Both the position numbers and the translations under genes were made by a program. The notes under the pieces were generated by a model that was not told the origin of the DNA, ran no database searches, and saw nothing but the letters and a program-made list of their open reading frames with translations. From Acidimicrobiia bacterium (lineage in GTDB: Bacteria > Actinomycetota > Acidimicrobiia > Spongiisociales > ZC4RG35): 64,000 nt of DNA. The first letter of the stretch is position 1. Each line of letters opens with the position of its first letter. The stretch covers positions 22,266-86,265 of the forward strand of contig JBIOVB010000118.1 in the NCBI GenBank assembly GCA_044867525.1, read 5' to 3'. Of the stretch, positions 1 to 64,000 are shown one piece after another.

Positions 1-398
1 ACGGCATCGGGTTCACTTTCAAGGCGCTGGGAGACATGCTCAAGCCGTCCAGCCTCGCCCAATATGTCGGCGTATTGGGTGGCGACACCGAAGTCGACAA
101 CGAAATACGGCCCGTGAGCCCGATCGGGATAGTCAATATCGGGACCCAGACCGCGTCCCCGGCCCAATTCCTCTCGATCCTGGCCTTTGTCAACGTGATA
201 CTGGCCACGATCAACCTGCTCCCGCTGTTCCCTCTCGATGGTGGCCATTTCGCGGTGGCTCTCTACGAGAAGGTCACGGGTCGGGAAGCCAACATCCGGC
301 GCCTGGCCCCGATCGCCGCCGCCGTGATCGGGATATTCGCGTTTCTCGGGTTCGTGGCGATCATCCTCGACATCGTCAACCCGATCAGCCTGTCTTAG
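1..398 (+). CDS. M50 site-2 zinc metalloprotease (RseP/Rip1-like), C-terminal fragment; the 5' end lies outside the window
   Basis: The frame is open from the window edge (GIGFTFKALGDM...). The C-terminal TM region has the LLPLFPLDGGH motif typical of M50 proteases. rseP-ispG synteny fits. Confidence 0.7.
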   Translation, partial: GIGFTFKALGDMLKPSSLAQYVGVLGGDTEVDNEIRPVSPIGIVNIGTQTASPAQFLSILAFVNVILATINLLPLFPLDGGHFAVALYEKVTGREANIRRLAPIAAAVIGIFAFLGFVAIILDIVNPISLS

Positions 399-424
399 GC
401 GCGCGGGCTCGCCGTCTTGGCTCG

Positions 425-1663
425 GTGAGCGGTCTACCGTTCAATCCGGAAATGACTGATCGCCGCAAGACCCGCCAGCTCCATGTCGGGAACGTCGCCG
501 TAGGCGGTGATGCCCCGATCTCGGTGCAGTCGATGACCACCACCAAGACAGCGGACGTCGACGGGACCCTCGCCCAGGTCTATGCCCTCGCCGGCGCAGG
601 AGCGGACATCGTCCGTATCACCTGCAACGAGGTCGAAGCGGCGGAGGGCCTGGCGGAGATCGTCCCCCGGAGCCCGGTTCCGATCATCGCCGACATCCAT
701 TATCAGTTCCGGCTTGCGCTTGGGGCCTTGGAGGCAGGGGTCCAGGGATTGCGGCTCAACCCGGGGAACATCCGAAAGGAAGACCAGATCAAGGCGGTTG
801 CCCGCGAAGCCAAAGACCGCGGGGTGCCTATCCGGGTCGGGGTCAACGCAGGGTCGCTGGACAAGGACCTGCTGGCCAAGCACGGGAGCGCGGTCCCGGA
901 AGCCCTGGTGGAGTCGGCACTACTCGAGATCCGCTATCTGGAGGAGGTCGACTTCACCGACATCAAGATCTCGGTGAAGCACTCCCATGTCCCGTCGATG
1001 GTCGACTCCTACCGTCTCCTCTCGGAGAGGGTCGACTACCCCCTCCACCTCGGGGTGACCGAGGCCGGGCCACCTCCGGCGGGCCTCATCAAGGGCGTGG
1101 CGGGTATCGCAACCCTTCTCAACGAGGGCATCGGGGACACCATCCGCTTCTCCCTGACCGCCGACCCGGTCGAAGAGGCCAAGGCTGGACGTCAATTGTT
1201 GGAGTTTCTCGGCCTGCGGGAGCGCAAGGGGCTCGATCTCATCGCCTGTCCCTCCTGCGGCCGGGCGGAGGTCGATGTGATCGACGTGGCCACCCGTGCC
1301 CAGGCGGCATTGGAGGCGGAGCGCCTTCCGATCCAGGTCGCGGTGATGGGATGTGTGGTCAACGGGCCAGGGGAGGCCCGTGAGGCCGATATCGGCATAG
1401 CGGCGGGAAGGGGCAAAGGGCATCTCTTCATCAAGGGCCAGGTGGTGAGGGTGGTGCCCGAGTCGGAGATGGTCGAGGCGCTGCTCGACGAGGCCCGCAA
1501 GCTGGTCGAGGAAGGGGTCGAAAGCCGTCTCGCCCACGCCCAGGCCAATGCAGCGGAACTGGCAGCGGCGGCCAGGCAACAACTGATCGAGATCCAGGGT
1601 GACGCCAACCGGACGGCCGACCGCCGGGCCCGCGTTGCCGAGGTCGCCGGCCGGCCGGACTGA
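425..1663 (+). CDS. ispG: 4-hydroxy-3-methylbut-2-enyl diphosphate synthase (IspG/GcpE)
   Basis: 412-aa ORF with GTG start. Full-length GcpE-like sequence with Cys ligand motifs CPSCGR and GCVVNGPGE. Confidence 0.93.
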   Translation: MSGLPFNPEMTDRRKTRQLHVGNVAVGGDAPISVQSMTTTKTADVDGTLAQVYALAGAGADIVRITCNEVEAAEGLAEIVPRSPVPIIADIHYQFRLALGALEAGVQGLRLNPGNIRKEDQIKAVAREAKDRGVPIRVGVNAGSLDKDLLAKHGSAVPEALVESALLEIRYLEEVDFTDIKISVKHSHVPSMVDSYRLLSERVDYPLHLGVTEAGPPPAGLIKGVAGIATLLNEGIGDTIRFSLTADPVEEAKAGRQLLEFLGLRERKGLDLIACPSCGRAEVDVIDVATRAQAALEAERLPIQVAVMGCVVNGPGEAREADIGIAAGRGKGHLFIKGQVVRVVPESEMVEALLDEARKLVEEGVESRLAHAQANAAELAAAARQQLIEIQGDANRTADRRARVAEVAGRPD

Positions 1664-1669
1664 GGACTG

Positions 1670-3382
1670 ATGCGCTGGAGCCAAGCCTTCATCCCGACAC
1701 TCCGTGACGCCCCGACCGATGCCGAGGCGGTAAGCCACAAGCTCCTGGTGCGGGGCGGTTTCATCCGCCAGTTGGCAGCCGGTTCCTACACCATCCTCCC
1801 GCTAGGAATGAGGGTGCGCTCGAAGGTGGCGGGCATCATCCGCGAGGAGATGAACCTGATCGGAGGCCAGGAGATCCTCCCGCCCACATTGCATCCCGCC
1901 GAGATCTGGAAGAAATCGGGCCGCTACGAGTCGATGGGAGCCAACCTCTTCAAGCTGGTGGATCGAAAGGACGCCGAATTGGTCCTCGGGATGACCGAGG
2001 AGGAGATCTTCGCCATCACCGCTCTCGAGCTCGCCAGCTACCGGGATCTCCCCCAGATCTGGTACCAGATGCACACCAAGTTTCGTGACGAGCCCCGCCC
2101 CAAGTCGGGACTGCTCCGAGTACGCGAATTCACGATGAAGGACTCCTACACGCTGGACATCGACCGGGCCGGCCTGGACGCAGGTTTCGAAAAGCATCGC
2201 ACCGCCTACTTCAGGATCTTCAGACGATGGGGCCTGAGCCCGGTCGACGTCGAGGCATCTTCAGGGACCATGGGGGGCACCGAGTCGGTCGAGTTCATGG
2301 TGCGCAGCGACGCCGGTGAGGATTGGATCGTCACCTGCACCAACTGTGACTACCGGGCCAACGTGGAACGGGCGCTGTCCGCGGTCCCGCAAGTCGATGA
2401 CGGCGATGCCGGAGCCCTGGAGCGGTTTTCCACGCCGGGGTTGCGAACAATCAGGACCCTGGCCGAGGCGCACCCCGAGATCGCCCCACCGGACCGGCAG
2501 ATCAAGACGCTTGTCTACGTCCTCGATGGTGAGCCGGCACTGGTCCTGCTCCGCGGTGACCATGATCTCCAGGAGCAGAAGCTGCTCGATGCGACGGCTG
2601 CCGTCGAAGCCAGGGCCGCCACCGCTGAGGAGATACGCCCACTGCTGGGGGCCGATCCGGGGAGCCTGGGTGCGGTCGGGGTGGACGGGATGCGGGTGAT
2701 CGGGGACGTGTCGCTTCGGGGCCGGGCCAACCTGGTCACAGGTGCCAACGAGGACGACTGGCATCACTCAGGGGTGAGCATCGACCGCGATATGGAAGTC
2801 GGGGAGTGGGCCGACCTACGGGCCGTGAAGGCCGGCGAGCCTTGCTCGGTCTGTGGGAGCGGCCTCGAGCTGTGGAAGGGGATCGAGGTCGGTCACATCT
2901 TCAAGCTGGGCACCAAATTCTCCGAGGCCTTCGGCGCATTTGTCCAGGACGAGGGCGGTACCAGCCACCCGATCATCATGGGCTCCTACGGGATCGGCGT
3001 GGAACGCGGAGTGGCGGCCGTGGTCGAGTCCTCGAACGACGAGAAGGGGATCATCTGGCCGGTGTCTGTCGCTCCCTACGAGGTGGTGATCACCGTGGTT
3101 CGACCCGACGAGACCCTCGATGCCGCCGAGAAGCTATACGGGGAGCTGGCCGCGGCAGGGATCGAGGTTCTTCTCGACGATCGCGAGGAGCGGCCCGGGG
3201 TGAAGTTCGCCGATGCCGAGTTGATCGGGATCCCATACCGGGTCACGGTGGGCCCGCGAGGGGTGGCGGAAGGCAAGGTCGAGTTGACCGCCCGGAGAGG
3301 TTTGACCACCGAAGAGGTGGCTCTGGATGCGGTGGTCGGTGAGCTGGCGGGCCTCATCGAATCTCAGCGATTCGGGATCTGA
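1670..3382 (+). CDS. proS: prolyl-tRNA synthetase (bacterial type with editing insertion)
   Basis: 570-aa ORF. Class II motifs (FRDEPRPKSGLLRVREF, GSYGIGVERG). ATG lies 7 nt after the ispG stop. Confidence 0.93.
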   Translation: MRWSQAFIPTLRDAPTDAEAVSHKLLVRGGFIRQLAAGSYTILPLGMRVRSKVAGIIREEMNLIGGQEILPPTLHPAEIWKKSGRYESMGANLFKLVDRKDAELVLGMTEEEIFAITALELASYRDLPQIWYQMHTKFRDEPRPKSGLLRVREFTMKDSYTLDIDRAGLDAGFEKHRTAYFRIFRRWGLSPVDVEASSGTMGGTESVEFMVRSDAGEDWIVTCTNCDYRANVERALSAVPQVDDGDAGALERFSTPGLRTIRTLAEAHPEIAPPDRQIKTLVYVLDGEPALVLLRGDHDLQEQKLLDATAAVEARAATAEEIRPLLGADPGSLGAVGVDGMRVIGDVSLRGRANLVTGANEDDWHHSGVSIDRDMEVGEWADLRAVKAGEPCSVCGSGLELWKGIEVGHIFKLGTKFSEAFGAFVQDEGGTSHPIIMGSYGIGVERGVAAVVESSNDEKGIIWPVSVAPYEVVITVVRPDETLDAAEKLYGELAAAGIEVLLDDREERPGVKFADAELIGIPYRVTVGPRGVAEGKVELTARRGLTTEEVALDAVVGELAGLIESQRFGI

Positions 3383-3528
3383 AGAGTCCGGAGTCGACAC
3401 CCTCCCCATCCGCGGCGACCGACCGAGGGGCGGTGACAGATTTTCCGTGTTCTCCATGAGGAATCCGAACATTTCTGCGGTGCTCGTGTCCCTCCGATGC
3501 CCCAAGAACTCAGCCGGGCGCGCTTGTC

Positions 3529-3534
3529 TATAAT
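3529..3534 (+). promoter_or_regulatory. TATAAT -10-like hexamer upstream of rimP
   Basis: Perfect TATAAT in the low-GC 230-nt proS-rimP spacer. No convincing -35. Confidence 0.35.
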
Positions 3535-3561
3535 CCAGCCGGAGACAACAGGACGCTTTTC

Positions 3562-3593
3562 AGTCAGGTGGGCGCCTTTGGGCCCACCTGACT
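3562..3593 (+). promoter_or_regulatory. Perfect 12-bp stem-loop in the rimP-nusA leader (possible attenuator)
   Basis: AGTCAGGTGGGC (3562-3573) pairs with GCCCACCTGACT (3582-3593), 8-nt loop, followed by TGTTGTGG. It sits between the TATAAT and the rimP start. Confidence 0.5.
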
Positions 3594-3612
3594 TGTTGTG
3601 GAGTGACGGAGA

Positions 3613-4083
3613 TTGATGGACGTGACCGAGATTTGGGAAGCAGTGGGGAACTACCTCAGTGCGGAGCACCTCGAGCTCGACGATGTCGAGCTGTCCGGTC
3701 GCGGCCAGGGGACGATTCTGCGGATCGTGGTCGACGGCGAGGGTGTGGACGTCGAAAGGCTCGCCGAGGTGTCGCGAGGCCTGTCACGGCTCCTCGACAA
3801 AGAAGTCGGGCTCGACGACCCGTACCAGCTGGAGGTCACCTCGCCCGGGCTGGAGAGGAAGCTTCGCCGCCCGAGCCATTACGCCAAGGCGGTGGGTCGC
3901 GAGGTCATGGCCAAGGTGGATTCCGGTTCGGGGAAGAAGACGGTCCGCGGCGTCATCGCAGAGGCCGGCGAGCACAACTTCATCGTCGAGGCGGACGGTG
4001 AGCGCGAGGTTGTCGAATACGAAGACGTGCTCACCGCCAACACTGTGTTCCGGTGGGAGAAAGCCCCCAAGCCGGGGCACTGA
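3613..4083 (+). CDS. rimP: ribosome maturation factor RimP
   Basis: 156-aa ORF (TTG 3613 or ATG 3616). RimP-like LEVTSPGLERKL segment. Directly precedes nusA. Confidence 0.88.
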   Translation: MMDVTEIWEAVGNYLSAEHLELDDVELSGRGQGTILRIVVDGEGVDVERLAEVSRGLSRLLDKEVGLDDPYQLEVTSPGLERKLRRPSHYAKAVGREVMAKVDSGSGKKTVRGVIAEAGEHNFIVEADGEREVVEYEDVLTANTVFRWEKAPKPGH

Positions 4084-4092
4084 AGGAGAACG

Positions 4093-5280
4093 ATGCAGCT
4101 CGACACGATGATGGAGGCGATCGAGGTCCTCGCCCGGGAGAGGGGCGTTGCTATCGACACCATCCTCGACGCCTTCGCCAACGCTCTGGTAGCGGCTTAC
4201 AAGCGGAGCCCGGGCGCGGCCGAAGAGGCGCGGGTGACCATCGACCCCGAGTCCGGGGAGGTCACGGTGTACGCACAGGAACTGGACGAGGACGGCAACG
4301 TGACCTCGGAGTGGGAAGACACTCCTGAAGGTGAGGCGTTCGGCCGCATCGCGGCCCAGTCCTTCAAGCAGGTGATGCAGCACAAGCTCCGTGAGGCCAA
4401 GCGCGAGCACGTTTACGAGATGTACGAAGGGCGAGAGGGCGATCTGGTGACCGGGCTCGTTCAGCAGGTCGACTACCGCTCCGTGATCCTCGACCTTGGT
4501 GATGCCGAGGCGATACTCCCCGGCTCGGAACGGATCCCGTTCGAGCGCCTGGAGCGTGGGAATCGGGTAAAAGCCCTGATCCTCGAGGTTCGCAACGAGG
4601 CGAAAGGCGCTCAGATCGTGGTGTCGAGAAGTCATCCCGACCTGGTTCGGCGATTGCTCGAGTTGGAAGTGCCCGAGCTGACCGATGGGACCGTGGAGAT
4701 CGTGAACATCGCACGGGAGCCGGGGCACCGCACCAAGATCGCGGTGATCTCCCACGACCCCAACGTCGACCCCAAGGGTGCATGTGTGGGCGCCAGGGGG
4801 TCGCGCGTGCGCCAGGTGGTCAACGAGCTCCGTGGCGAGAAGGTCGACGTGGTCCAGTGGCGTGACGACCTCGGCCAGTTCATCGCCGAGGCGTTGGGCC
4901 CGGCCAAGGTCAAGGAAGTCCACATCAACGAAGAAGAGAAAACGGCCGACGTGATCGTTTCCGAGCATCAGCTATCACTGGCGATCGGCAAGGAGGGCCA
5001 AAACGCGCGGCTGGCAGCGAGGCTCTCCGGGTACAAGGTGGACATCCACTCCGATACCGAGGGCGAGGAGCCGGTCGCCGAGGAGGCTTCTCGAGAGCCA
5101 GTGGTTGAGGAGGCAGCTCCTGAGGGTGTTGCGGATGAGGCTGCCGGCGGGGAGGCCCTCGAAGAGACTCTGGAGACCGAGCCCGTTCCCGAAGAGGCCC
5201 CAGAGGAAGTTGTGGCATCCGAGGACGACGAGGACACCGTCGTCGGGACCGATGACGAGAGCGATGACGAAAGCGAATGA
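4093..5280 (+). CDS. nusA: transcription termination/antitermination factor NusA (acidic C-terminal tail)
   Basis: 395 aa. AGGAGA Shine-Dalgarno upstream. NTD-S1-KH-KH pattern (GACVGARGSRV, LAIGKEGQNARLAARL). Confidence 0.95.
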   Translation: MQLDTMMEAIEVLARERGVAIDTILDAFANALVAAYKRSPGAAEEARVTIDPESGEVTVYAQELDEDGNVTSEWEDTPEGEAFGRIAAQSFKQVMQHKLREAKREHVYEMYEGREGDLVTGLVQQVDYRSVILDLGDAEAILPGSERIPFERLERGNRVKALILEVRNEAKGAQIVVSRSHPDLVRRLLELEVPELTDGTVEIVNIAREPGHRTKIAVISHDPNVDPKGACVGARGSRVRQVVNELRGEKVDVVQWRDDLGQFIAEALGPAKVKEVHINEEEKTADVIVSEHQLSLAIGKEGQNARLAARLSGYKVDIHSDTEGEEPVAEEASREPVVEEAAPEGVADEAAGGEALEETLETEPVPEEAPEEVVASEDDEDTVVGTDDESDDESE

Positions 5281-5293
5281 AGAGGGCTGAGAC

Positions 5294-7294
5294 GTGAGGG
5301 TTTATGAACTCGCCCGCGACCTGGGCATTGACTCGAAGCTGGTGCTCGACCATGCCCACGAGTTGGGCCTGGACGTGAAGACGGCGTCCTCCGGCCTCGA
5401 CGAGGAGTCGGCCGAGCTGCTGCGCCTCGCTCTTGCCGGCGACGAGGCGCCTGCCGAGGAGGAAGTAGTCGAGGAGCCCAGCACCGAGCCGGGAGTGTCC
5501 TCCGCCGAGGAGGAGCCTGAAGACGATGCTCCTACCGAGGTGGGGCTGGCCTCGCTCAAGGAGGGGGCGACGGTATCCCAGTTCGCCCAAGCCATCGGAG
5601 TGCCAACCAGCGAGATCGTGAAGATGCTCCTGCTTCGGGGGTTGCCGATCGGTGCCGGCCAGCAGATGCCGCCGGAGCTCATGGACGAGATCGCCGAGTC
5701 CTACGGGTTTGTGATCGATGTCGAGGAGGCCCCACCACCTCCGGCGGTGGGAGAACGGCCGGAGCATGTCGATGCCGATGCCGACCTGGCCCCGCGACCG
5801 GCGGTGGTCACCGTCATGGGTCATGTCGACCACGGCAAGACCACGCTGCTCGATCAGATCCGCAAGACGAGGGTGGTCGAGGGAGAGCAAGGCGGGATCA
5901 CCCAGCACATCGGTGCTTACCAGGTCGAGGTCAACGGGCGCCCGGTGACCTTCATCGACACTCCGGGCCATGAGGCGTTCACTGCCCTCCGCGCCCGTGG
6001 CGCCAACATCACCGACATAGTCGTGCTCGTGGTGGCGGCAAACGACGGTGTGATGCCGCAGACGGTGGAGGCCATCTCCCATGCCCGCGCCGCAGGGGTG
6101 AAGACGATCGTGGCCGTGAACAAGATCGACGTGCCCGGTGCCGACCCCATGCGGGTTCGCACCGAGCTCACCGAGCATGAGGTGATCACCGAGGAGCTCG
6201 GTGGCGATGTCCCGAGCGTCGAGGTGTCGGCACTCAGCGGGGACGGGGTCGACACCCTGCTCGAAGTCATCGACCTGATCGCTCAGCTGGAGGAATACAA
6301 GGCCAACCCGGATGCTCCGGCGTCTGGCGTGGTGGTCGAAGCCCAATTCGAGAAGGGCAAAGGTGCGGTGGCAACCGTCATCGTGCAGCGGGGGACCCTC
6401 AAGACCGGAGACTCGTTCGTGGCCGGCGCCGTCGCCGGCCGGGTGCGGGGATTGATGGACGAGAACGGGACGCCCGTCAAGCAGGCCCTGCCTTCGGACC
6501 CGGTTCAGATCATGGGTTGGGACGACGTTCCGGTTGCAGGCGACTACTTCGAAGTCGTCGAATCGGATCGCGAGGCGCGACGACTCGCCGAGGAGCGGGC
6601 GGAGTCGTTGAAGTCGGCGAGCCAGGCGGTGCCCTCGGCGCGTGACCGCCTGCAGAGCCTCCTCGACCAGCTCCGCTCCGACGAGGCCACGCTCAACCTG
6701 ATCGTGAAGGCCGACGCGCAGGGCTCCCTCGAGGCGCTTCGGGAGTCGATCGTCAAGATCGAGCGTGAGGGCGGGAAGATCCAGATCGTCCACGGCGCAG
6801 TAGGCGGGATCAACGAAAACGACGTCACCCTGGCCGAGGTGACCGAATCGGTCGTCATCGGCTTCAACGTCCGGCCCGAGCCCAAGGCTCGCCGGGCGGC
6901 CGAGGAGGCCGGTATCGAGATCCGGACCTACGGGATCATCTACGAGCTACTCGACGAGATCGAGGCCCTCCTCGTGGGCCAGCTTGCTCCCGAGGAGCAC
7001 GAGCAGATCCTGGGGACTGCCGAGGTACGGGCCATCTTCAAGGTGCCCCGTGCCGGCACCGTGGCCGGCAGTTACGTGTTGGAGGGAACCATCCAACGCG
7101 GTGCCCGAGCCCGTCTCCTTCGTGACGGGGTGATCATCCACGACGGGACGATCTCATCGTTGAAGCGCTTCAAGGACGATGTGCGCGAGGTCGCCTCGGG
7201 CTTCGAGTGCGGGATCGGCTTCGAGAATTACAACGACGTCAAGGAAGGCGACAATATCGAGGCCTACCTGATCCGCGAGGTCGCCCGGACCTGA
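5294..7294 (+). CDS. infB: translation initiation factor IF-2
   Basis: 666 aa, GTG start. GTPase motifs [24 protein letters not shown]. Confidence 0.95.
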
Positions 7295-7587
7295 TGCGGG
7301 CGGCCGCCCTGCGGGTCGAGCTCCACTTACCCGGCCCGCAGTCGCTCAAGGCGAAGCGCGGCATCCTTCGCCCCACGATCGAAGGCATGAGGCGCTTGGG
7401 CTCCTACAGCGTGGCCGAGGTCGACCATCACGACCTTTGGCAGCGGGCGGCAATCGGGGTGGCCGTCGTGGCCCCGGACGGCAAGAGTCTCGCGATGCAG
7501 ATCTCCAAGGTTCGTCGCTACCTTGACAGTCGACCGGATGTCGAAGTGATCGACATCCGCATCGCCGAGTTGGAGGAGCCGATGTGA
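7294..7587 (+). CDS. DUF503 (YlxP-like) protein
   Basis: ATG 7294 overlaps the infB stop (TGATG). 97 aa in the conserved slot between infB and rbfA. The ORF-track start at 7207 lies inside infB. Confidence 0.75.
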   Translation: MRAAALRVELHLPGPQSLKAKRGILRPTIEGMRRLGSYSVAEVDHHDLWQRAAIGVAVVAPDGKSLAMQISKVRRYLDSRPDVEVIDIRIAELEEPM

Positions 7588-7940
7588 GCGATCGCCCGCG
7601 AATGCTCAAGGTCAATTCGACGCTCCGCGAGGTCCTTGCCGAGGAATTGGAGAAGATGAACGACGACCGCCTGCAGATGGTGTCGGTGACCGGGGTCGAC
7701 ACCGCCCCCAACCTGAGGCATGCCGTCGTCTACGTCGACGTCCTCGGCGTCGAGCATGAAGAAAACGCCCTCGCCGCTCTGGGCCGTGCCACGCATCGGC
7801 TCCAGTCGGCCATCGGACGCCAGGTCCGCCTCAAGTACACACCAACGCTCGAGTTCGTCATCGATCCAGGGGTTCAGGGCGGGCAGCGGATCGAGAGCAT
7901 CCTGCGATCGATCCAGGAGCAGGGAGATACCGAGGAGTGA
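7584..7940 (+). CDS. rbfA: ribosome-binding factor A
   Basis: 118 aa. GTGA overlap with the previous gene. RbfA-like sequence and position. Confidence 0.9.
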   Translation: MSDRPRMLKVNSTLREVLAEELEKMNDDRLQMVSVTGVDTAPNLRHAVVYVDVLGVEHEENALAALGRATHRLQSAIGRQVRLKYTPTLEFVIDPGVQGGQRIESILRSIQEQGDTEE

Positions 7941-8908
7941 TCGACCGGGGGAGCCTCGAGTCCGCGGCGGCAATCATCGGCGCAGCCCAGCGCCTGGCCC
8001 TGGCGTGTCACATCGGGCCCGACGGGGACGCCCTCGGATCGATGATCGGGTTTGGGATCGCAGCTGCCAATGCAGGCAAGCAGGTCGTGGCGAGTTTCGG
8101 AGCGCCCTTCGTTGTGCCGGACAACCTCGGATTCCTCCCTACCTCCCTCCTGGTCGCACCCCAGGACTTCCCCGAGGCGCCAGAGGTGATGATCTCATTC
8201 GACGCAGGCTCGCTGGATCGCCTCGGTGAGCTGGCGCCGGCGGCGGGCAGGGCGGCAAAGGCGATCGTCATCGACCACCACGTGACCAACGAGGGGTTCG
8301 GGGACGTCGCAATCGTCGACCCCGAGGCTGCGGCGACGGGCGAGCTGGTGACCCAGCTTCTCGATGTGCTGGGGTGGCCGCTGACGTCTGAGATCGCCAC
8401 CTGCCTCCATACCGCCCTGGTCACCGACACCGGGCGGTTCCAGTACGCCAACACCCGGCCGGCGACCCTCGAACTGGGGGCGCGCCTGGTGGCCGCAGGC
8501 GCCGACCCCGCCGAGATCGGCCGTCATGTCTACGACGAGGCTCCTTTCGGCTACTTGAAGGTGGCGGGCGCCGCCCTGAGCCGCTCCGAGCTGGACGTGG
8601 ACAAAGGCGTGGTCACGGCGTATGTCACCCAGTCGGATCTAACCGAGGCGGGCATCGATTGGGGTGACATCGACAATCTGATCAACACTATCCGCCTCGC
8701 CATAGAGGCCGATGTCGCGGTGCTGGCCAAGGTGCACGACGAGGGTCGTGTCAAACTGAGCCTGAGGTCGCGCGGTGCGACGGACGTTGGCTCGCTCGCG
8801 GCCGCGATGGGTGGCGGAGGGCACCGTCTGGCGGCCGGTGTCACGTATGCCGGCAAGGTCGATGATGCTCTGGATGAGGTCCGGAAGCGGGTAGAGGACT
8901 TCCGGTGA
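7937..8908 (+). CDS. nrnA: DHH/DHHA1 phosphoesterase (NrnA/CnpB-type nanoRNase / pAp phosphatase)
   Basis: 323 aa. DHH motif (VIDHHV) and DHHA1 motif GGGGH. 4-nt start/stop overlap. Confidence 0.85.
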   Translation: MIDRGSLESAAAIIGAAQRLALACHIGPDGDALGSMIGFGIAAANAGKQVVASFGAPFVVPDNLGFLPTSLLVAPQDFPEAPEVMISFDAGSLDRLGELAPAAGRAAKAIVIDHHVTNEGFGDVAIVDPEAAATGELVTQLLDVLGWPLTSEIATCLHTALVTDTGRFQYANTRPATLELGARLVAAGADPAEIGRHVYDEAPFGYLKVAGAALSRSELDVDKGVVTAYVTQSDLTEAGIDWGDIDNLINTIRLAIEADVAVLAKVHDEGRVKLSLRSRGATDVGSLAAAMGGGGHRLAAGVTYAGKVDDALDEVRKRVEDFR

Positions 8909-9783
8909 CCGCCGGGTTTCTCGTGGTCGACAAGCCGGGCGGGATGACCTCGAATGCCGTCGTTGGCACCGTGCGCCGGGCGACCGGGATCAAGAAGGTT
9001 GGTCACGCGGGCACCCTCGACCCGCTCGCCACCGGGGCGATGGTGATCGCGGTTGGGCCGGTCACCAGATTGATCCGCTTCATCCAGGAACAGCCAAAGG
9101 AGTACCTGGCTACCGCGCAGTTCGGAGTTGCTACCGACACCCTGGATGCCGATGGCGCCGTCCTGGAGCGGGAGCCGATGGATTTCTCCGAGCAAGACTT
9201 GGAGACTGCGGCAGCCCGCTTCGTCGGGGTGATCAATCAGATCCCGCCGATGGTCTCCGCCCTGAAGCACGAGGGTCGTCGGCTCTATGAGCTGGCGAGG
9301 CGGGGAGAGGTGGTCGATCGGGACGCACGGCCGGTCGAGATCCACGAATTGGAGATCCTGTCATTCGGCGCCGGTCCCTACCCGGAGGTCGAGTTCCGGG
9401 TGGTCTGTGGCAAGGGCACCTACGTCCGCACCCTGGCCGCCGATCTGGCAGCTGCGCTGGGCGGGCACGCCCATCTCATCGCCCTCCGGCGCACCCGCAT
9501 CGGGTCACTCGACGTCGACGTCCAGGGTGTGAAGCTCCAGGACCTCGACAGCTGGCAGCAGTGGTTCCTGAGCCCATCCCGTGCCCTCGAGGACCTGCCC
9601 GCGGTGACAGTCGGGCCCGAGACCGCCGAGGGTGTGAGCCACGGGATGCGTTTCGTCGGCGGTGAGATGCTGGCCGCCCCCGAAGGGGTTGCGTTGCGGG
9701 TTCTCGATCGCGAGGGTGACTTGCTCGCCGTGTACCGCCGCGAGGGCGATCAGTCCATCCCCGAGGTGGTCCTGGCGTCGTGA
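8905..9783 (+). CDS. truB: tRNA pseudouridine-55 synthase TruB
   Basis: 292 aa. GHAGTLDPLATG catalytic motif. 4-nt overlap. Confidence 0.93.
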   Translation: MTAGFLVVDKPGGMTSNAVVGTVRRATGIKKVGHAGTLDPLATGAMVIAVGPVTRLIRFIQEQPKEYLATAQFGVATDTLDADGAVLEREPMDFSEQDLETAAARFVGVINQIPPMVSALKHEGRRLYELARRGEVVDRDARPVEIHELEILSFGAGPYPEVEFRVVCGKGTYVRTLAADLAAALGGHAHLIALRRTRIGSLDVDVQGVKLQDLDSWQQWFLSPSRALEDLPAVTVGPETAEGVSHGMRFVGGEMLAAPEGVALRVLDREGDLLAVYRREGDQSIPEVVLAS

Positions 9784-10709
9784 AGGTCCTCACCCCGCCT
9801 TGGAGCCAGTGGCCGGCGCGATCCGCTCCAACCGCCGTCACGGTCGGCGTCTTCGATGGGGTGCATCGTGGTCACCGGGCGCTGCTCGACCGTCTGATCG
9901 AGACCGGGCACACCCCGACGGTGCTCACCTTCGAGCCTCACCCCGCCGAGGTGCTCGCGCCGGGCACCAATCCGCGGTTGCTCACCACACTGGAGGAGCG
10001 CCTCGCTCTTCTCGACGAAGCCGGGGTCGAACTGGTCGGCATCCTCGACCTTGCGGAGATCCGACACCTTCAACCCCGCGAGTTCGTCGCCGGCGTGCTC
10101 GAAGGCAAGTTGGCGATGGCCGAGATCGTGGTTGGCGTCGACTTCCATTTCGGGCGAGACAGGTCTGGCGACGTCGAGTTCCTTCGTGGGGAAGGTGCCG
10201 TGGACGGGTTCAAGGTAGATGTCGTGGAACTGGTGTCGGAGGAGGGGCCGATCTCGTCGTCTCGAATCCGGCGATTGGTCGAGGAGGGCGATCTCGCTTC
10301 CGCGAATTCCCTACTCGGAGCCAGGTACCGGTTGAGCAATACGGTCGTCACCGGTGATCGGAGAGGGAGGGAGATCGGCTTCCCTACCGCCAATTTGGCG
10401 CCGCCGGCGCGCAAGGTTATCCCGGGCCAAGGGGTCTATGCCGCGTTCGCCTTGCTTCGAGGCGTGCGAATGCAGGCGGCGGTGAACGTGGGGGTGAGGC
10501 CCACCTTCGGCGGGGGCGACCTGGTCGTGGAGGCATACCTCCTGGACTTCGACGACGACTGTTACGGCGAGTGGCTCACGCTCGAATTCGTGGCGCGCCT
10601 CCGCCCCGAGATCCGCTTCGAAGAAGTCGGTGCGTTGGTGGAGCAGATGCACGGCGACGTGGAGGCGACCCGAGAGATCCTCGTTGGCGAGGCGGGGAGG
10701 CGCGATTGA
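9780..10709 (+). CDS. ribF: bifunctional riboflavin kinase / FAD synthetase
   Basis: 309 aa. N-terminal GVFDGVHRGH nucleotidyltransferase motif. C-terminal riboflavin-kinase part (GFPTANL). Confidence 0.92.
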   Translation: MKVLTPPWSQWPARSAPTAVTVGVFDGVHRGHRALLDRLIETGHTPTVLTFEPHPAEVLAPGTNPRLLTTLEERLALLDEAGVELVGILDLAEIRHLQPREFVAGVLEGKLAMAEIVVGVDFHFGRDRSGDVEFLRGEGAVDGFKVDVVELVSEEGPISSSRIRRLVEEGDLASANSLLGARYRLSNTVVTGDRRGREIGFPTANLAPPARKVIPGQGVYAAFALLRGVRMQAAVNVGVRPTFGGGDLVVEAYLLDFDDDCYGEWLTLEFVARLRPEIRFEEVGALVEQMHGDVEATREILVGEAGRRD

Positions 10710-11842
10710 GCCGGCGGCATCCGATCGCTTCGGGATCGCCGGTTGTGGTCAAGGCCGGATCATCCAGCCTCGTCCGGGAATCCGGCGAATTGGATTCCGA
10801 TTCGCTGGAGCGGACGGTGGCCCTGGTCGCCGGCATGTGGGAGCTGGGACATCCGACCCTTCTGGTCTCGTCAGGGGCGGTGGCAGCCGGACTGCCCGTG
10901 TTGGGACTGGAGCGTCGCCCCATGGATGCCCCCGGTTTCCAGGTGGCCGCCGCTATTGGGCAGGGACGCCTGATGCAGCGCTACACAGCGCTGTTCGGAG
11001 ATCGGGGCATGGTCGTTGGCCAGGTCCTGCTCACCAAGGACCTGTTGGCCAATAGGACCCAGTATTTGAACGCCCGCGGGGCATTGGAGCGGATGCTCGC
11101 CCTCAAAGTGGTCCCGATCATCAATGAGAACGACACCGTCGTCGTCGAAGGGCTCCGCCTCGGGGACAACGACCGTCTCGCGGCGATCGTCTCCCATCTC
11201 GTGAATGCGGGCATCCTGATAATCCTCACCGACACTCAGGGCATCTATTCGGCTGATCCGAGGACGGTCGAGGACGCCGAGTTGTTGGTGGCCGTCAACC
11301 CGACCGACGCCGCACTCGATGGGGTGGCCGCAGGGCTGGCTGGCCGCCTCGGATCCGGCGGGCCCGGAACCAAGGTCGCCGCCGCTCGGATGGCAGCCTG
11401 GTCCGGGATCCCCACCGTGATCGCGAGCGCTCGTGAGCCCGAAGTGGCGGCGAGGGCGGTGGCCGGCGATGAAGTCGGAACTTGGGTGCGCCCGCATCGG
11501 GAGCGGTTGTCGGCCCGCAAGCTGTGGATCGCGTTCGGCCAGCCAACCGAGGGCACCGTGACCGTCGACGCCGGGGCGACCAAGGCCCTGCTCGAAGGCG
11601 GAAAATCCCTGCTTGCCGTAGGGGTGGTGGCCGTGGACGGGAATTTCGACGCTGGTGCCGCCGTGGAGGTGGCAGGCGCCGGGGGAGGGCAACTGGGCAA
11701 GGGCTTGATGGCGATGAGCTCGGAACAAGCACGTCACTCGATTGGTCGCCACAGCTCGGAAGTGGGAGGGGTGATGATCCATCGGGATGACTTCGTGCTC
11801 CTCACCGAGGAGAGCAAGACCACCGATAGGCTGGCGCCATGA
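10706..11842 (+). CDS. proB: glutamate 5-kinase (with C-terminal PUA domain)
   Basis: TTG 10706 overlaps the ribF stop. VVVKAGSSSL N-terminus. The ORF-track start 10571 lies inside ribF in another frame. Confidence 0.88.
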   Translation: MSRRHPIASGSPVVVKAGSSSLVRESGELDSDSLERTVALVAGMWELGHPTLLVSSGAVAAGLPVLGLERRPMDAPGFQVAAAIGQGRLMQRYTALFGDRGMVVGQVLLTKDLLANRTQYLNARGALERMLALKVVPIINENDTVVVEGLRLGDNDRLAAIVSHLVNAGILIILTDTQGIYSADPRTVEDAELLVAVNPTDAALDGVAAGLAGRLGSGGPGTKVAAARMAAWSGIPTVIASAREPEVAARAVAGDEVGTWVRPHRERLSARKLWIAFGQPTEGTVTVDAGATKALLEGGKSLLAVGVVAVDGNFDAGAAVEVAGAGGGQLGKGLMAMSSEQARHSIGRHSSEVGGVMIHRDDFVLLTEESKTTDRLAP

Positions 11843-13077
11843 TCGAGCTGATCGGACAGCAGGCCCGGGCGGCATCTCGACACCTTTCGCGGTCTACTGG
11901 TGACACGCGGCGCGCCGCCCTGATCGGGATGGCCGATGCCCTGCTCGACGCTGCGACGGATGTCCTCACCGCCAATGAGGCCGATATGGACCAGGCCGCC
12001 GCCGAGGGGATCTCAGGCGCCCTGATCGACAGGCTCCGCCTCACCCCCGCCAGGGTGAAGTCGATGTCCGCCGGGCTGCGCACCGTCGCCGACCTGCCCG
12101 ACCCGGTAGGTCGGGAGACCGGGGGTTGGGTGATGCACAACGGGATCCGCCTCCACCGGGAGCGGGTGCCTCTCGGGGTGGTGGCGGTGATCTATGAGGC
12201 CAGGCCAAATGTGACCGCCGACGCCGCAGGGCTCTGCGTCAAATCGGGAAACGCGGTGATCCTCCGTGGCTCGTCATACGCACTGACCTCCAATCGCGCC
12301 ATTTGTCGGATTCTGCGGGACGCCTTGGACCAATCTGGGCTTCCCGCCGACTCGGTGCAGCTGCTGGAGGACACCTCGCGCGACGGTGCCAAAGCACTGA
12401 TGCAGGCGACAGAATGGGTCGACCTTCTGGTTCCCCGAGGCGGGGCCGGCCTGATCGCCGCGGTGCGAGCCGATGCCACGGTCCCCACGGTCATCGACGG
12501 CGCCGGGAATTGCCATGTCTACGTCGACGCAGGGGCCGACCTCGCCAAGGCGCGCTCGATCGTGGTGAATGCGAAGGTGCAGCGGCCTGGGGTGTGCAAT
12601 GCCGCCGAGACACTGCTCGTGCACGAGGCGGTCGCCGACGCCTTCCTTCCCGAGGTGGCGAAGGCTCTGATCGCCGAAGGGGTCGAATTGCGTGGGGACG
12701 AGACCACACAGCGCCTGGTCCCCGGTGTCGCCGCGGCAACCGAAGAGGATTGGGAGACCGAGTACCTGGACCTGGTATTGGCGGTACGCGTGGTGCCGGA
12801 CATCGAGAGCGCCCTCGAGCACATCAGGAGATATGGGACCGGTCACACCGAGGCCATAGTCACCGAGGACCTAGAGGCGTCGGAGAGCTTCGTGGGCGGG
12901 GTGGACAGCGCGGTGGTGGCGGTCAACATCTCTACTCGATTCACCGACGGCGAGGAGTTCGGGTTCGGCGCCGAGATCGGAAACTCCACGCAGAAGCTCC
13001 ACGTCAGGGGCCCCATGGGATTGGAGTCGCTGACCTGTGAGCGGTACGTCCTCTACGGATCCGGCCAGACCCGTTGA
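11839..13077 (+). CDS. proA: gamma-glutamyl phosphate reductase
   Basis: 412 aa. ATGA overlap with proB. Aldehyde-dehydrogenase-type GPR sequence (CNAAETLLVH). Confidence 0.93.
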   Translation: MIELIGQQARAASRHLSRSTGDTRRAALIGMADALLDAATDVLTANEADMDQAAAEGISGALIDRLRLTPARVKSMSAGLRTVADLPDPVGRETGGWVMHNGIRLHRERVPLGVVAVIYEARPNVTADAAGLCVKSGNAVILRGSSYALTSNRAICRILRDALDQSGLPADSVQLLEDTSRDGAKALMQATEWVDLLVPRGGAGLIAAVRADATVPTVIDGAGNCHVYVDAGADLAKARSIVVNAKVQRPGVCNAAETLLVHEAVADAFLPEVAKALIAEGVELRGDETTQRLVPGVAAATEEDWETEYLDLVLAVRVVPDIESALEHIRRYGTGHTEAIVTEDLEASESFVGGVDSAVVAVNISTRFTDGEEFGFGAEIGNSTQKLHVRGPMGLESLTCERYVLYGSGQTR

Positions 13078-13171
13078 AGGTTCCCGATTCGCCGGGGCTG
13101 GTTGAGGGTAGGAACCGGGTACCTGCTAATGTTCCTTCTGCCCCCCCGGATTACTCCAGGTTCTACGCGCA

Positions 13172-13429
13172 ATGAAGACAACGACCGAGATCGTCGCCGA
13201 GTACGGCACCCACCAGAGTGACACCGGTTCACCCGAGGTCCAGGTGGCTCTGCTCACCGAGAGGATCAATGAGCTCACGGAGCACCTCCGAGAGCACAAG
13301 CACGACCACCACAGCCGGCGCGGGCTGCTGATGATGGTCGGCAAGCGCCGTCGGCTTCTCGACTACCTCCGCCGTGAGGACGTCGAGCGCTACCGGAGCC
13401 TGATCGCCAAGCTGGGGCTGCGGCGCTAA
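13172..13429 (+). CDS. rpsO: 30S ribosomal protein S15
   Basis: 85 aa. [29 protein letters not shown] is canonical S15. Confidence 0.96.
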
Positions 13430-13615
13430 ACGAGATTTTGTGACGGCCCGATGAAAACGGCTGTCACGGCTTGGGCAACACGCCCAACACAGATCCGGCT
13501 TCGAGCCGGGATCAGACACACAAGCTGAGCCATGCCGGTTGTCAGTGGCGATGTCTCGGGATTCCTGAGACATGACTACTGCCAACGGGCCGGCTCCATA
13601 CAAAAGGAGCACTTA
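13430..13615 (+). promoter_or_regulatory. rpsO-pnp intercistronic leader with four hairpins
   Basis: Stems at 13440-13467 (9 bp with one G-U), 13471-13487 (TTGGGC/GCCCAA), 13495-13509 (CCGGC/GCCGG) and 13551-13573 (ATGTCTC/GAGACAT). Confidence 0.5.
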
Positions 13616-16033
13616 GTGCCCGAAATCTCCGTAAAGGGGAGCGTCGGCGGCAAGGAGCTCGTCCTGAGCTCCGGCAAGCTGGCCGGCCAGGCCGACGGCG
13701 CCGTCGTCGCCACACTCGGTGGGACCCAGATGCTGGTGACCGCCACTGCAAACAAGAAGATGCGTGAGGGCGTTGATTTCTTCCCTCTCACCGTGGACTT
13801 CGAAGAGCGGATGTACTCCGTGGGCAAGATCCCGGGATCGTTCTTCCGTCGTGAGGGCCGGCCATCGGAGCAGGCCATCCTCACCTGTCGACTCATCGAC
13901 CGCCCGCTCCGCCCATCGTTCCCCGATGGGTACCGCAACGAGACCCACGTCGTGGTCACGTCGCTGGCAGTGGATCAGGAGAACCCGTTCGACGTAGTCG
14001 CCCTCAACGGCGCCTCGGCGGCCCTCCTGATCAGCTCGATCCCATTCGAGCAGGCTCTCGGTGGTGTTCGTCTCGCTCTCCGGAAGGGGGAGTGGATCCC
14101 GTTCCCGACGCACGCCGAGCTCGAAGAGTCGGTGTTCGAATTGGTGGTCGCAGGTGGCCGCAACGCCGAAGGCGGGATCGACATCATCATGGTCGAGGCC
14201 GGGTCGACACCCAACGGGCTGCGTCTGATCGCCGATGGCGATGCGCCGTCAGACGAGGACACTGTTGCCCGCGGCCTCGAGGAGGCCAAGGCATACATCG
14301 CGGAGTCGATCGATCTCCAGAACGAGCTGGCGTCGCAGGTGACGAAGAAGGAAGTCGAGTGGCCGGTGGCCCTCGACTACAGCGATGAGATGTTCCAGCA
14401 GGTGAAGACGGCGGCCACACCGCTGCTCGCCTCGGTGGTGACCATCGCCGACAAGCAGGAGCGCAACGCAGCACAGGACTCGGCACAGGAGCAGGTCATC
14501 GCCACGCTCGCCCTGGCCGAAGACGACGCCGACGGCGCCACCCAGGCGGGGCGTGCCTTCAAGTCGGTGCTCAAGGACCTGATGCGTAAGCGGGTGGTCG
14601 AAGATGGGATTCGCCTGGATGGGCGGGGTCCGACCGATATCCGCCCACTCAGCGCCGAGGTCAGCGTGGTCACCAGGACCCATGGTTCCGGGCTGTTCAC
14701 GCGGGGTGAGACCCAGGTGTTGAACATCACCACGCTCGGGATGCTCAAGATGGAGCAGATGTTGGACACCCTCGCCCTCGAGGACTCCAAGCGCTACATG
14801 CACCACTACAACTTCCCGCCGTTCTCAACGGGAGAGGCGGGCTTCATGCGCGGCCCCAAGCGTCGTGAGATCGGCCACGGAGCACTGGCCGAGAAGGCAC
14901 TGCTCCCGGTGATACCCACCGAGGAAGAGTTCCCCTACGCCTTGAGGCTGGTCTCGGAGGTCCTTTCCTCCAACGGGTCGACCTCGATGGCCTCGGTGTG
15001 TGCCTCCAGCCTCTCGCTGATGGACGCCGGTGTCCCGATTTCGGACCCGGTCGCCGGAATCGCCATGGGGCTCATCGAGCGTGAAGGCAAGTACGTGACC
15101 CTGACCGACATCCTGGGAGCCGAGGACGCCCTCGGCGACATGGACTTCAAGGTCGCAGGTACCAGAGACGTGATCACAGCGTTGCAGCTGGACACCAAGC
15201 TGGAAGGCCTTCCTTCGGAAGTCCTGACCCAGGCACTGAGCCAGGCAAAGGACGCAAGGCTCATCATCCTGGACACCATGGCCGGTGCGATTGCCGAGCC
15301 CCGCGCCGAGATGAATGAGTTCGCCCCCCGAATCGAGTCCCTGGAGATCCCCAAGGACAAGATCGGCGAGGTCATCGGTCCCAAGGGTGCGGTCATTCGG
15401 GAGCTCGAAGAGGTCACCGGTGCGGCAATCGAAATCGAAGAGACCGATGGCAAGGGCATCGTCCGCATTGCCTCCTCCGACGGTGCGGCGCTCGCCGCAG
15501 CACGGGAGAGGGTCATGCAGATCGCCTTCCCGCCCGAGGTCGAGCTGGGGACGGAGTACGACGGCAAGGTGGTCAACATCACCAAGTTCGGCGCATTCGT
15601 CAACATCCTCCCCGGGCGTGATGGCCTGCTCCATATCTCGAGGCTCGACGGCTCGAAGCGTGTCGAGCGGGTCGAGGACTATCTGAGCGACGGACAGGAG
15701 CTCAAGGTCCGCGTCCGTGAGATCGACCGGGGCAAGGTCAGCCTGGAACTGGTCGAGGCCCTGGAGGGCGCCACCCTCCCCGACCCCGAGGCCCCGGGCC
15801 AGGGCGGCGGCGAGCGTCGAGGCCGTGACGACGGGCGCGGTGATCGTGACCGTGGACGTGGCGGCGACCGTGGGCGTGGCAGTCGGGACAGTCGGGACAG
15901 TCGGGACAGCCGTGATCGGCAGCCCCGTGAGGACCGTGCCCCTGCCCCTGCTTCCACCTCCCAGTCTTCCACCTCGGGGCGCAAGGTCGCCCAGCCCTTC
16001 GACGAGGTCTTCGAGGACCTGAGCAAGACCTGA
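13616..16033 (+). CDS. pnp: polyribonucleotide nucleotidyltransferase (PNPase) with Arg-rich C-terminal extension
   Basis: GTG 13616 lies 6 nt after AAGGAG (13604-13609). Two RNase PH domains, KH and S1 recognisable. About 90 extra C-terminal residues. Confidence 0.94.
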   Translation: MPEISVKGSVGGKELVLSSGKLAGQADGAVVATLGGTQMLVTATANKKMREGVDFFPLTVDFEERMYSVGKIPGSFFRREGRPSEQAILTCRLIDRPLRPSFPDGYRNETHVVVTSLAVDQENPFDVVALNGASAALLISSIPFEQALGGVRLALRKGEWIPFPTHAELEESVFELVVAGGRNAEGGIDIIMVEAGSTPNGLRLIADGDAPSDEDTVARGLEEAKAYIAESIDLQNELASQVTKKEVEWPVALDYSDEMFQQVKTAATPLLASVVTIADKQERNAAQDSAQEQVIATLALAEDDADGATQAGRAFKSVLKDLMRKRVVEDGIRLDGRGPTDIRPLSAEVSVVTRTHGSGLFTRGETQVLNITTLGMLKMEQMLDTLALEDSKRYMHHYNFPPFSTGEAGFMRGPKRREIGHGALAEKALLPVIPTEEEFPYALRLVSEVLSSNGSTSMASVCASSLSLMDAGVPISDPVAGIAMGLIEREGKYVTLTDILGAEDALGDMDFKVAGTRDVITALQLDTKLEGLPSEVLTQALSQAKDARLIILDTMAGAIAEPRAEMNEFAPRIESLEIPKDKIGEVIGPKGAVIRELEEVTGAAIEIEETDGKGIVRIASSDGAALAAARERVMQIAFPPEVELGTEYDGKVVNITKFGAFVNILPGRDGLLHISRLDGSKRVERVEDYLSDGQELKVRVREIDRGKVSLELVEALEGATLPDPEAPGQGGGERRGRDDGRGDRDRGRGGDRGRGSRDSRDSRDSRDRQPREDRAPAPASTSQSSTSGRKVAQPFDEVFEDLSKT
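15881..15907 (+). repeat. 3 x 9-nt perfect tandem repeat (AGTCGGGAC) inside pnp, encoding SRDSRDSRD
   Basis: Read directly: agtcgggac agtcgggac agtcgggac, followed by a degenerate fourth copy agccgtgat. Confidence 0.9.
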
Positions 16034-16054
16034 TCCGAAGTCTGTCGGTTGGTG

Positions 16055-16080
16055 AAGGGACGGGAGTGATCCCGTCCCTT
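16055..16080. terminator. Hairpin between convergent pnp and the GNAT gene (likely bidirectional terminator)
   Basis: AAGGGACGGG - AGTGAT - CCCGTCCCTT, a 10-bp perfect stem. Short T run on the plus side. Confidence 0.6.
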
Positions 16081-16085
16081 TCGCG

Positions 16086-16952
16086 TCAGGGCCGCTGCCA
16101 GGTGCGCAGCTCGGCCACTTGTTGGAATCCCATGGCCCGATAGAAGGCGATGGCGTCGAGACGATGGGCATCGGTCATGACCCGGGCCTGGCGCATGCCG
16201 GCGTCCTGCATCCGGCGCAAGGCGAAGCTCATCAGCGCTCGCCCCAGACCCTGGCCCTGATAGCGGGGATCAGTGCCGAAGGGCTCGATCTGGGCGATCC
16301 CCGACCGGTCGGCCCACCACACCATGAAGGAGGCGATTGTGCCGTCCGGGGCGACCGCCACCAGATCCCGCTCCGGCTCGTAGACCATGGATCGCATGAA
16401 CCGGAGATAACGCTCGAGATGGGCACCTGGCTCCATGGTCGACTCGAATGCGGCATGGGACGCCGTCCGTCGGTTGTCGGCCTCCTCTTCGCCGAGTACC
16501 GGCCGCAGCGACCACCCGGGTGCCAGATCGGGCTCCGGGATCAGACCTTCGAGACCACGGACGAACAATGGCTCGCCATCCTTCGCGGGAGTCATCCCCT
16601 CTGTCGCGAGCTCACTCTCCAGCTCGTGATCGAGATTCGAGATCAGGCCGGCATGGGCCCCGGTCCCCACCCGCTGCATTCCCCAGGTGATCAGCTCCAG
16701 TGGGGAATGCCCGTGTACCGCGAAGGCAACGACCTCTTTGCCGTGCCCGCCGAGCACGACAAACCCGGACTCCTCGTCGAGCCAGTAGCTGGTATCAGCA
16801 TCGCGCCGCGGGTCGGAGTGATACACCCACCACGCCAAATCGCCGGGGTGGATCGAGTAGCGGGGCCCGCCGAGATCGAGGTTTCGGCTGAGGATCGCCT
16901 GCATTCGGCCAAAGGCGCCCGTGTCGAGAGGCGAGACTTCGGTAGCTGCCAT
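16086..16952 (-). CDS. GNAT family N-acetyltransferase (two-lobed)
   Basis: 288 aa. C-terminal acetyl-CoA motif QGQGLGRALMSFAL...AIAFYRAMGF. Confidence 0.8.
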   Translation of the reverse strand: MAATEVSPLDTGAFGRMQAILSRNLDLGGPRYSIHPGDLAWWVYHSDPRRDADTSYWLDEESGFVVLGGHGKEVVAFAVHGHSPLELITWGMQRVGTGAHAGLISNLDHELESELATEGMTPAKDGEPLFVRGLEGLIPEPDLAPGWSLRPVLGEEEADNRRTASHAAFESTMEPGAHLERYLRFMRSMVYEPERDLVAVAPDGTIASFMVWWADRSGIAQIEPFGTDPRYQGQGLGRALMSFALRRMQDAGMRQARVMTDAHRLDAIAFYRAMGFQQVAELRTWQRP

Positions 16953-17037
16953 CCCTCAACCGTAGGCATCCAGTCGACGTGATTCCCATGAAAAAGCCTG
17001 ACAGGCCATACAATTTCAGCGAGACGAAAGGAGCCGT

Positions 17038-17742
17038 GTGCCGCTGCAGACGCATGGAGTCATCAGGATGAGGGGCGAGACCGCACCCCCGGTCTCGGTC
17101 CTCGTGCTCGCCGACGCCGGAAAGCTCCAGCTCCTCTCGGGGGATGAGGTGATCGGGGAATGGGACATCGATGACCTCGGTATCACCTCCCTGCACGACG
17201 GGTTCAACATCCGGGTCGAGGGGGAGGAGATGACGCTCAAGACCGATGACGACGTGGCTCTCGCCGACGAGCTCGGCCTCGGAACGGCATCGCACCGTCT
17301 TGCCCGCAGGATGGCCGCAGCCCACACAGCCGAACCCGAGCCGGTGCCGGAAATCGACGAGGCGAGGTCGAATCTGGCCGCCATCGTCTTCGCTCTTGGT
17401 GGTGTGCTCGTTCTCGCCGGCGGGATCCTCCTCGGTTCCGACCCGGAAACCGCCTCCGAGGGGATCGATGTCTTCGACATCGGCCAGCTCAGCCGGTTCT
17501 GGCTGGCGTTCGTCGTCGGTGGCATGTTGATGGCGGCAGTCGCCTTCATCCTGTCTCTGGGCGCTCGCTGGGCGAGATATGCCGCAATCGCCTCCGTGCT
17601 CGGTCTGGTCGTCTTGTTCGCAGTCGCCGCTCAGGGCGCGGTTCCCGACTCCAACCACCTCCTGGCATACGGCTTCGTCGCCGGCGGGATCGTGGTCGGG
17701 GTGGCGGTCCTGTTCAGCGGGGGCCTCGGAGGGGAAGACTGA
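17038..17742 (+). CDS. hypothetical membrane protein (soluble N-terminal module plus about 4 TM helices)
   Basis: 234-aa ORF. GTG start preceded by AAGGAG. Hydrophobic C-terminal half. Confidence 0.6.
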   Translation: MPLQTHGVIRMRGETAPPVSVLVLADAGKLQLLSGDEVIGEWDIDDLGITSLHDGFNIRVEGEEMTLKTDDDVALADELGLGTASHRLARRMAAAHTAEPEPVPEIDEARSNLAAIVFALGGVLVLAGGILLGSDPETASEGIDVFDIGQLSRFWLAFVVGGMLMAAVAFILSLGARWARYAAIASVLGLVVLFAVAAQGAVPDSNHLLAYGFVAGGIVVGVAVLFSGGLGGED

Positions 17743-17763
17743 CCCAACGGGTAACTTCGACCG

Positions 17764-18654
17764 GTGCCCGAGCTCCCGGACATCGTCATCTACCTCGAAG
17801 CACTTGCGGATCGGGTGCAGGGCGAGGTGCTGCGCAAGGTACGGATCGCATCGCCGTCGGTCCTGCGGACCTTCGAACCCCCATACGACGCCCCGGAGGG
17901 CTCCCGCGTTGAGCACCTGCATCGGGTGGGGAAGAGGATCGTCTTCGAGTTCGAGGACGACCTGTTCCTGGTGTTCCACCTCATGATCGCGGGGAGACTC
18001 CAGTGGGAGGCCCCGGGCAAGGCCATCCCGAAGAAGGTGGGCCTGGCAGCGCTCGACTTCGACCAGGGAGCCCTGATCCTCACCGAGCAGGGGAGCAAGC
18101 GACGGGCGGGGATCTGGCTGAGCCGGGGCTGGGAGGGCGTGGAGGCCCTCGACCGTGGCGGCGTGGAACCGCTGGATGCGACCGCGGACGAGTTCGCCGC
18201 CGTGATTCGCTCCGAGAACCGGACGCTGAAGCGGGCACTCACCGATCCCAGGATCTTCTCCGGGATCGGCAACGCCTACTCCGACGAGATTCTGTGGGAG
18301 GCCCGGCTCTCACCAGTGAAGCGGACCGCGCAGTTGACCGACGCCGAAGTCGAGACCCTTCACCATGCCGTGGTGCGCTCCCTCGAGGGGTGGACCGATC
18401 GGTTGCGGGCCGACGTAGGGGAGGGGTGGCCGAAGAAGGTAACTGCGTTCAGGGATGACATGGCAGTGCATGGGAAATACCGCGAGCCGTGTCCCCGCTG
18501 CGGGTCACCGGTGCAACGAATCGTCTATGCCGACAACGAGACCAACTACTGCGCCACCTGTCAGACCGGGGGCAAGCTGCTCGCAGATCGCTCCCTGTCG
18601 AGGCTGCTCAAAGCCGACTGGCCGCAGACCCTGGAGGAGCTTGAGGAGGGGTAG
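17764..18654 (+). CDS. Fpg/Nei family DNA glycosylase/AP lyase
   Basis: 296 aa. N-terminal (M)PELPD with catalytic Pro. C-terminal zinc finger CPRCGSPV...YCATCQ. Confidence 0.88.
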   Translation: MPELPDIVIYLEALADRVQGEVLRKVRIASPSVLRTFEPPYDAPEGSRVEHLHRVGKRIVFEFEDDLFLVFHLMIAGRLQWEAPGKAIPKKVGLAALDFDQGALILTEQGSKRRAGIWLSRGWEGVEALDRGGVEPLDATADEFAAVIRSENRTLKRALTDPRIFSGIGNAYSDEILWEARLSPVKRTAQLTDAEVETLHHAVVRSLEGWTDRLRADVGEGWPKKVTAFRDDMAVHGKYREPCPRCGSPVQRIVYADNETNYCATCQTGGKLLADRSLSRLLKADWPQTLEELEEG

Positions 18655-18670
18655 TAGTACCCCCTTGCCA

Positions 18671-18686
18671 TCGAACATATGTTCGA
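18671..18686. promoter_or_regulatory. LexA (SOS) box TCGAACATATGTTCGA within the imuA' promoter
   Basis: Perfect match to actinobacterial TCGAAC-N4-GTTCGA. Flanked by TTGCCA (18665-18670) and TATGAT (18687-18692), so it is exactly the 16-nt spacer. Confidence 0.8.
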
Positions 18687-18716
18687 TATGATTGAGCGCC
18701 CGACAGCGGAGTCAGC

Positions 18717-19364
18717 TTGGGCATCGAGAATCTCCTCCTGGAGAAGTCGTTCTCTCTTCCGGGAATGGAGGAGGGTCATTTCCGTCTCCAACCGGGACGA
18801 ATCATCGAAATGGTCGGGGTCCCGGGGACCGGTCTCACCCGTCTCGGTCTGAGTCTCCTCGCTGACCCTTCACGGGTGGCGCCGGTGGTCGCCCTCGACC
18901 TTCGTGGCTGGATCGCACCCGAGGCGGCCTGGGAGGCGGGAGTGGTTCCCGAGCAGCTGGTGATCGTTCGTTGTGACCAACCCCGGATCTGGCCCCAGGT
19001 GACGGCTGCCCTCCTGGAAGGAGTTCGTGCCCTCTATGCCGAGGTCCCAGCGGGGATCAGGGACCAGGACCTACGACGTCTGGCCGCACTGGCCAGAGCC
19101 CGGGGGGTTGCAGTGGCGATGAGGCCACTTGGTGAGGGCCTGCCCGGTGGGGTGGCCTATCTCCGACTCCGGGCGCTGGGAGTGACCTGGGAGGGCGCGG
19201 ACCGGGGCCATGGCAAGTTGAAGAGGAGACGTCTGATGCTGGAGGCATCGGGAAAGGGCGCCGCCGGGGTGATCAGGCGATTCGAGGTCGAAGATGAAGG
19301 TACGGACGTTGTGCGTGTGGTTTCCGATGTGGTCGTTGGGGAGGCCGGACGCGCCGTCGGATGA
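18717..19364 (+). CDS. imuA': ImuA' (RecA-fold, Walker-A-degenerate) SOS mutasome accessory protein
   Basis: 215 aa. TTG start 5 nt after GGAG. GVPGTGLTRLGLSLLA resembles a P-loop lacking Lys. SOS box upstream and imuB downstream. Confidence 0.72.
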   Translation: MGIENLLLEKSFSLPGMEEGHFRLQPGRIIEMVGVPGTGLTRLGLSLLADPSRVAPVVALDLRGWIAPEAAWEAGVVPEQLVIVRCDQPRIWPQVTAALLEGVRALYAEVPAGIRDQDLRRLAALARARGVAVAMRPLGEGLPGGVAYLRLRALGVTWEGADRGHGKLKRRRLMLEASGKGAAGVIRRFEVEDEGTDVVRVVSDVVVGEAGRAVG

Positions 19365-20781
19365 GCCGGTCCTGATCGTCGATGACAGGGCGGTTGGCGC
19401 CAGCGGAGAAGTGCTCGCCGCTGGGGTGACACCAGGCATGCCACGTCGCGAAGCCGAGGCTCTCGCCCCCTTCGCCACCGTGCTTCCCAGGGACCCCGGT
19501 GAGGAGGCACGTCGCTTCGAGCCGGTGGTGGAGGTCATAGAGGACCTGATTCCCAGGGTGGAAGTGGTGACCCCAGGCCTGGTCTTCGTCCCCATCTCGG
19601 GGGCGGTCAGCTTCTATGGCGGTGAGGCGCCACTTGCCGATGCCGTCGCCAAGGAGGTCGACAATCTCGTCGGCCATCTCCGTGGCGGTGAGGCCTTGGT
19701 TGGGGTGGCCGATGGGCCTTTTGCCGCACGATGGGCGGCTGCGACCGCAATGGTGGGGCGACCCCGGATCGTGGTGGACACAATCGGGTTCCTCTCCGGC
19801 CTCGACCTGGCCACCCTCAGGGAGAGCATCGGAAGCGATGAGCTGCTCGACACTTTCCGCTGGTTGGGGATCGGGACTTTGGGGGAGTTGGCCCGCTTGC
19901 CCCGTGAGGCCCTGGCCACCCGCTTTGGGCCCACTGGTTCCCTGGCCCATCGGCTGGCAAGTGGGGAGGACCGGCCCCTCGACCCCCGCTCGATTTCCCC
20001 CGATCTGGCGGTGGATGCCAGCTTCGAGGATCCATTGGAGACCCTGGATGCAGTGGCCTTTGCCGCCCGGGCCCTCTCCGAGCGCCTGCTCCGCGGTTTG
20101 CGGGTCACGGGTGCCGCGCCGCACCTGGTGTCGATACTCGCCGAGTCGGCGACCGGCAGCAGCAGAGAGCGGGTATGGCGCTCCGCCGACCCCTTCACCG
20201 AGAAAGGCCTGTCTGATCGGGTGTGGTGGCAGCTGAGAGCATGGATCGAGGCTGGCGGGATCCCGGGTGGGATCGCCAGGCTGCGCATCGCCCCTGCCGA
20301 CCTCTCCGACGAAGGCCGCCAACTCGGGCTGCTCAAGGACGAGGCCTCGCGGATGGAGACCGAGCGCGCCCTGACCAGGGCCCAGTCCCTGCTCGGTCCT
20401 GACGCAGTGCTCCAGGGAAGGGCGCAGGGTGGGCGTATGCCCCAGGAGAGGGTGGCCTGGTCGCGGTGGGGTGAGCCTCAGGTTGATCAGGCTCGGGACC
20501 CGGAGGCTCCCTGGCCGGGGGCCACGCCGTCACCGAGCCCGGCGCTGGTGCCGCCCCGTCTCGAGCCGTTGCAGGTGGAGTGGGAGGATGGGATGCCGAG
20601 TCGGGTTCGTCTCGGCACCCGATGGGAGCCGGTGCTGACCTGGAGTGGGCCTTGGCGTCTCAGTGCCCGCTGGTGGTTGGGCGAGCGGGACGCCGATCGC
20701 TACCAGTTGGTGACCTCGGTGGGAGCTCTGCTCTGTGTGGTCGCGGAAGGAAAGGCCTTCCTGGCGGGGATCTACGACTGA
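19294..20781 (+). CDS. imuB: ImuB (catalytically dead Y-family polymerase-like adaptor)
   Basis: 495 aa. N-terminus LCVWFPMWSL lacks the catalytic Asp pair. QLGLL beta-clamp-type motif at 20320-20334. The start overlaps imuA' by 71 nt (an alternative later start is possible). Confidence 0.82.
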   Translation: MKVRTLCVWFPMWSLGRPDAPSDEPVLIVDDRAVGASGEVLAAGVTPGMPRREAEALAPFATVLPRDPGEEARRFEPVVEVIEDLIPRVEVVTPGLVFVPISGAVSFYGGEAPLADAVAKEVDNLVGHLRGGEALVGVADGPFAARWAAATAMVGRPRIVVDTIGFLSGLDLATLRESIGSDELLDTFRWLGIGTLGELARLPREALATRFGPTGSLAHRLASGEDRPLDPRSISPDLAVDASFEDPLETLDAVAFAARALSERLLRGLRVTGAAPHLVSILAESATGSSRERVWRSADPFTEKGLSDRVWWQLRAWIEAGGIPGGIARLRIAPADLSDEGRQLGLLKDEASRMETERALTRAQSLLGPDAVLQGRAQGGRMPQERVAWSRWGEPQVDQARDPEAPWPGATPSPSPALVPPRLEPLQVEWEDGMPSRVRLGTRWEPVLTWSGPWRLSARWWLGERDADRYQLVTSVGALLCVVAEGKAFLAGIYD

Positions 20782-20859
20782 AATGCCGGCCGGGCCGGTC
20801 GGTGGCTGCCCCTGTCCTGCGATTCGTTGGGGATTCAGAGTCGTAGGTAGCGTCGGGCA

Positions 20860-21527
20860 ATGTTTGGCGGTCCGTCTTTTCGCAGGGGTCTCCGCGACTC
20901 CGCCTTCATCGCGGTAGCAGTGTTCGTGTTCGGGCTCGCTTACGGCGTGGTCGCCGTGGATGCCGGCCTCTCCCCGACTCTGACCATGCTCTCTTCGTTC
21001 ATCACAATGTCCGGAGCGGCCCAATTCGCAATGTCGGCCTGCTGGCCGCCGGGGCAGTGCCGGTTCTGATCGCTGCGACTGGCCTCGGCCTGCGCCACCT
21101 TCCGATGTCGGCCCGGCTCGCCGAGATGATCGGCCCGCAACCGCTCGGCACCCGGCTCCGACTCGCCTTCGTGCTGGTTGACGAGTCTTTCGGGTTGACC
21201 CTCCGGGCAGCCGCTCGCGGTGTCGACGACCTGGTCGCCTACAAGTCGGCTGCCGACCTCACGCTGTACCTGGGATGGCTCCTCGGCACGGCGGGCGGGG
21301 TCTGGTTCGGCTCCGCCATCGACCCCGAGGCCGCCGGGATCGGGGTGCTGTTCGGTCTGCTCTTCCTGGGCCTCGCCGCCCCCCTGGTCCGATCCCGCCG
21401 GGACTGGATCGTGGCCGCGGCTTCAGTGGTCGCGACCGTGGTGGCCACCAGGGTCCTCCCCGTCGCCTGGCAGGTGACCGCCGCAGCGACCATCGCGGCG
21501 TTGATCGGGGTGTTCATCGATGACTGA
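20860..21527 (+). pseudogene. azlC: azlC (branched-chain amino acid exporter subunit) interrupted by a 1-nt frameshift near 21033
   Basis: Two ORFs (20860-21069 and 21057-21527) in different frames. They join into a continuous AzlC-like sequence ...SGAAQFAM|VGLLAAGAVPVLIAATGLGLRHLPMS... if one base is restored. Confidence 0.7.
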
Positions 21528-21828
21528 TCTCTATGTGGTGCTCGGCGTGGCCGTGATCACATTCGCCACCAGAGTGTCCTTCTTGCTCAGCCCTCGTCAG
21601 GCGCCCGCCGGCCGGCTTGGCCGGTTCCTCGACGTGTTCCCGGTGGCGCTGTTCGTGGCCATTGCGGTCAACGGCCTGGTGGCTCCGGTGGGAAGCCCCG
21701 AGCTCACGGCCAACCTTCTCGGCGCTCTGGGCGGCGTGATCGGCGGGGTGGTGTTCAGGCGGTCGGTATGGGGGGTCTTCGCCATGGGGGCCGCGTTCTT
21801 CTATCTGGCCCGGGCCGTCATCGGCTAG
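21520..21828 (+). CDS. azlD: AzlD family branched-chain amino acid transport protein
   Basis: 102-aa hydrophobic ORF overlapping the azlC end by 8 nt. Typical azlCD pairing. Confidence 0.8.
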   Translation: MTDLYVVLGVAVITFATRVSFLLSPRQAPAGRLGRFLDVFPVALFVAIAVNGLVAPVGSPELTANLLGALGGVIGGVVFRRSVWGVFAMGAAFFYLARAVIG

Positions 21829-21863
21829 GCACGGGTGGCCGAAAGATCGCAACGGGGCGCCTC

Positions 21864-22886
21864 TCAGCTCTCCCACGTGACCACGATCTGCCCCTGGACA
21901 CCGGGTAGCGGTAGCGAGGCCGCTTCCACCTTGACGGCATCGCGCGCATTCTGAGGGAGCCGGCGCCAGGGGTTGATCGTCAGGACGGATTGCGCACGCC
22001 GCCACGTCCCGGCGATCTCACCTTCGACCAGGAGTGCGCCGGGCCAGACCCGAGGAGTCCACAGGGCGCCACGCCGATCGGCGTCGGGGACCAACAGCTC
22101 GCGATCCGCACCCTGGAGGAGGAAGTACGCATCGCCGCTTGGGAGCAGCCGGGCGGGCGCGTCGGGCCCAGCGGGGGCAAGGAGGGCAGGCTCGTCGCGG
22201 GTGAGGATCCACGCATCACCGATCGGGGTTCGCACGGGGATCAGCGCGCTGTGGAGGGCGTCGAACACCTCGAGTGCCCGCCGCGGCTTGATCCCGGCCC
22301 AACTCGCGAAGCCTTCGGCGGTGGCGGGACCGAAGACATGCAGGTATCGGCGTGCCAACTCACCTCGGGCGGCAAACGGGTCCACCGCGGGCTCCGGCAC
22401 CATCCATATCACTGGCTGCCGGGCGCCGTCCCACCGCATGACGACGGTGCCGGTCGGCGCCGCATACCTGAGCTGATTGGGGTGTACACCCAGAGCCCGT
22501 CCGGCCTCGCCATACGCCACCCTCGCATCACCTAGGTGGTCGCGGAGGCGGTTGGCGAGGTCTTCGGCCTTTTGCCGGCCATCCCGGTCGTCGGGCAGCC
22601 TGCCTCGGGAGAAGACCGCGAGATCGCGTGCAGCGACGACGTAGGCGCTGAAGCGCGGGCCCCATAGCTGGACGAGAGAGACATCCTCCCATGTCGCGGG
22701 CCCCGTCCCCTCGACACGGGCGTGAATCGAGAGCAGGGCAGCCCGGGGCATGCTGTCTTGCAGGCCTGCCCATGCCGCTTGCCGGAGCGAGCCTCGGCCT
22801 GGTGGGAGCCTCTCATCGAGTGCCCCCACCCTCCGACGGTAGGCCAGGATCTGCGCCCGAGTCAGTCGGAGCCGGGAGGGTGGCAA
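21864..22886 (-). CDS. winged-helix DUF1006 protein (AlkZ/YcaQ-like DNA glycosylase family)
   Basis: 340 aa. Family hallmarks: ARRYLHVFGPATAEGFASWAGI, RLLPSGDAYFLL..DR, GEIAGTWRR. Confidence 0.65.
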   Translation of the reverse strand: MPPSRLRLTRAQILAYRRRVGALDERLPPGRGSLRQAAWAGLQDSMPRAALLSIHARVEGTGPATWEDVSLVQLWGPRFSAYVVAARDLAVFSRGRLPDDRDGRQKAEDLANRLRDHLGDARVAYGEAGRALGVHPNQLRYAAPTGTVVMRWDGARQPVIWMVPEPAVDPFAARGELARRYLHVFGPATAEGFASWAGIKPRRALEVFDALHSALIPVRTPIGDAWILTRDEPALLAPAGPDAPARLLPSGDAYFLLQGADRELLVPDADRRGALWTPRVWPGALLVEGEIAGTWRRAQSVLTINPWRRLPQNARDAVKVEAASLPLPGVQGQIVVTWES

Positions 22887-22896
22887 CCTTGGCTCC

Positions 22897-23643
22897 TCAC
22901 GCCATCTCCACTGGTCCGCCCATCTCGCTCACCCGTTTCGCCACAATGTCCCGCACCTGGTCCCGGAGCCGGTTCCCGTCCGCCCGGGTGAGCTCGGTGG
23001 TCTCGATGGCCGGGTCGATCACCACCTTGATGTGCCCCCCGTGGATCCAGGGGCGGGTTGGCGCCCATGACTGGTACGAGCCGTACAGCGACAGTGGGAG
23101 CACTGGGAGCTGACCGGAGATGGCCATGGTGAATGCGCCCTTCTTGAACGGCTTCATCACGCCGTCCCGGGGCCGCGTTCCCTCGGCGTAGATGATCAAC
23201 GAGCGCCCTTTGCTCACCAATTCCCTGCCTTGTCGGTTGACGTCGGCGTGGATCGCGCCCCTGGCGGCCCGGTCGACCTCAACGATCCCGATAGCGCGCA
23301 TCCCCTGGGCGAGGACCGGAACCCGGAACAGCTCTGCCTTCGCCAAAAACCTGATCGGAAGGCGCACCGCGAGCAGACAGGCCATGATGTCGAGAATCGA
23401 CAGGTGGTTGGCCACGACCACATAGGACCGGTCGGAATCGATGTTCTCCGTCCCCTCAACTTCGAGGGTGGTCCCCGAACAGACGAGCCATACTCGGCTC
23501 CAGCCACGGATCACCCTGTCGATGAACGGTGATGTGTCATCGATCCAGGAGGTCACGATCACCAAGAGAACGGCGATCACGGTGGCGATGACTCCGGCGA
23601 CGAGGGTCAACACCGTCCTCGGGATGTCGATCACCCACCGCAT
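22897..23643 (-). CDS. lysophospholipid (1-acyl-glycerol-3-phosphate) acyltransferase family protein
   Basis: NHLSILD (HX4D) motif and N-terminal TM. ATG 23643 chosen because the longer ORF (to 23796) overlaps the divergent MTHFS gene. Confidence 0.8.
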   Translation of the reverse strand: MRWVIDIPRTVLTLVAGVIATVIAVLLVIVTSWIDDTSPFIDRVIRGWSRVWLVCSGTTLEVEGTENIDSDRSYVVVANHLSILDIMACLLAVRLPIRFLAKAELFRVPVLAQGMRAIGIVEVDRAARGAIHADVNRQGRELVSKGRSLIIYAEGTRPRDGVMKPFKKGAFTMAISGQLPVLPLSLYGSYQSWAPTRPWIHGGHIKVVIDPAIETTELTRADGNRLRDQVRDIVAKRVSEMGGPVEMA

Positions 23644-23680
23644 GGCGCCGAGGGTAGCGATGGAGTCATAGGCTGCCCCG

Positions 23681-24220
23681 ATGGACAAAGATGCTGCTCG
23701 CCAACGTCTGCGCGTGGCGGGGCCGCTTCCCGAGGAGGTGTCCGCCGGTGTCTTGTCGGCCCTGTTCATCTGGCTGTCGGCACGCCTGCCCGGCACCGCC
23801 TCCGCTTATCTGGCGATGGGGGGAGAGGTGGACGTCGCCCCACTCTTCGACCGCTTGCCGGGGTGGCGTTGGGTGTTGCCCCGGGTCGAGGACGACGGGC
23901 AGCTCACCTTCCGGGACCGCTCGGTTCGCCGTGAGATGCATCGCTGGGGGATGGAGCAGCCGCTGGGTCAGGGTCCTGTGACCCCGATCCCCGAGATCGA
24001 CGTGTTCCTGGTCCCGGGGCTGGCCTTCGACCTATCGGGGCGCCGCCTGGGCAGGGGCGGTGGCTTCTATGACCGGGTGCTGGCCGCGCGCCGGGGAGAC
24101 AGTGTGGCGATTGGCGTCACCTGGTCGGATGGGCTGCTGGCGGATCTGCCAGCCGAAGCCCACGATCAAGAGGTCGACCTGGTCTTCACCGAAAACGGTC
24201 CGACGCCGCCCAACCGCTGA
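23681..24220 (+). CDS. 5-formyltetrahydrofolate cyclo-ligase
   Basis: 179 aa. VDVFLVPGLAFDLSGRRLGRGGGFYDR is the family signature. Confidence 0.85.
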   Translation: MDKDAARQRLRVAGPLPEEVSAGVLSALFIWLSARLPGTASAYLAMGGEVDVAPLFDRLPGWRWVLPRVEDDGQLTFRDRSVRREMHRWGMEQPLGQGPVTPIPEIDVFLVPGLAFDLSGRRLGRGGGFYDRVLAARRGDSVAIGVTWSDGLLADLPAEAHDQEVDLVFTENGPTPPNR

Positions 24221-24608
24221 CCGTCTCCATCTCGATCAGCATCGCCGGTCCCGTTGGCGGCGTCGTTCGGTACTGCAGGTATTTGGACACCAGCGCGGCG
24301 CGGGACTCGTCCCAATCGGCCCCATCCGTGACCACGCGGGCTTCGCCGTCGACTCTCACCCACCACAGGCGGTCCCACTCGCCCTCGTAGTGGTCGACCA
24401 TGAAGCTGACCGTCGGGTTGGCGGACACATTGGCAAGTCGTTGCAGCCGACTGGTGGTCTTCGGCTTGTGATCGACCATGTGAGCCAGCCTTCCCCGGAC
24501 AACGGCGAACGTGATGGGGACCAGGTGCGGGGCACCGTCGGGGCGGATCGTGGCCAGGTGGCCGATTTCGGCGGTCTCGATGAGCCCCAGGCAATCAGCC
24601 CGGTTCAT
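24186..24608 (-). CDS. PPOX-class (pyridoxamine 5'-phosphate oxidase fold) probable F420-dependent enzyme
   Basis: 140 aa from ATG 24608 (MNRADCLGLIETAEIGHLATIRPDGAPHLVPI...). The upstream part of the 230-aa ORF is Arg/Pro-rich junk overlapping the next gene. Confidence 0.75.
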   Translation of the reverse strand: MNRADCLGLIETAEIGHLATIRPDGAPHLVPITFAVVRGRLAHMVDHKPKTTSRLQRLANVSANPTVSFMVDHYEGEWDRLWWVRVDGEARVVTDGADWDESRAALVSKYLQYRTTPPTGPAMLIEMETVSGWAASDRFR

Positions 24609-25341
24609 GGGCACCGGCGAGGACCCCCTGGAGCGTTGCCCACGCGGAGTCGGCCCACCGACGGTGGCCGGCGGCGCTGACGTGGAACAGGTCGGCGGCC
24701 CACAGGCTGCGGTCCGTGTACCAACTCTCCGGGCGGTCGGCACGCTGATCGACGACATGCGCGCCGTATCTCGCGGCGACCCGGTGGTGGATCCGGTTGA
24801 ACGAGGCGGATCGTTGGGCAAACATCTGGCGCAGGGGCGGCACCAGTCTCGGAATGCTCCCCATGTCACCCACCCCACTGAGGATGACGGTGGCGCCGGT
24901 CACCTCGAGCTCGTCGACCAAGTGGCTGAGGTTGGCCTCGAAGCGGCGACTGGAGACACCACGGATCACGTCGTTGGCGCCAACCGAGATGAAGACCAGG
25001 TCGGGCTCCATGTCGATAGCGGGCCGCAGTTGGTGCTGGATCAGGTCGTGGGCGCACGATCCGCTGACGGCCAAGGAGTCGAGGACCACATGCCGATGCC
25101 GGGCGAGACGTTCCGCAATCAACGAGATCCAGCACTCCTCGGGTCCGCCGATTCCGGGAGCGGTCACCGACGAGTCGCCGAGCACCACTACCCGCAGGGT
25201 GAGCAGGTCCGGATCACCGAATGTGCCCGATGGGTCGAACTCCTCCAGCTCGGGGGCCGGTCGCAGCACGGCATAGGCCAGCTCGAGGCCGATGATGGCT
25301 GCTCCGGCGATCGCTCCGCGCTTGATCAGGTGACGGACCAC
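24595..25341 (-). CDS. SGNH/GDSL hydrolase family protein
   Basis: 248 aa. Block I VVVLGDSS and block III ISVGANDV. Confidence 0.8.
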   Translation of the reverse strand: MVRHLIKRGAIAGAAIIGLELAYAVLRPAPELEEFDPSGTFGDPDLLTLRVVVLGDSSVTAPGIGGPEECWISLIAERLARHRHVVLDSLAVSGSCAHDLIQHQLRPAIDMEPDLVFISVGANDVIRGVSSRRFEANLSHLVDELEVTGATVILSGVGDMGSIPRLVPPLRQMFAQRSASFNRIHHRVAARYGAHVVDQRADRPESWYTDRSLWAADLFHVSAAGHRRWADSAWATLQGVLAGAHEPG

Positions 25342-25367
25342 GGGTCGAGTTTGCCAGAGGTTCGGAG

Positions 25368-25682
25368 TCAGGTGCCGCTGGAGGCGTTCTGAATGCGGGC
25401 CTTGAGCCCGAACCTGCTTCTCTTGCTGTCGGTCAGGTCGATGACCGCTCCGACCGCGTCGGAGAACTCGGAGGGGTCGTCGGGGAAGAACTCGAGGTTG
25501 TCCCCCTCGATGCCGAGGGAGAACCGATAGATCGAGGTTCGCTCGATGTGAACCTCGCCCATGGGCCAGGAGCCCATGTGCCGTCGGCCGGTCGTGATCC
25601 GAAAACGCCCCTCGTCGATTTCGACGGTCACATGTGTGGGCTCCAGCCTGGAACCCTGTAGTCGCCCTAGGTAGTAAGCCAT
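25368..25682 (-). CDS. hypothetical small protein (shares a module with the 17038 membrane protein)
   Basis: ATG 25682 (TTG 25712 is an alternative). 104-114 aa. No recognised family. Confidence 0.5.
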   Translation of the reverse strand: MAYYLGRLQGSRLEPTHVTVEIDEGRFRITTGRRHMGSWPMGEVHIERTSIYRFSLGIEGDNLEFFPDDPSEFSDAVGAVIDLTDSKRSRFGLKARIQNASSGT

Positions 25683-25779
25683 CCCAAGATCCAATCTAGC
25701 GTGCGTTTTCAAGTCTGGAAACAGGGGAGAATTTGCCGACTTCGACAGTACAGTTTGAGCTAGTCACTCGAAAGAGAGC

Positions 25780-28700
25780 ATGACCGGAGGACCCAGGGAG
25801 AACCAACCGGGCACCGAGAACCGGGTCCGTTTCGTCACCGCGACCACCCTGTTCGACGGTCACGACGCCTCGATCAACATCTTCCGGCGGATCCTGCAGG
25901 CTTCAGGCGCCGAAGTCGTCCATCTCGGGCACAACCGTTCCGGCCTCGACATCGTGGAGGCGGCCATCGAGGAGGACGCACACGCCATCGCAGTCACGTC
26001 GTACCAGGGCGGGCACATGGAGTTCTACAAGTACCTCCGTGACCTGCTGGTGGAGAGAGGATCGGGGCACATCAGGCTTTTCGGCGGTGGCGGGGGCACC
26101 ATCCTCCCAGTCGAGGCCGAGGAGCTCGCCGGCTACGGGGTGACCCGCATCTACTCACCCGATGACGGCCGGGAGATGGGCCTTCAGGGCATGGTCTCCG
26201 ACATGATTTCCCGGGCCGATTTCCCGCTCGGGGAGTTGGGAGAGGACTTTGACATGACCGGGCTGGGCACCGACCGGCCTGCGGCCGTGGCGCGGCTGAT
26301 CTCGGCCGCCGAGAACTACGGGGAGAAGTATGCCGACGTCTTCGAGAAGGTCGAAGCAGCGGCTGTCGCATCGGCGGCTCCGGTGATCGGCGTCACCGGG
26401 ACGGGAGGTTCGGGCAAGTCCAGCCTCGTCGATGAGCTGATCCGCCGGCTACTCCTCGACTTCGACGGCCTCCGCGTCGCGATCATCTCGGTCGACCCCA
26501 CCAAGCGACGCTCGGGTGGAGCCCTCCTCGGCGACCGGATCCGGATGAACTCCCTGCCCCATCCCCGCGCCTACATGCGCTCGCTGGCCACCCGCCAGGC
26601 CAACCTCGCTCTCTCCCCGCACGTTCACCGTGCCATCGACGTGGTCAAGGCAGCCGGGTTCGACCTCGTGATCCTGGAAACCTCTGGCATTGGCCAGTCC
26701 GACACCGAGATTGTCGACTTCTGCGATCTCTCCGTGTACGTGATGACGCCGGAGTACGGCGCCGCCACTCAGTTGGAGAAGATCGACATGCTCGACTTCG
26801 CCGACCTGGTAGCCATCAACAAGGCGGACAAGCAGGGTGCTGCCGATGCGCTGCGCGACGTCCGTAAACAGTTTCAGCGCAACCACCTGGCCTTTGGCGA
26901 TGATCCCGCACAGCTGCCCGTGTACCTCACCGTGGCCTCCGACTTCAACGATCCCGGGACCAACCGCTTCTACCGGGCGTTCATCGCCGAGCTGGGGAGG
27001 CACTTCCTCGCGTTGGAGTCGACACTCGACATGCCACTCACCGACACCGCGAAGCAGCACGTGGTTCCTCCGGAGCGGACCCGGTACCTGGCCGAAGTGG
27101 TGGAAGCGATCCGGGACTACGACCGATGGGCTTCAGAGCAGGCGGAGGCCGCCGATGCCATCTACCGACTCCAAGGTGCCGCACAATCCGGGGCAGAGGT
27201 CGCCGACCTGCTGGCCGAGGCTCAGGAGCGGCTCGACGCGGAGAATCGCAGGGCCTTGGAACGCTGGGAAGGAATGGTGGCCGAGTACGGCGGCACCGAG
27301 TTCATCTATCACGTCCGGGGCAGGGAAATCCGGGTTCCGCTGTTCCATGAGACCCTGAGTCACACCCGGGTTCCACGGGTGGCGCTGCCCCGATATCGGT
27401 CATGGGGAGACCGACTCCGCTGGCTGCTTCAGGAGAACCTCCCCGGTGAGTTCCCCTTCACCGCGGGGGTCTTTCCTTTCAAGCGGATGGAGGAGGACCC
27501 GGCCCGGATGTTCGCCGGCGAGGGCCCCTCGGAGCAGACCAATCGCCGGTTCCACTACCTGGCGGCAGACACGCCGGCGAAGCGGCTTTCCACGGCCTTC
27601 GACTCGGTCACCCTCTACGGCGAGGATCCCCACGAGCGGCCCGACATCTACGGGAAGGTTGGGAACTCGGGGGTATCGATCGCCACCCTCGACGACGCCA
27701 AGAAGTTGTACTCGGGGTTCGACCTCTCCGATCCCGCCACCTCGGTTTCGATGACCATCAACGGCCCGGCGCCGATGATCCTCGCCTTCTTCCTCAATGC
27801 TGCCGTCGATCAGGCGTGTGAGACCTACATCACGGAGCACGACATGTGGACCGAGGTCGAGGGCAAGGTCGCCGCCCTGCTCGGCGATTCGACGCCCCCC
27901 CGGTACTGGGGAGATCTCCCGGAGGGCAACGACGGTCTCGGGCTCAGACTGCTCGGGGTGAGCGGCGACCAGGTCCTCCCCACCGATGTCTACGACAGGA
28001 TCCGGGCGGAGACTGTCGCCAGGGTCCGGGGGACGGTCCAAGCCGACATCCTGAAGGAGGACCAGGCGCAGAACACCTGCATCTTCTCCACCGAATTCGC
28101 ATTGCGGATGATGGGCGACATCCAGCAATGGTTCGTCGACAACGAGGTGCGCAACTTCTACTCGGTGTCGATCAGCGGATATCACATGGCCGAGGCCGGG
28201 GCCAACCCGGTCACCCAGCTTGCTTTCACCCTGGCCAACGGGCTCACCTATGTCGAGAACTACCTGGCACGGGGGATGGAGATCGACGCCTTCGCTCCGA
28301 GCCTGTCGTTCTTCTTCTCCAACGGGATCGACGCCGAGTACGCGGTGATCGGGCGGGTGGCACGTCGGATCTGGGCCAAGGCAATCAAACACCGGTATGG
28401 GGGAAACGAGCGCTCCCAGAAGCTGAAGTACCACGTGCAGACGTCGGGGCGCTCGCTCCATGCGCAGGAGATCTCGTTCAACGACATCAGGACCACGCTC
28501 CAGGCCCTGTATGCGATCTACGACAACACCAACAGCCTGCACACGAACGCGTACGACGAGGCGATCACCACTCCCACCGAGGAGTCGGTGCGCAGGGCGG
28601 TGGCCATCCAACTGATCATCAACAGGGAGCTCGGGCTGACCAAGAACGAGAATCCGCTTCAGGGCAGCTTCATCATCGAGGAGCTCACCGACCTGGTGGA

Positions 28701-29127
28701 AGAGGCCGTGCTGCTCGAGTTCGACAGGCTGAGCAGCCGCGGGGGCGTGCTCGGCGCCATGGAACGTCAGTACCAACGGACCAAGATCCAAGAGGAGTCG
28801 CTCTACTACGAGCAGGAGAAGGAAGCAGGCCGCTACCCGGTGGTGGGGGTCAACACATTTGTTTCCAAGGAGGGATCGCCGTTCGTCATCCCGAAGGAAT
28901 TGATCCGCTCCACGGATGCGGACAAGGACCGCCAGATCGCAAACGTGCGCGCCTTTCGGGAGCGAAACAAGGACCGTGCGCGCCAAGCCCTCGACGACCT
29001 GCAGCGGGTGGCTGTCGCCGGGGGAAACGTCTTCGCCCAGCTCATGGAGACCGCGAAGGTGGCCTCACTGGGCCAGATGAGCCATGCCCTCTACGAGGTC
29101 GGTGGGCGCTACCGGCGCAACATGTAA
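25780..29127 (+). CDS. icmF: fused isobutyryl-CoA mutase IcmF (B12-binding + MeaB-like GTPase + mutase domains)
   Basis: 1115 aa. N-terminal DGHDASIN B12 motif, P-loop [10 protein letters not shown]-terminal methylmalonyl-CoA-mutase-like TIM barrel. Confidence 0.9.
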
Positions 29128-29161
29128 CACGGGGTTTGACCCGCCGCCCCCCATTGCAATA

Positions 29162-29179
29162 CGATACGGTCTCGTATCG
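29162..29179. promoter_or_regulatory. 7-4-7 inverted repeat CGATACG-GTCT-CGTATCG upstream of the MFS gene (candidate TetR operator)
   Basis: Perfect palindrome arms 14 nt upstream of the MFS ATG. A TetR gene is co-transcribed downstream. Confidence 0.4.
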
Positions 29180-29192
29180 AAATAAGGGACGC

Positions 29193-30743
29193 ATGGACAC
29201 CGAAACGATCTACCGCAGACGCTGGGCCACCCTGGGGGTGCTCTCCCTGAGCCTGGTCATCATCGGGCTCGACAACACCATCCTCAATGTCGCCCTCCCC
29301 ACCCTGGTTAGAGAACTGGGAGCCACCCAGAGCCAACTGCAGTGGATGGTCGACGCCTACATCCTGGTGTTTGCCGGGCTCTTGCTCACGATGGGGGCGC
29401 TCGGCGACCGATTCGGGCGCAAGCGGGCGCTGACCGTCGGACTGGTGATCTTCGGCCTCAGCTCGGTGGCGGCGGCATTCGCCGACTCGGCAAACACGCT
29501 GATCGCGGCCCGCGCCGTCATGGGGGTGGGCGGAGCGCTCATCATGCCCGCCACGCTCTCCATCATCACCAATGTGTTCTCCGGGCCGGAGAGGGGTCGT
29601 GCGATCGCGGCGTGGGCTGCGGTGGCCGGACTGGGGATCATCCTGGGCCCCGTGCTCGGAGGGTGGCTGCTCGAGAACTACTGGTGGGGATCGGTCTTCC
29701 TGATCAACGTATTCGTGGTGGCGATTGCCATCGCCCTCGGGTTCTTCCTGGTCCCGGAGTCCAAAGACCCCCAGGCCACCCCGCTGGATCCGGTCGGCGC
29801 CACCCTCTCCATCGTGGGCCTGGTGGCGCTGGTATATGCCATCATCGAGGCGCCGAGCAGGGGCTGGACCGACCCGCTGGTACTCGGAGGCTTCGTAGTG
29901 GCGGCGATCCTGATCGGGGTCTTCCTCTGGTGGGAGAACCGGGTCGAACACCCGATGCTCCAGCTCTCGTTCTTCGAGAACCCGCGCTTCAGCGCAGCCA
30001 GCATCGCGATCACCCTGGTGTTCTTCGCCATGTTCGGCACGGTGTTCCTCAACACCCAGTACCTCCAGTTCGTCCTCGGCTATTCACCGCTCGAGGCCGG
30101 GTTCAGGGTGATGCCGGTAGCGACCATGATCGTGGCCGCCCCCCTCTCGGCGAGGTTCGCTGAGAGGTTTGGCACCAAACGGGTGGTGACAACCGGGTTG
30201 GTGATCGTGGCGTTGGCGATGTCGATTCTGGCCACGATCACCGTGGACACCGGTTACGGCCGGGTTGCCCTGGCTCTCGCCATCCTCGGCGCCGGCATGG
30301 GGACCGCGATGGCGCCGGCAACCGAGTCGATCATGGGCTCGCTTCCCCTCGCCAAGGCGGGAGTGGGCTCGGCGATGAACGACACCACGCGTCAGATCGG
30401 GGGCGCGCTCGGGGTGGCGATCCTGGGGAGCATCCTTGCCTCTTCGTACAGCCAGGCGATGGCACCCGTGGTGGCCAACCTCCCCGCCGAAGCGGCAGAG
30501 GTCGCCGGAGACTCGGTGGGCGGGGCGATGGCGGTGGCCAACCAGATCGGGGAGGCGGGCGCCAGGCTGGCCGATGCCGCATCTGCTGCCTTCATCGGCG
30601 GGATGGAAGCGGCGGTCTGGGTGGCGGCCGGGGTGGCCTTGCTCGGTGCAGTGGTGACCTTCCTGTGGCTCCCGGCACGCGGGGCCGATCACAACGAGCC
30701 GTCCGCTGTCCCCGGCGACCCGGCGGAGCGTGCCGCCACTTGA
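29193..30743 (+). CDS. MFS transporter, DHA2 (EmrB/QacA, 14-TMS) drug-efflux type
   Basis: ATG 29193 (MDTETIYRRRWATLGVLSLSLVIIGLDNTILNVALP...). The longer ORF-track frame upstream is an out-of-frame read-through of icmF. Confidence 0.88.
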   Translation: MDTETIYRRRWATLGVLSLSLVIIGLDNTILNVALPTLVRELGATQSQLQWMVDAYILVFAGLLLTMGALGDRFGRKRALTVGLVIFGLSSVAAAFADSANTLIAARAVMGVGGALIMPATLSIITNVFSGPERGRAIAAWAAVAGLGIILGPVLGGWLLENYWWGSVFLINVFVVAIAIALGFFLVPESKDPQATPLDPVGATLSIVGLVALVYAIIEAPSRGWTDPLVLGGFVVAAILIGVFLWWENRVEHPMLQLSFFENPRFSAASIAITLVFFAMFGTVFLNTQYLQFVLGYSPLEAGFRVMPVATMIVAAPLSARFAERFGTKRVVTTGLVIVALAMSILATITVDTGYGRVALALAILGAGMGTAMAPATESIMGSLPLAKAGVGSAMNDTTRQIGGALGVAILGSILASSYSQAMAPVVANLPAEAAEVAGDSVGGAMAVANQIGEAGARLADAASAAFIGGMEAAVWVAAGVALLGAVVTFLWLPARGADHNEPSAVPGDPAERAAT

Positions 30744-31339
30744 CCGGACAGGAGACCCCTACCCGAGGCCGCCCCCGAGATGCATCCGTCTCCCCGGCGA
30801 TACTGAACGCCGCCCTCGAACTCGTCGAGACAGTGGGTCTCGGTGCCCTGAGCATCGATGCCATCGCCGCCCGAGCCGGGGTGAGCAAGGCCACGATCTA
30901 CAGGCGTTGGAGCTCAAAAGAGGAGCTCGTAGTCGACGCCATCGCCAACCTGGTGACGACGGTCCACCTGGAGCGGACAGGGAACCTCAGGGAAGATCTC
31001 GTGACCACGCTGCGACGGCTGCGGACATTCATGTCGCAGTTCCGGGGGGGATCCATCTTCCCCTGGCTCGTGGGTGAGGTCGCGGCAGGCTCGGACCTGG
31101 GACGGCGCTACGCCGACACCGTGATCCTGCCTCGACGCCGGGCGCTGGTGGCGATGATCACCGAGGCCATCGAGCGAGGAGAGCTTCGCTCCGATCTCGA
31201 CGTGGAGGTCGCGGTGGACATGATCACCGGGCCTGCCATCCTCAGGAAGCTGTTCGGGCCGATGCTCCCCGCGGACCCGGCTTGGGAGGAGAAGATCGTG
31301 GATGCCCTGCTCCTGGGCTGGTGCGTCGAAACCAGCTGA
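30740..31339 (+). CDS. TetR/AcrR family transcriptional regulator
   Basis: TTG 30740 overlaps the MFS stop. HTH LSIDAIAARAGVSKATIYRRWSSKEEL. Confidence 0.85.
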   Translation: MTGQETPTRGRPRDASVSPAILNAALELVETVGLGALSIDAIAARAGVSKATIYRRWSSKEELVVDAIANLVTTVHLERTGNLREDLVTTLRRLRTFMSQFRGGSIFPWLVGEVAAGSDLGRRYADTVILPRRRALVAMITEAIERGELRSDLDVEVAVDMITGPAILRKLFGPMLPADPAWEEKIVDALLLGWCVETS

Positions 31340-31342
31340 AGG

Positions 31343-32593
31343 TCAGCGGCGATCGCGGTGCTGGGCGGCCCGGGCGTGTGCCTCCAGGCCCTCGAGCCGG
31401 GCGAGGAGGACGGTGTCGTCGACCAACAGAGTCGGGTCGTCGAGGCGGGACCAGGTCGGGGATCGGAGGAACGTGAGCACGGAGAGCCCGGATTGGTACC
31501 GGGCCCCACCACCTGTCGGCAGGACATGATTGGGGCCGACCCCATAGTCGGCGAAAGCCTCGGCACTGTCTCCGCCGAGGAACAGCGACCCGTACGAGCC
31601 CAGCTCCCGTGCCAATCCCTCCGGGTCCTCCACGTGGAGGGCCAGGTGCTCGGGGGCGAGACGGTCAGAGGCAGCCCTCGCCTCGTCCAGGGTCCCCACC
31701 ACCAGGTAGTGGCCATTTCCCAGCGCCTCCCCGGCGATCTCTGACGTCGGCAGGTCGGTGAGCTGAGCGGTGAGCGCCCGGTCCACCTCGTCGACCATGC
31801 GCGGCGAGGTGGTGATCAGCAGGGGCAGCGCATCGACGTCGTGCTCGGCCTGGGCGAGCAGATCGGCGGCAACCCGGTGCGGGTCGGCCGTTTCGTCGGC
31901 GATTACCAGGATCTCGCTTGGACCGGCCAGGCCATCGATTCCGATCTCACCGTACAGGTGCTTCTTGGCCGCGGTCACCCAGCGGTTGCCAGGGCCGACG
32001 ATGAGATCACACTCGGGAGACACCGTGCCGAAGGCCAAGGCGGCAACTGCCTGGGCTCCGCCGACCGCGAGCAACCCGTCTGCTCCGGCCAGCGCCGCGG
32101 CCGCCTGCATCACCCGACCCGGCCTGGGAGATGCGACCCAGACCTGGCTCACACCGGCGATCCGGGCCGGGACCACCGTCATGAGCACCGTTGAGGGGAG
32201 CGGATAGCGCCCGCCGGGGGCGTAGGCACCGGCGGAGCCCACCGGGACCCAGCGATGACCCGCTCGGCCCCCGACTACCTCGAGATCGAGGTCGCGGAGC
32301 CCTTCCCGCTGGGCCTCTGCGAAGCGGGAAATGCGGTCCCTGACCCGGATGAGCGTCTCCTGCTCGGCGGTCGGAAGCCCTTCCAGAGCGCCTTCCAGCT
32401 CGGCGCGCGGGATGACGATTGGCCCTCCTGGGTCGAGGTCATCGAGGCGTGCCCCATGCTCGCGAAGCGCCGCCTCACCACGAGAGCGCACGTCTTCGAC
32501 GATCGCCGCCGCCTCGGCCAGTGTCTTCGGGTCAACCGGGCGTCGCTCATCCCGGCGTCCGGAGAAGGCCGCGGGCTGGAGCCACCGGGTCAT
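31343..32593 (-). CDS. hisD: histidinol dehydrogenase
   Basis: 416 aa. Full-length HisD-like sequence. Last gene of the his operon, 4-nt overlap upstream. Confidence 0.93.
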   Translation of the reverse strand: MTRWLQPAAFSGRRDERRPVDPKTLAEAAAIVEDVRSRGEAALREHGARLDDLDPGGPIVIPRAELEGALEGLPTAEQETLIRVRDRISRFAEAQREGLRDLDLEVVGGRAGHRWVPVGSAGAYAPGGRYPLPSTVLMTVVPARIAGVSQVWVASPRPGRVMQAAAALAGADGLLAVGGAQAVAALAFGTVSPECDLIVGPGNRWVTAAKKHLYGEIGIDGLAGPSEILVIADETADPHRVAADLLAQAEHDVDALPLLITTSPRMVDEVDRALTAQLTDLPTSEIAGEALGNGHYLVVGTLDEARAASDRLAPEHLALHVEDPEGLARELGSYGSLFLGGDSAEAFADYGVGPNHVLPTGGGARYQSGLSVLTFLRSPTWSRLDDPTLLVDDTVLLARLEGLEAHARAAQHRDRR

Positions 32594-33852
32594 CTCTGCT
32601 CCTTGGCGACCATGGGCCGCCGGGTCACCCTGAGCGCCCTGCGGTCCAGTTCCGATTCCACATCGAAAACGGATATCCCGGCAGACGCTGCCTTTACCAG
32701 CAGGAAATAGAGGAGGTCGGCGGTCTCCGCGATCACCGACTCGTGGTCGTCCGCCGACGCCAGCTCTCCGGCCTCCTCTATCAGCTTGGCCGCCAGCAGC
32801 GCCGGGTCCTGGAGGAGCCGGGACGTGTTGGAGCCGGGGTCAGGGCGGTCGGAGATCATGCGGATCCGGCGTTCGAGACGGGCCAGGCCCCCATCATCGC
32901 CCCAACAGCTGTGATTGCCGACGTGACAGAAGCCGGGCCCATGCTGGCGCACTCTGAAGAGGAGCGTGTCCCGATCACAGTCGACCTCGACCGTGAGCAG
33001 CTCCTGGGTCGCCCCCGAAGTCTCCCCCTTGACCCATGTGCCCCGGGACCGGCTCTGATAGATGCCACGTCGCTCGTCGAGGGCCCGGGCCAGGCTCTCG
33101 GCACTGGACCAGACCAAGCCGAGGGCACGACCCGCCTCGTCGACGACCACGGTCGGCCACAGGCCGTCTGCCCGATCGGATCGGAGGACCGCGGACACTG
33201 CATCCCCCAGTGTCAGGTCGCCCGTGTAGAGAGCCATCCCGACCTGGGAGTCGGCTCCAATTGTGTCGAGGGCAGCGATCTCGGCTGCGGACGTGATGCC
33301 TCCGGCGATGGTTACCCGGGCTGGGCCGGCGGCAGCGATCACCTGCCGGGCACGATCGAGGTCGGTCCCCTGAAGACGGCCCTCCCGCTCCACGAAGGTC
33401 ACCAGAAAGCCTCCGCAGAGGTCTTTCAACTCGCCTATCCCATCGAGCAGGGCCCGGCCCGTCGCGTGCCGCCATCCGTGGCTGAGGACGATCCCGTCCC
33501 TGGAATCGAGCGCGACAATGACTCGGTCGGAGGGCAGGGCGGCCAGGAGATCCGGGCTGGCGGCTGTCCCGATGATGATTCGCTCCGCGCCGTCGTCGAG
33601 CCAGCGGATCGCGGTCTCCAGATCCCGGATCCCGCCGCCCACTCGGACTCTCCCCCGGCGGCACAGCTCCCGGACGACGTCGCGGTTCTCACCCTCGCCC
33701 CTGGCGGAATCGATGTCGACCACGGCCACTTCGCCCGTTACAGAGAACCTCTCGAACAGGGGGAAGGGATCTCCGGCTTCGATGGCAAGCGTTTCGCCTC
33801 CGATCAGTTGCACCGCCTGACCCCGTGATATGTCGATCGAGGGGATGATCAC
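32590..33852 (-). CDS. hisA-hisIE: tri-domain fusion: HisA-type ProFAR isomerase + HisI (PR-AMP cyclohydrolase) + HisE (PR-ATP pyrophosphatase)
   Basis: GTG 33852 overlaps the hisF stop. VIIPSIDISRGQAVQL.../GGGIRD (HisA). SRSRGTWVKGETSG...DCDRDTLLFRV..CH (HisI). EEAGEL..ETADLLYFLLV (HisE). Confidence 0.85.
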   Translation of the reverse strand: MIIPSIDISRGQAVQLIGGETLAIEAGDPFPLFERFSVTGEVAVVDIDSARGEGENRDVVRELCRRGRVRVGGGIRDLETAIRWLDDGAERIIIGTAASPDLLAALPSDRVIVALDSRDGIVLSHGWRHATGRALLDGIGELKDLCGGFLVTFVEREGRLQGTDLDRARQVIAAAGPARVTIAGGITSAAEIAALDTIGADSQVGMALYTGDLTLGDAVSAVLRSDRADGLWPTVVVDEAGRALGLVWSSAESLARALDERRGIYQSRSRGTWVKGETSGATQELLTVEVDCDRDTLLFRVRQHGPGFCHVGNHSCWGDDGGLARLERRIRMISDRPDPGSNTSRLLQDPALLAAKLIEEAGELASADDHESVIAETADLLYFLLVKAASAGISVFDVESELDRRALRVTRRPMVAKEQR

Positions 33853-34604
33853 GGGCGCACCAGCACATCCGCATCGGCCAGGGAGCGCTTGAGATCGGCG
33901 ACCGTGGTGTCGCCATCGTGGAGGATGGAGGCGATGAGCGCCGCCGATGCTCCGGCCTCGAGGGCTTCGACCAGATGCCGTGCGACGTTGGCGCCTCCGG
34001 ATGCGATGACCGGGACCGGAATGGACCCAGCGACCGCTCTGATCAGATCGAGGTCGTAGCCGTCCCTGGTCCCGTCCCGATCCCAACTGGTGAGCAGGAT
34101 CTCGCCGGCGCCCTCGCCGACGGCAGACGCGCACCAATCGTTGACGTCGATGCCGGTTCGGTTTCGCCCACTTTCCACCACGACCTCCCATCCCGCCCCG
34201 GTGCTAGCGGCGTCGACCGCGACCACCGTGCATTGCGAGCCGAATCGGCCGGCAATCTCGTTGATCAGCACCGGGTGCGCCACCGCCGCGGTGTTGATCC
34301 CGACCTTGTCCGCTCCAGCCTCGAGGAGGCGGCCGGCATCATCCGCCTCACGCACTCCACCTCCGACCGTGAGCGGTATCGAAAGGGCGGACCGCACCCG
34401 TCGCACCGTCTCCAAGCCGTGGCCCCGACCCTCGGGGGTCGCCGAGACGTCGAGGAGGACGATCTCATCCGCGCCCTGCTCCTCGTACAGGGCCGCGCTA
34501 TCCGTTGGGTCACCCGCATCGCGCAGGCTCTGGAACCGGACACCCTTGACCACCCGTCCGTCCTTGATGTCGAGGCACGGAATGACTCGGGCCGCGAGGC
34601 TCAC
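33849..34604 (-). CDS. hisF: imidazole glycerol phosphate synthase, cyclase subunit
   Basis: GTG 34604 overlaps the hisH stop. RVIPCLDIKDGRVVKG... canonical HisF. The upstream part of the 505-aa ORF is spurious. Confidence 0.93.
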   Translation of the reverse strand: MSLAARVIPCLDIKDGRVVKGVRFQSLRDAGDPTDSAALYEEQGADEIVLLDVSATPEGRGHGLETVRRVRSALSIPLTVGGGVREADDAGRLLEAGADKVGINTAAVAHPVLINEIAGRFGSQCTVVAVDAASTGAGWEVVVESGRNRTGIDVNDWCASAVGEGAGEILLTSWDRDGTRDGYDLDLIRAVAGSIPVPVIASGGANVARHLVEALEAGASAALIASILHDGDTTVADLKRSLADADVLVRP

Positions 34605-35209
34605 CCCGCCTCCCCGGTGGTTTCCAGCCAGCGCTCCAGGAGCCGGCTGCCCCAGGCGCCGGATAGCTCGGGATGGAACTGGCAGGCGAGAACGGCACCA
34701 CGATGCATCGCCGAGACGAATCCGCCCCCGTAGTCGGTGACCGCGGTGTCCCAGCCTGCTGGTGGGTGCGCCAGTCGATACGAGTTGGCGAAATAGGCCC
34801 ATCCCGGCTCGATCAGCGACGAATCGGGCTCCGGTGCCACCAGGTTCCATCCCAGTTGGGGGACCTTCACCGACCCGGGAAATCGGCCAACCTTCTCCGG
34901 AACAAGGTCGAGCCCGATTGCACCAGGGCTCTCCTCGCTCTCGGCGCACAGAATTTGCATCCCGACGCAGACCGCCAGGGTGGGCCTGCCGGCCGTCAGG
35001 CGCTCCCGCAGTGCCTCGCGGATGCCGAGCCGGTCGATGGCGCTCACCGCGGCCCCGAACGCGCCGACACCGGGGACCACCACCCAGCGCGAGCGATCGA
35101 CGACGTTGCGATCCGCCGCTTCGACCGGGACCCGGCCGAGACGGCCGAACGCGGCGGCCACCGATGCCAGGTTTGCGGTGCCGGTGGGGACGATCGCCAC
35201 CTCGGTCAT
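34601..35209 (-). CDS. hisH: imidazole glycerol phosphate synthase, glutamine amidotransferase subunit
   Basis: 202 aa. Class I GATase (GVCVGMQ-type nucleophile elbow, FHPE). Confidence 0.92.
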   Translation of the reverse strand: MTEVAIVPTGTANLASVAAAFGRLGRVPVEAADRNVVDRSRWVVVPGVGAFGAAVSAIDRLGIREALRERLTAGRPTLAVCVGMQILCAESEESPGAIGLDLVPEKVGRFPGSVKVPQLGWNLVAPEPDSSLIEPGWAYFANSYRLAHPPAGWDTAVTDYGGGFVSAMHRGAVLACQFHPELSGAWGSRLLERWLETTGEAG

Positions 35210-35790
35210 CCCAGAGACCCCTTGGTGCTGGGCACATCGGTTCCCGAGATCGCGACCGCCGACCGGAGAGACATGGCCACAGCCTTGAACGCCGCCTCAG
35301 CCTTGTGGTGGTCGTTGTCCCCGCGCAGCAGGTCGACATGGAGCGCCATCCGGGACTCCAGGGCAAAGGAGCGCAAGAAATGGATCAGGTTTTCGGTTGC
35401 CACGTCACCGACCTTCTCCCGTGTGAACGCGATGGAGATCTCCGGCCAGGGCCTCCCGGACAGATCGACGACCGCCCGGCACAGCGACTCGTCGAGTGGT
35501 GCATAGGCGTGGCCGAATCGTCTGATCCCGGCGCGGTCACCGAGGGCGTCGTCCAGCGTCCGGCCCAGGGAGAGGGCGCAGTCCTCGACAGTGTGGTGAT
35601 CGTCGATGTGGGTGTCCCCGTCCGCCACCATCTCCAGGTCGAAGCCGCTGTGCTTGGCGAGGGCACCGAGCATGTGATCGAGGAAGCCCAGGCCGGTCTT
35701 GATGTCGGCCCGCCCCGTACCTTCGAGCTCGAGCCGGCACTTGATGCTGGTCTCGGAGGTCTCCCGAGTCGTCTCTGCGCTTCGAGTCAT
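35206..35790 (-). CDS. hisB: imidazoleglycerol-phosphate dehydratase (monofunctional, no phosphatase domain)
   Basis: 194 aa. IGPD motifs DTHIDDHHTVED and the second His cluster. Confidence 0.93.
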   Translation of the reverse strand: MTRSAETTRETSETSIKCRLELEGTGRADIKTGLGFLDHMLGALAKHSGFDLEMVADGDTHIDDHHTVEDCALSLGRTLDDALGDRAGIRRFGHAYAPLDESLCRAVVDLSGRPWPEISIAFTREKVGDVATENLIHFLRSFALESRMALHVDLLRGDNDHHKAEAAFKAVAMSLRSAVAISGTDVPSTKGSLG

Positions 35791-37460
35791 GGCAACAGTC
35801 CTTCCAGATCGATGGGTTTGTCGAGGATTCGAGCCGCTTTGCGCAGGCTGTCCCGGGCTCGTCGTGGGTCGTCGCCGGGGGCGATCACACCGATCGGGAT
35901 CACCCCAGCGGATCGAGCGGCAGTGATGTCGTCGGGGGTGTCCCCCAACATCCAGGCTGCACTCACGTCGAGCAGCCTGAGCGCGAGCTCGACCGGTGCC
36001 GGGTCCGGCTTGAGCGGAGCGTCGTCCCTGGTGACGAGCACGGTGAACAGGTCGGCGACATCGAACCGGTCGAGGAACTCCTCGGCATCGGCCCGGGGCC
36101 GCCCGGTGACGACCGCAAGTGGGCGAGCGTCCGCCCAGCGGGAAAGTGTCGACCGATCCACCATGAGTGATTCGAGAGCCTTGAGCCCGGGGCGGTCGCC
36201 GCGGCCCTGATAGATGGCTTCGAAGCGCTCCATGACTTCCTGCAACGGGATGTCGGTTCCCCGCCCCGACAGCAAGGACCGGGCCAATTCCCAGTCGTCA
36301 TTGGCATTGCCCTCCGACTTCATATCCTGGATGTCGTCGGGCCCGACATCGACACCGAAGCTGCGCACGGTCTCGAGGATCGCGACCGACTGCGATTGGC
36401 TCACATCGGCAAGCACCCCATCCATGTCGAGGATCAGAGCCTGGGGAGCCAGTGCGGCGCGCAAGGCGGAGATCAGTCTCTCGAACTCGGGCCGGCGCCC
36501 GGGCAGAGTGATCCGGACCGTCCCCTCGAGGTCGCTGCGGCCCGGAAACCATCGCAAGGCAATGCCGAGAGACGCCACCGCGGAGATCAGCAGACCCGCA
36601 TCGCGGCATCGAGCGAGGACGAAGTTCGCCTCAGACGGCAGCGGGCTCGCTCCGAGCTCGCGGAGCAGGTCGGTCAACTCCGACCGCTCGCGCTTCACCT
36701 CCTCGACGAAGGCGGTGAGCTCGGATGTGGGCCATTGCAGCCGCTCCAAGGCGAGTTGGGCCGAGAGAGCGGCAACCGGATAGGGGTTGCCATGCAGCGA
36801 GATGTCGCCGACCAGGTCCGGAGGCCCGAGCAGATACCCGACCCGGAGCCCGGCCAGCCCGTACGCCTTCGACATGGTCCTGACCACCACCACGTTCTCC
36901 AACTCCAGGGCCGCCGGGGTCAGGTCGTTCCCCGCAAACTCGGTATAGGCAGCGTCGAGGACCAGGAGGCGGGCGTCGGCCGCCACTTTTCGCAGGTCGG
37001 ACTCGGTCATCGCGGCCCCGGTCGGGTTGTTGGGCGACACCAGGAACACTGCGTCGGTGCCTTCGGTGATCGAGGCCGTGATCTCCTCCGTTGGCAGATC
37101 ACCCTGCCACCAGGGGATTTCCACCAATTCGGCACCTTGCTGCCCGGCGTAGCGGGCGATCATCTCGAAGGTCGGGGTGGTGGTCACCACCCGCCTTCCC
37201 CGGCCGACCCTCGCCAGGAAACACCGGAACAGTGCGTCGTCCCCGCCGGCGGTGACGAGCACCGAGCCCGGGGGGAGGCCATGGAGGTCGGCCAGTGCTT
37301 GACGGAGAGCACCGATCTCCGGATAGCGGCTGATCGCCGACCCTGGGTCGGCTATTCCCGCAAGGAGATCTCTGGCCCGGGTCATTCCCTCGTTCTTGGA
37401 CAGGTCGAGGTCGATGGGAACGTCGAATCCGGGGGGCAGGTAAGGCGTAGGCCCGCTCAT
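35787..37460 (-). CDS. hisC: histidinol-phosphate aminotransferase fused to a C-terminal HAD-superfamily phosphatase domain
   Basis: 557 aa. PLP-Lys motif TMSKAYGLAGLRVGY (residues about 1-340). HAD motifs LILDMDGVL, VVTGRP, LKPDP, GDTPDD (residues about 341-557). Confidence 0.88.
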   Translation of the reverse strand: MSGPTPYLPPGFDVPIDLDLSKNEGMTRARDLLAGIADPGSAISRYPEIGALRQALADLHGLPPGSVLVTAGGDDALFRCFLARVGRGRRVVTTTPTFEMIARYAGQQGAELVEIPWWQGDLPTEEITASITEGTDAVFLVSPNNPTGAAMTESDLRKVAADARLLVLDAAYTEFAGNDLTPAALELENVVVVRTMSKAYGLAGLRVGYLLGPPDLVGDISLHGNPYPVAALSAQLALERLQWPTSELTAFVEEVKRERSELTDLLRELGASPLPSEANFVLARCRDAGLLISAVASLGIALRWFPGRSDLEGTVRITLPGRRPEFERLISALRAALAPQALILDMDGVLADVSQSQSVAILETVRSFGVDVGPDDIQDMKSEGNANDDWELARSLLSGRGTDIPLQEVMERFEAIYQGRGDRPGLKALESLMVDRSTLSRWADARPLAVVTGRPRADAEEFLDRFDVADLFTVLVTRDDAPLKPDPAPVELALRLLDVSAAWMLGDTPDDITAARSAGVIPIGVIAPGDDPRRARDSLRKAARILDKPIDLEGLLP

Positions 37461-38329
37461 GGCACGATTTGCTCGAGACGGGAGACGACGATGTCCGTGG
37501 CCCCCTGCTCCTTGAGCAAGGGGATCAGGGTCGGCAACTCGGAGCGAGGGACCGCGGCCTTGACCGCGAGGCCTTCTCCGTGATGAAGTGTTGCGATCGT
37601 CGGTTCCCGCATCGCGGGAAGGATCGACACCACCGAATCGAGATCGCCCCGGGCGACGTTGAGCTCGACCATGACCCTGCCCCGTGCCTGCAACACCGAG
37701 CTCAGGCTGAGGACCAGGGCGTCGATGGCGGTCTTCTTGACCGGGTTGTCCAGGGCGTTGGGATTGGCATAGAGGCGGGTCGATGAACGGAGCAACTCAT
37801 CGACGACGACCAGGCCATTTGCGGCCAGGGTCTCACCCGTTGCAGAAATGTCCACGATCACATCGGCATCCTCAGGTGGGAACACCTCCGTCGCGCCGTA
37901 GGAGTGGACGAATCCGGCATCAAGACCCTTGGATGAGATCCAGTCCCTGGTCAAACGCTCGTATTCACCGGCGACGACCAGTGGTTTGTCGGGCAGGGCG
38001 CCGTCGACCAGCAGGGACTCGGGCGCCGCGGCGACCATGCGCACCGGGTCGAGGCCGGTGTCGAGCAGTTCCACGAGGTCCGCGGACTTCTCTGCAACCC
38101 AGTCGGCGCCCGCAAACCCGATGTCCCGGGTTCCTGCGGCCAGCATCTCGACGATGTTCTGTGGTTTGAGGAGCTTCACCTCGAATCCGGGCACCGACAT
38201 CACGGGGCGATAGCCCCGTGGCCCGGCGCGTAACTCCATGCCGGCGGCAGCGAGCAATGCAGTCACAGCCGGCTCGATCCGCCCCTTGGGGACCGCGAGA
38301 TGGGTGATGGTTCCGTTTTTCGATGTCAT
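37457..38329 (-). CDS. hisG: ATP phosphoribosyltransferase, long form
   Basis: 290 aa including the C-terminal regulatory domain. First gene of the operon. Confidence 0.92.
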   Translation of the reverse strand: MTSKNGTITHLAVPKGRIEPAVTALLAAAGMELRAGPRGYRPVMSVPGFEVKLLKPQNIVEMLAAGTRDIGFAGADWVAEKSADLVELLDTGLDPVRMVAAAPESLLVDGALPDKPLVVAGEYERLTRDWISSKGLDAGFVHSYGATEVFPPEDADVIVDISATGETLAANGLVVVDELLRSSTRLYANPNALDNPVKKTAIDALVLSLSSVLQARGRVMVELNVARGDLDSVVSILPAMREPTIATLHHGEGLAVKAAVPRSELPTLIPLLKEQGATDIVVSRLEQIVP

Positions 38330-38370
38330 GCGGGCGCTTTCCCGCCGGTACAGCAGCGGGCTCCCCGATG

Positions 38371-38399
38371 ACGAGAAACGCCGACCGCTGGGGTCGGCG
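38371..38399 (-). terminator. attenuator hairpin CGCCGACC-CCAGC-GGUCGGCG followed by UUUCUCGU, between hisL and hisG
   Basis: 8-bp stem (7 G-C pairs), 5-nt loop, U-containing tail. Its 5' arm is complementary to the end of the leader ORF. Confidence 0.6.
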
Positions 38400-38433
38400 T
38401 GGGGAGGTGGTTGCCTTCGCTATGTGCCCACGG

Positions 38434-38490
38434 TCAGCCGACCCATGAAGGGTGGTGATGGTGGTGGGCGTGGGCGAACGGCCGTGTCAT
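38434..38490 (-). CDS. hisL: histidine operon leader peptide MTRPFAHAHHHHHPSWVG
   Basis: ATG ACA CGG CCG TTC GCC CAC GCC CAC CAC CAT CAC CAC CCT TCA TGG GTC GGC TGA. Six His in seven codons. 104 nt upstream of hisG. Confidence 0.7.
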   Translation of the reverse strand: MTRPFAHAHHHHHPSWVG

Positions 38491-38499
38491 GTCCCGGGG

Positions 38500-38527
38500 A
38501 GCATACGCGCTCAGATTGGGATGGCAA
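38500..38527 (-). promoter_or_regulatory. candidate his promoter TTGCCA-N16-TATGCT (minus strand)
   Basis: -10 TATGCT (38505-38500) ends 9 nt before the hisL ATG. -35 TTGCCA (38527-38522). Same hexamer pattern as the imuA' promoter. Confidence 0.4.
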
Positions 38528-38574
38528 GCGGGACACCGTCGTGTGACCGCCTCACCGTTACCCTTCACGCCCCG

Positions 38575-41103
38575 ATGACGAGAAAATTGCCGGAGAAGCC
38601 TGCCCTGGAGGGGCTCGAGGCCAAGTGGGCCCGACGCTGGGAGGACGAGGGCATCTACCGGTTCGATAGAAGCCGAGGCCGGGGGGAGATCTTCTCCATC
38701 GACACTCCGCCGCCCACTGTTTCCGGCTCCCTCCACATGGGCTCGGTGTTCGGGTATGTCCAGACCGATGCCATCGCCCGCTTTCAACGCATGCGAGGTA
38801 GGGAGGTGTTCTATCCGATGGGCTGGGACGACAACGGACTTCCCACTGAGCGACGGGTGCAGAATTTCTACGGGGTCCGCTGCGACCCCAGCTTGCACTA
38901 CGACCCGGAGTTCGCACCACCGGTCGAGCCACCCGATCCGCCGATTTCGATAAGCCGGCGCAACTTCATCGACCTCTGTCACGGGCTCACCGCGGAAGAC
39001 GAGAAGGTCTTCGAGGACCAGTGGCGCACTCTGGGGTTGTCAGTGGATTGGACCCAGACCTACGCAACCATCGACGAGCACAGCCAGCGCACCAGCCAGA
39101 AGGCGTTCCTCCGCAATCTGGCCCGCGGCGAGGCGTATTCCCAAGAGGCCCCGGTGCTCTGGGATGTCGACTTCAAATCGGCCGTGGCCCAGGCCGAGTT
39201 GGAGGACCGGGATCGACCGGCGGCATACCACCGCATCGCGTTCCATCGCGCCGACGGCGAGGTGATCCACATCGAGACCACCAGGCCAGAGCTGGTGTGC
39301 GCCTGTGTCGCCCTGGTGGCTCACCCCGAGGATGCCCGATATCAGGAATTGTTCGGGACCACCGTCACCTCACCCTTGTTCGAGGTCGCAGTTCCCGTCC
39401 TCTCCCACGAGCTGGCAGATCCCGAGAAGGGGAGCGGGATCGCCATGATCTGCACCTGGGGCGACACCGCCGATGTCACCTGGTGGCGGGAGCTCGACCT
39501 TCCAACGCGCAGTGTCATCCAACAGAGCGGCCGTCTGCGCGAAGACACCCCGGATTGGATCGAGACCGAGCTCGGCAGGCGGGCATACGGCGAGATTGCC
39601 GGCCTCTACCCGAATCAGGCGCAACGCAAGATGGCGGAGCTGCTTGCCGAGTCCGGCGACCTCGACGGGGAGCCGAAGGCGATCACCCACCCTGTCAAGT
39701 TCTACGAGAAGGGTGACCGCCCCCTGGAGATCGTCTCCAGTCGCCAGTGGTATATCCGCAACGGGGGGAGAGACGACGACCTGCGCCGCGATCTCCTGGC
39801 CCGAGGTGAGGAGTTGGACTGGATTCCCGCGTTCATGGGGGTCCGCTACCGGCATTGGGTCGAAGGCCTGAATGGTGACTGGCTGATCTCGAGGCAGCGC
39901 TTCTTCGGAGTCTCGATCCCGGTGTGGTACCCGATCGACGAGGGGGGTGAGCTCGATCTAGAGCACCCAATCGTCCCCGATGAGAGGGACTTGCCCGTCG
40001 ACCCGACGACCGATGCCCCACCCGGGTACGACGAGTCGCAGCGGGGTCAGCCCGGCGGCTTCGCCGGCGACCCCGACGTCATGGACACCTGGGCCACGTC
40101 GTCGTTGACTCCACAGATCGCCGGGCACTGGGACGACGACCAGGACCTCTTCGGGCGAGTCTTCCCCATGGACTTGCGACCCCAGGGGCCGGAGATCATC
40201 CGCACCTGGCTTTTCGCGACCGTGCTCCGCTCCCATAGTGAGCATGGTGCCCTGCCCTGGGCCCACGCCGCGATCAACGGATGGATCCTGGACCCCGATC
40301 GGAAGAAGATGTCCAAGTCGAGGGGCAACGTGGTGACACCGTCGCCCTTGATCGAGGAATACGGTGCAGAGGCCGTTCGCTATTGGGCGTGCAACGGCCG
40401 CCCGGGGGCCGACACCGCCGTCGACTACGGGGTGATGAAGATCGGTCGCCGGCTCTCTCTCAAGATCCTGAACGCCGCCAGATTCGTGCTCGGCTTCTCC
40501 GAGGATGTCGGCCCGTCGCAGGTGACCGAAGCACTCGATCACTCGATGCTGGCCGGCCTGGCTGCGATCGTCGAGGAGGCGACGGCCGCATTTGCAGGCT
40601 ATGACTATGCGAGAGCGATGGAAGTCGTCGAGGAGTCCTTCTGGGACTGGACCGATGACTATCTGGAGCTGGTCAAGGGCCGGGCCTACGACGGGGGAGG
40701 CCCCGGTGCCTCGGCGCATGCGGCATTACAGCTGGCCCTCGGCGCCTACCTCCGTCTGTTTGCGCCTTTCCTCCCCTTCGTCACCGAGGAGGTGTGGTCC
40801 TGGTGGCGCGAGGGCTCTGTTCATCTTCAGGCCTGGCCCACCGGTGAGGAGCTGGAGATGGATCGCGGCGGGGATCCCGCGGTGCTCGGTGCCATATCCG
40901 AGGTGCTCACCGCGGTCCGCCGCGCCAAATCGGACGCCAAGGCATCGATGGCCGCCGAGGTGGGATTGGTCTCGGTGACCGCCCCTGGGGACACGCTGGA
41001 GCTGATCCGGCAGGCCGAGATCGATCTCAAGGCCGCTTCCCGGGCCCGGGAGCTGGGCTATTCCCAGGGGGAGTTCACCGTGAAGGTCGAGCTCGCTGAG
41101 TGA
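38575..41103 (+). CDS. valS: valyl-tRNA synthetase (class I, archaeal-like subtype)
   Basis: ATG 38575, 842 aa. HIGH-type SLHMGS, GWDDNGLPTE, KMSKSRGN. The ORF-track start 38452 overlaps the his leader. Confidence 0.82.
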   Translation: MTRKLPEKPALEGLEAKWARRWEDEGIYRFDRSRGRGEIFSIDTPPPTVSGSLHMGSVFGYVQTDAIARFQRMRGREVFYPMGWDDNGLPTERRVQNFYGVRCDPSLHYDPEFAPPVEPPDPPISISRRNFIDLCHGLTAEDEKVFEDQWRTLGLSVDWTQTYATIDEHSQRTSQKAFLRNLARGEAYSQEAPVLWDVDFKSAVAQAELEDRDRPAAYHRIAFHRADGEVIHIETTRPELVCACVALVAHPEDARYQELFGTTVTSPLFEVAVPVLSHELADPEKGSGIAMICTWGDTADVTWWRELDLPTRSVIQQSGRLREDTPDWIETELGRRAYGEIAGLYPNQAQRKMAELLAESGDLDGEPKAITHPVKFYEKGDRPLEIVSSRQWYIRNGGRDDDLRRDLLARGEELDWIPAFMGVRYRHWVEGLNGDWLISRQRFFGVSIPVWYPIDEGGELDLEHPIVPDERDLPVDPTTDAPPGYDESQRGQPGGFAGDPDVMDTWATSSLTPQIAGHWDDDQDLFGRVFPMDLRPQGPEIIRTWLFATVLRSHSEHGALPWAHAAINGWILDPDRKKMSKSRGNVVTPSPLIEEYGAEAVRYWACNGRPGADTAVDYGVMKIGRRLSLKILNAARFVLGFSEDVGPSQVTEALDHSMLAGLAAIVEEATAAFAGYDYARAMEVVEESFWDWTDDYLELVKGRAYDGGGPGASAHAALQLALGAYLRLFAPFLPFVTEEVWSWWREGSVHLQAWPTGEELEMDRGGDPAVLGAISEVLTAVRRAKSDAKASMAAEVGLVSVTAPGDTLELIRQAEIDLKAASRARELGYSQGEFTVKVELAE

Positions 41104-41111
41104 GCCGCAGG

Positions 41112-41196
41112 GCGCAACGCCTCTAGAGTTGCTACATAAACACAACACAGTTGCACTATGATCCAACCTAAGGTAGTGTTGCGTGAATGGAGCAAC
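41112..41196 (+). promoter_or_regulatory. AT-rich spacer with GCAAC/GTTGC motifs, including two N9-spaced inverted repeats
   Basis: GCAAC-N9-GTTGC (41114-41132), GTTGC (41150-41154), GTTGC-N9-GCAAC (41178-41196). The last one brackets the satD ATG at 41187. Confidence 0.3.
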
Positions 41197-41834
41197 CCAA
41201 TCCAACGATGGTGGCTGCCCTGATCGGGGACATGGTGGGATCGCGCCACGCCACGAATCGAGATCAACTGCAGCGAGGGATGTCGGAAGTCCTGGAGCAG
41301 GTAGGAGCGGTCGTGGGCGGGGACCCGGTGTTCACCATCGGCGACGAGTTCCAGGCGCGTTTCGATACGCTGGCCGCCGCAATCGAGGCCTCGGCCCAAC
41401 TCCACGTTCGAAGTGTCCCCATCACCGAGCTCAGGATCGGGATCGGATGGGGGGAGCTGATCATGGACGACCCGCAGCGGTTCCCGTTCGGCCAGGACGG
41501 GCCTTGCTGGTGGCGGGCCCGGGAGGCGATCGAGGCCGTGGACCGCTCGGCTCGGAGACGTGGTGCCAGGGTGCGCACCGCCCTCAGGTCCGCCTCGCCA
41601 CTTGACGCGGTGCTCAACGGTTACCTGGTGCTCCGTGATACTTTGCTCGCCGGATTCGACGAAGTGGATGCCCTGATCGCCATCGGCCTCATCGACGGCC
41701 AAAATCAGACCGAAATCGCCTCTCAGCTCGAGATCAACAAGAGCTCGGTCAGCCGCCGAGCCCATACTCATGGGATCCTGGCCCTCGTCGAGACCCGGGA
41801 TCTCGGCAACCTTCCCCTTGAGGCCCGGCGATGA
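41187..41834 (+). CDS. SatD family protein (cyclase-like fold plus C-terminal HTH)
   Basis: 215 aa. N-terminal VAALIGDMVGSR pattern typical of SatD. C-terminal QTEIASQLEINKSSVSRR HTH. Followed by a DUF3307 partner. Confidence 0.65.
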   Translation: MEQPNPTMVAALIGDMVGSRHATNRDQLQRGMSEVLEQVGAVVGGDPVFTIGDEFQARFDTLAAAIEASAQLHVRSVPITELRIGIGWGELIMDDPQRFPFGQDGPCWWRAREAIEAVDRSARRRGARVRTALRSASPLDAVLNGYLVLRDTLLAGFDEVDALIAIGLIDGQNQTEIASQLEINKSSVSRRAHTHGILALVETRDLGNLPLEARR

Positions 41835-42187
41835 CTTGGGAAGAGCCCCTCCTCGTAGCCGGTGGTGCGCTCCTTCTGACACTGCCCTCGAACTGGGCGG
41901 TGCGGGCGGTGCTGCGACTGACTCGTCACGAAGGGTCGCCCGTCCAAAACCAGGCGGGACGCTGGATCGGAGTGCTGGAGCGTCTCTTGATCTACGTGCT
42001 GATGCTGGCGGGCGCCGCCGCTGCCGCCGGTCTGGTGGTGGCTGCCAAGAGCATCCTTCGGTTCCCTGAGATCAGCGCCAGGCCGGCCGCGATCGATCCC
42101 GAATACGTACTGGTCGGGTCCCTGGCCAGCTGGCTGCTGGCGTTCGGCGTCGGCGCCTTGGTTCTCGAGCTACTCGAGCTGCTCTGA
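41831..42187 (+). CDS. DUF3307 (SatE-like) small membrane protein
   Basis: 118 aa. 4-nt overlap with satD. GRWIGVLERLLIYVL...AAKSILRF pattern. Confidence 0.6.
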   Translation: MTWEEPLLVAGGALLLTLPSNWAVRAVLRLTRHEGSPVQNQAGRWIGVLERLLIYVLMLAGAAAAAGLVVAAKSILRFPEISARPAAIDPEYVLVGSLASWLLAFGVGALVLELLELL

Positions 42188-42292
42188 GCCTGCTCAGGAA
42201 CACGGTTGCCTACAGCCACAGAATTAGCCTCCGGTTGTCGATAAGACGACAGTCCGGCGGGCCGGACGAATAGGCCACAAGAGGAGAGACAA

Positions 42293-42925
42293 GTGCTCGA
42301 TGGGCTCGTGGAATGGGTCACGTCGATTGTGGAGAGCCTCGGGTACTGGGGCGTGGCCGCTCTTGTCGCCTTGGAGAACCTGTTCCCTCCCATCCCTTCG
42401 GAGGTTGTGCTCCCACTGGCCGGCTTCGTCGCAGTCGAGGGCGATGCCTCGTTGGTGGGCATGATCATCGCCGCCACCATCGGTTCCATGGTGGGGGCCT
42501 ACGCCCTGTATGGGATTGCGGCGGCAATCGGCCCGGTGCGCCTCCGCGGCCTGGTGGCACGGCACGGGAAGTGGTTCGGGCTCGACGAGAGCGACCTGGA
42601 CAAGTCGGAGGAGTGGTTCGACCGGCGCGCCTCCATGGCCGTTCTCGTGTGCCGCTGCATCCCATTGATGAGATCCTTGATATCGATACCGGCCGGACTT
42701 CGTCGCATGCCGCTGATTCCGTTCACGCTCTACACCCTGGTGGGCAGCCTGGTCTGGAATGTCTTGCTCATCGGTGCCGGGTACCTGCTCGGCGAGCGGT
42801 ATCAACAGGTGGAAGAGCCGTTGGAGCTCTTCCAGAAGTTGGTCCTGGTCGTGCTTGGCGTGGCCATCGCCTGGTTCGTCTGGCGACGCATCGTGCGGCC
42901 CCGCGTAAGGCGTGCCGAGGTCTGA
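42293..42925 (+). CDS. DedA family membrane protein
   Basis: 210 aa. ALENLFPPIPSEVVLPLAGF SNARE-associated/DedA signature. Confidence 0.85.
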   Translation: MLDGLVEWVTSIVESLGYWGVAALVALENLFPPIPSEVVLPLAGFVAVEGDASLVGMIIAATIGSMVGAYALYGIAAAIGPVRLRGLVARHGKWFGLDESDLDKSEEWFDRRASMAVLVCRCIPLMRSLISIPAGLRRMPLIPFTLYTLVGSLVWNVLLIGAGYLLGERYQQVEEPLELFQKLVLVVLGVAIAWFVWRRIVRPRVRRAEV

Positions 42926-42936
42926 CGGACACACCC

Positions 42937-43917
42937 TCAGCGGGTATAGACCACTACCCCATCCCGATCTTCATGCCGGATCCGCCCACCGAGGCGGAGG
43001 TGCTCCAGGTGCGACACGGTCTCCAGGAAGGCGAGGCGGGTCTCGAGCGGAGTGAGGTTGGGGCGGAACGACCTGAGCATCACGTCCCATGCCGTGGTGT
43101 TGGCCCCCCGGACCAGATCCCTCATGTCCACCAGGCGTCGGTCGTGATGGAGGACGATCTGGCGGATTCGGTCGTCGCCACGCTCCATGAGCGCGCCATG
43201 AGCCGGGTAGGTGACTCCGATGTCCATCCCGTGAAGCTTCCGCAACGAGCCAAGGTAGGCCCCGAGAGGGTCCTCCAATGCCTCGTCATACATGATCACG
43301 GGGGAGATCCTCGGCAGCACGTGGTCGCCCGAGAAGAAGATCCCGGTCCGGTCGTCCCGAAGGCAGATATGGGCCGACTCATGGCCGGGGGTGTGCACTA
43401 CCTCCAGCGACCGGCCGTTCCCGAGGTCGATGGTGTCCCCGTCCTCGACGGTGTGATCCGGCGGTTCGATGATCGGCATGTAGTCGGGGCGATCACCAAC
43501 TTGTCCCGGGAGGGCCTCCAGGATCGGCTGCGGGATCCCAAAGCGCCGTCCGATGCCAAGCAGGCGCTGCACATAGCCGGGCATGTCGTTGTACCGCTCG
43601 ACGAGCTTCGCTGCGTTCTGGTGCATCACGAAGCGACATCCCCACTCCCTCACCAAACGGGCGGACATCCCGACGTGATCGAGATGGAGGTGGGTCACCA
43701 CCAGGGTGTGAACCGAGGACTCGTCGAGGCCGAGTTGCCGGAACCCATCGCTGAGTGCCTTGCGCCCCGGGTCCCAATCGGTACCGCAGTCGAGCAGCAA
43801 CAAGCCGTTGCCGGCTTCGATCGCATAGGTGTTGACCCATCCCGGGCTGGCGAAGGGGAGCGGCGCCGGGATGAGATGGATCCCGTCGCCCAGTGAGACG
43901 GGAGGGGGGATGCTCAT
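42937..43917 (-). CDS. MBL-fold metallo-hydrolase
   Basis: 326 aa. VVTHLHLDHVG (HxHxDH) motif. Confidence 0.85.
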   Translation of the reverse strand: MSIPPPVSLGDGIHLIPAPLPFASPGWVNTYAIEAGNGLLLLDCGTDWDPGRKALSDGFRQLGLDESSVHTLVVTHLHLDHVGMSARLVREWGCRFVMHQNAAKLVERYNDMPGYVQRLLGIGRRFGIPQPILEALPGQVGDRPDYMPIIEPPDHTVEDGDTIDLGNGRSLEVVHTPGHESAHICLRDDRTGIFFSGDHVLPRISPVIMYDEALEDPLGAYLGSLRKLHGMDIGVTYPAHGALMERGDDRIRQIVLHHDRRLVDMRDLVRGANTTAWDVMLRSFRPNLTPLETRLAFLETVSHLEHLRLGGRIRHEDRDGVVVYTR

Positions 43918-44138
43918 CCGTGCTCGACGGGGTCCTTGATCCCGAAGGTGATGTCGAGCGTCACGGTGAACGAAGTCGGAGCTCCCGACTCGTCCACTTT
44001 CCCGCTCACCTCGACCACCTTGAAGTGTTGGATGTCCGAGATCGTCGCCGCGGCGCGGGCGAGCACCGTGCGGACCGCGTCCTCGATCGAGTCCCCAGCA
44101 TGGCCGGTGAGACGGATGGTCTTGGTTATCGATGACAT
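43914..44138 (-). CDS. dodecin family flavin-binding protein
   Basis: 74 aa from ATG 44138. The pattern ...GHAGDSIEDAV..VLARAAATI.DI..F.VVE..G... matches dodecins. 4-nt overlap with the MBL gene. Confidence 0.75.
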   Translation of the reverse strand: MSSITKTIRLTGHAGDSIEDAVRTVLARAAATISDIQHFKVVEVSGKVDESGAPTSFTVTLDITFGIKDPVEHG

Positions 44139-44222
44139 CTCTACCTCCAGAAGCCGACGGTAGCCGTGTGATACGGTGAGGAGCATGAGCGGCTCACCTC
44201 CAGTCAGAGGTGGGGCGACGCC

Positions 44223-45203
44223 ATGGTGACCTGGCGCGGGCAGCGCCGAACACTGACCGAGCTGAGCGAAGAGGTGTACCTCGACGTCGGCGATTCCGCT
44301 ACCAAGCGCTGGCGATTCGCGATCCTGCTTGCGCTGGCTGCGGTGATTGCAACAGCCGGTGTCCTCTCCGACTCCACGGCCACCGTCATCGGGGCGATGA
44401 TCGTGGCTCCGCTTGGGACGCCGATCATCGGAACTGCGCTGGGGATCGTCACCGGGAACGTCAATCGGGTGGCCGGCTCGGCGGTAGCCGTCCTGCTTGG
44501 AGCAATTGGGGTGGTTCTGATCGGCTGGGCGCTGGCAGCGATACTGCCCGAGCTGATCCCACTCACGAGCAACAGCCAGATTGCCGGGCGAACGTCACCG
44601 AGCTTGATCGACCTGGTCGCCGCAATCGCGACCGGGTTCGTCGGCGCCTACGGCCTGGCCCGCAAGGACATATCCGACGTCTTGCCTGGGGTAGCCATCG
44701 CCATCTCCCTGGTTCCACCGCTGGCCGTCGTAGGCATCACTGCACAAAGCGGGGATCTCGATGGCGCGTTCGGGGCATTCCAACTTTTCGCCTCCAACAT
44801 GTTGGCGATGATCGTGGCCGGTTCGATCGTGTTCACCGCCTACGGGTACGCGGCCGAGGCGCAGGAGACGCCCGGATTCCGGCGGCGGCTCGCATACTCC
44901 GTGGTGGCCGCGGCCACGATCCTGATTGCGGTGCCGATGACCATCACCACGATCGACACCGTGCAGGATCAGTCGGTCATCGACGGGGCTAGACAGGTCG
45001 CCGAGGAATGGGCTTCAGGGACCAACACCGTGGTGGTTCAGGCGTCATTCGACGGAGACGATCTCGTTCTCGTGCTCGAAGACACCGACGATCTGCCCGA
45101 GGGCGACCTTTTGTCTGAGCTCGAAGGAGCGGTCCCCTCGGGCACCAACGTCGTGGTCAATCACGTCAGCGGGGAGCGATACCTACTGGGGACCGTGGCC
45201 TAG
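44223..45203 (+). CDS. DUF389 family membrane protein
   Basis: 326 aa. VIGAMIVAPLGTPIIG segment typical of DUF389. Confidence 0.72.
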   Translation: MVTWRGQRRTLTELSEEVYLDVGDSATKRWRFAILLALAAVIATAGVLSDSTATVIGAMIVAPLGTPIIGTALGIVTGNVNRVAGSAVAVLLGAIGVVLIGWALAAILPELIPLTSNSQIAGRTSPSLIDLVAAIATGFVGAYGLARKDISDVLPGVAIAISLVPPLAVVGITAQSGDLDGAFGAFQLFASNMLAMIVAGSIVFTAYGYAAEAQETPGFRRRLAYSVVAAATILIAVPMTITTIDTVQDQSVIDGARQVAEEWASGTNTVVVQASFDGDDLVLVLEDTDDLPEGDLLSELEGAVPSGTNVVVNHVSGERYLLGTVA

Positions 45204-45628
45204 GCGTCCTCGTCGCCGGCCCAGGGTCCCACACCGTAGAAACGATCAACCGCCACATGGACCACCAGCCCCGGTGGGAAATCGCGGACCGGGAACTTCG
45301 CGCCGGGAGCGATGTAGTACTCAGCCAGGCGGTCCATGACCTCGAGTGCCCCTCCCTGGTCGATGCGGGCGGTGCCCTCGGCGACCAGATAGGGATGGAG
45401 ACCGGGCCCGGAGTGCTCGTGAGCCTGGAAGGAGATCGCAATCCGTTCGTCCCGTCGCAGGCACTCGATCTTGTGCTGATCGAAGAACGTGGACCAGACG
45501 AGCTCCTCTCCGTCGACGCCGACCCAGGCCAGTGTGACGTGGGGCGTGCCGTCCGGATCGATGGTGACGACATGGCCCAAAGGCCCGGTTGCGAGGAAGT
45601 CTCGAACTGATTGTGGGATCTCGGCCAT
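45200..45628 (-). CDS. PPOX-class F420-dependent oxidoreductase family protein
   Basis: 142 aa from ATG 45628 (MAEIPQSVRDFLATGPLGHVVTIDPDGTPHVT...). The longer 341-aa ORF overlaps the divergent gene. Confidence 0.75.
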   Translation of the reverse strand: MAEIPQSVRDFLATGPLGHVVTIDPDGTPHVTLAWVGVDGEELVWSTFFDQHKIECLRRDERIAISFQAHEHSGPGLHPYLVAEGTARIDQGGALEVMDRLAEYYIAPGAKFPVRDFPPGLVVHVAVDRFYGVGPWAGDEDA

Positions 45629-45688
45629 GACGGGAGGGTACGCCCCGTGATATGCCGTCTTGTCGCATGCGGGATTTAGGGTGACGCG

Positions 45689-46564
45689 GTGCGACCCGGC
45701 CCGGTCCTCGCCTTGGCGCTGCTCACCGCCTGCACGGGCGCCGCCCTCCCCTCCTCGACTTCCCCATCCCCGGCGACCACGACGACATTGGCTGCAATGA
45801 CGTCGACAACAGTGGCCCCGACGACTACGTCCGTCCCGGAGACCACAACCACCCTCGATCCCTTCGCCCGCCCCGACTGGATGGGGACCCGCGAGCTGCC
45901 CCTGCGGGAAGACGGGTACGGCGTCGCCCAGGTGACGCCGGCCGAGTTCGATCCCCGGCAACTCGAGACTCCGGACGTCCTGCCACCACCGGTCGGCGAT
46001 GTCTTCCAATCGACGCTGGGGCCGATCCCTGAAGAGGTACTTGCTCGCTCGAGCTGGGACCCCGGGTGCCCGGTCACCCTCGAGGAGCTGGCTTACATCA
46101 CCGTGTCTCACCACGGGTTCGACGGGGAGGTCCACACCGGGGAGATGATCGTCAACGCCGCAGAGGCCGAGGGTGTGATCGGCGTATTTCATCGGCTGTA
46201 CGAAGCCGGCTTCCCCATCGAGCAAATGCGGGTGATCACCAAGGAGGAGATTGACGCCCCGCCCACCGGGGATTGGAACGACACCACATCCTTTGTGTGT
46301 CGGCCCGCCGTTGGGTCCGGCAACTGGTCACAGCACGCCTACGGACTCGCCATCGACGTCAACCCGTTCCACAACCCCTATCTGAAGGGTGACCTGGTCC
46401 TTCCCGAGTTGGCAATGACCTACACCGATCGTGAGGAGGCCCGCCCGGGGATGATCTTCGGCGGTGACGTCGCAACCGAGGCCTTCGCTGCCATTGGCTG
46501 GGGCTGGGGTGGCAACTGGAACACGCTCAAGGACTGGATGCACTTTTCCCGCAGCGGACGCTGA
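45689..46564 (+). CDS. M15 family metallopeptidase (VanY/D-Ala-D-Ala carboxypeptidase-like), lipoprotein
   Basis: 291 aa. Lipobox ALLTAC. Zn ligand motifs SQHAYGLAIDVNP and DWMHFS. Confidence 0.78.
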   Translation: MRPGPVLALALLTACTGAALPSSTSPSPATTTTLAAMTSTTVAPTTTSVPETTTTLDPFARPDWMGTRELPLREDGYGVAQVTPAEFDPRQLETPDVLPPPVGDVFQSTLGPIPEEVLARSSWDPGCPVTLEELAYITVSHHGFDGEVHTGEMIVNAAEAEGVIGVFHRLYEAGFPIEQMRVITKEEIDAPPTGDWNDTTSFVCRPAVGSGNWSQHAYGLAIDVNPFHNPYLKGDLVLPELAMTYTDREEARPGMIFGGDVATEAFAAIGWGWGGNWNTLKDWMHFSRSGR

Positions 46565-46573
46565 CCGGACGAC

Positions 46574-46918
46574 TCAGCTGATGCTTCGAACCGCGTCGTC
46601 GTACGTGGCGAAATCCTCGAGTCTGGTGATCCGCTCGCCTTCGACCTGGATCAATTGGTACCACTCCCAGTCCCATGCCGGTTGTCTGAGACTGGCAACA
46701 GCGTGATCGTCGATTACCTCGAGCTCCAGTAGCTCGACATCGGGATTCACGCCTTTGAATGAGCGCATCAGATCGACGATCTCGTCGGCGTTGGTGCAGT
46801 TGATCGGTGGATCCGTGGCGATGTAGACAGCGTCGTCAATAAGCAGGGAGCGGGCTGTTTCCCACTCCGACCTGCGCAGGGCGGTGTCCCATGCCAGGAC
46901 CGTGGAGCGCACGTCCAT
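46574..46918 (-). CDS. NTF2-like (SnoaL-type) small protein
   Basis: 114 aa from ATG 46918. Divergent from dnaE2. The rest of the 864-aa ORF is antisense to dnaE2 and spurious. Confidence 0.55.
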   Translation of the reverse strand: MDVRSTVLAWDTALRRSEWETARSLLIDDAVYIATDPPINCTNADEIVDLMRSFKGVNPDVELLELEVIDDHAVASLRQPAWDWEWYQLIQVEGERITRLEDFATYDDAVRSIS

Positions 46919-46944
46919 GGTTTGAAAATACACCACGGATCGCA

Positions 46945-46960
46945 TCGAACATATGTTCGA
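46945..46960. promoter_or_regulatory. LexA (SOS) box TCGAACATATGTTCGA upstream of dnaE2
   Basis: Same 16-mer (21 nt identical with flanks) as at 18671. Followed directly by TATAGT (46961-46966). Confidence 0.8.
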
Positions 46961-46972
46961 TATAGTGAGTTG

Positions 46973-49900
46973 GTGAGCGGGTACGCCGAGCTGCATTGCC
47001 ATACCAACTTCTCCTTCCTCGATGGGGCGTCTCACCCCGAGGACCTCGCCGAGCGGGCAATGGAGTTGGGCTACCAAGCGCTGGCGGTCACCGACCACGA
47101 CGGGTTCTACGGAGTCTCCCGGTTCTGGCAGGCGGCGAAGGCAGCCGGGCTTCCCGCCATCTATGGGGTCGAGATAGGGCTCGAGCCGGAGCCTGAGGGC
47201 CCACCCGATCCGGTTTCTCGTGCCGAGGAGTGGGACCGGCAGCGACATGCCCGGACCAAGGGAGGCCAGGGGAGGTTGCGTCGGGGGCGCAGTGTGCGGG
47301 CGCACGGGGTGAAGCCGACAGACCTTCCTGAGATGGACCACCTGGTGCTGCTCGCCGGCTCGCCCCAGGGATATCGGGCACTCTCCAATCTGGTGACCAG
47401 AGCCCAACTCCGGGGGGAGAAGGACCATCCGGTGTACCTCTGGGAAGACCTGGCGACGGTGGCCGGCAGCCCCGATGTCCATGTCCTCACCGGGTGCCAC
47501 TTCGGGGCGGTGCCCAAGGCAGCGGCTCGCCACGATCTCGGGGCAACGGTCAGGCAGGCATCGCGGCTTCGAGAGCTGTTCGGAGCCCGGCTTCATCTCG
47601 AGTTGTGGCACCACGGGATGCCTGAGGACGATCCACGCAACGACCTGATGTGGGAGGTCGCCGAGAAGCTGGGGATTTCGGTGGTAGCAACCAATCAGGC
47701 CCACTATCACGACCGCCGGGACGCCGATCTGTCGGAAGTCCTGGCTGCCATCGGGGGGAGGCGGACCCTGGCGGCCGCCGATGGATTCCGCCCAGCCAGC
47801 GACGAGCGGTATCTCAAGCCTCCGGCAGAGATGAGCCGACGATTCGCTCGCTATCCGGGTGCGGTCGCCCGCGCCGGAGAGCTGGGTCGCCGCCTGGCCT
47901 TCGATCTCGGCCTGGTCGCCCCCAACCTCCCAGACTTCCCCATGCCCGGCCATTTCCGCGATGAGATGGACTACCTGCGACATCTGACCTGGGAGGGCGC
48001 CCGTGAGGTCTACCCGGGGAGCGACGACGGGATCGACCCCCGGGCCCGGCGCCGACTCGAGCACGAGCTGGGGATCATCGAGCAACTGGGATTCCCCGGC
48101 TATTTCCTGGTGGTGAAGGACATCATGGACTACGCCGAGACCCAGGACATCTACTGCCAGATCCGGGGCTCGGGCGCCGATTCGGCGGTGTGCCGCTGCC
48201 TCGGGCTGACCCGGGTCGACCCGATCCGGCTCCATCTCCCCTTCGAGCGCTTTCTCTCCGAGGAGCGGGGGAGACCACCGGACATCGACATCGACTTCGA
48301 GGCCGACCGTCGCGAGGAGGTCATCCAGTACTGCTACCGCCAGTACGGGAGGGAGCGGGCGGCCATGGTGGCCAACGTGATCACCTACCGGGCCAAGTCG
48401 GTTCTCCGGGATGTGGCAAAGACCTTCGGGTTCACCCAGGCACAGGTCGACGGTCTCTCCAAGTACCTCGACACCAGGGACCCGGCGCTGATCCGCCTCG
48501 ACTCCCCACTGCCCGAGGGGATGACCGCCGAGATGATCTACGACATCTGCTGGCGGCTCGACGGCTTTCCCCGTCACCTCGGGATCCACTCCGGGGGGAT
48601 GGTCATCGCCGACCGCCCCCTGTGGCAGGTGGTCCCATTGGAGTGGGGGCGGATGGAAGGGCGGACCGTCCTTCAGTGGGACAAGGACGACTCGGCGGCG
48701 GTGGGGATCGTCAAGTTCGACCTGCTCGGGCTGGGGATGCTCAACGCCCTCCATCTCGCCCATGACCTGATCGAGGCCACCCACGGCATCGACATCGACC
48801 TCGCCGCCATCCCGCAGGAGCCGGCGATCTACCGCTCGATCACCCGGGCCGACACTGTCGGGTTGTTCCAGATCGAGTCCCGGGCCCAGATGGCCACCCT
48901 GCCCAAGATGAAGCCGAAGACCTTCTACGACCTGGCAGTCGAGGTTGCCCTGATCCGGCCCGGGCCGATCCAGGGGCAGTCGGTGCACCCCTACTTGCGG
49001 CGGCGGAGTGGTGAGGAGCAGGTGCGATACCCCCATCCTTCGACCGAGGAGATCCTGAAGAAGACACTCGGGGTCCCGGTGTTCCAGGAGCAGCTCATGG
49101 AGCTTGCCCGGGTCTGCGCCGGCTTCAACGGGAGCCAGGCCGATCGGTTGCGGCAGGCGATGACACACAAACGCTCGGAGAGGGAGATGGGCAAGCTCCG
49201 CGAGGACCTATATGTGGGGATGGCGGGCAACGGGATCATCGGGGATGCGGCCGATGAGATCTGGGAGAAGCTCCAGGGGTTCGCCGCCTTCGGGTTCCCG
49301 GAGAGCCACTCGGTGAGCTTCGCCTACATCGTCTACATGTCGGCCTGGCTGCGCTTCCACTACCCGGCGGAGTACCTGGCCGGTCTGCTCAATGCCCAGC
49401 CCATGGGTTTCTACAGCCCGAACTCGCTGGTCCAGGATGGGCAACGACATGGGGTGGTCGTATTGGGGCCGGACGTGAACGTGTCCTGGCACGACTGCAC
49501 CATCGAGGCGGTTGATGCCGAGCCCGACGACATCGTCGAGTACCTGGGGGAGCGTTGGCGCCGGGGCCGAGGGTTGGTAGACGACCCGGTACGGCCCCCG
49601 GTCGGGGTGCGGATGGGGCTCCGCTATGTGCGCAACATGGGGGAGAGGGAGGTGACCAGGGTGGAGGCTGCCCGAATCCTGGGCGGGCCTTTCCGGTCAC
49701 CGCAGGACCTGGCTTCCCGCACCGGGCTCGGGGTCGAAGCTCTGGAGGGCCTCTCCGCCTCCGGGGCACTGGAGTCGATCGGTCTCGGTCGGAGGGAGGG
49801 GATGTGGGCCGCGGGGGCGCTCGCCGAGATCGATCCCGAGCGGCTGGCCCTGTCACCGGGGGTGGAGGCACCGGAGCTCCCGGGAATGAGTGACGAGGAA

Positions 49901-50290
49901 TCACATAGGGCCGACCTGTGGGCGGTGGGAGTCTCCAGCCGACACCCGATGAGTTTCGTACGCGACCAGTTGGAAGGCTGCCTCACCGCAGCTGAGGCGC
50001 TGGAGGTGCAACGCAACAAGGCCCGGATCCGGGTGGCGGGGGTGGTCACCCATCGCCAGCGCCCGGGGACCGCCAAGGGGGTCTACTTCCTCAACCTGGA
50101 GGACGAGACCGGCCTTCTCAACATCATCGTCTTGCCCGATGTCTGGGCCCGCCACCGGGAGGTGGTCCGTCGCAGCCCGGCCCTGGTGATCGAGGGCCGG
50201 CTCGAGTACCACGACGGGGTGACCAACATCGTGGCCCGTGACTTCCAGGCGATCGGAGTGCAGACGGTGCAGTCGAGGGACTTCCGGTGA
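46973..50290 (+). CDS. dnaE2: error-prone DNA polymerase DnaE2 (ImuC)
   Basis: GTG 46973 (or TTG 46970) just after the SOS box. PHP domain YAELHCHTNFSFLDGAS. About 1105 aa without tau- or epsilon-binding extras. The ORF-track start 46922 would include the operator. Confidence 0.9.
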   Translation: MSGYAELHCHTNFSFLDGASHPEDLAERAMELGYQALAVTDHDGFYGVSRFWQAAKAAGLPAIYGVEIGLEPEPEGPPDPVSRAEEWDRQRHARTKGGQGRLRRGRSVRAHGVKPTDLPEMDHLVLLAGSPQGYRALSNLVTRAQLRGEKDHPVYLWEDLATVAGSPDVHVLTGCHFGAVPKAAARHDLGATVRQASRLRELFGARLHLELWHHGMPEDDPRNDLMWEVAEKLGISVVATNQAHYHDRRDADLSEVLAAIGGRRTLAAADGFRPASDERYLKPPAEMSRRFARYPGAVARAGELGRRLAFDLGLVAPNLPDFPMPGHFRDEMDYLRHLTWEGAREVYPGSDDGIDPRARRRLEHELGIIEQLGFPGYFLVVKDIMDYAETQDIYCQIRGSGADSAVCRCLGLTRVDPIRLHLPFERFLSEERGRPPDIDIDFEADRREEVIQYCYRQYGRERAAMVANVITYRAKSVLRDVAKTFGFTQAQVDGLSKYLDTRDPALIRLDSPLPEGMTAEMIYDICWRLDGFPRHLGIHSGGMVIADRPLWQVVPLEWGRMEGRTVLQWDKDDSAAVGIVKFDLLGLGMLNALHLAHDLIEATHGIDIDLAAIPQEPAIYRSITRADTVGLFQIESRAQMATLPKMKPKTFYDLAVEVALIRPGPIQGQSVHPYLRRRSGEEQVRYPHPSTEEILKKTLGVPVFQEQLMELARVCAGFNGSQADRLRQAMTHKRSEREMGKLREDLYVGMAGNGIIGDAADEIWEKLQGFAAFGFPESHSVSFAYIVYMSAWLRFHYPAEYLAGLLNAQPMGFYSPNSLVQDGQRHGVVVLGPDVNVSWHDCTIEAVDAEPDDIVEYLGERWRRGRGLVDDPVRPPVGVRMGLRYVRNMGEREVTRVEAARILGGPFRSPQDLASRTGLGVEALEGLSASGALESIGLGRREGMWAAGALAEIDPERLALSPGVEAPELPGMSDEESHRADLWAVGVSSRHPMSFVRDQLEGCLTAAEALEVQRNKARIRVAGVVTHRQRPGTAKGVYFLNLEDETGLLNIIVLPDVWARHREVVRRSPALVIEGRLEYHDGVTNIVARDFQAIGVQTVQSRDFR

Positions 50291-50322
50291 TCGGTAGCGT
50301 CGCGGGCAACGAGGAGATGCCA

Positions 50323-50733
50323 ATGGACATGAAGCTGGAAGTCGTAGTGCTCCCGGTGTCGGACGTCGACCGGGCCAAGGAGTTCTTCGAGAGGGCGGGA
50401 TTCAGTGTCGATGTCGACTTTCAGCCAAACGACTCGTTCCGTGTGGTCCAGGTGACACCACCGGGATCGGCCTGCTCGATCACGTTCGGCACCGGGATCA
50501 GCCGGGGCGCTCCCGGGACCTATCAGGGCTTGCACCTGGTGGTGGAGGATCTGCCGACGGCGATCGAGGACCTGTCGGGTCGGGGCATCGAGGTCGGTGA
50601 GCCGTTCCACTTCGGCGACGAGGGCCAGACAGCGGGGCTACATCCCGAGCGGGCCGACTACGGGTCGTACGCCGCGTTCAGCGATCCAGACGGCAATGGC
50701 TTTCTGCTCCAGGAGGTCGGGCGCAAGGGGTGA
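50323..50733 (+). CDS. VOC (glyoxalase/bleomycin-resistance fold) family protein
   Basis: ATG 50323 lies 6 nt after GAGGAG. MDMKLEVVVLPVSDVDRAKEFF is typical of VOC. Confidence 0.75.
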   Translation: MDMKLEVVVLPVSDVDRAKEFFERAGFSVDVDFQPNDSFRVVQVTPPGSACSITFGTGISRGAPGTYQGLHLVVEDLPTAIEDLSGRGIEVGEPFHFGDEGQTAGLHPERADYGSYAAFSDPDGNGFLLQEVGRKG

Positions 50734-50736
50734 AAG

Positions 50737-51327
50737 CTAGCGATCTGGTTCCCAGAACCGGGCTACACCATGCAGGTAGTGGAGGACATCGTCATCTCGT
50801 CCCGCGAGGAGTAGCGCCCATGCCAGCGAGAAATCCGGCCCGAATGTGTCGAGTTGTGGCGAACCCGGGGTTTCCGAAGCAGCTCTGAGCTCGGTGGCCG
50901 CCAGGTCGAGGTCGCCACTAGCCAGATGGGCCTTTCCCCGGATCACGTGCGCGTGGTGGATGAGATTCCCGTAGTTCCAATCGTCGGGCGACATGGCATC
51001 GGCAGCCCTCGTCAGCTGGTCGGCGAATTGGAAAGCTGCTCGGAGGTCGCCCCCCTCTACGAGTTCGTATCCAACATCTGCATTGGGGTCGGGATTGTCC
51101 TCCGCGTGATCGGTCTCGAAGGCAGATTGGGCGGCCAGGAACATCTCCAGCGCCGCGGAACGAACAAGGAAACCGGGTCGGTCATGGCGGTGGTCAGCGT
51201 CTGGAACGAGTCGGTCGAACACCTCATCTTCCGACAGGAGCGGATCATTCGAAATTGCATCGATGAGCTCTTCGACACCACGTTGAGCCGCCGCCAGAGC
51301 AAGGTCGGCGATTTCTTGGTCTGTCAT
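50737..51327 (-). CDS. hypothetical protein (helical, TPR-like C-terminus)
   Basis: 196-aa ORF with good codon bias. No family recognised. Confidence 0.5.
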   Translation of the reverse strand: MTDQEIADLALAAAQRGVEELIDAISNDPLLSEDEVFDRLVPDADHRHDRPGFLVRSAALEMFLAAQSAFETDHAEDNPDPNADVGYELVEGGDLRAAFQFADQLTRAADAMSPDDWNYGNLIHHAHVIRGKAHLASGDLDLAATELRAASETPGSPQLDTFGPDFSLAWALLLAGRDDDVLHYLHGVARFWEPDR

Positions 51328-51437
51328 TGTTGTACCTTGCCATTCGGGTCACGGGTCGAGCAGATTTCTCTAAGTTTTCCCGGTCACTCCATCTTCCAGG
51401 GCAGAATCTGTCACACACCGTCGGTACTGTGTCGAAC

Positions 51438-52505
51438 ATGGACTGGGGGAGTCTGACTGAGGATCAGCTGGATCTGATCATCACTGGGGGAGAGCGTCAG
51501 GTCGCCGAGATCAGGGCCGTCCAGATGGCGGCGATCCAGGAGAAGCGGCGACGCCAGTCACATCACAACGACGGCTATAGGTCGATCGTCGACTGGTTCG
51601 CCGCCAGGGCGGACCTCTCCCATCAGGCCTCGCGGTCGATCTGTTGGACCGCCTCGAGGTTGGAGGAGGCACCCGAGGTGGCGGCTCAGCTCGCCAACGG
51701 CGAGATCACCTTCGACCGGGCCGAGCAGCTGGCACGACTCCCAGAGCGCGTCCGGCACGATCACGAGGGCTATGACATCGGACAGCTCCGCAGGTTGGTG
51801 GCTCATCATCGGCGTCTGAGCCCGAGGCGGGAGCGTGAGATCGCCTCGAGCGGGTATCTGCATTTCCAACCATCGCTCGACGAGACCACGACCCACATTT
51901 GGGGTGAGCTTGCCGGGCTCGATGCCCGTCTGGTGGAGAAGGCAATCGATCAGCGCGCCGACGAGGTGGTGGCTGACGATGTGCCGTTGGCCGTTGCCGA
52001 GCGTCGGGCGTTGGCCCTGGTCGCGATCTGTCAGGACTCGCTCTACTCGTCCGATGCGACAGGCGATTCGCCGCCGGTCGACATCGCGGTCACCGTCGAC
52101 GCCCGGACCGCGGCAGCCACCAACGGCGAGTCAGGAGTGGCGGTGCTCGCCGGGCCGCGTGTCGGGCGACGCACTCTCGAAGAGGTCCTGTGCAACGGCA
52201 TCGTCGAAGTGATCGGCATCGCCGAATCGGGTGAGCCACTGAGCTTGGGGCGGCGATCACGAACCGTCAGCCGCAAGCTGCGGCGCCACATCCTGGCCCG
52301 GGATGGCGGCTGCACCGTCGAGGGCTGTCCCTCCCACTATCGCCTCGAAGTACACCACTCGGTGCCGTGGTCACACGGTGGGCGCACGGACGCAGAGGAT
52401 TTGATCACCCTGTGTTGGTTCCATCACCACGTCGCGGTGCATCGGCTTGGCATGGAGTTGATCCGGATCGGCCGATCCCGGGTGAGGCTGAAACGACCTA
52501 GCTAG
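51438..52505 (+). CDS. DUF222 / HNH endonuclease (REP13E12-like)
   Basis: ATG 51438. C-terminal HNH motif RDGGCTVEGC...LEVHHSVPWSHGGRTDAEDLITLCWFHH. Confidence 0.8.
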   Translation: MDWGSLTEDQLDLIITGGERQVAEIRAVQMAAIQEKRRRQSHHNDGYRSIVDWFAARADLSHQASRSICWTASRLEEAPEVAAQLANGEITFDRAEQLARLPERVRHDHEGYDIGQLRRLVAHHRRLSPRREREIASSGYLHFQPSLDETTTHIWGELAGLDARLVEKAIDQRADEVVADDVPLAVAERRALALVAICQDSLYSSDATGDSPPVDIAVTVDARTAAATNGESGVAVLAGPRVGRRTLEEVLCNGIVEVIGIAESGEPLSLGRRSRTVSRKLRRHILARDGGCTVEGCPSHYRLEVHHSVPWSHGGRTDAEDLITLCWFHHHVAVHRLGMELIRIGRSRVRLKRPS

Positions 52506-52658
52506 GGGTGGGCCTTCCCCACCACCCCGGATCACAGAAGCTTGGATCCCGGCCACACGGGTCGGTCAAGAACTCTTCGAAATCAATGCGCCGTGCAACC
52601 CGGAGGCCGTCCACCGAGAGAGTGCACCGGACGAGGCTACCTCTGGCCTCACATCCGC

Positions 52659-53465
52659 TCACCTGACACCGTCCAAATGAGCTTCGAGCTCGGCAATGAA
52701 GTCGTCGATGCTCTGGATGTGGCAGGCGTGGTCGCCCTCCAGCTCCACAACCTTCGAGCTCGGGAGCAATTCGCCCAAGAGGTCAACCACCCGCCGCTCC
52801 CATTGCACAGACACGCGTCCTTTCACCAGAAGGACAGGGCAGTCGATCTTCTCCAACTCCTCAAGAGAGTGCCGGGTCTGCAGTGCACCGCTTGCCAACC
52901 AGGAGAGCGAGGCCCGGTGAGGAGCCCATCGTTCCCAGTTCGGATGCAGGCGGGCCTCCGAAGCATCCGAGACGAAGCCGGCGATCTGGAGAAACCGTGC
53001 CAGGTCGTCTTCGCTGACTTCTTTGCCGGCGAGACTCAGAATCAGCTCATCGCCGTCCTGGGATTGCGGATCGATTTCACCTGCTTGCTCGATGATCCAA
53101 CTGGATGCCGGCTCGATGAGAGCCAGGGACCTGACCCAACTCGGGTGGGTCAAGGTGAAGTCGATCAGGGACTGCCCACCGGCCGACCAGCCGGCGAAGT
53201 CGGCTGCATCGAGCCCGAGATCATCCAGGGTGAGCCTCAGGTTCTCCCGTTCGATCTCTGCCGAGTACCCGGCGTCCCCACGGATCCCCGCAGAACCGAG
53301 CTCGTTGTGGATTGGCTGAACGCGGATCACCCGACGATGGGCGCTGAGCCGTTCCTGGTGGGGAATCCATGACAGCCAGCCGGTCAATATCCCCGGAACG
53401 AGGATGAGCGGAGCGCCGACACCGGCCGCGTCATACGCAAGGACTCGGGGCTCGATGCTCGCCAC
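52659..53465 (-). CDS. alpha/beta hydrolase fold protein
   Basis: 268 aa. PLILVPG..., GWSAGG nucleophile elbow, C-terminal His. Confidence 0.78.
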   Translation of the reverse strand: MASIEPRVLAYDAAGVGAPLILVPGILTGWLSWIPHQERLSAHRRVIRVQPIHNELGSAGIRGDAGYSAEIERENLRLTLDDLGLDAADFAGWSAGGQSLIDFTLTHPSWVRSLALIEPASSWIIEQAGEIDPQSQDGDELILSLAGKEVSEDDLARFLQIAGFVSDASEARLHPNWERWAPHRASLSWLASGALQTRHSLEELEKIDCPVLLVKGRVSVQWERRVVDLLGELLPSSKVVELEGDHACHIQSIDDFIAELEAHLDGVR

Positions 53466-53468
53466 GCT

Positions 53469-53846
53469 TTAGGCCGGGCCCTCGACGTTGATGACCGGCG
53501 GACCATCCCCGGCTCTGACCACCACGATCCTGCTCTGGGTGTCCCCTGGGTTGCTCTCCCGATGGACCGCACCTTTGGGCACGTGGAGAAAATCCCCTGG
53601 GCCGGCGATGACTACAGCCTCGCCGTTGCTTCCCGATTCCATGCGGAGGGCGCCATCGATCACATAGATCGAGGTGTCGTGATTCCCATGATGGTGCCAG
53701 CCAGAGGTCATCCCGGCCTCGGTGGTCACCAGGCCCGCCCACATCCCCTCGATGGAAATAGCTTGCTCCCGCGTCATCCCCGGGGTGGGATCCCCTTCGA
53801 TGCGCTCGCCGGGGCGGACAAGGGAAACTGGGTCCGTGGTTGCCAA
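53469..53846 (-). CDS. cupin domain protein
   Basis: 125 aa. GWHHHGNHD...GDFLHVPKGAVHRE cupin motifs. Confidence 0.8.
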   Translation of the reverse strand: MATTDPVSLVRPGERIEGDPTPGMTREQAISIEGMWAGLVTTEAGMTSGWHHHGNHDTSIYVIDGALRMESGSNGEAVVIAGPGDFLHVPKGAVHRESNPGDTQSRIVVVRAGDGPPVINVEGPA

Positions 53847-53875
53847 GGTCGCCTCCTGACTCCGGCTTGCGGAAT

Positions 53876-54265
53876 CTACTCCAGCGAGTCCAGGTACCCC
53901 TTGGCCAGGCGCTTCGGTGCCCGGTCGAGCCAGGCCTCGACCATCAGCTCCTCCAACTCGGAGGACTCGATGTTGTCCAGGAGCACCAGGACCGAGGGAT
54001 ATCCGTCGAAGTGCGGTGTCGTGAAGAACACCGTCGGGTCATCCGACAGCAACGCCTCTTTCACCCCGAGATCCTGTACCCGGACCCCGAGGATCGGCCC
54101 ATCCGGAGCCGAGTCTCCGAGTGCCTGGTAGTCGGAGCGACGTAGTGGTCGCTCCCATGCGAACAACTTGTCCTTGACCCGCCAGTGGGCTTGGCCCCAG
54201 CTCTCCTTCTCTGACGTCTCCGGAAGGGAGGAGGCGATCCGGCGTACGTCCTCCCATGTGGCCAT
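53876..54265 (-). CDS. MmcQ/YjbR family protein
   Basis: 129 aa from ATG 54265 (MATWEDVRRIASSLPETSEKESWGQ...FAW). Confidence 0.7.
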   Translation of the reverse strand: MATWEDVRRIASSLPETSEKESWGQAHWRVKDKLFAWERPLRRSDYQALGDSAPDGPILGVRVQDLGVKEALLSDDPTVFFTTPHFDGYPSVLVLLDNIESSELEELMVEAWLDRAPKRLAKGYLDSLE

Positions 54266-54657
54266 CAGGCATCCAGGGCGCTGGGGTCTGTTGGGACGTC
54301 GACGGCGTGCTCCTGGAGGATCTCGAGCGGGATCAGACCGAGCACCGACTCGTGAGTCGAGGCCAGGATCACGGGCGCCGCCACTCCTGCCTGATGTGCC
54401 AGCAGCCAGTTCCCCGCAGTCACGCACCATCGGTCGCCGGGGACCAGCCCGGGGAAGATGTACTCGGGCATCGGTGTCGACAGGTCGTTGCCGATCTCCC
54501 GTTGATGATCGAGAAACTCCATGGTGATCACCGCGCAGATCGTGTGGCTCCCGAGATCCTGGGGCCCGGTCTGACACCAACCGTCCCTGTAGAACCCGGT
54601 GAGGGGGTCGGTGCCGCATTCCTCCAGTTCGGTGCCCAGGACATTCAGTGCCGCCAT
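54265..54657 (-). CDS. DUF2237 family protein
   Basis: 130 aa. NVLGTELEECGTDPLTGFYRDGWC...RWCV is characteristic. Confidence 0.75.
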   Translation of the reverse strand: MAALNVLGTELEECGTDPLTGFYRDGWCQTGPQDLGSHTICAVITMEFLDHQREIGNDLSTPMPEYIFPGLVPGDRWCVTAGNWLLAHQAGVAAPVILASTHESVLGLIPLEILQEHAVDVPTDPSALDA

Positions 54658-54675
54658 GGCATCACCAATCCCGTG

Positions 54676-55260
54676 TCACCCCTGGCAGGTGAAGATGTCC
54701 CAGCCGCCCTCGTTGTACACCGCCCATGCCGCGGCGGCGGTGGAGGCCTCGGGATCGGTGGGGTCCGAGCCGGAGTATCCGGCCTGTGACGCCCGGTTCT
54801 CCCAGTACTGGGGCAAATGCTGGAACAAACCCACGGCACCGCTCCGGAGATTCGTGGAGTTGGGGTCGAATCGGGACTCACACCATGCCACCCGCACCGC
54901 CTTGTTGACGTCTTCCGGGGTGAAGAAGCGGGAGACGAGTTCCCTGACCTGAACCTGTGACAACCACCCTGAGGTGTCGGAGGCTATTGATCCTTCGGTG
55001 GACTCGGCGGCCCCGGAGTCCGAGTTGTCAGCGGGGTCCTCTTCGATCGTGCCGACGGCGACTTCGGCGGAGTCGCCGCTGAGCACGGCATAGGCGAGTC
55101 CTGCTTGGGCGCCCGAGGCGTGACCGACGCTGGCTGCAGCAGCCTCGCTCTCCAGCTCATCGACGGTCGACTCAGGGGTGCCGAAAGCGGCGAACCCGGC
55201 CAGAGCCAGGAGGGCCACCGCTGCCCACCCAGCAATAAAAGACAAGCGTCTCAAGCGCAT
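54676..55260 (-). CDS. secreted/anchored lytic transglycosylase (SLT-like) domain protein
   Basis: ATG 55260 with signal-anchor. C-terminal VAWCESRFDP...GLFQ motif. Confidence 0.7.
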   Translation of the reverse strand: MRLRRLSFIAGWAAVALLALAGFAAFGTPESTVDELESEAAAASVGHASGAQAGLAYAVLSGDSAEVAVGTIEEDPADNSDSGAAESTEGSIASDTSGWLSQVQVRELVSRFFTPEDVNKAVRVAWCESRFDPNSTNLRSGAVGLFQHLPQYWENRASQAGYSGSDPTDPEASTAAAAWAVYNEGGWDIFTCQG

Positions 55261-55346
55261 ATGAAGCGACTCCACCAGCGGGAAGACCGCTGCCCAGGAG
55301 CGGGAACCCTACTCAGTTGTGGATAAGTGCGACAACTCGGAATTGC

Positions 55347-56447
55347 TCACCCGTCGACGGCGTCGAGGGCATCGATCGCTGTCGTCCAATGATCCCGATG
55401 CGGATCGATCAGTTCGAAGTGGCCGAATCCCTGGATCACCTTCACCGTGGCCGCTGCCTCCAGTCGGGTGCTGTGCTCCGAAGGCACCAGTGTGTCCTCG
55501 TCGCCGTGAATCAAGAGCGTCGATTCCGGCACGGTTTCGATCGTCTTAGGAGCTCCGGACGCGAGCAGGGTGGCCGCCGGGACGCTTCCCGGTCCGCCCG
55601 AGTCCGAGAGCAGTCCGAGATCGGTCACCGGGGCGAGGCCGACTGTGAGGGCGAGTGGCTCCCGGGCTCGAGTCGCAGCCCAGAGCGCGAGATGACCGCC
55701 GGCCGAATGGCCCATGATCGCCGTTGGCCGGCCCGACGTCTCCGTGATTTGGCCGACCGAGTCGATCGCAGTCACCACATCCTGCGCCGACGCAGGCCAA
55801 CCTCCGCCACCACCGAGACGGCGGTATTCCACGTTCCAGGTGGCCCAGCCCCGTGTCGTCAGGTCGACTGCGAGACTCTCCATGCCGTCGCGTTGGTACT
55901 GGTCGAGCCAGAACCCACCGTGTATCAGCAGCACCATGCCCCTGGAGCTCGACTCGGGGACCCGAAGGTCGCCGACTTGATCTCGATGAGGGCCATAGCG
56001 CAGGGTGTCAACGGGGTGGGCCGCCCTGTTGACGAGATGGCGAATGGCGTCCTCGTAGCCGGCGAGCCCCCGGCCATAGATGGTGCGGGCACATGCCTCC
56101 GAGACCAATGACAGGGCACGCCACGGCTCGCGTGCCCTGACGTTGGAGATGTGCACCTCGACGGTTGGCACCCCGACCGCCGAGATCGCATCGCCGAGGG
56201 CACGGGATGTGTGGGTCAAGGCGCCGGGATTGATGACGATCCCATCATCGGTACGGGCCCCGTGGATCGCCTCGATCAGGTCGCCTTCCTCGTTGGACTG
56301 GATGAAGGCGGTGTCCACGCCCAGGCCCGATGCGAACCCGGAGATGCGGCTCTCGAGCTCGACGAGGCTGGTCGACCCGTAGACCTCGGGCTCCCGAGTG
56401 CCCAACAGGTCGAGATTGGGGCCATTGATCACGGTGATTCGCATCAC
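55347..56447 (-). CDS. aroQ: type II 3-dehydroquinate dehydratase fused to an alpha/beta hydrolase (arylformamidase/esterase-like) domain
   Basis: 366 aa. N-terminal VINGPNLDLLGTREPEVYG...NPGALTHTS...HISNV.AREPWR. C-terminal HGGFW, GHSAGGHLA, GFGHF. Confidence 0.85.
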   Translation of the reverse strand: MMRITVINGPNLDLLGTREPEVYGSTSLVELESRISGFASGLGVDTAFIQSNEEGDLIEAIHGARTDDGIVINPGALTHTSRALGDAISAVGVPTVEVHISNVRAREPWRALSLVSEACARTIYGRGLAGYEDAIRHLVNRAAHPVDTLRYGPHRDQVGDLRVPESSSRGMVLLIHGGFWLDQYQRDGMESLAVDLTTRGWATWNVEYRRLGGGGGWPASAQDVVTAIDSVGQITETSGRPTAIMGHSAGGHLALWAATRAREPLALTVGLAPVTDLGLLSDSGGPGSVPAATLLASGAPKTIETVPESTLLIHGDEDTLVPSEHSTRLEAAATVKVIQGFGHFELIDPHRDHWTTAIDALDAVDG

Positions 56448-57199
56448 GCCACCTGCGGCAGGTGGTCGGGGATCAAGGATCGTGCCTCGGCGACGATGTC
56501 TTCGGGGATCGGGCCCCGTTCGACGTCGAACTCGGCACTCAGCGACTTGATCACCGCCCTGGCGACTTTCGACGTATCGAGCCCGGGGGCGCGGTCGGCT
56601 AGGGCTCCCGAAGTCCGCGGGTCCCAGTCGAGGTGCAACGCCCGATAGATCGGGATCAGGACGTCTCGGATCCGTTCACCGTCGTCGACGACGATCACAC
56701 CGCCGACATGGGCAGCCCCCCTGACCAGGCGTTGACCGACGCCCATCACCTTGACCCGGCTCCCGACGTTTACCGACCACGAGCCGGGGCAGTACTCCCC
56801 GGGGACCTCCCCTATGCGGGCGTCGATGCCGAGCGCCTGGAAAGCGCGGGCCATCACACCGGAGATCGCCTCGAAGCGGTCCCGGATCCCGGATCGGGGG
56901 TTGTCGTCGGTCACCGCCATGGAAAATGCGAGGGTCGTCTCGTGGAAGACCGCAGCCCTACCCCCGGCCAACCTCTCTATCGCACCGAATCCGTGGGCTT
57001 GTGCGGCGCGGACCGCCTGCGGATAGCCGGGCTGGACCCGATCGGCCCTCCCGAAGGCGACAACCGGCCCCGGAACATGGAGCCGGAAGAAACCCTCCAG
57101 CCGCCTTCTGGCAACCGCGGCCAGGGTGGCATGGGACACGGCAACATCCATTGCAGGATGCTCGGTGAACGCTTCGGTCGAAAGGATCAGCTTTTTCAC
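56444..57199 (-). CDS. biotin/lipoate A/B protein ligase family protein (LplA-like)
   Basis: GTG 57199, 251 aa. ...RLAGGRAVFHE..., CPGSWSVN...KVMGVGQR pattern. 4-nt overlap with aroQ. Confidence 0.7.
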   Translation of the reverse strand: MKKLILSTEAFTEHPAMDVAVSHATLAAVARRRLEGFFRLHVPGPVVAFGRADRVQPGYPQAVRAAQAHGFGAIERLAGGRAAVFHETTLAFSMAVTDDNPRSGIRDRFEAISGVMARAFQALGIDARIGEVPGEYCPGSWSVNVGSRVKVMGVGQRLVRGAAHVGGVIVVDDGERIRDVLIPIYRALHLDWDPRTSGALADRAPGLDTSKVARAVIKSLSAEFDVERGPIPEDIVAEARSLIPDHLPQVA

Positions 57200-57315
57200 A
57201 TCCCAGAGGATAAGGAGTCCACTGTTAGCGTTTGATGAACTGCGCCGCCCGGGGAACCCCTGGATGGCCGGCTTCGTTGAGCGGACGAGGGGGCCGACAA
57301 GACCGAGGAGGGTGT

Positions 57316-58077
57316 GTGCCAAAGGCGTTCCGCGCGACCACATTGATCTGTGTCGCAGCGCTCGTCGTCGCCTGCGGCGAAACCCCATTTCAGTCCTTGG
57401 GGCAACGGAGCTCGAACTGGATAGGCGAGCCCACCGTGACCACCACGACGACGATCGCCGTCACCATCCCTGCGGTGATCAACACCCGCACCCTCAAATG
57501 GTTCAACGACACCATCGTCAACAGCGCACCCGCCGACGATCCGGATGCGGTGAAGGACGTGGTGTTCGAGCGACGCTCCGGTGACCTCTTCATCCAGGCC
57601 AGCCGGTTCGAGGTTGCCACCCTGCTCCCCGAGGTGAAGTTCCCGGCTTCGGTGCCCTATCTCTCCGAGTACGTCACCTCCCAACTCGTGTTCGACAACG
57701 ACGGGGAGCTGGGGCGGGACCCGGTCGTCGCCTTCGGCATCTGGTCGTCGGAGCCCTACACCAGGTCCAGGTCTGTGGCCCAGATGGCGGTGCTCAGAGT
57801 GGCGTTCGACCCGGAGGGCTCCGAGGAGGTCCAACAGCCGGAGGCCGATGTCTCTTGTGCACGCTTCAGCGACCGCTCTACAGAGGTTTGCGAGGCATTT
57901 CAAATAGAGGGGCGGCCCGTGTGGACCTTGACGGCGAGCAACGGGACCACTCTGGTCTGGTTCGACGGGTCGTATCGCTACGAGCTGTTCGGACGCTCGT
58001 TCGTTCCTCTCGCCGCACTCCAGCAAATGGCCATCGAGTCATTGCCGCTCGGCGAGCTAGCGCCGCCTCCCGCATAG
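57316..58077 (+). CDS. hypothetical lipoprotein
   Basis: GTG 57316 after GAGGAGG. Lipobox ALVVAC. No family recognised. Confidence 0.55.
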   Translation: MPKAFRATTLICVAALVVACGETPFQSLGQRSSNWIGEPTVTTTTTIAVTIPAVINTRTLKWFNDTIVNSAPADDPDAVKDVVFERRSGDLFIQASRFEVATLLPEVKFPASVPYLSEYVTSQLVFDNDGELGRDPVVAFGIWSSEPYTRSRSVAQMAVLRVAFDPEGSEEVQQPEADVSCARFSDRSTEVCEAFQIEGRPVWTLTASNGTTLVWFDGSYRYELFGRSFVPLAALQQMAIESLPLGELAPPPA

Positions 58078-58138
58078 GCTCGGCCCGACTCGGCAAGGAG
58101 GGCCCGGCATCTTCCACTCAAGTGGCTGGTGGACCTAT

Positions 58139-60001
58139 ATGCGGTACGACGAGGAGCACGATCGCCCCGACATCGATCGCGCCCTTCTCCGCCGCGTCTG
58201 GAGCTACGGCCGTCCTTATCTCCCCAGCCTGATCGGGATCCTGGCCACGATCCTGATCATCTCCGGATTGGGCGTGGTCCCACCCATCCTGATTCGCCAG
58301 TTGCTCGACGAGGCGATTCCCGACAAGGACTTTGGTCAGCTGACCGTGCTCGGGTTGGGGATGGTCCTGGTCCCGCTGATCAGCGCCCTGGTCGGGGTGG
58401 CCCAGCGTTGGTGGTCGTCCCGGGTGGGGGAAGCAATCATCTTCGACCTTCGTCGCCAACTGTTCGCCCACCTGCAGCGGATGTCGTTGCGATTCTTCAC
58501 GGCAACCAAGACCGGCGAGCTGATGAATCGGCTCAACAGTGACGTCGAGGGATCTCAGTCGGCGATCACCGGGACCCTGATGACGATCATCTCCAACGTG
58601 GTCTCGGTTGCCTTCATCCTGGTGGTGATGCTCCTCAACGACCGGCAGCTGACGGTTCTGGCGGTGGCCGTTCTCCCCCTGTTTGTGATCCCGGCCCGGC
58701 GTGTGGCCAAGGTGCTGAGGAGGATGACCCAGCAACTGATGGAGCGGGAGGCCAAGATGTCGGGCACCCTCCAGGAGAGCTTCAACGTCAGTGGCGCCCT
58801 CCTCGTTCGCCTCTTCGGGCGATGGGACGAGATGGCGCACCGTTTTGGCGAGCAAGCGGCCGATGTGCGGGACCTCGAGGTGAGACGGGCCATGGTGGGG
58901 CGTGGGTTCTTCGCCGCTCTGGGCCTGGTGGCGGCGATTGGAACCGCCACCGTGTTCTGGGTAGGGGGCTACCAGGTCATTCAAGGCGACATGACCCTCG
59001 GAGAACTGGTCATGTTCTCTGCCCTGCTCGTCCAGCTCTACGGACCACTGGCGGGGATCTCCAACTCCCGTGTCGAGTTCGCCACTTCCCTGGTCTCGTT
59101 CGAACGGGTCTTCGAAGTCCTCGACCTCGAGATCGACATACCCGACCCGGCGGATCCCGAGCCCATGCTCCCGGCGACAGGTCGGGTCGAGCTGGCGGAT
59201 GTCTTCTTCAAGTACCAGGGTGAGGGGCCAGAGGGCCTGGAGGCGGTCAAGCGCTTCTGGGATCACGATGTCGCTGCCCCACACTCGGCGTCTCCGGCCT
59301 CCACTCGGGAGTGGGCGGTCAGGAACGCCTCATTCGTGGCCGAGCCGGGGACCCTCACCGCCCTGGTTGGGCCCTCCGGAGCCGGCAAGACCACGATCTC
59401 TTATCTCGTCCCCAGGCTCTACGACGTCACCGAAGGCGCCGTGCTCATCGACGGTCATGACGTGCGCAGAGTCGCCCTTCGCGAGCTCGCCGGGACAATT
59501 GGCGTGGTCACCCAGGAGACCTATCTCTTCCACGACACGATCGCGGCCAACCTCCGATACGCGCGACCAGACGCCACCCTCGATGAGCTGGAGAGGGCGT
59601 GCCGGGCCGCCAACATCCATGAGATGATCTCGAAGCTGCCCGACGCCTATGAGACGGTGGTGGGGGAGCGCGGCTACCGCCTGTCGGGCGGCGAGAAGCA
59701 GCGAATCGCCATTGCCCGTGTCCTGCTCGAAGACCCGAGGGTGCTCATCCTCGATGAGGCGACATCCCACCTCGACTCCCGCTCCGAGTCCCTGATCCAG
59801 GAAGCACTCGAGGCGTTGATGGAGGGCCGGACCTCCATCGTCATCGCCCACCGTCTGTCGACGGTGCGAGCCGCCGACCAGATCCTGGTCCTCGACGAGG
59901 GCGAGATCGTGGAGCGGGGGAACCATGCCACGCTGGTCGCTCAGGGCGGTCTCTACGCCTCGCTCTACCGAACCCAATTCGCAGAGCCGGCCTCGGCCTG
60001 A
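58139..60001 (+). CDS. ABC transporter, fused permease/ATPase (type I exporter, MsbA-like)
   Basis: 620 aa. 6-TM domain plus Walker A GPSGAGKTT, signature LSGGEKQR, Walker B ILILDEA. Confidence 0.9.
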   Translation: MRYDEEHDRPDIDRALLRRVWSYGRPYLPSLIGILATILIISGLGVVPPILIRQLLDEAIPDKDFGQLTVLGLGMVLVPLISALVGVAQRWWSSRVGEAIIFDLRRQLFAHLQRMSLRFFTATKTGELMNRLNSDVEGSQSAITGTLMTIISNVVSVAFILVVMLLNDRQLTVLAVAVLPLFVIPARRVAKVLRRMTQQLMEREAKMSGTLQESFNVSGALLVRLFGRWDEMAHRFGEQAADVRDLEVRRAMVGRGFFAALGLVAAIGTATVFWVGGYQVIQGDMTLGELVMFSALLVQLYGPLAGISNSRVEFATSLVSFERVFEVLDLEIDIPDPADPEPMLPATGRVELADVFFKYQGEGPEGLEAVKRFWDHDVAAPHSASPASTREWAVRNASFVAEPGTLTALVGPSGAGKTTISYLVPRLYDVTEGAVLIDGHDVRRVALRELAGTIGVVTQETYLFHDTIAANLRYARPDATLDELERACRAANIHEMISKLPDAYETVVGERGYRLSGGEKQRIAIARVLLEDPRVLILDEATSHLDSRSESLIQEALEALMEGRTSIVIAHRLSTVRAADQILVLDEGEIVERGNHATLVAQGGLYASLYRTQFAEPASA

Positions 60002-60002
60002 C

Positions 60003-60371
60003 TCAGGCTTCCCGGGTCAGATTCTCGACCAGCATCCGCTGGTTGGTTGCCAGGAGGAGCGTCTGCCCGTCGTGGGACAGCCAGAGGTCGGGGCCGACCT
60101 CGAGCCAGACGTGCTTGGGAAGGCAGTCCAGGTTGCGGCGCTTGCGCGCCGAGGGCGGGGCGTAGGCGAGCACCGATGGGGCAGGGGCAGCGAGGGCCTC
60201 GAGATGGCCGATCAGGTCATAGCTGCCAAACAGGTAGGCGATGCCTTCCGCGGGGTCGAGGGAGCCTCGGTCGGATAGCCAATCGACCTGCCCACAATCG
60301 GCACATGCGACCACCGCCACCCGGCCCACCCAGGTCGGGAGGTGCTCGCAGAGAGTCGTTCCGAAGTCCAT
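60003..60371 (-). CDS. hypothetical protein
   Basis: 122-aa ORF with ATG start. No recognised motifs. Confidence 0.45.
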   Translation of the reverse strand: MDFGTTLCEHLPTWVGRVAVVACADCGQVDWLSDRGSLDPAEGIAYLFGSYDLIGHLEALAAPAPSVLAYAPPSARKRRNLDCLPKHVWLEVGPDLWLSHDGQTLLLATNQRMLVENLTREA

Positions 60372-60425
60372 GGGGACAAGGTACGAATCGGGTGTGACAG
60401 ATTCCCGCTTGGGGCGGATACGCCC

Positions 60426-60935
60426 CTACAACTCCAGGATCGGGACTTCCTGGGTGTCCTCGATACGGGTCCCCGGGACCAGGAGCACCGGGAGGTGGGC
60501 GTTGTCCATGACCCGGGCCGAGACGCTTCGCCATGCCTCCTCGGTGAACAGGCGGCGGGTCGCCCCCATGATCACGATCTCCGCCCCGACATCCTCAGCG
60601 GTGTTGATGATTGCCACCGCCGGGTCGTCACCTTCCACGAAGCGGACTTCTGCCGACATGCCCGATGCCTGGAGCGCAGCGACTATCGGCTCCACCGCCC
60701 TCAGACCTCGCTCTTCCAGGTAACGGGCAGCCTTGGCCTCGGCATCCGATGAGTCCATCGTGGCGTCGTCGAGAAAGGAGCGGCGCACGTCGTCGTCCAG
60801 CTCATCGAGAAAGGAACGGGGAACCCGGACGACGGTCATGACAGTGACCTGACCTTCACCGGAGCGGAGCCGGTCGCACAGGTCGGCTACCGGGGCGGAC
60901 GGAAGGACCCCGGTAGTGGCGATCAAGATGCGCAC
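60426..60935 (-). CDS. universal stress protein (UspA family)
   Basis: 169 aa. MRILIATTG... and IVIMGATRR pattern. Confidence 0.78.
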   Translation of the reverse strand: MRILIATTGVLPSAPVADLCDRLRSGEGQVTVMTVVRVPRSFLDELDDDVRRSFLDDATMDSSDAEAKAARYLEERGLRAVEPIVAALQASGMSAEVRFVEGDDPAVAIINTAEDVGAEIVIMGATRRLFTEEAWRSVSARVMDNAHLPVLLVPGTRIEDTQEVPILEL

Positions 60936-60955
60936 CCGGCGGAGATTAGGGTTTC

Positions 60956-61477
60956 GTGCCCGATTGCGTCGCTGCGAGTGTGATGGACTCCGAACTGCTC
61001 AACAAGGTCACCTGGAAGATCCCCAACGCCCTCGCCCTGATCGGGTCGGCTTCTGGTGACGATTGGAATGGGATGACGGCTTCGTGGGTCACCCAGCTTT
61101 CCATGGAGCCGGTGCTCATCGGGGTCGGGATCGACAACAAAGCGGTCACCCACCGTCTCATCACGGAATCCGGGGCGTTCTCGGTCAATCTCTGGTCGCC
61201 CGAGGACACCCGGGTGTTCGTCAAGTTCTCCAAACCGGCCGAGCGTGAAGGAAGCACGCTGAACGGTCGCCCGGTCCATGTCGGGAAGACCGGTGCGCCG
61301 ATCTTCGACGACGCGATCGCATGGATGGACTGCGAAGTTCGCCATTCGATCGATCTCGGGACCCACACTCTCTTCGCCGGCGAAATCGTCGACGCCTGGG
61401 GTGGCGACGAAGAGCGGGCGGCAGCGGTCTCGGACACCAGGATGAAATACGGGGGAGTGAAGAGGGGCGGTCATTGA
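60956..61477 (+). CDS. flavin reductase family protein (FMN-binding split barrel)
   Basis: 173 aa (ATG 60983 is an alternative start). GMTASWVTQLS...HTLFAGEIV pattern. Confidence 0.8.
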   Translation: MPDCVAASVMDSELLNKVTWKIPNALALIGSASGDDWNGMTASWVTQLSMEPVLIGVGIDNKAVTHRLITESGAFSVNLWSPEDTRVFVKFSKPAEREGSTLNGRPVHVGKTGAPIFDDAIAWMDCEVRHSIDLGTHTLFAGEIVDAWGGDEERAAAVSDTRMKYGGVKRGGH

Positions 61478-62253
61478 TGGAGGCGAGTGTCGAGGGCAAG
61501 GTCGGCTTGGTGACGGGTGGCAGCCGCGGCATCGGCCTGGCGACCGCGTTGGAACTGGCGAGGAGCGGAGCCGCCGGCGTGACCATCACCTCCCGCAAGC
61601 AGGAGAACATTGATGCCGCAGCGGAGGAACTGGTTGCAGCCGGGGTCGAGCCGGAGCGTCTTCTTGCGCTGGCCGCGAGGTCCGATTCCGAGGAATCGGC
61701 CGACGACGCCGTCGCCCGTACCGTCGCCCGTTTCGGATCATGTGACATCCTGGTCAACAACGCCGGCACCAACCCCTCGGCCGGTCCGCTGATGGATGTC
61801 GACCTCGGCGCTCTGGACAAGACGTGGGCGGTCAATCTGCGGGCCCCTTTGCTCTGGGTGAGAGCGGCCTACCGCTCCTCTATGGCGGAGAAGGGTGGAT
61901 CGATCGTGAACGTTTCCTCCATCGGGGGTCTCAGGGCGAGCCCGATCACGGGGGCCTACAACATCTCCAAGGCGGGTTTGGTGCACATGACCCGCCAGCT
62001 GGCCTTCGAGCTGGCACCCCGGATCCGGGTCAATGCGGTTGCTCCCGCCGTGGTCAAGACCAGGCTCTCCGAGATGCTGTGGTCGGACGAGCCTGCGGCC
62101 GCCCGGATGCACCCGCTGGGGCGCTTGGGGATGCCCGAGGATGTCGCCAGGGCAATCGTCTTCCTCGCTTCGGATGCCGCGGATTGGATGACCGGGGTGA
62201 TCTTGCCGGTTGACGGGGGTATGACCGAAGCTTCGTCGTCCGGCATAGCCTGA
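61477..62253 (+). CDS. SDR family oxidoreductase
   Basis: ATG 61477 overlaps the previous stop (TGATG). TGGSRGIG, NNAG and YNISK motifs. Confidence 0.88.
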   Translation: MEASVEGKVGLVTGGSRGIGLATALELARSGAAGVTITSRKQENIDAAAEELVAAGVEPERLLALAARSDSEESADDAVARTVARFGSCDILVNNAGTNPSAGPLMDVDLGALDKTWAVNLRAPLLWVRAAYRSSMAEKGGSIVNVSSIGGLRASPITGAYNISKAGLVHMTRQLAFELAPRIRVNAVAPAVVKTRLSEMLWSDEPAAARMHPLGRLGMPEDVARAIVFLASDAADWMTGVILPVDGGMTEASSSGIA

Positions 62254-62261
62254 GCAGCACA

Positions 62262-63401
62262 TTGGCCCACCCCCGCCCCGATCCCGACCTGGCCCTCCGC
62301 TATCTGGCAGGGCAAGAGGACGACCAAGCGCTGTTCCAGGCCGCCCGCGCCTTGCGTGACGAGGGTCATGGCAAGACGATCACCTATAGCCGCAAGGTGT
62401 TCATCCCGCTCACAACGTTGTGTCGCGACCGGTGCACCTACTGCACATTTGCCAAGCCACCAGGCGCCGGTGGCCTCTACCTGGAGCCCGAGGAGGTTCT
62501 GGCAGTCGCCAGAGCAGGCGATGAGGCGGGTTGCACCGAGGCCCTGTTCACGCTCGGGGACCGGCCCGAGGATCGCTGGCCCCAGGCAGCCGCCTTCCTA
62601 GAGGCGAAGGGGCTCGGCTCCACGATCGAATACGTCGCGGCCATGTCAGCTCTGGTCCGTGCCGAAACCTCCCTGTTCCCCCACGCCAACCCGGGCCTGA
62701 TGGGTGACGCGGAGATGCAGTTGCTCCGCCCCACCAACCCTTCGATGGGGCTGATGCTGGAGAACATCTCGCCCCGTCTCATGGAGCCCGGGATGCCCCA
62801 TCACAATTGCCCGGACAAGGATCCGGCCCTCCGGGTGGCCACCATCGAGGCCGCGGGCCGGAACCGGGTGCCGTTCACAACCGGGATCCTGGTCGGGATC
62901 GGAGAGACCCCGGAGGAGATCGTTGCTTCCCTGTTCGCCCTCGCCGACCTGGGGTCGCGGACCGGCGCCATCCAGGAGGTGATCATCCAGAACTTCCGGG
63001 CCAAGTGGGACACCCCGATGCGACGGTCCGCGGAGCCGGTTCCTCGCTGGTTCGCCCGCGTCGTTGCGTTGGCCCGGTGGATCATGGGGGCCGAGGCAAA
63101 TGTGCAAGTGCCCCCCAACCTGACGGATGAGTTCGAGATCTATGTGGACGCCGGGATCAACGACTGGGGCGGAGTCTCCCCGCTGACAATCGATTGGGTC
63201 AACCCCGAGGCCCCGTGGCCGCATCTCGAGGAGTTGAGGGCCCGGACCGAGACCGCAGGACACATGCTCCGTGCCCGGCTACCGGTCTATCCGGAGTACA
63301 TAGACCTGGAATGGATCGATCCCGATCTCCATCAACATATCGTGGCGGCCGCCGACGAGGATGGGCTTGCCCGAATCCCGGACCAGGTTGGAGCGAGATG
63401 A
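62262..63401 (+). CDS. cofG: FO synthase subunit CofG (radical SAM; F420 chromophore synthesis)
   Basis: 379 aa. TITYSRKVFIPLTTLCRDRCTYCTF CxxxCxxC cluster and overall CofG-like sequence. Stand-alone, not an FbiC fusion. Confidence 0.82.
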   Translation: MAHPRPDPDLALRYLAGQEDDQALFQAARALRDEGHGKTITYSRKVFIPLTTLCRDRCTYCTFAKPPGAGGLYLEPEEVLAVARAGDEAGCTEALFTLGDRPEDRWPQAAAFLEAKGLGSTIEYVAAMSALVRAETSLFPHANPGLMGDAEMQLLRPTNPSMGLMLENISPRLMEPGMPHHNCPDKDPALRVATIEAAGRNRVPFTTGILVGIGETPEEIVASLFALADLGSRTGAIQEVIIQNFRAKWDTPMRRSAEPVPRWFARVVALARWIMGAEANVQVPPNLTDEFEIYVDAGINDWGGVSPLTIDWVNPEAPWPHLEELRARTETAGHMLRARLPVYPEYIDLEWIDPDLHQHIVAAADEDGLARIPDQVGAR

Positions 63402-64000
63402 TCATCACATTCTTGAGATTGAGGCCGGCCGAGTCCCTAGCCGAGCCTGCCGCGGCGAGCCGGCGGAGAGAGGGGACCACGACCGTGGAGATCGCGGGCC
63501 CGACAGAGGCCGATCTGGCAGGGGCCGCGGCCGGCGGGGTCCTGGTCACGTCCTCGGAGGTGGGCGGCGCAGAACCAGCGGGTTGGGTGGTTGCTCCGGA
63601 GAGTGCCCTCGCTCTTGCCGGTGCGGGCGTGCCGGGATGGCGGATCACCATTGTTGCCAACGAGGACAAGGAGTCCGTGCTCGACGCCCTGGCACGATCG
63701 CGTGCGACCTTCATCCGAGCGAGCCGGTCCCATGTCGAGGAGGTGGCGTCGCTGGCGGCCCTCCCCGGGATCGAGACCTCGGTCTCCGTATTCGTCGACG
63801 ATGTCGAGCAGGCGATCCGGGCCATCGACCTCGGAGCGACCGACCTTCTGCTGCGCGACTGGGACGTGGAGCGGCTAGGGGACCTGCGCGAAGCCCTCCC
63901 CGGCCATCTTCTCGTCGAGCGCACCGTTTTCCCCCCCGGCCTGGAGGTCGACGAGGCCAGGGAGCGACTACCAACCCCATCCTTCACCACATGGCTTGCT
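63398..64000 (+). CDS. unknown protein, 5' part (open to the window edge), translationally coupled to cofG
   Basis: ATG 63398 overlaps the cofG stop (ATGA). No stop through 64000. G/C-rich third positions. Not listed in the ORF track because it is unterminated. No radical-SAM motif. Confidence 0.5.
   Translation, partial: MIITFLRLRPAESLAEPAAASRRREGTTTVEIAGPTEADLAGAAAGGVLVTSSEVGGAEPAGWVVAPESALALAGAGVPGWRITIVANEDKESVLDALARSRATFIRASRSHVEEVASLAALPGIETSVSVFVDDVEQAIRAIDLGATDLLLRDWDVERLGDLREALPGHLLVERTVFPPGLEVDEARERLPTPSFTTWLA

Follow-up and report, generated by a model that had tools for sequence, protein, structure and literature searches.

A HisC–HAD fusion predicted to catalyze two consecutive steps of histidine synthesis joins a bacterial aminotransferase to an archaeal-type phosphatase module

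We found in the window, the whole 64,000-nucleotide stretch of Acidimicrobiia DNA analyzed here, a histidine operon gene whose product is very probably bifunctional, performing both step 7 and step 8 of the histidine pathway; in it, an aminotransferase (HisC) module is followed by a HAD-superfamily module predicted to be the histidinol-phosphate phosphatase (HolPase). This prediction, which the first-pass annotation had raised as a candidate function, draws on the observed anatomy, homology, gene context and phyletic pattern, namely the TIGR01548 family affinity of the HAD module, its homology to the Thermococcus protein of PDB entry 6IAH, Rosetta-stone fusions, the operon context, the lack of an alternative enzyme of a known type, the distribution across genomes and the invariant catalytic residues. 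The features of the locus are collected in Table 1.

Table 1. Features of the fusion gene and its operon, in coordinates of the window
Feature	Coordinates	Strand	Basis
HisC·HAD fusion ORF	35787..37460	minus	557 codons without interruption, 557 aa
HisC module, residues 1-337	36450..37460	minus	class-II PLP aminotransferase; PF00155 (Aminotran_1_2) at 40-322, E 1e-38
PLP Lys198 of HisC module	36867..36869	minus	in TMSKAYG
HAD-IA phosphatase module, residues 338-557 (220 aa), predicted histidinol-phosphate phosphatase	35790..36449	minus	TIGR01548, 127.5 bits; AlphaFold pLDDT 95.3
HAD motif I (LILDMDGVL), with Asp345 as predicted nucleophile and Asp347 as predicted general acid/base	36420..36428	minus	invariant in both alignments
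HAD motifs II-IV, Thr452 (VVTGRP), Lys484 (LKPDP), Asp507 and Asp511 (GDTPDD)	35928..36107	minus	invariant in both alignments
Cap specificity positions Gln357, Ser358, Ile361, Ile377, Lys381, Asp389	36294..36392	minus	alignment to 6IAH and fingerprint definitions of PMC10804674
hisG, long form with HisG_C domain	37457..38329	minus	Pfam; stop overlaps hisC start (ATGA)
hisB, IGP dehydratase (IGPD) alone (194 aa)	35206..35790	minus	PF00475 only; start overlaps hisC-HAD stop (ATGA)
hisH, hisF, hisA-hisI-hisE fusion, hisD	31343..35209	minus	Pfam

The N-terminal half is a complete aminotransferase module with its PLP lysine, as first read from the sequence: Lys198, Arg206 and Asn145 are invariant across an alignment of 40 full-length fusions, the lysine lies in the S-K-x(3)-L-A-G-L-R-x-G-Y context, and the gene occupies a his-operon position. 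On the TIGR01141 hisC model the fusion scores 207.7 bits, under the curated cut-off of 276.55. The genome also has a second HisC-like gene, on a contig (C12) unlinked to the operon, which scores 288.3 bits on this model, above the cut-off. The in-frame HAD domain with all four motifs, originally placed at 35790–36440 (residues 341–557), is upheld by the open reading frame, by Pfam (HAD_2/Hydrolase at residues 340–524) and by residue alignments, with the start of the domain moved to residue 338 (nt 36449). The adjoining HisB is indeed the short, monofunctional form, and the operon order hisG-hisC·HAD-hisB-hisH-hisF-hisA·IE-hisD recurs in 78 of the 80 best GTDB loci, spanning at least six phyla.

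That the fusion might be an artefact of assembly or gene calling, with a stop or frameshift hidden near nt 36440, was a concern attached to the initial annotation; the draft state of the source genome (132 contigs) is the sole support that we found for it, and it can practically be dismissed. The frame is open, and proteins of about 557 aa with this architecture occur in hundreds of independent assemblies, some on contigs of 0.5–3 Mb; the two-domain proteins of 544–557 aa form more than 100 clusters at 90% identity, and an 84%-identical copy is present in a congener assembled into three contigs (G175). The junction itself is conserved, with an invariant Pro339 in the 40 full-length fusions, and in the full-length AlphaFold model (pTM 0.90) the last HisC helix (323–337) runs into the first HAD strand (341–345) with pLDDT of at least 95. 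The fusion is, thus, real.

The six catalytic HAD residues (D345, D347, T452, K484, D507 and D511) are invariant both in an alignment of 32 HAD domains and in that of the 40 full-length fusions. AlphaFold models display a single large all-helical C1 cap after motif I, made of six helices between strands 341–345 and 448–451, and no C2 cap. In the PDB, the closest folds belong to HAD-IA enzymes with a C1 cap (Z 22–24), and the structure searches against the PDB (Foldseek, VIA-align) returned only generic matches of this type, such as phosphoglycolate phosphatase-like proteins, beta-phosphoglucomutase and the MtlD phosphatase, with no functional discrimination; 6IAH was not among their top 50 matches, and the sequence profile proved more telling than the structure. 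The phosphatase domain of E. coli HisB (HisB-N) is a capless, zinc-binding enzyme of the DDDD/HAD-IIIA type related to GmhB. We rejected such an identity for the HAD domain, which has a large cap and reaches 43.9 bits on TIGR01656 (cut-off 84.15). The early description of the fusion as a HAD on HisC rather than on HisB, therefore, holds for the fusion partner but not for a relocated E. coli-type HisB-N.

Among the NCBIfam models, the top match of the HAD domain is TIGR01548 (E 4e-37), with a gap of 79 bits to the next family (48 bits). Its score of 127.5 bits lies under the curated cut-off of 140.2 bits, which none of the 151 sampled Acidimicrobiia genomes passes and which is passed by stand-alone operon members (141.5 bits) and by an oomycete HAD–IGPD fusion (192.3 bits). 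A profile built from the 32 HAD domains finds 6IAH as its best PDB match (hmmsearch E 9.6e-19), and hhalign aligns it with this his-operon HAD protein of Thermococcus (P0386/6IAH) over 166 columns, cap included (probability 99.15, E 3.7e-19). 6IAH is a HAD protein of T. thioreducens, the gene of which lies in a his operon and overlaps the final part of hisC, and TIGR01548 is the sole NCBIfam match of P0386. The profile and structure searches that had been suggested for this domain, thus, identify a capped HAD-IA phosphatase with TIGR01548 as its best family and with Thermococcus 6IAH as a homolog. Thermococcales toHisN and Nitrosopumilus maritimus nmHisN are both assayed HolPases (PMC10804674). 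By sequence, then, the HAD domain is a member of the archaeal-type HAD histidinol-phosphatase lineage (toHisN/nmHisN, TIGR01548-like), which is separate from HisB-N. Members of this lineage were assayed previously (PMC10804674), so that the fusion represents a new architecture of a known enzyme family rather than a new kind of enzyme.

The likeness to toHisN, assayed in T. onnurineus by Lee 2008 (as cited in PMC10804674), and to 6IAH extends from the HAD-IA core and its single large helical C1 cap to the position of the archaeal gene directly after hisC in the his operon, to the motifs, all of which align (S-x-[YQ], a basic residue-x7-Asp, PGL...E, VTGR, LKPDP and GDT), and to TIGR01548 as the best or sole NCBIfam model for both. 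The archaeal enzyme differs in being a separate protein of 241 aa with a longer cap insertion and in its fingerprint, which reads Y-D-R-D where the fused domain has Q-S-K-D; across the aligned columns the two are only about 34% identical. The Arg and Asp of 6IAH are matched by Lys381 and Asp389, and the accessory isoleucines, Ile361 and Ile377, are retained as well; in the 40 full-length fusions, Lys381 is found in at least 90% of the sequences and Asp389 is invariant. The second reference enzyme, nmHisN (Nmar_1556), has a gene that sits between hisB and hisC, and its HolPase activity is specific and depends on Mg2+ (Kinateder et al. 2024, PMC10804674). By an equivalence that runs via 6IAH and the published fingerprint rather than by direct sequence alignment, Gln357 corresponds to its Tyr24, Ser358 to Asp25, Ile361 to Ile28, Ile377 to Ile52, Lys381 to Lys56 and Asp389 to Glu64. 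The Y-[DR]-x2-I ... I-x3-K-x7-[DE] spacing of nmHisN recurs in the bacterial family as Y/Q-R/S-x2-I ... I-x3-K-x7-D, and the Y-R-K-D pattern of its delta-proteobacterial homolog clusters is common to most bacterial members of the fused family; a HolPase function was predicted for those homologs by Kinateder 2024 (PMC10804674). By its published description, nmHisN differs in being monofunctional, in its nine-helix cap and in having fingerprint blocks 8 residues further apart, and its Tyr24 and Asp25 are not kept in the Acidimicrobiia clade of the fusion.

HAD relatives are fused to, or adjoin, four different his enzymes. HisC is the partner in 108 of the best 150 representatives at 50% identity; other partners are IGPD, HisD plus IGPD, HisD-HisC...IGPD and, in eukaryotes, HisA-IE-HisD-HisC, and stand-alone relatives sit between hisG and hisB. 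The HisC·HAD fusion is present in at least 315 GTDB species, with carriers among the Acidimicrobiia, Gemmatimonadota, Planctomycetota, Myxococcota, Acidobacteriota and others. The HisB of E. coli and Salmonella (HisNB) offers a precedent, as a step-8 HAD phosphatase fused to another his enzyme in a compact operon; there, however, the partner is HisB (step 6) and the domain order is the other one, whereas only HisC·HAD joins consecutive steps. We found no description of a HisC–HAD fusion in the literature searched, which is no proof of its being unpublished, and a list of fusions for eight of the ten his genes did not include hisC (Fani et al. 2007). Accordingly, hisC now joins the his genes known in fusions.

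In public records these proteins are named ‘aminotransferase class I/II-fold PLP-dependent enzyme’, ‘histidinol-phosphate aminotransferase’ or ‘TIGR01548 family HAD-type hydrolase’, and TIGR01548 is itself a ‘hypothetical equivalog’ in NCBIfam, with its function unnamed. Under these names, carrier genomes would look like histidine auxotrophs. In reconstructions of amino-acid biosynthesis, no step goes unassigned more often than histidinol-phosphate phosphatase. With GapMind, for instance, it was a low-confidence step in 42 of 148 prototrophic microbes (PMC7311316). The value of the assignment lies in a function name for a widespread, so far unnamed fusion: recognizing the C-terminal half as a probable archaeal-type HolPase would close the gap for at least 315 GTDB species, and the fusions lend independent support to the 2024 prediction for bacterial nmHisN homologs.

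Profile searches recovered no enzyme of the HisN, HisK or E. coli HisB-N type in the source genome (95.9% complete) or in the three-contig congener, which carries to the scale of whole genomes an absence of hisN and hisK initially noted for the gene cluster. IMPase-type HisN, which in Actinobacteria (C. glutamicum Cg0910; TIGR02067) performs the same pathway step with an unrelated fold, is defined by G-D-[CF]-Y-x-Y at motif 5 and by a residue other than Gly at motif-6 position 219 (PMC5516325). The sole IMPase of the source genome, a SuhB-like protein on contig C37, scores 146 bits on TIGR02067 (cut-off 275), reads MGAAALDMAWVA at the motif-5 site and features WDAAAG with the SuhB-type Gly; the congener likewise has a single IMPase. 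For PHP-type HisJ/HisK (TIGR01856, cut-off 90.2), the best match is a 580-aa PolX-like ORF with 32.3 bits in the source genome, and the congener reaches 34 bits. The PHP matches of the source genome are two DnaE proteins, one PolX-like protein and one nucleoside-bisphosphatase-like protein; a 282-aa PHP protein on contig C47 was considered as HisK and set aside, its best models being 3′,5′-nucleoside bisphosphate phosphatase and RNase RNM. For the E. coli HisB-N type, the best genome-wide score is 40.8 bits on TIGR01656 (cut-off 84.15). The phosphatase had been called missing, and this is right for the known types; alternatives are nevertheless present, in the SuhB-like IMPase and in a HAD-IB hydrolase (encoded on contig C89) whose group shows weak HolPase activity in assays.

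Across the class, a HisN-like IMPase (at least 212 bits) is found in 106 of the 151 Acidimicrobiia genomes and in none of the 6–7 that have the fused-type HAD. The expected mutual exclusion, thus, largely appears in the survey, with exceptions: G156, a genome that bears the fusion, has a HisJ-family PHP match above cut-off too, and a genome of the myxobacterial type (G184) has a HisN-like match of 232 bits. Both the HisN-like IMPase and the fused-type HAD are missing from about 40 of the sampled Acidimicrobiia, which means that the class must have some further HolPase; nearly all of these genomes have HAD-IB.

These genomes, together with the loss of the fingerprint Tyr from the fused HAD here, favor an alternative in which the fused module acts on another substrate, for instance as a housekeeping or proofreading phosphatase, and histidinol phosphate is hydrolyzed by the HAD-IB hydrolase or the SuhB-like IMPase. 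For the former, TIGR01490 gives 168.9 bits and the Pseudomonas HolPase model NF052360 gives 108.6 bits, and two actinobacterial members of the HAD-IB cluster hydrolyze histidinol phosphate with a KM of 18 µM and a kcat of 0.04–0.09 s−1, an activity that the authors nonetheless judged probably promiscuous (PMC10804674). We regard this alternative as unlikely: HAD-IB does not track the HisN gap, since it occurs with or without HisN (in 121 of the 151 genomes), and its NF052360 score falls well short of the cut-off of 280; HisN motif 5 is absent from the IMPase, which also has the glycine not seen in HisN; and neither gene is linked to his genes, whereas the family of the fused HAD is tied to them by four kinds of fusion and by its operon position in at least six phyla. 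The near-universal HAD-IB hydrolase could supply a background HolPase activity.

For the bifunctional enzyme, we propose that the HisC module, with PLP on Lys198, would convert imidazole-acetol phosphate to L-histidinol phosphate by transamination, and that the HAD module would then remove the phosphate. In the predicted mechanism, an aspartyl-phosphate forms when Asp345 attacks the phosphate, with Asp347 as the acid/base; Thr452 and Lys484 bind the phosphate, and Asp507 and Asp511 coordinate the Mg2+. The helical C1 cap (about residues 352–445) is predicted to close over the active site and to read the histidinol moiety via Lys381, Asp389, Ile361, Ile377 and, in the Acidimicrobiia clade, Gln357/Ser358. 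The HAD module would, in the source genome, substitute for the IMPase-type HisN of most other Acidimicrobiia.

This clade departs from the nmHisN fingerprint at two of its four positions, with Gln357 in place of Tyr24 and Ser358 in place of Asp25, the latter being Arg in most bacterial members. The Tyr is found in 98% of nmHisN cluster I, and its replacement in nmHisN (Y24A) lowers kcat/KM about 300-fold (PMC10804674). It is kept in 133 of 145 representative domains, and the Tyr-Arg pair, present in 47 of 66 related loci, is absent from the clade of the window's protein. The Gln/Ser pair is specific to one clade: in a tree from a fast IQ-TREE search, which has weak support at many forks and was used only for this clustering, Gln forms one cluster inside Actinomycetota and a single branch inside Acidimicrobiia. 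The loss of so widely kept a Tyr, together with its adjoining Arg and on one branch, could mean that the clade has drifted from the Tyr-Arg forms and is not equivalent to them, with a changed or broadened specificity or a weakened HolPase activity tolerated through local delivery of the substrate by the fusion. We hold such drift to be very unlikely. All 23 species-level lineages in the clade still have the Gln, on terminal branches that reach 0.7 substitutions per site; the operon has stayed the same and HisN has not been regained, a pattern consistent with maintained function. Lys381, Asp389, Ile361 and Ile377 are also kept.

A more far-reaching scenario is conceivable, though doubtful. In it, HisC·HAD would be a rigid protein with two sites, the PLP site handing histidinol phosphate straight on to the phosphatase site, such delivery would have let the Acidimicrobiia clade rebuild the imidazole pocket (Tyr/Arg to Gln357/Ser358), and the seven-gene cassette with hisC·HAD and hisA·IE would have moved as a unit among at least six bacterial phyla, displacing native his genes and HisN. 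The Gln357/Ser358 clade itself constitutes a natural experiment on which cap residues matter.

We found that the HisC·HAD protein is a new architecture of a known enzyme family, with a clade-specific change in its specificity pocket. Pfam assigns residues 40-322 to an aminotransferase class-I/II domain and residues 340-524 to HAD hydrolase models, and all motifs quoted in the first-pass annotation are present, namely the PLP lysine (Lys198), Asp345-x-Asp347 (HAD motif I), Thr452 (II), Lys484 (III) and Asp507 plus Asp511 (IV). The top NCBIfam model is the histidinol-phosphate transaminase TIGR01141 (207.7 bits) for the N-terminal part and TIGR01548 (127.5 bits; runner-up family 48 bits), a HAD-IA 'hypothetical equivalog' carrying no function name, for the C-terminal part. 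The AlphaFold model of the full-length fusion (mean pLDDT 94.1, pTM 0.90) leaves only ~3 residues between the last HisC helix and the first HAD strand. The gene lies second in a series of seven translationally overlapping his genes (Pfam: hisG, hisC·HAD, hisB, hisH, hisF, hisA·hisI·hisE and hisD), with hisB encoding, as previously described, only the dehydratase domain (IGPD). It has an ATGA overlap with the neighboring gene at each end; the octamer TGCCATGA, in which the upstream stop overlaps the downstream ATG, is common to both ends, and these overlaps fit translational coupling of the operon's genes.

The fusion is genuine and widespread. Residues 330-557, used as query in a word-indexed search, matched 2037 proteins, the best 120 of which are nearly all 544-557 aa long with both domains (58-99% identity) and derive mostly from Acidimicrobiia MAGs, on contigs as long as 3 Mb. 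Searching 1.84 billion cluster representatives exhaustively with a profile yielded 498 matches at E <= 1e-30; among the best 150, 108 are 500-660 aa long with the matched region C-terminal. A GTDB scan (one genome per species) recovered at least 315 loci, and in 78 of the best 80 (tblastn with the window's own proteins) the order is hisG-hisC·HAD-hisB-hisH-hisF-hisA·IE-hisD; these loci span Actinomycetota, Gemmatimonadota, Planctomycetota, Myxococcota, Acidobacteriota, Bdellovibrionota and other phyla. An assembly artefact at the junction, which the first-pass annotation had allowed for, is excluded by the sharing of the fusion across many assemblies and its confident junction in the AlphaFold model. 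A tri-domain HisA-HisI-HisE fusion accompanies HisC·HAD (L016-L095): by tblastn, almost every one of the 78 operons, from six or more phyla, has contiguous hisA and hisIE matches with the same frame order, which makes the fusion a trait of the cassette and not a peculiarity of the window genome. Five loci (L016, L021, L030, L034 and L040) from MFD-series MAGs titled 'uncultured Acidobacteriota bacterium' have operons 63-81% identical to that of the window and nest within the Actinomycetota cluster on the tree; these titles may be mislabelled.

The HAD domain alone (AlphaFold pLDDT 95.3) displays a Rossmann-like core with a helical C1 cap. The structure searches proposed earlier bore out the capped HAD-IA phosphatase fold but matched only generic phosphatases, and sequence profiles are more telling: besides TIGR01548, a profile of 32 aligned HAD domains has as its best PDB match 6IAH (E 9.6e-19; hhalign probability 99.15, E 3.7e-19 over 166 columns including the cap). 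This 241-aa 'HAD family hydrolase' of Thermococcus thioreducens (P0386) has TIGR01548 as its sole NCBIfam match, and its gene, at the end of the his operon, overlaps the hisC 3′ end. The family is already known and has been assayed in archaea, where the mutually homologous toHisN (Thermococcus onnurineus) and nmHisN (Nitrosopumilus maritimus Nmar_1556) are specific histidinol-phosphate phosphatases (HolPases); by their caps, they are unrelated to E. coli HisB-N and Pseudomonas paHisN (Kinateder et al. 2024, PMC10804674). A HolPase role was predicted for the bacterial homologues in 2024. Stand-alone homologues (50-53% identical) sit between hisG and hisB in operons that are otherwise identical and lack hisC. 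Eukaryotes feature multi-enzyme his fusions with the same HAD subfamily (P0327, P0367, P0373/P0384 and P0374; see table). That one HAD subfamily is joined to four distinct his enzymes, in lineages unrelated to each other, is difficult to account for if it does not catalyse the one step left, the HolPase reaction, and the eukaryotic forms would be HolPases where the yeast PHP and plant IMPase types are absent.

HisC·HAD follows the same logic as E. coli HisNB but draws on another HAD lineage and another partner, and joins consecutive steps. The earlier description of a differently wired solution, with HAD on HisC rather than HisB, thus holds for the partner and misses the difference in lineage. 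We found no mention of a HisC-HAD fusion in the literature searched, and likewise no description of the near-invariant seven-gene cassette or the eukaryotic multi-fusions; hisC is absent from the his-gene fusion list of Fani et al. 2007.

Features of the window and its genome, and eukaryotic fusions with the same HAD subfamily
Feature	Location or source	Strand	Length	Remark
hisC·HAD ORF	window 35787-37460	minus	557 codons	open reading frame
Octamer, hisC·HAD ends	window 37457-37464, 35787-35794
HisA-HisI-HisE	window 32590-33852	minus		tri-domain fusion
HAD-IB hydrolase	contig C89, 37859-38458 (L096:1267-2079)	minus		TIGR01490, 169 bits
HisC-like aminotransferase	contig C12, 6042-7217 (L102:1543-2718)		391 aa	TIGR01141, 288 bits
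HAD-IGPD	oomycete Lagenidium		464 aa	HAD half 192 bits on TIGR01548
HisD-HAD-IGPD	marine eukaryote transcriptome		802-908 aa
HisD-HisC-HAD-IGPD			1401 aa
HisA-HisIE-HisD-HisC-HAD	amoebozoan Protostelium		1501 aa

In the window's genome (2.68 Mb, 132 contigs, 95.9% complete), the absence of hisN and hisK noted for the cluster extends genome-wide. Its sole IMPase-family gene reaches 146 bits with the HisN model, whose cut-off is 275, against 203 bits with a SuhB-type model; HolPase motif 5 is missing, and the WDAAAG glycine, which is found in no HisN, is present (criteria from PMC5516325). PHP-domain matches comprise two DnaE-type polymerases, a 580-aa PolX-like ORF and a 282-aa protein, rejected as HisK because its best model is a nucleoside-bisphosphate phosphatase; a genome search found no HisB-N-type domain. 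A three-contig congener (G175; fusion 84% identical) likewise encodes only one IMPase and gives no HisJ-family match, so a gap in the assembly does not account for the absence. HisN-like IMPases (at least 212 bits) occur in 106 of 151 Acidimicrobiia genomes and in none of the six with a full-length HAD match or the one whose match is cut by a contig end. Within the window's family, 7 of 41 genomes have the full fusion (6 of 40 without G173, an unpublished genome). A relative, G001, has an unfused HisC (49% identical) and a 296-bit HisN instead. Of five genomes from other phyla that carry the fusion, none has a HisN or HisJ above cut-off; G184 among them has a borderline 232-bit IMPase. The proposed phyletic survey thus upholds the lack of HisN in the sampled Acidimicrobiia with this HAD, but complementarity with other HolPases is imperfect, as G156 combines the fusion with a HisJ-family PHP match (101 bits, above cut-off). 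This genome is of the window's own family, and two HolPase types can coexist there.

Two unlinked genes bear on the pathway. The HAD-IB hydrolase on C89 reaches 109 bits on the Pseudomonas-type HolPase model (cut-off 280), and two actinobacterial members of the TIGR01490 group hydrolyse histidinol phosphate weakly (PMC10804674); it would supply background HolPase activity at most. Such enzymes occur in 121 of 151 Acidimicrobiia, with or without HisN, and are the obvious HolPase candidate in the ~40 sampled genomes (e.g., families f4 and f19) with neither a HisN-like IMPase nor a TIGR01548-type HAD. The C12 aminotransferase exceeds the TIGR01141 cut-off, unlike the fused HisC, which may make the aminotransferase step redundant; this gene could represent an ancestral HisC or Pat of actinobacteria that was retained when the cassette came in.

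The archaeal HolPases share a four-residue cap fingerprint (Y24, D25, K56 and E64 in nmHisN; Y-D-R-D in toHisN), which is Y-R-K-D in euryarchaeal and delta-proteobacterial homologues termed 'likely HolPases' (PMC10804674). In our alignments, the Y-D-R-D of 6IAH occupies exactly the columns of Y-R-K-D in most bacterial members, and the window's domain has Gln357, Ser358, Lys381 and Asp389 there, retaining the accessory hydrophobic positions (Ile361, Ile377). Only one cluster, of 23 Actinomycetota lineages, has Tyr replaced by Gln, with the adjacent Arg becoming Ser, Thr, Ile or Val; one change accounts for this on a quick tree. The retention of Gln throughout this cluster, with the operon unaltered, speaks for a pocket that has been re-tuned and still works rather than for decay. 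Gemmatimonadota/Longimicrobiales members (L013, L055, L084 and L085), stand-alone forms included, depart naturally from the published fingerprint in a second way: Val replaces the fingerprint lysine (...AVLAGDANDDW), the residue whose alanine mutant is the most damaging in nmHisN (PMC10804674).

Follow-up and report, generated by a model that had tools for sequence, protein, structure and literature searches.

The window analysed here is a stretch of 64,000 nucleotides from an Acidimicrobiia bacterium. In front of its hisG gene lies a short open reading frame (sORF) that is rich in histidine codons and is followed by RNA pairings that exclude each other. We predict, with good confidence, that this region is a ribosome-mediated leader-peptide transcription attenuator, which senses charged tRNA-His and controls the operon hisG-hisC/HAD-hisB-hisH. 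The elements of the attenuator, their complementarity, their conservation, the codon-level selection on the His run and the co-variation of the alternative pairing partners are observed. This kind of mechanism is known, while the family to which the leader belongs is undescribed in Rfam and in the searchable literature. The host lineage is most likely Acidimicrobiia and not one of the well-studied Actinomycetes. As far as can be judged from sequence comparison, the apparent novelty lies in the lineage, in a multi-phylum family that is tied to one HisG subfamily, in a compact design with segments 1 and 2 of the attenuator inside the sORF, and in a probable leaderless start.

The gene for hisG is located on the minus strand (37457..38329, ATG at 38329), as are all features described below except valS. 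It was assigned by an NCBIfam scan and by ORF coordinates. Its product is the long form of ATP phosphoribosyltransferase (TIGR00070 at 137 bits, cutoff 75.75, and a HisG C-terminal domain). An exact-protein look-up of this HisG in public assemblies gave no match. The same scan and the ORF coordinates give the operon order hisG, a hisC-HAD fusion, hisB, hisH and onward; stop codons overlap with the start codons that follow. The product of the second gene is a HisC-type aminotransferase fused to a HAD hydrolase (NCBIfam). The genes hisG and valS are divergent and are separated by 245 bp (valS ATG at 38575 on the plus strand, hisG ATG at 38329 on the minus strand). A match to terC RNA within the hisG coding sequence is sub-threshold (30.6 bits; gathering score 39.9) and was treated as chance.

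The leader sORF (38434..38490) consists of 18 codons and a TGA (ATG at 38490-38488, TGA at 38436-38434). It codes for the peptide MTRPFAHAHHHHHPSWVG, and 104 nt separate it from the hisG ATG. The regulatory His-codon run (38452..38472) comprises codons 7 and 9-13 (CAC, CAC, CAC, CAT, CAC, CAC). A preliminary description of this DNA had reported the coordinates of the sORF, the peptide MTRPFAHAHHHHHPSWVG, six His in seven codons and the 104-nt gap, all of which were verified on the minus strand. Its remark that the sORF is listed solely as the tail of a spurious 182-aa ORF was also borne out (this ORF is 38434..38982). The His run is the sole site with at least five His codons in seven in all six frames of the 64-kb window. 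From the window's own codon frequencies, about 7e-4 windows with at least six His codons in seven are expected by chance.

A promoter-like pair, TTGCCA-N16-TATGCT, had been proposed to end 9 nt before the sORF ATG. The promoter scan found it at 38527..38500 (1 site versus 0.1 expected). The -35-like hexamer TTGCCA is at 38522..38527, and its TTGC core is equally spaced in most of the 41 relatives introduced below. The -10 hexamer TATGCT (38500..38505), which is supported by the scan and by the relatives, is of the TAnnnT type. The window and essentially all 40 aligned relatives have such a hexamer ending 9-10 nt before the sORF ATG, and the TTGC core is another 16-17 nt upstream. The bases between the -10 hexamer and the sORF ATG carry at most 0.3 bits of information, while ACATG is conserved (window and 40 relatives). 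A purine-rich or Shine-Dalgarno motif was not found in this interval in the window or the 40 relatives, which agrees with the earlier claim that the sORF has no Shine-Dalgarno. The fixed spacing of the -10 hexamer and the lack of a Shine-Dalgarno lead us to infer that the sORF is probably leaderless or nearly so, with a 5' UTR of 0-3 nt as predicted from promoter spacing only.

The leader can be divided into four segments. Segment 1 (CCACCC, 38450..38455) starts at the end of His codon 12, takes in all of His codon 13 and reaches the second base of Pro 14. Segment 2 (GGGUCGGC, 38437..38444) is formed by the last sORF codons and can be the partner of either segment 1 or segment 3. With segment 1, it forms a local hairpin in the RNAalifold consensus (CCACCC with GGGU.GG). 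Segment 3 is the 5' arm of the predicted terminator (ACGCCGACC(C), 38391..38400), and segment 4 is its 3' arm (GGUCGGCGU, 38378..38386), with the loop CCAGC at 38391-38387. The complete hairpin, ACGCCGACC-CCAGC-GGUCGGCGU, spans 38400-38378, has a stem of 9 bp and a folding energy of -16.5 kcal/mol. Directly 3' of it is the U-rich tract UUCUCGUC (38370..38377), with four U in the eight bases after the stem. A hairpin CGCCGACC-CCAGC-GGTCGGCG of 8 bp had been described at this position. It is present but is one pair longer, because A38400 pairs with U38378. The U-tract of the window is weak: it is one U short of the terminator rule applied in the scan, which the homologous hairpin passes in two relatives (L007 and L038).

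Segment 3 includes GCCGACCC, the complement of segment 2. The preliminary description had claimed that this stretch (38398-38391) is perfectly complementary to the sORF tail GGGTCGGC (38444-38437), and this was verified on the minus strand. At the RNA level, GGGUCGGC and GCCGACCC are complementary at 8 of 8 bases, and the antiterminator shares a strand with the terminator. With only 7-8 bp, the core of the antiterminator has to close a loop of about 38 nt. Its possible extension involves CGUGGG after the stop codon (38427..38432), which can pair either with CCCACG (38403-38398), extending the antiterminator, or with GCCCAC in the sORF. These pairings are based on the truncated-transcript fold and the full MFE fold of the window and are weaker in the relatives (85% paired). 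The first candidate for the 1:2 stem, GCCCAC (codons 8-9) with the post-stop GUGGGC, was taken from the MFE fold. It was rejected, being 85% paired with marginal covariation. The local pairing CCACCC:GGGUCGG is the better supported 1:2 stem. Thus, the terminator/antiterminator pair had been correctly named earlier, but the 1:2 stem (CCACCC/GGGUCGG) had been overlooked and was supplied by RNAalifold.

A HisG scan with one genome per GTDB species resulted in 80 loci. The comparison set consists of 41 Acidimicrobiia-type loci, with HisG identities of 93-65%, which form one clade with the window on the HisG tree. Forty of their leaders could be aligned. The other one (L016) is cut at a contig end, yet it scores 105.5 bits against the covariance model described below. 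According to their labels, 32 of the 41 loci are from Actinomycetota (mostly Acidimicrobiia), eight from Acidobacteriota/Acidobacteria and one from Armatimonadetes. The nine odd labels are probably wrong, because these loci are placed among Acidimicrobiia-labelled neighbours on the HisG tree. On the basis of the MAG labels and of this tree, the window most likely comes from an Acidimicrobiia genome; a search of the window for a WhiB-type gene as an independent marker of the phylum gave no match.

A His-rich sORF is found 93-138 nt upstream of hisG in 41 of 41 loci (consensus MNRLFAHAHHHHHPSRVG). Its length, including the stop codon, is 18-20 codons in 39 sequences. The ATG is invariant in the 40 aligned leaders and the window. 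In the aligned leaders, the GGGTCGG tail, both terminator arms and the U-rich tract are invariant or nearly so. The alignment of regions upstream of hisG that had been recommended earlier thus finds the His run and the complementary segments kept in the Acidimicrobiia-type relatives. The entropy within the His run is about 0 bits at codon positions 1 and 2 and about 0.9-1.2 bits at position 3, where the codons drift between CAC and CAT. Drift that is confined to the third position marks selection for His as the encoded residue. The last His codon is near-fixed (CAC in 38 of 39 sequences) because its bases sit in a stem.

By the same kind of evidence, the tail of the sORF is constrained as RNA and not as a peptide. 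The codon before Val is CGG, TGG, AGG or GTG (coding for Arg, Trp or Val), and its first base is the most variable one in the tail. The GG of this codon and the third base of GTC never vary in the sORF tails of the relatives. The GGGTCGG core is invariant save for its central base, at synonymous and non-synonymous positions alike. It is retained even in two relatives in which it is read in another frame (L013 and L023).

All three stems are kept in the Acidimicrobiia-type leaders. The terminator (3:4) is paired in 99.2% of cells, with two compensatory cells within the class. The antiterminator (2:3) is paired in 93.8% of cells within the class, its sequence being almost invariant. The 1:2 stem is paired in 97.6% of cells, compared to 16-53% for slid controls. 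From this alignment, RNAalifold recovered the terminator and the 1:2 hairpin independently. In three sequences, a compensatory change of the 1:2 stem from C-G to A-U recodes Pro to Gln and Arg/Trp to Val. This stem explains the constant Pro after the His run. Covariation within the class is thin because the stems are almost invariant. The hairpin is followed by a U-rich tract in 41 of 41 loci. These tracts range from UUUCUCGUUU to UUUUUUUGUUU in the relatives, and two of them have a run of seven U (L038 and L039). This conservation, the pairing frequencies of terminator and antiterminator, and the co-variation across phyla support the proposal of the preliminary description that a His-codon leader with a mutually exclusive terminator and antiterminator precedes hisG.

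For the search beyond the class, a covariance model was built from the Acidimicrobiia leaders alone. It has the 1:2 and 3:4 structure, while the 2:3 pairing was left out. At the corresponding position, directly before hisG, the model has matches in at least 16 loci that are labelled as other phyla (E 2e-9 to 0.016). The labels are Planctomycetota/Phycisphaerae, Acidobacteriota/Vicinamibacterales, Myxococcota, Thermodesulfobacteriota, Krumholzibacteriia and some Proteobacteria-labelled MAGs. Two of these matches have fewer His codons in the sORF (four in L063 and three in L054). In the combined cross-phylum alignment, segments 2, 3 and 4 change jointly at their central bases. The central 2:3 pair is U-A (35), C-G (7) or U-G (5), and the central 3:4 pair is A-U (38), G-C (8) or G-U (6). 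The observed number of doubly changed cells is reached in 0 of 500 shuffles, and the 2:3 pairing holds in 90.8% of cells; the cross-phylum alignment was fitted to our own model, so that the covariation counts lean on it. Because the covariance model does not contain the 2:3 pairing, the covariation of this pairing across phyla supports the antiterminator in a reasonably independent way.

Every locus of the Acidimicrobiia clade on the HisG tree has the leader, which is patchy in the sister group. Among the loci of the tree, those of the alphaproteobacterial and Bradymonadia branches lack it. The HisG of the window is 61-68% identical to the cross-phylum proteins. This distribution, together with the HisG identities, indicates that the leader tracks one HisG subfamily and was not invented in this lineage. 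The leader had previously been considered an unusual occurrence or an independent invention, and this view has to be given up, given that the same sequence and structure family is found before hisG in the loci labelled as other phyla. A second match of the model to the window (13277-13364, 21.2 bits) is within a coding sequence resembling ribosomal protein S15 and was judged to be a chance match.

It is tempting to go one step further, and we tentatively propose, while leaning slightly against rather than for it, that the leader of the window is the first representative of a hitherto undescribed family of compact His-sensing attenuators that extends over several phyla. These would probably be leaderless and would share the core ACGCCGRCC/GGYCGGCGU. 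By ancient descent or by horizontal transfer, they would have accompanied one HisG subfamily through Acidimicrobiia, Planctomycetota, Acidobacteriota, Myxococcota, Thermodesulfobacteriota and Krumholzibacteriia, and would have been lost in the alphaproteobacterial branch. A hairpin that occludes the ribosome-binding site (RBS) may add a translational layer.

Folding with a masked ribosome footprint, as suggested in the preliminary description, did not reveal a switch at equilibrium. The complete leader never changed to the antiterminator, and the 3:4 hairpin always won. The terminator is thus kept at every masked position, and therefore any switch must be kinetic. For this reason, truncated transcripts were folded, cut just before segment 4 and with a stalled ribosome masked on the third His codon. 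The MFE structure of nearly all loci then pairs the 5' arm of the terminator with the sORF tail (-9 to -2, counted from the stop codon's last base). Across loci, the antiterminator of the truncated folds has -15 to -28 kcal/mol, which is similar to or better than the -14 to -21.5 kcal/mol of the terminator hairpin. In the window, the antiterminator extended by CGUGGG/CCCACG has -22.7 kcal/mol, compared to -16.5 kcal/mol for the terminator. The position of the ribosome was computed from the coordinates. With the A site on codons 7-11, its leading edge (about +12 nt) lies over segment 1, and segment 2 is free. A ribosome that has the stop codon in its A site covers both segment 2 and CGUGGG. In this computed geometry, the difference between a stalled ribosome and one at the stop codon fits the attenuator model.

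In the mechanism that we propose, it is a prediction where transcription starts, that termination is intrinsic, that the choice between structures is kinetic and that the operon responds to histidine. Transcription would start at the AUG of the sORF or within about 3 nt of it, so that the mRNA would be leaderless or nearly so. When histidyl-tRNA is plentiful, the ribosome would reach the UGA and cover segment 2 and CGUGGG. With segment 2 covered, the 3:4 hairpin and the U-tract would form, and RNA polymerase would terminate about 45-50 nt before hisG. Without translation of the leader, segment 2 would be held by segment 1, and the terminator would again result. When histidyl-tRNA is scarce, the ribosome would stall with its A site on an early His codon (codons 7-11), where it would cover segment 1 and leave segment 2 free. 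Segment 2 could then capture segment 3 as it emerges, before segment 4 exists. The terminator would not form, and the operon would be transcribed. The 1:2 hairpin is likely to serve also as a pause hairpin.

The region between the terminator and hisG has a fold of its own. A nested hairpin over the hisG RBS (38327..38374) has the outer stem CAUCGGGG/CCCG.CAUG and the inner stem CCCGCUG/CGGCGGG, and it contains the Shine-Dalgarno sequence of hisG (GGGAAAG, 38343-38337). In folds of the individual sequences, this nested architecture recurs in most relatives, with differing sequences of the outer arms. Such a hairpin may, as a weakly supported possibility, add a translational layer; the translational and transcriptional layers could coexist. 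It is also conceivable, though unlikely, that the sORF senses histidine with a mainly translational output, via a fold that hides the hisG RBS, and that the 3:4 hairpin is structural and not a terminator. The conserved nested hairpin over the Shine-Dalgarno, which in the window covers the start codon as well, would suit this possibility, as would the sub-optimal U-tract of the window. Furthermore, RBS sequestration was reported for the sole actinobacterial leaderless sORF attenuator that has been studied experimentally (bioRxiv 10.1101/834739). It is, however, difficult to reconcile with the U-rich tract that follows the hairpin in 41 of 41 relatives, with seven U in two of them (L038 and L039). 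The RBS hairpin is only modestly stable (mean z -1.4), RNAalifold found no consensus structure between the terminator and hisG, and no complementarity of segments 1-4 to the RBS hairpin was found in the window. What is conserved as an output element is a terminator-like hairpin.

Termination might instead depend on Rho, which is important in Actinobacteria. Release of the ribosome at the UGA would expose the C-rich leader to Rho, and the hairpin would be mainly a pause site. The spacer between the stop codon and the hairpin (CAACCACCUCCCCAC) is C-rich and G-poor, a composition that is kept in the relatives, but with only about 30 nt it is short for Rho loading. A conserved GC-rich hairpin with a U-tract, the arms of which co-vary with segment 2, would be needless under a pure Rho mechanism, which we consider very unlikely. 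His-rich peptides can bind metals, so that the sORF could also be viewed as coding for a functional micropeptide (e.g., a metal binder), or the reading frame could be a chance one with no role in sensing. We regard this as scarcely credible. No computed result favours a micropeptide or a chance frame at the hisG leader. A run that is so rarely expected in the window (about 7e-4) and is yet found in 41 of 41 relatives, always upstream of hisG, argues against it. The peptide tail varies non-conservatively (Arg, Trp, Val) while the RNA is fixed, two relatives carry the motif in another frame, and the end of the peptide is dictated by the pairing with the terminator arm. The transcription attenuator described above remains the preferred reading.

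The attenuator adds a well-conserved predicted His leader to a whole actinobacterial class and related leaders to several poorly studied phyla, although the understanding of the attenuation mechanism itself is unchanged. The family is ready-made for annotation as a new RNA family, because Rfam has no model for it. In addition, the leader is a natural system in which to ask whether leaderless translation and transcription are coupled tightly enough for terminator-based attenuation. If the leaderless start is real, 70S loading on a 5'-terminal AUG would here drive terminator-based amino-acid attenuation, of which this would be the first known case. The design, compact and GC-rich with four segments, is so simple that it could be reconstituted or serve elsewhere as a histidine-responsive part.

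In Gammaproteobacteria, his operons with ribosome-mediated attenuation are textbook knowledge, and a scan with the corresponding Rfam model (RF00514, His_leader) had been suggested earlier. It gave no match in window positions 37900-39000 (E<=10) or in ten relatives (E<=1), while the positive control, the leader of E. coli K-12, scored 131.6 bits. RF00514 was also not matched when the whole window was compared to Rfam at the gathering threshold (49 bits for this family). No other Rfam family is above its gathering threshold at the hisG leader of the window and the ten relatives. Conversely, the covariance model of the window's leader scores 9.7 bits on the E. coli leader, which come from the His codons alone. 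The sequence of E. coli HisL had been correctly given in the preliminary description (MTRVQFKHHHHHHHPD). The resemblance claimed there holds for the M-T-R start and the shared HHHHHP but does not extend to detectable relatedness; these motifs are too short to test for homology with E. coli HisL. The HisG of the window is only 26% identical to that of E. coli. As in E. coli (hisL, MTRVQFKHHHHHHHPD), a short ORF with His codons followed by Pro precedes hisG as the first his gene. An intrinsic terminator and alternative pairings that are set by the position of the ribosome, which are predicted here, are common to both. The leaders differ in that segments 1 and 2 are both inside the sORF, which is probably leaderless and has no Shine-Dalgarno. 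For the E. coli his leader, six segments are usually described, whereas four segments in the style of trp are found here.

Candidate His-leader attenuators were reported in Firmicutes, for the Bacillus cereus group, Peptostreptococcaceae and Erysipelotrichales (Ashniev et al. 2022, PMC9413887). Leaders of hisS/hisZ paralogs were reported in bacilli (Naville and Gautheret 2010, PMC2965389). These candidates resemble the leader described here in having a His-codon sORF with a terminator and an antiterminator, in being based on comparative genomics and in not being matched by RF00514. They belong to other phyla and have other first genes (hisZ, hisS, transporters), and they are set apart by their descriptions. 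In PMC9413887, his regulation is ascribed to attenuators (Proteobacteria) and T-boxes (Firmicutes and Actinobacteria), with a few new attenuators added for Firmicutes. Actinobacteria are covered in PMC9413887 and PMC2965389 only through T-boxes. In our data, a T-box covariance model had no match in the hisG leader region, in the whole window or in the ten relatives. T-box regulation of his genes has been proposed also for Lactococcus. The his genes of Corynebacterium have no His leader peptide, and a T-box-like element has been proposed for them (PMC3896937). The literature search found no His leader for Acidimicrobiia, Planctomycetes, Acidobacteria or other phyla. A conference paper from 2015 that deals with His-containing leader peptides of Actinobacteria was outside its reach and is represented here by its citation in PMC4833913.

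Leader-peptide attenuators as such are known from Actinobacteria, namely for trp (Corynebacterium, Streptomyces), ilvB, leuS and trpS (Seliverstov et al. 2005, PMC1262725). The leader of the window shares the phylum with these and is of the same classical class, a leader peptide with a terminator. No conserved RNA structure was reported before actinobacterial his operons in PMC1262725, the sample of which did not include Acidimicrobiia. Mycobacteria have leaderless sORFs with polycysteine, in which a stalled ribosome remodels the RNA and unmasks an RBS (Canestrari et al., bioRxiv 10.1101/834739). Like these, the sORF upstream of hisG is actinobacterial, is probably leaderless and has consecutive codons for the amino acid of its own pathway. 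It differs from the mycobacterial sORFs, which sense cysteine and act on translation, in having His codons and in being followed by a hairpin and a U-tract 45-50 nt upstream of hisG, which suggests transcription termination.

The GGGTCGG segment at the end of the His-rich sORF, which can pair with the 5' arm of the terminator as antiterminator, is retained as an RNA motif even where the peptide tail is not. This is seen at the hisG loci of two relatives (L013:2314-2382 and L023:2326-2391), in which the motif is read in a different frame from that of the other relatives and the stop codon lies four codons farther 3'. From the stop codon of the sORF, a C-rich and G-poor spacer (38401-38426, minus strand; CAACCACCUCCCCAC) leads to the terminator. 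Across loci L001-L039, this composition is maintained while the sequence itself is not. The spacer could serve as a loop of the antiterminator that stays unstructured, or as a patch on which Rho loads.

Two of the leaders matched in loci labelled as other phyla (L063:2313-2432, sORF MNPGPKHLHVIILLHHTIEGRAMV; L054:1684-1807, sORF MRIAVSHHREHGPIRAG) have few His codons in the sORF, yet both the terminator and the GGCCGG tail are retained. As sensors, these two leaders may be weaker or in decay. Nine MAGs (L001, L002, L003, L008, L019, L020, L022, L042 and L038) are labelled as Acidobacteriota, Acidobacteria or Armatimonadetes. Their neighbours on the HisG tree are labelled as Acidimicrobiia, and their leaders are near-identical to those of these neighbours. 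The nine taxonomic labels are probably wrong.

Between the U-tract of the attenuator and hisG, a nested hairpin is found (38327-38374, minus strand). Its outer stem closes immediately 5' of, or spanning, the hisG start codon, and the first Gs of the hisG Shine-Dalgarno sequence (GGGAAAG) are within the 3' arm of the inner stem. The architecture recurs in most relatives; the outer-arm sequences differ among them (GGGC/GCCC, GUCGGCC/GGCCGAC, GGUUGGCCG/CGGCCGACC and AUAUGGGU/ACCCGUAU). The stability of the hairpin is modest (mean z of -1.4), and RNAalifold returned no consensus for this region from the relatives.

The window has two further RNA matches. The leader model has a weak match on the plus strand (13277-13364, 21.2 bits) within a coding sequence that, judged by its sequence, resembles ribosomal protein S15. 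It was rejected as a second leader; the match is put down to chance, with His codons as its cause. A match to terC RNA (RF03067; 38185-38234, minus strand) inside the hisG coding sequence is sub-threshold (30.6 bits; gathering score, 39.9; E-value, 0.005) and is probably also due to chance.

The divergent neighbour is a valS gene of the "alt_ValS" type (38575-41103, plus strand; NF000540, 1386.9 bits). Only 47 nt separate the ATG of valS from the -35 box of the promoter of the his leader, which requires a back-to-back arrangement of the two promoters. The second gene of the his operon (35787-37460, minus strand) codes for a 557 aa protein with a HisC-type aminotransferase domain (residues 22-334) and a HAD hydrolase domain of the TIGR01548 family (residues 340-518), both matches being under their curated cutoffs. 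This protein is a candidate for a fused histidinol-phosphate aminotransferase and phosphatase.
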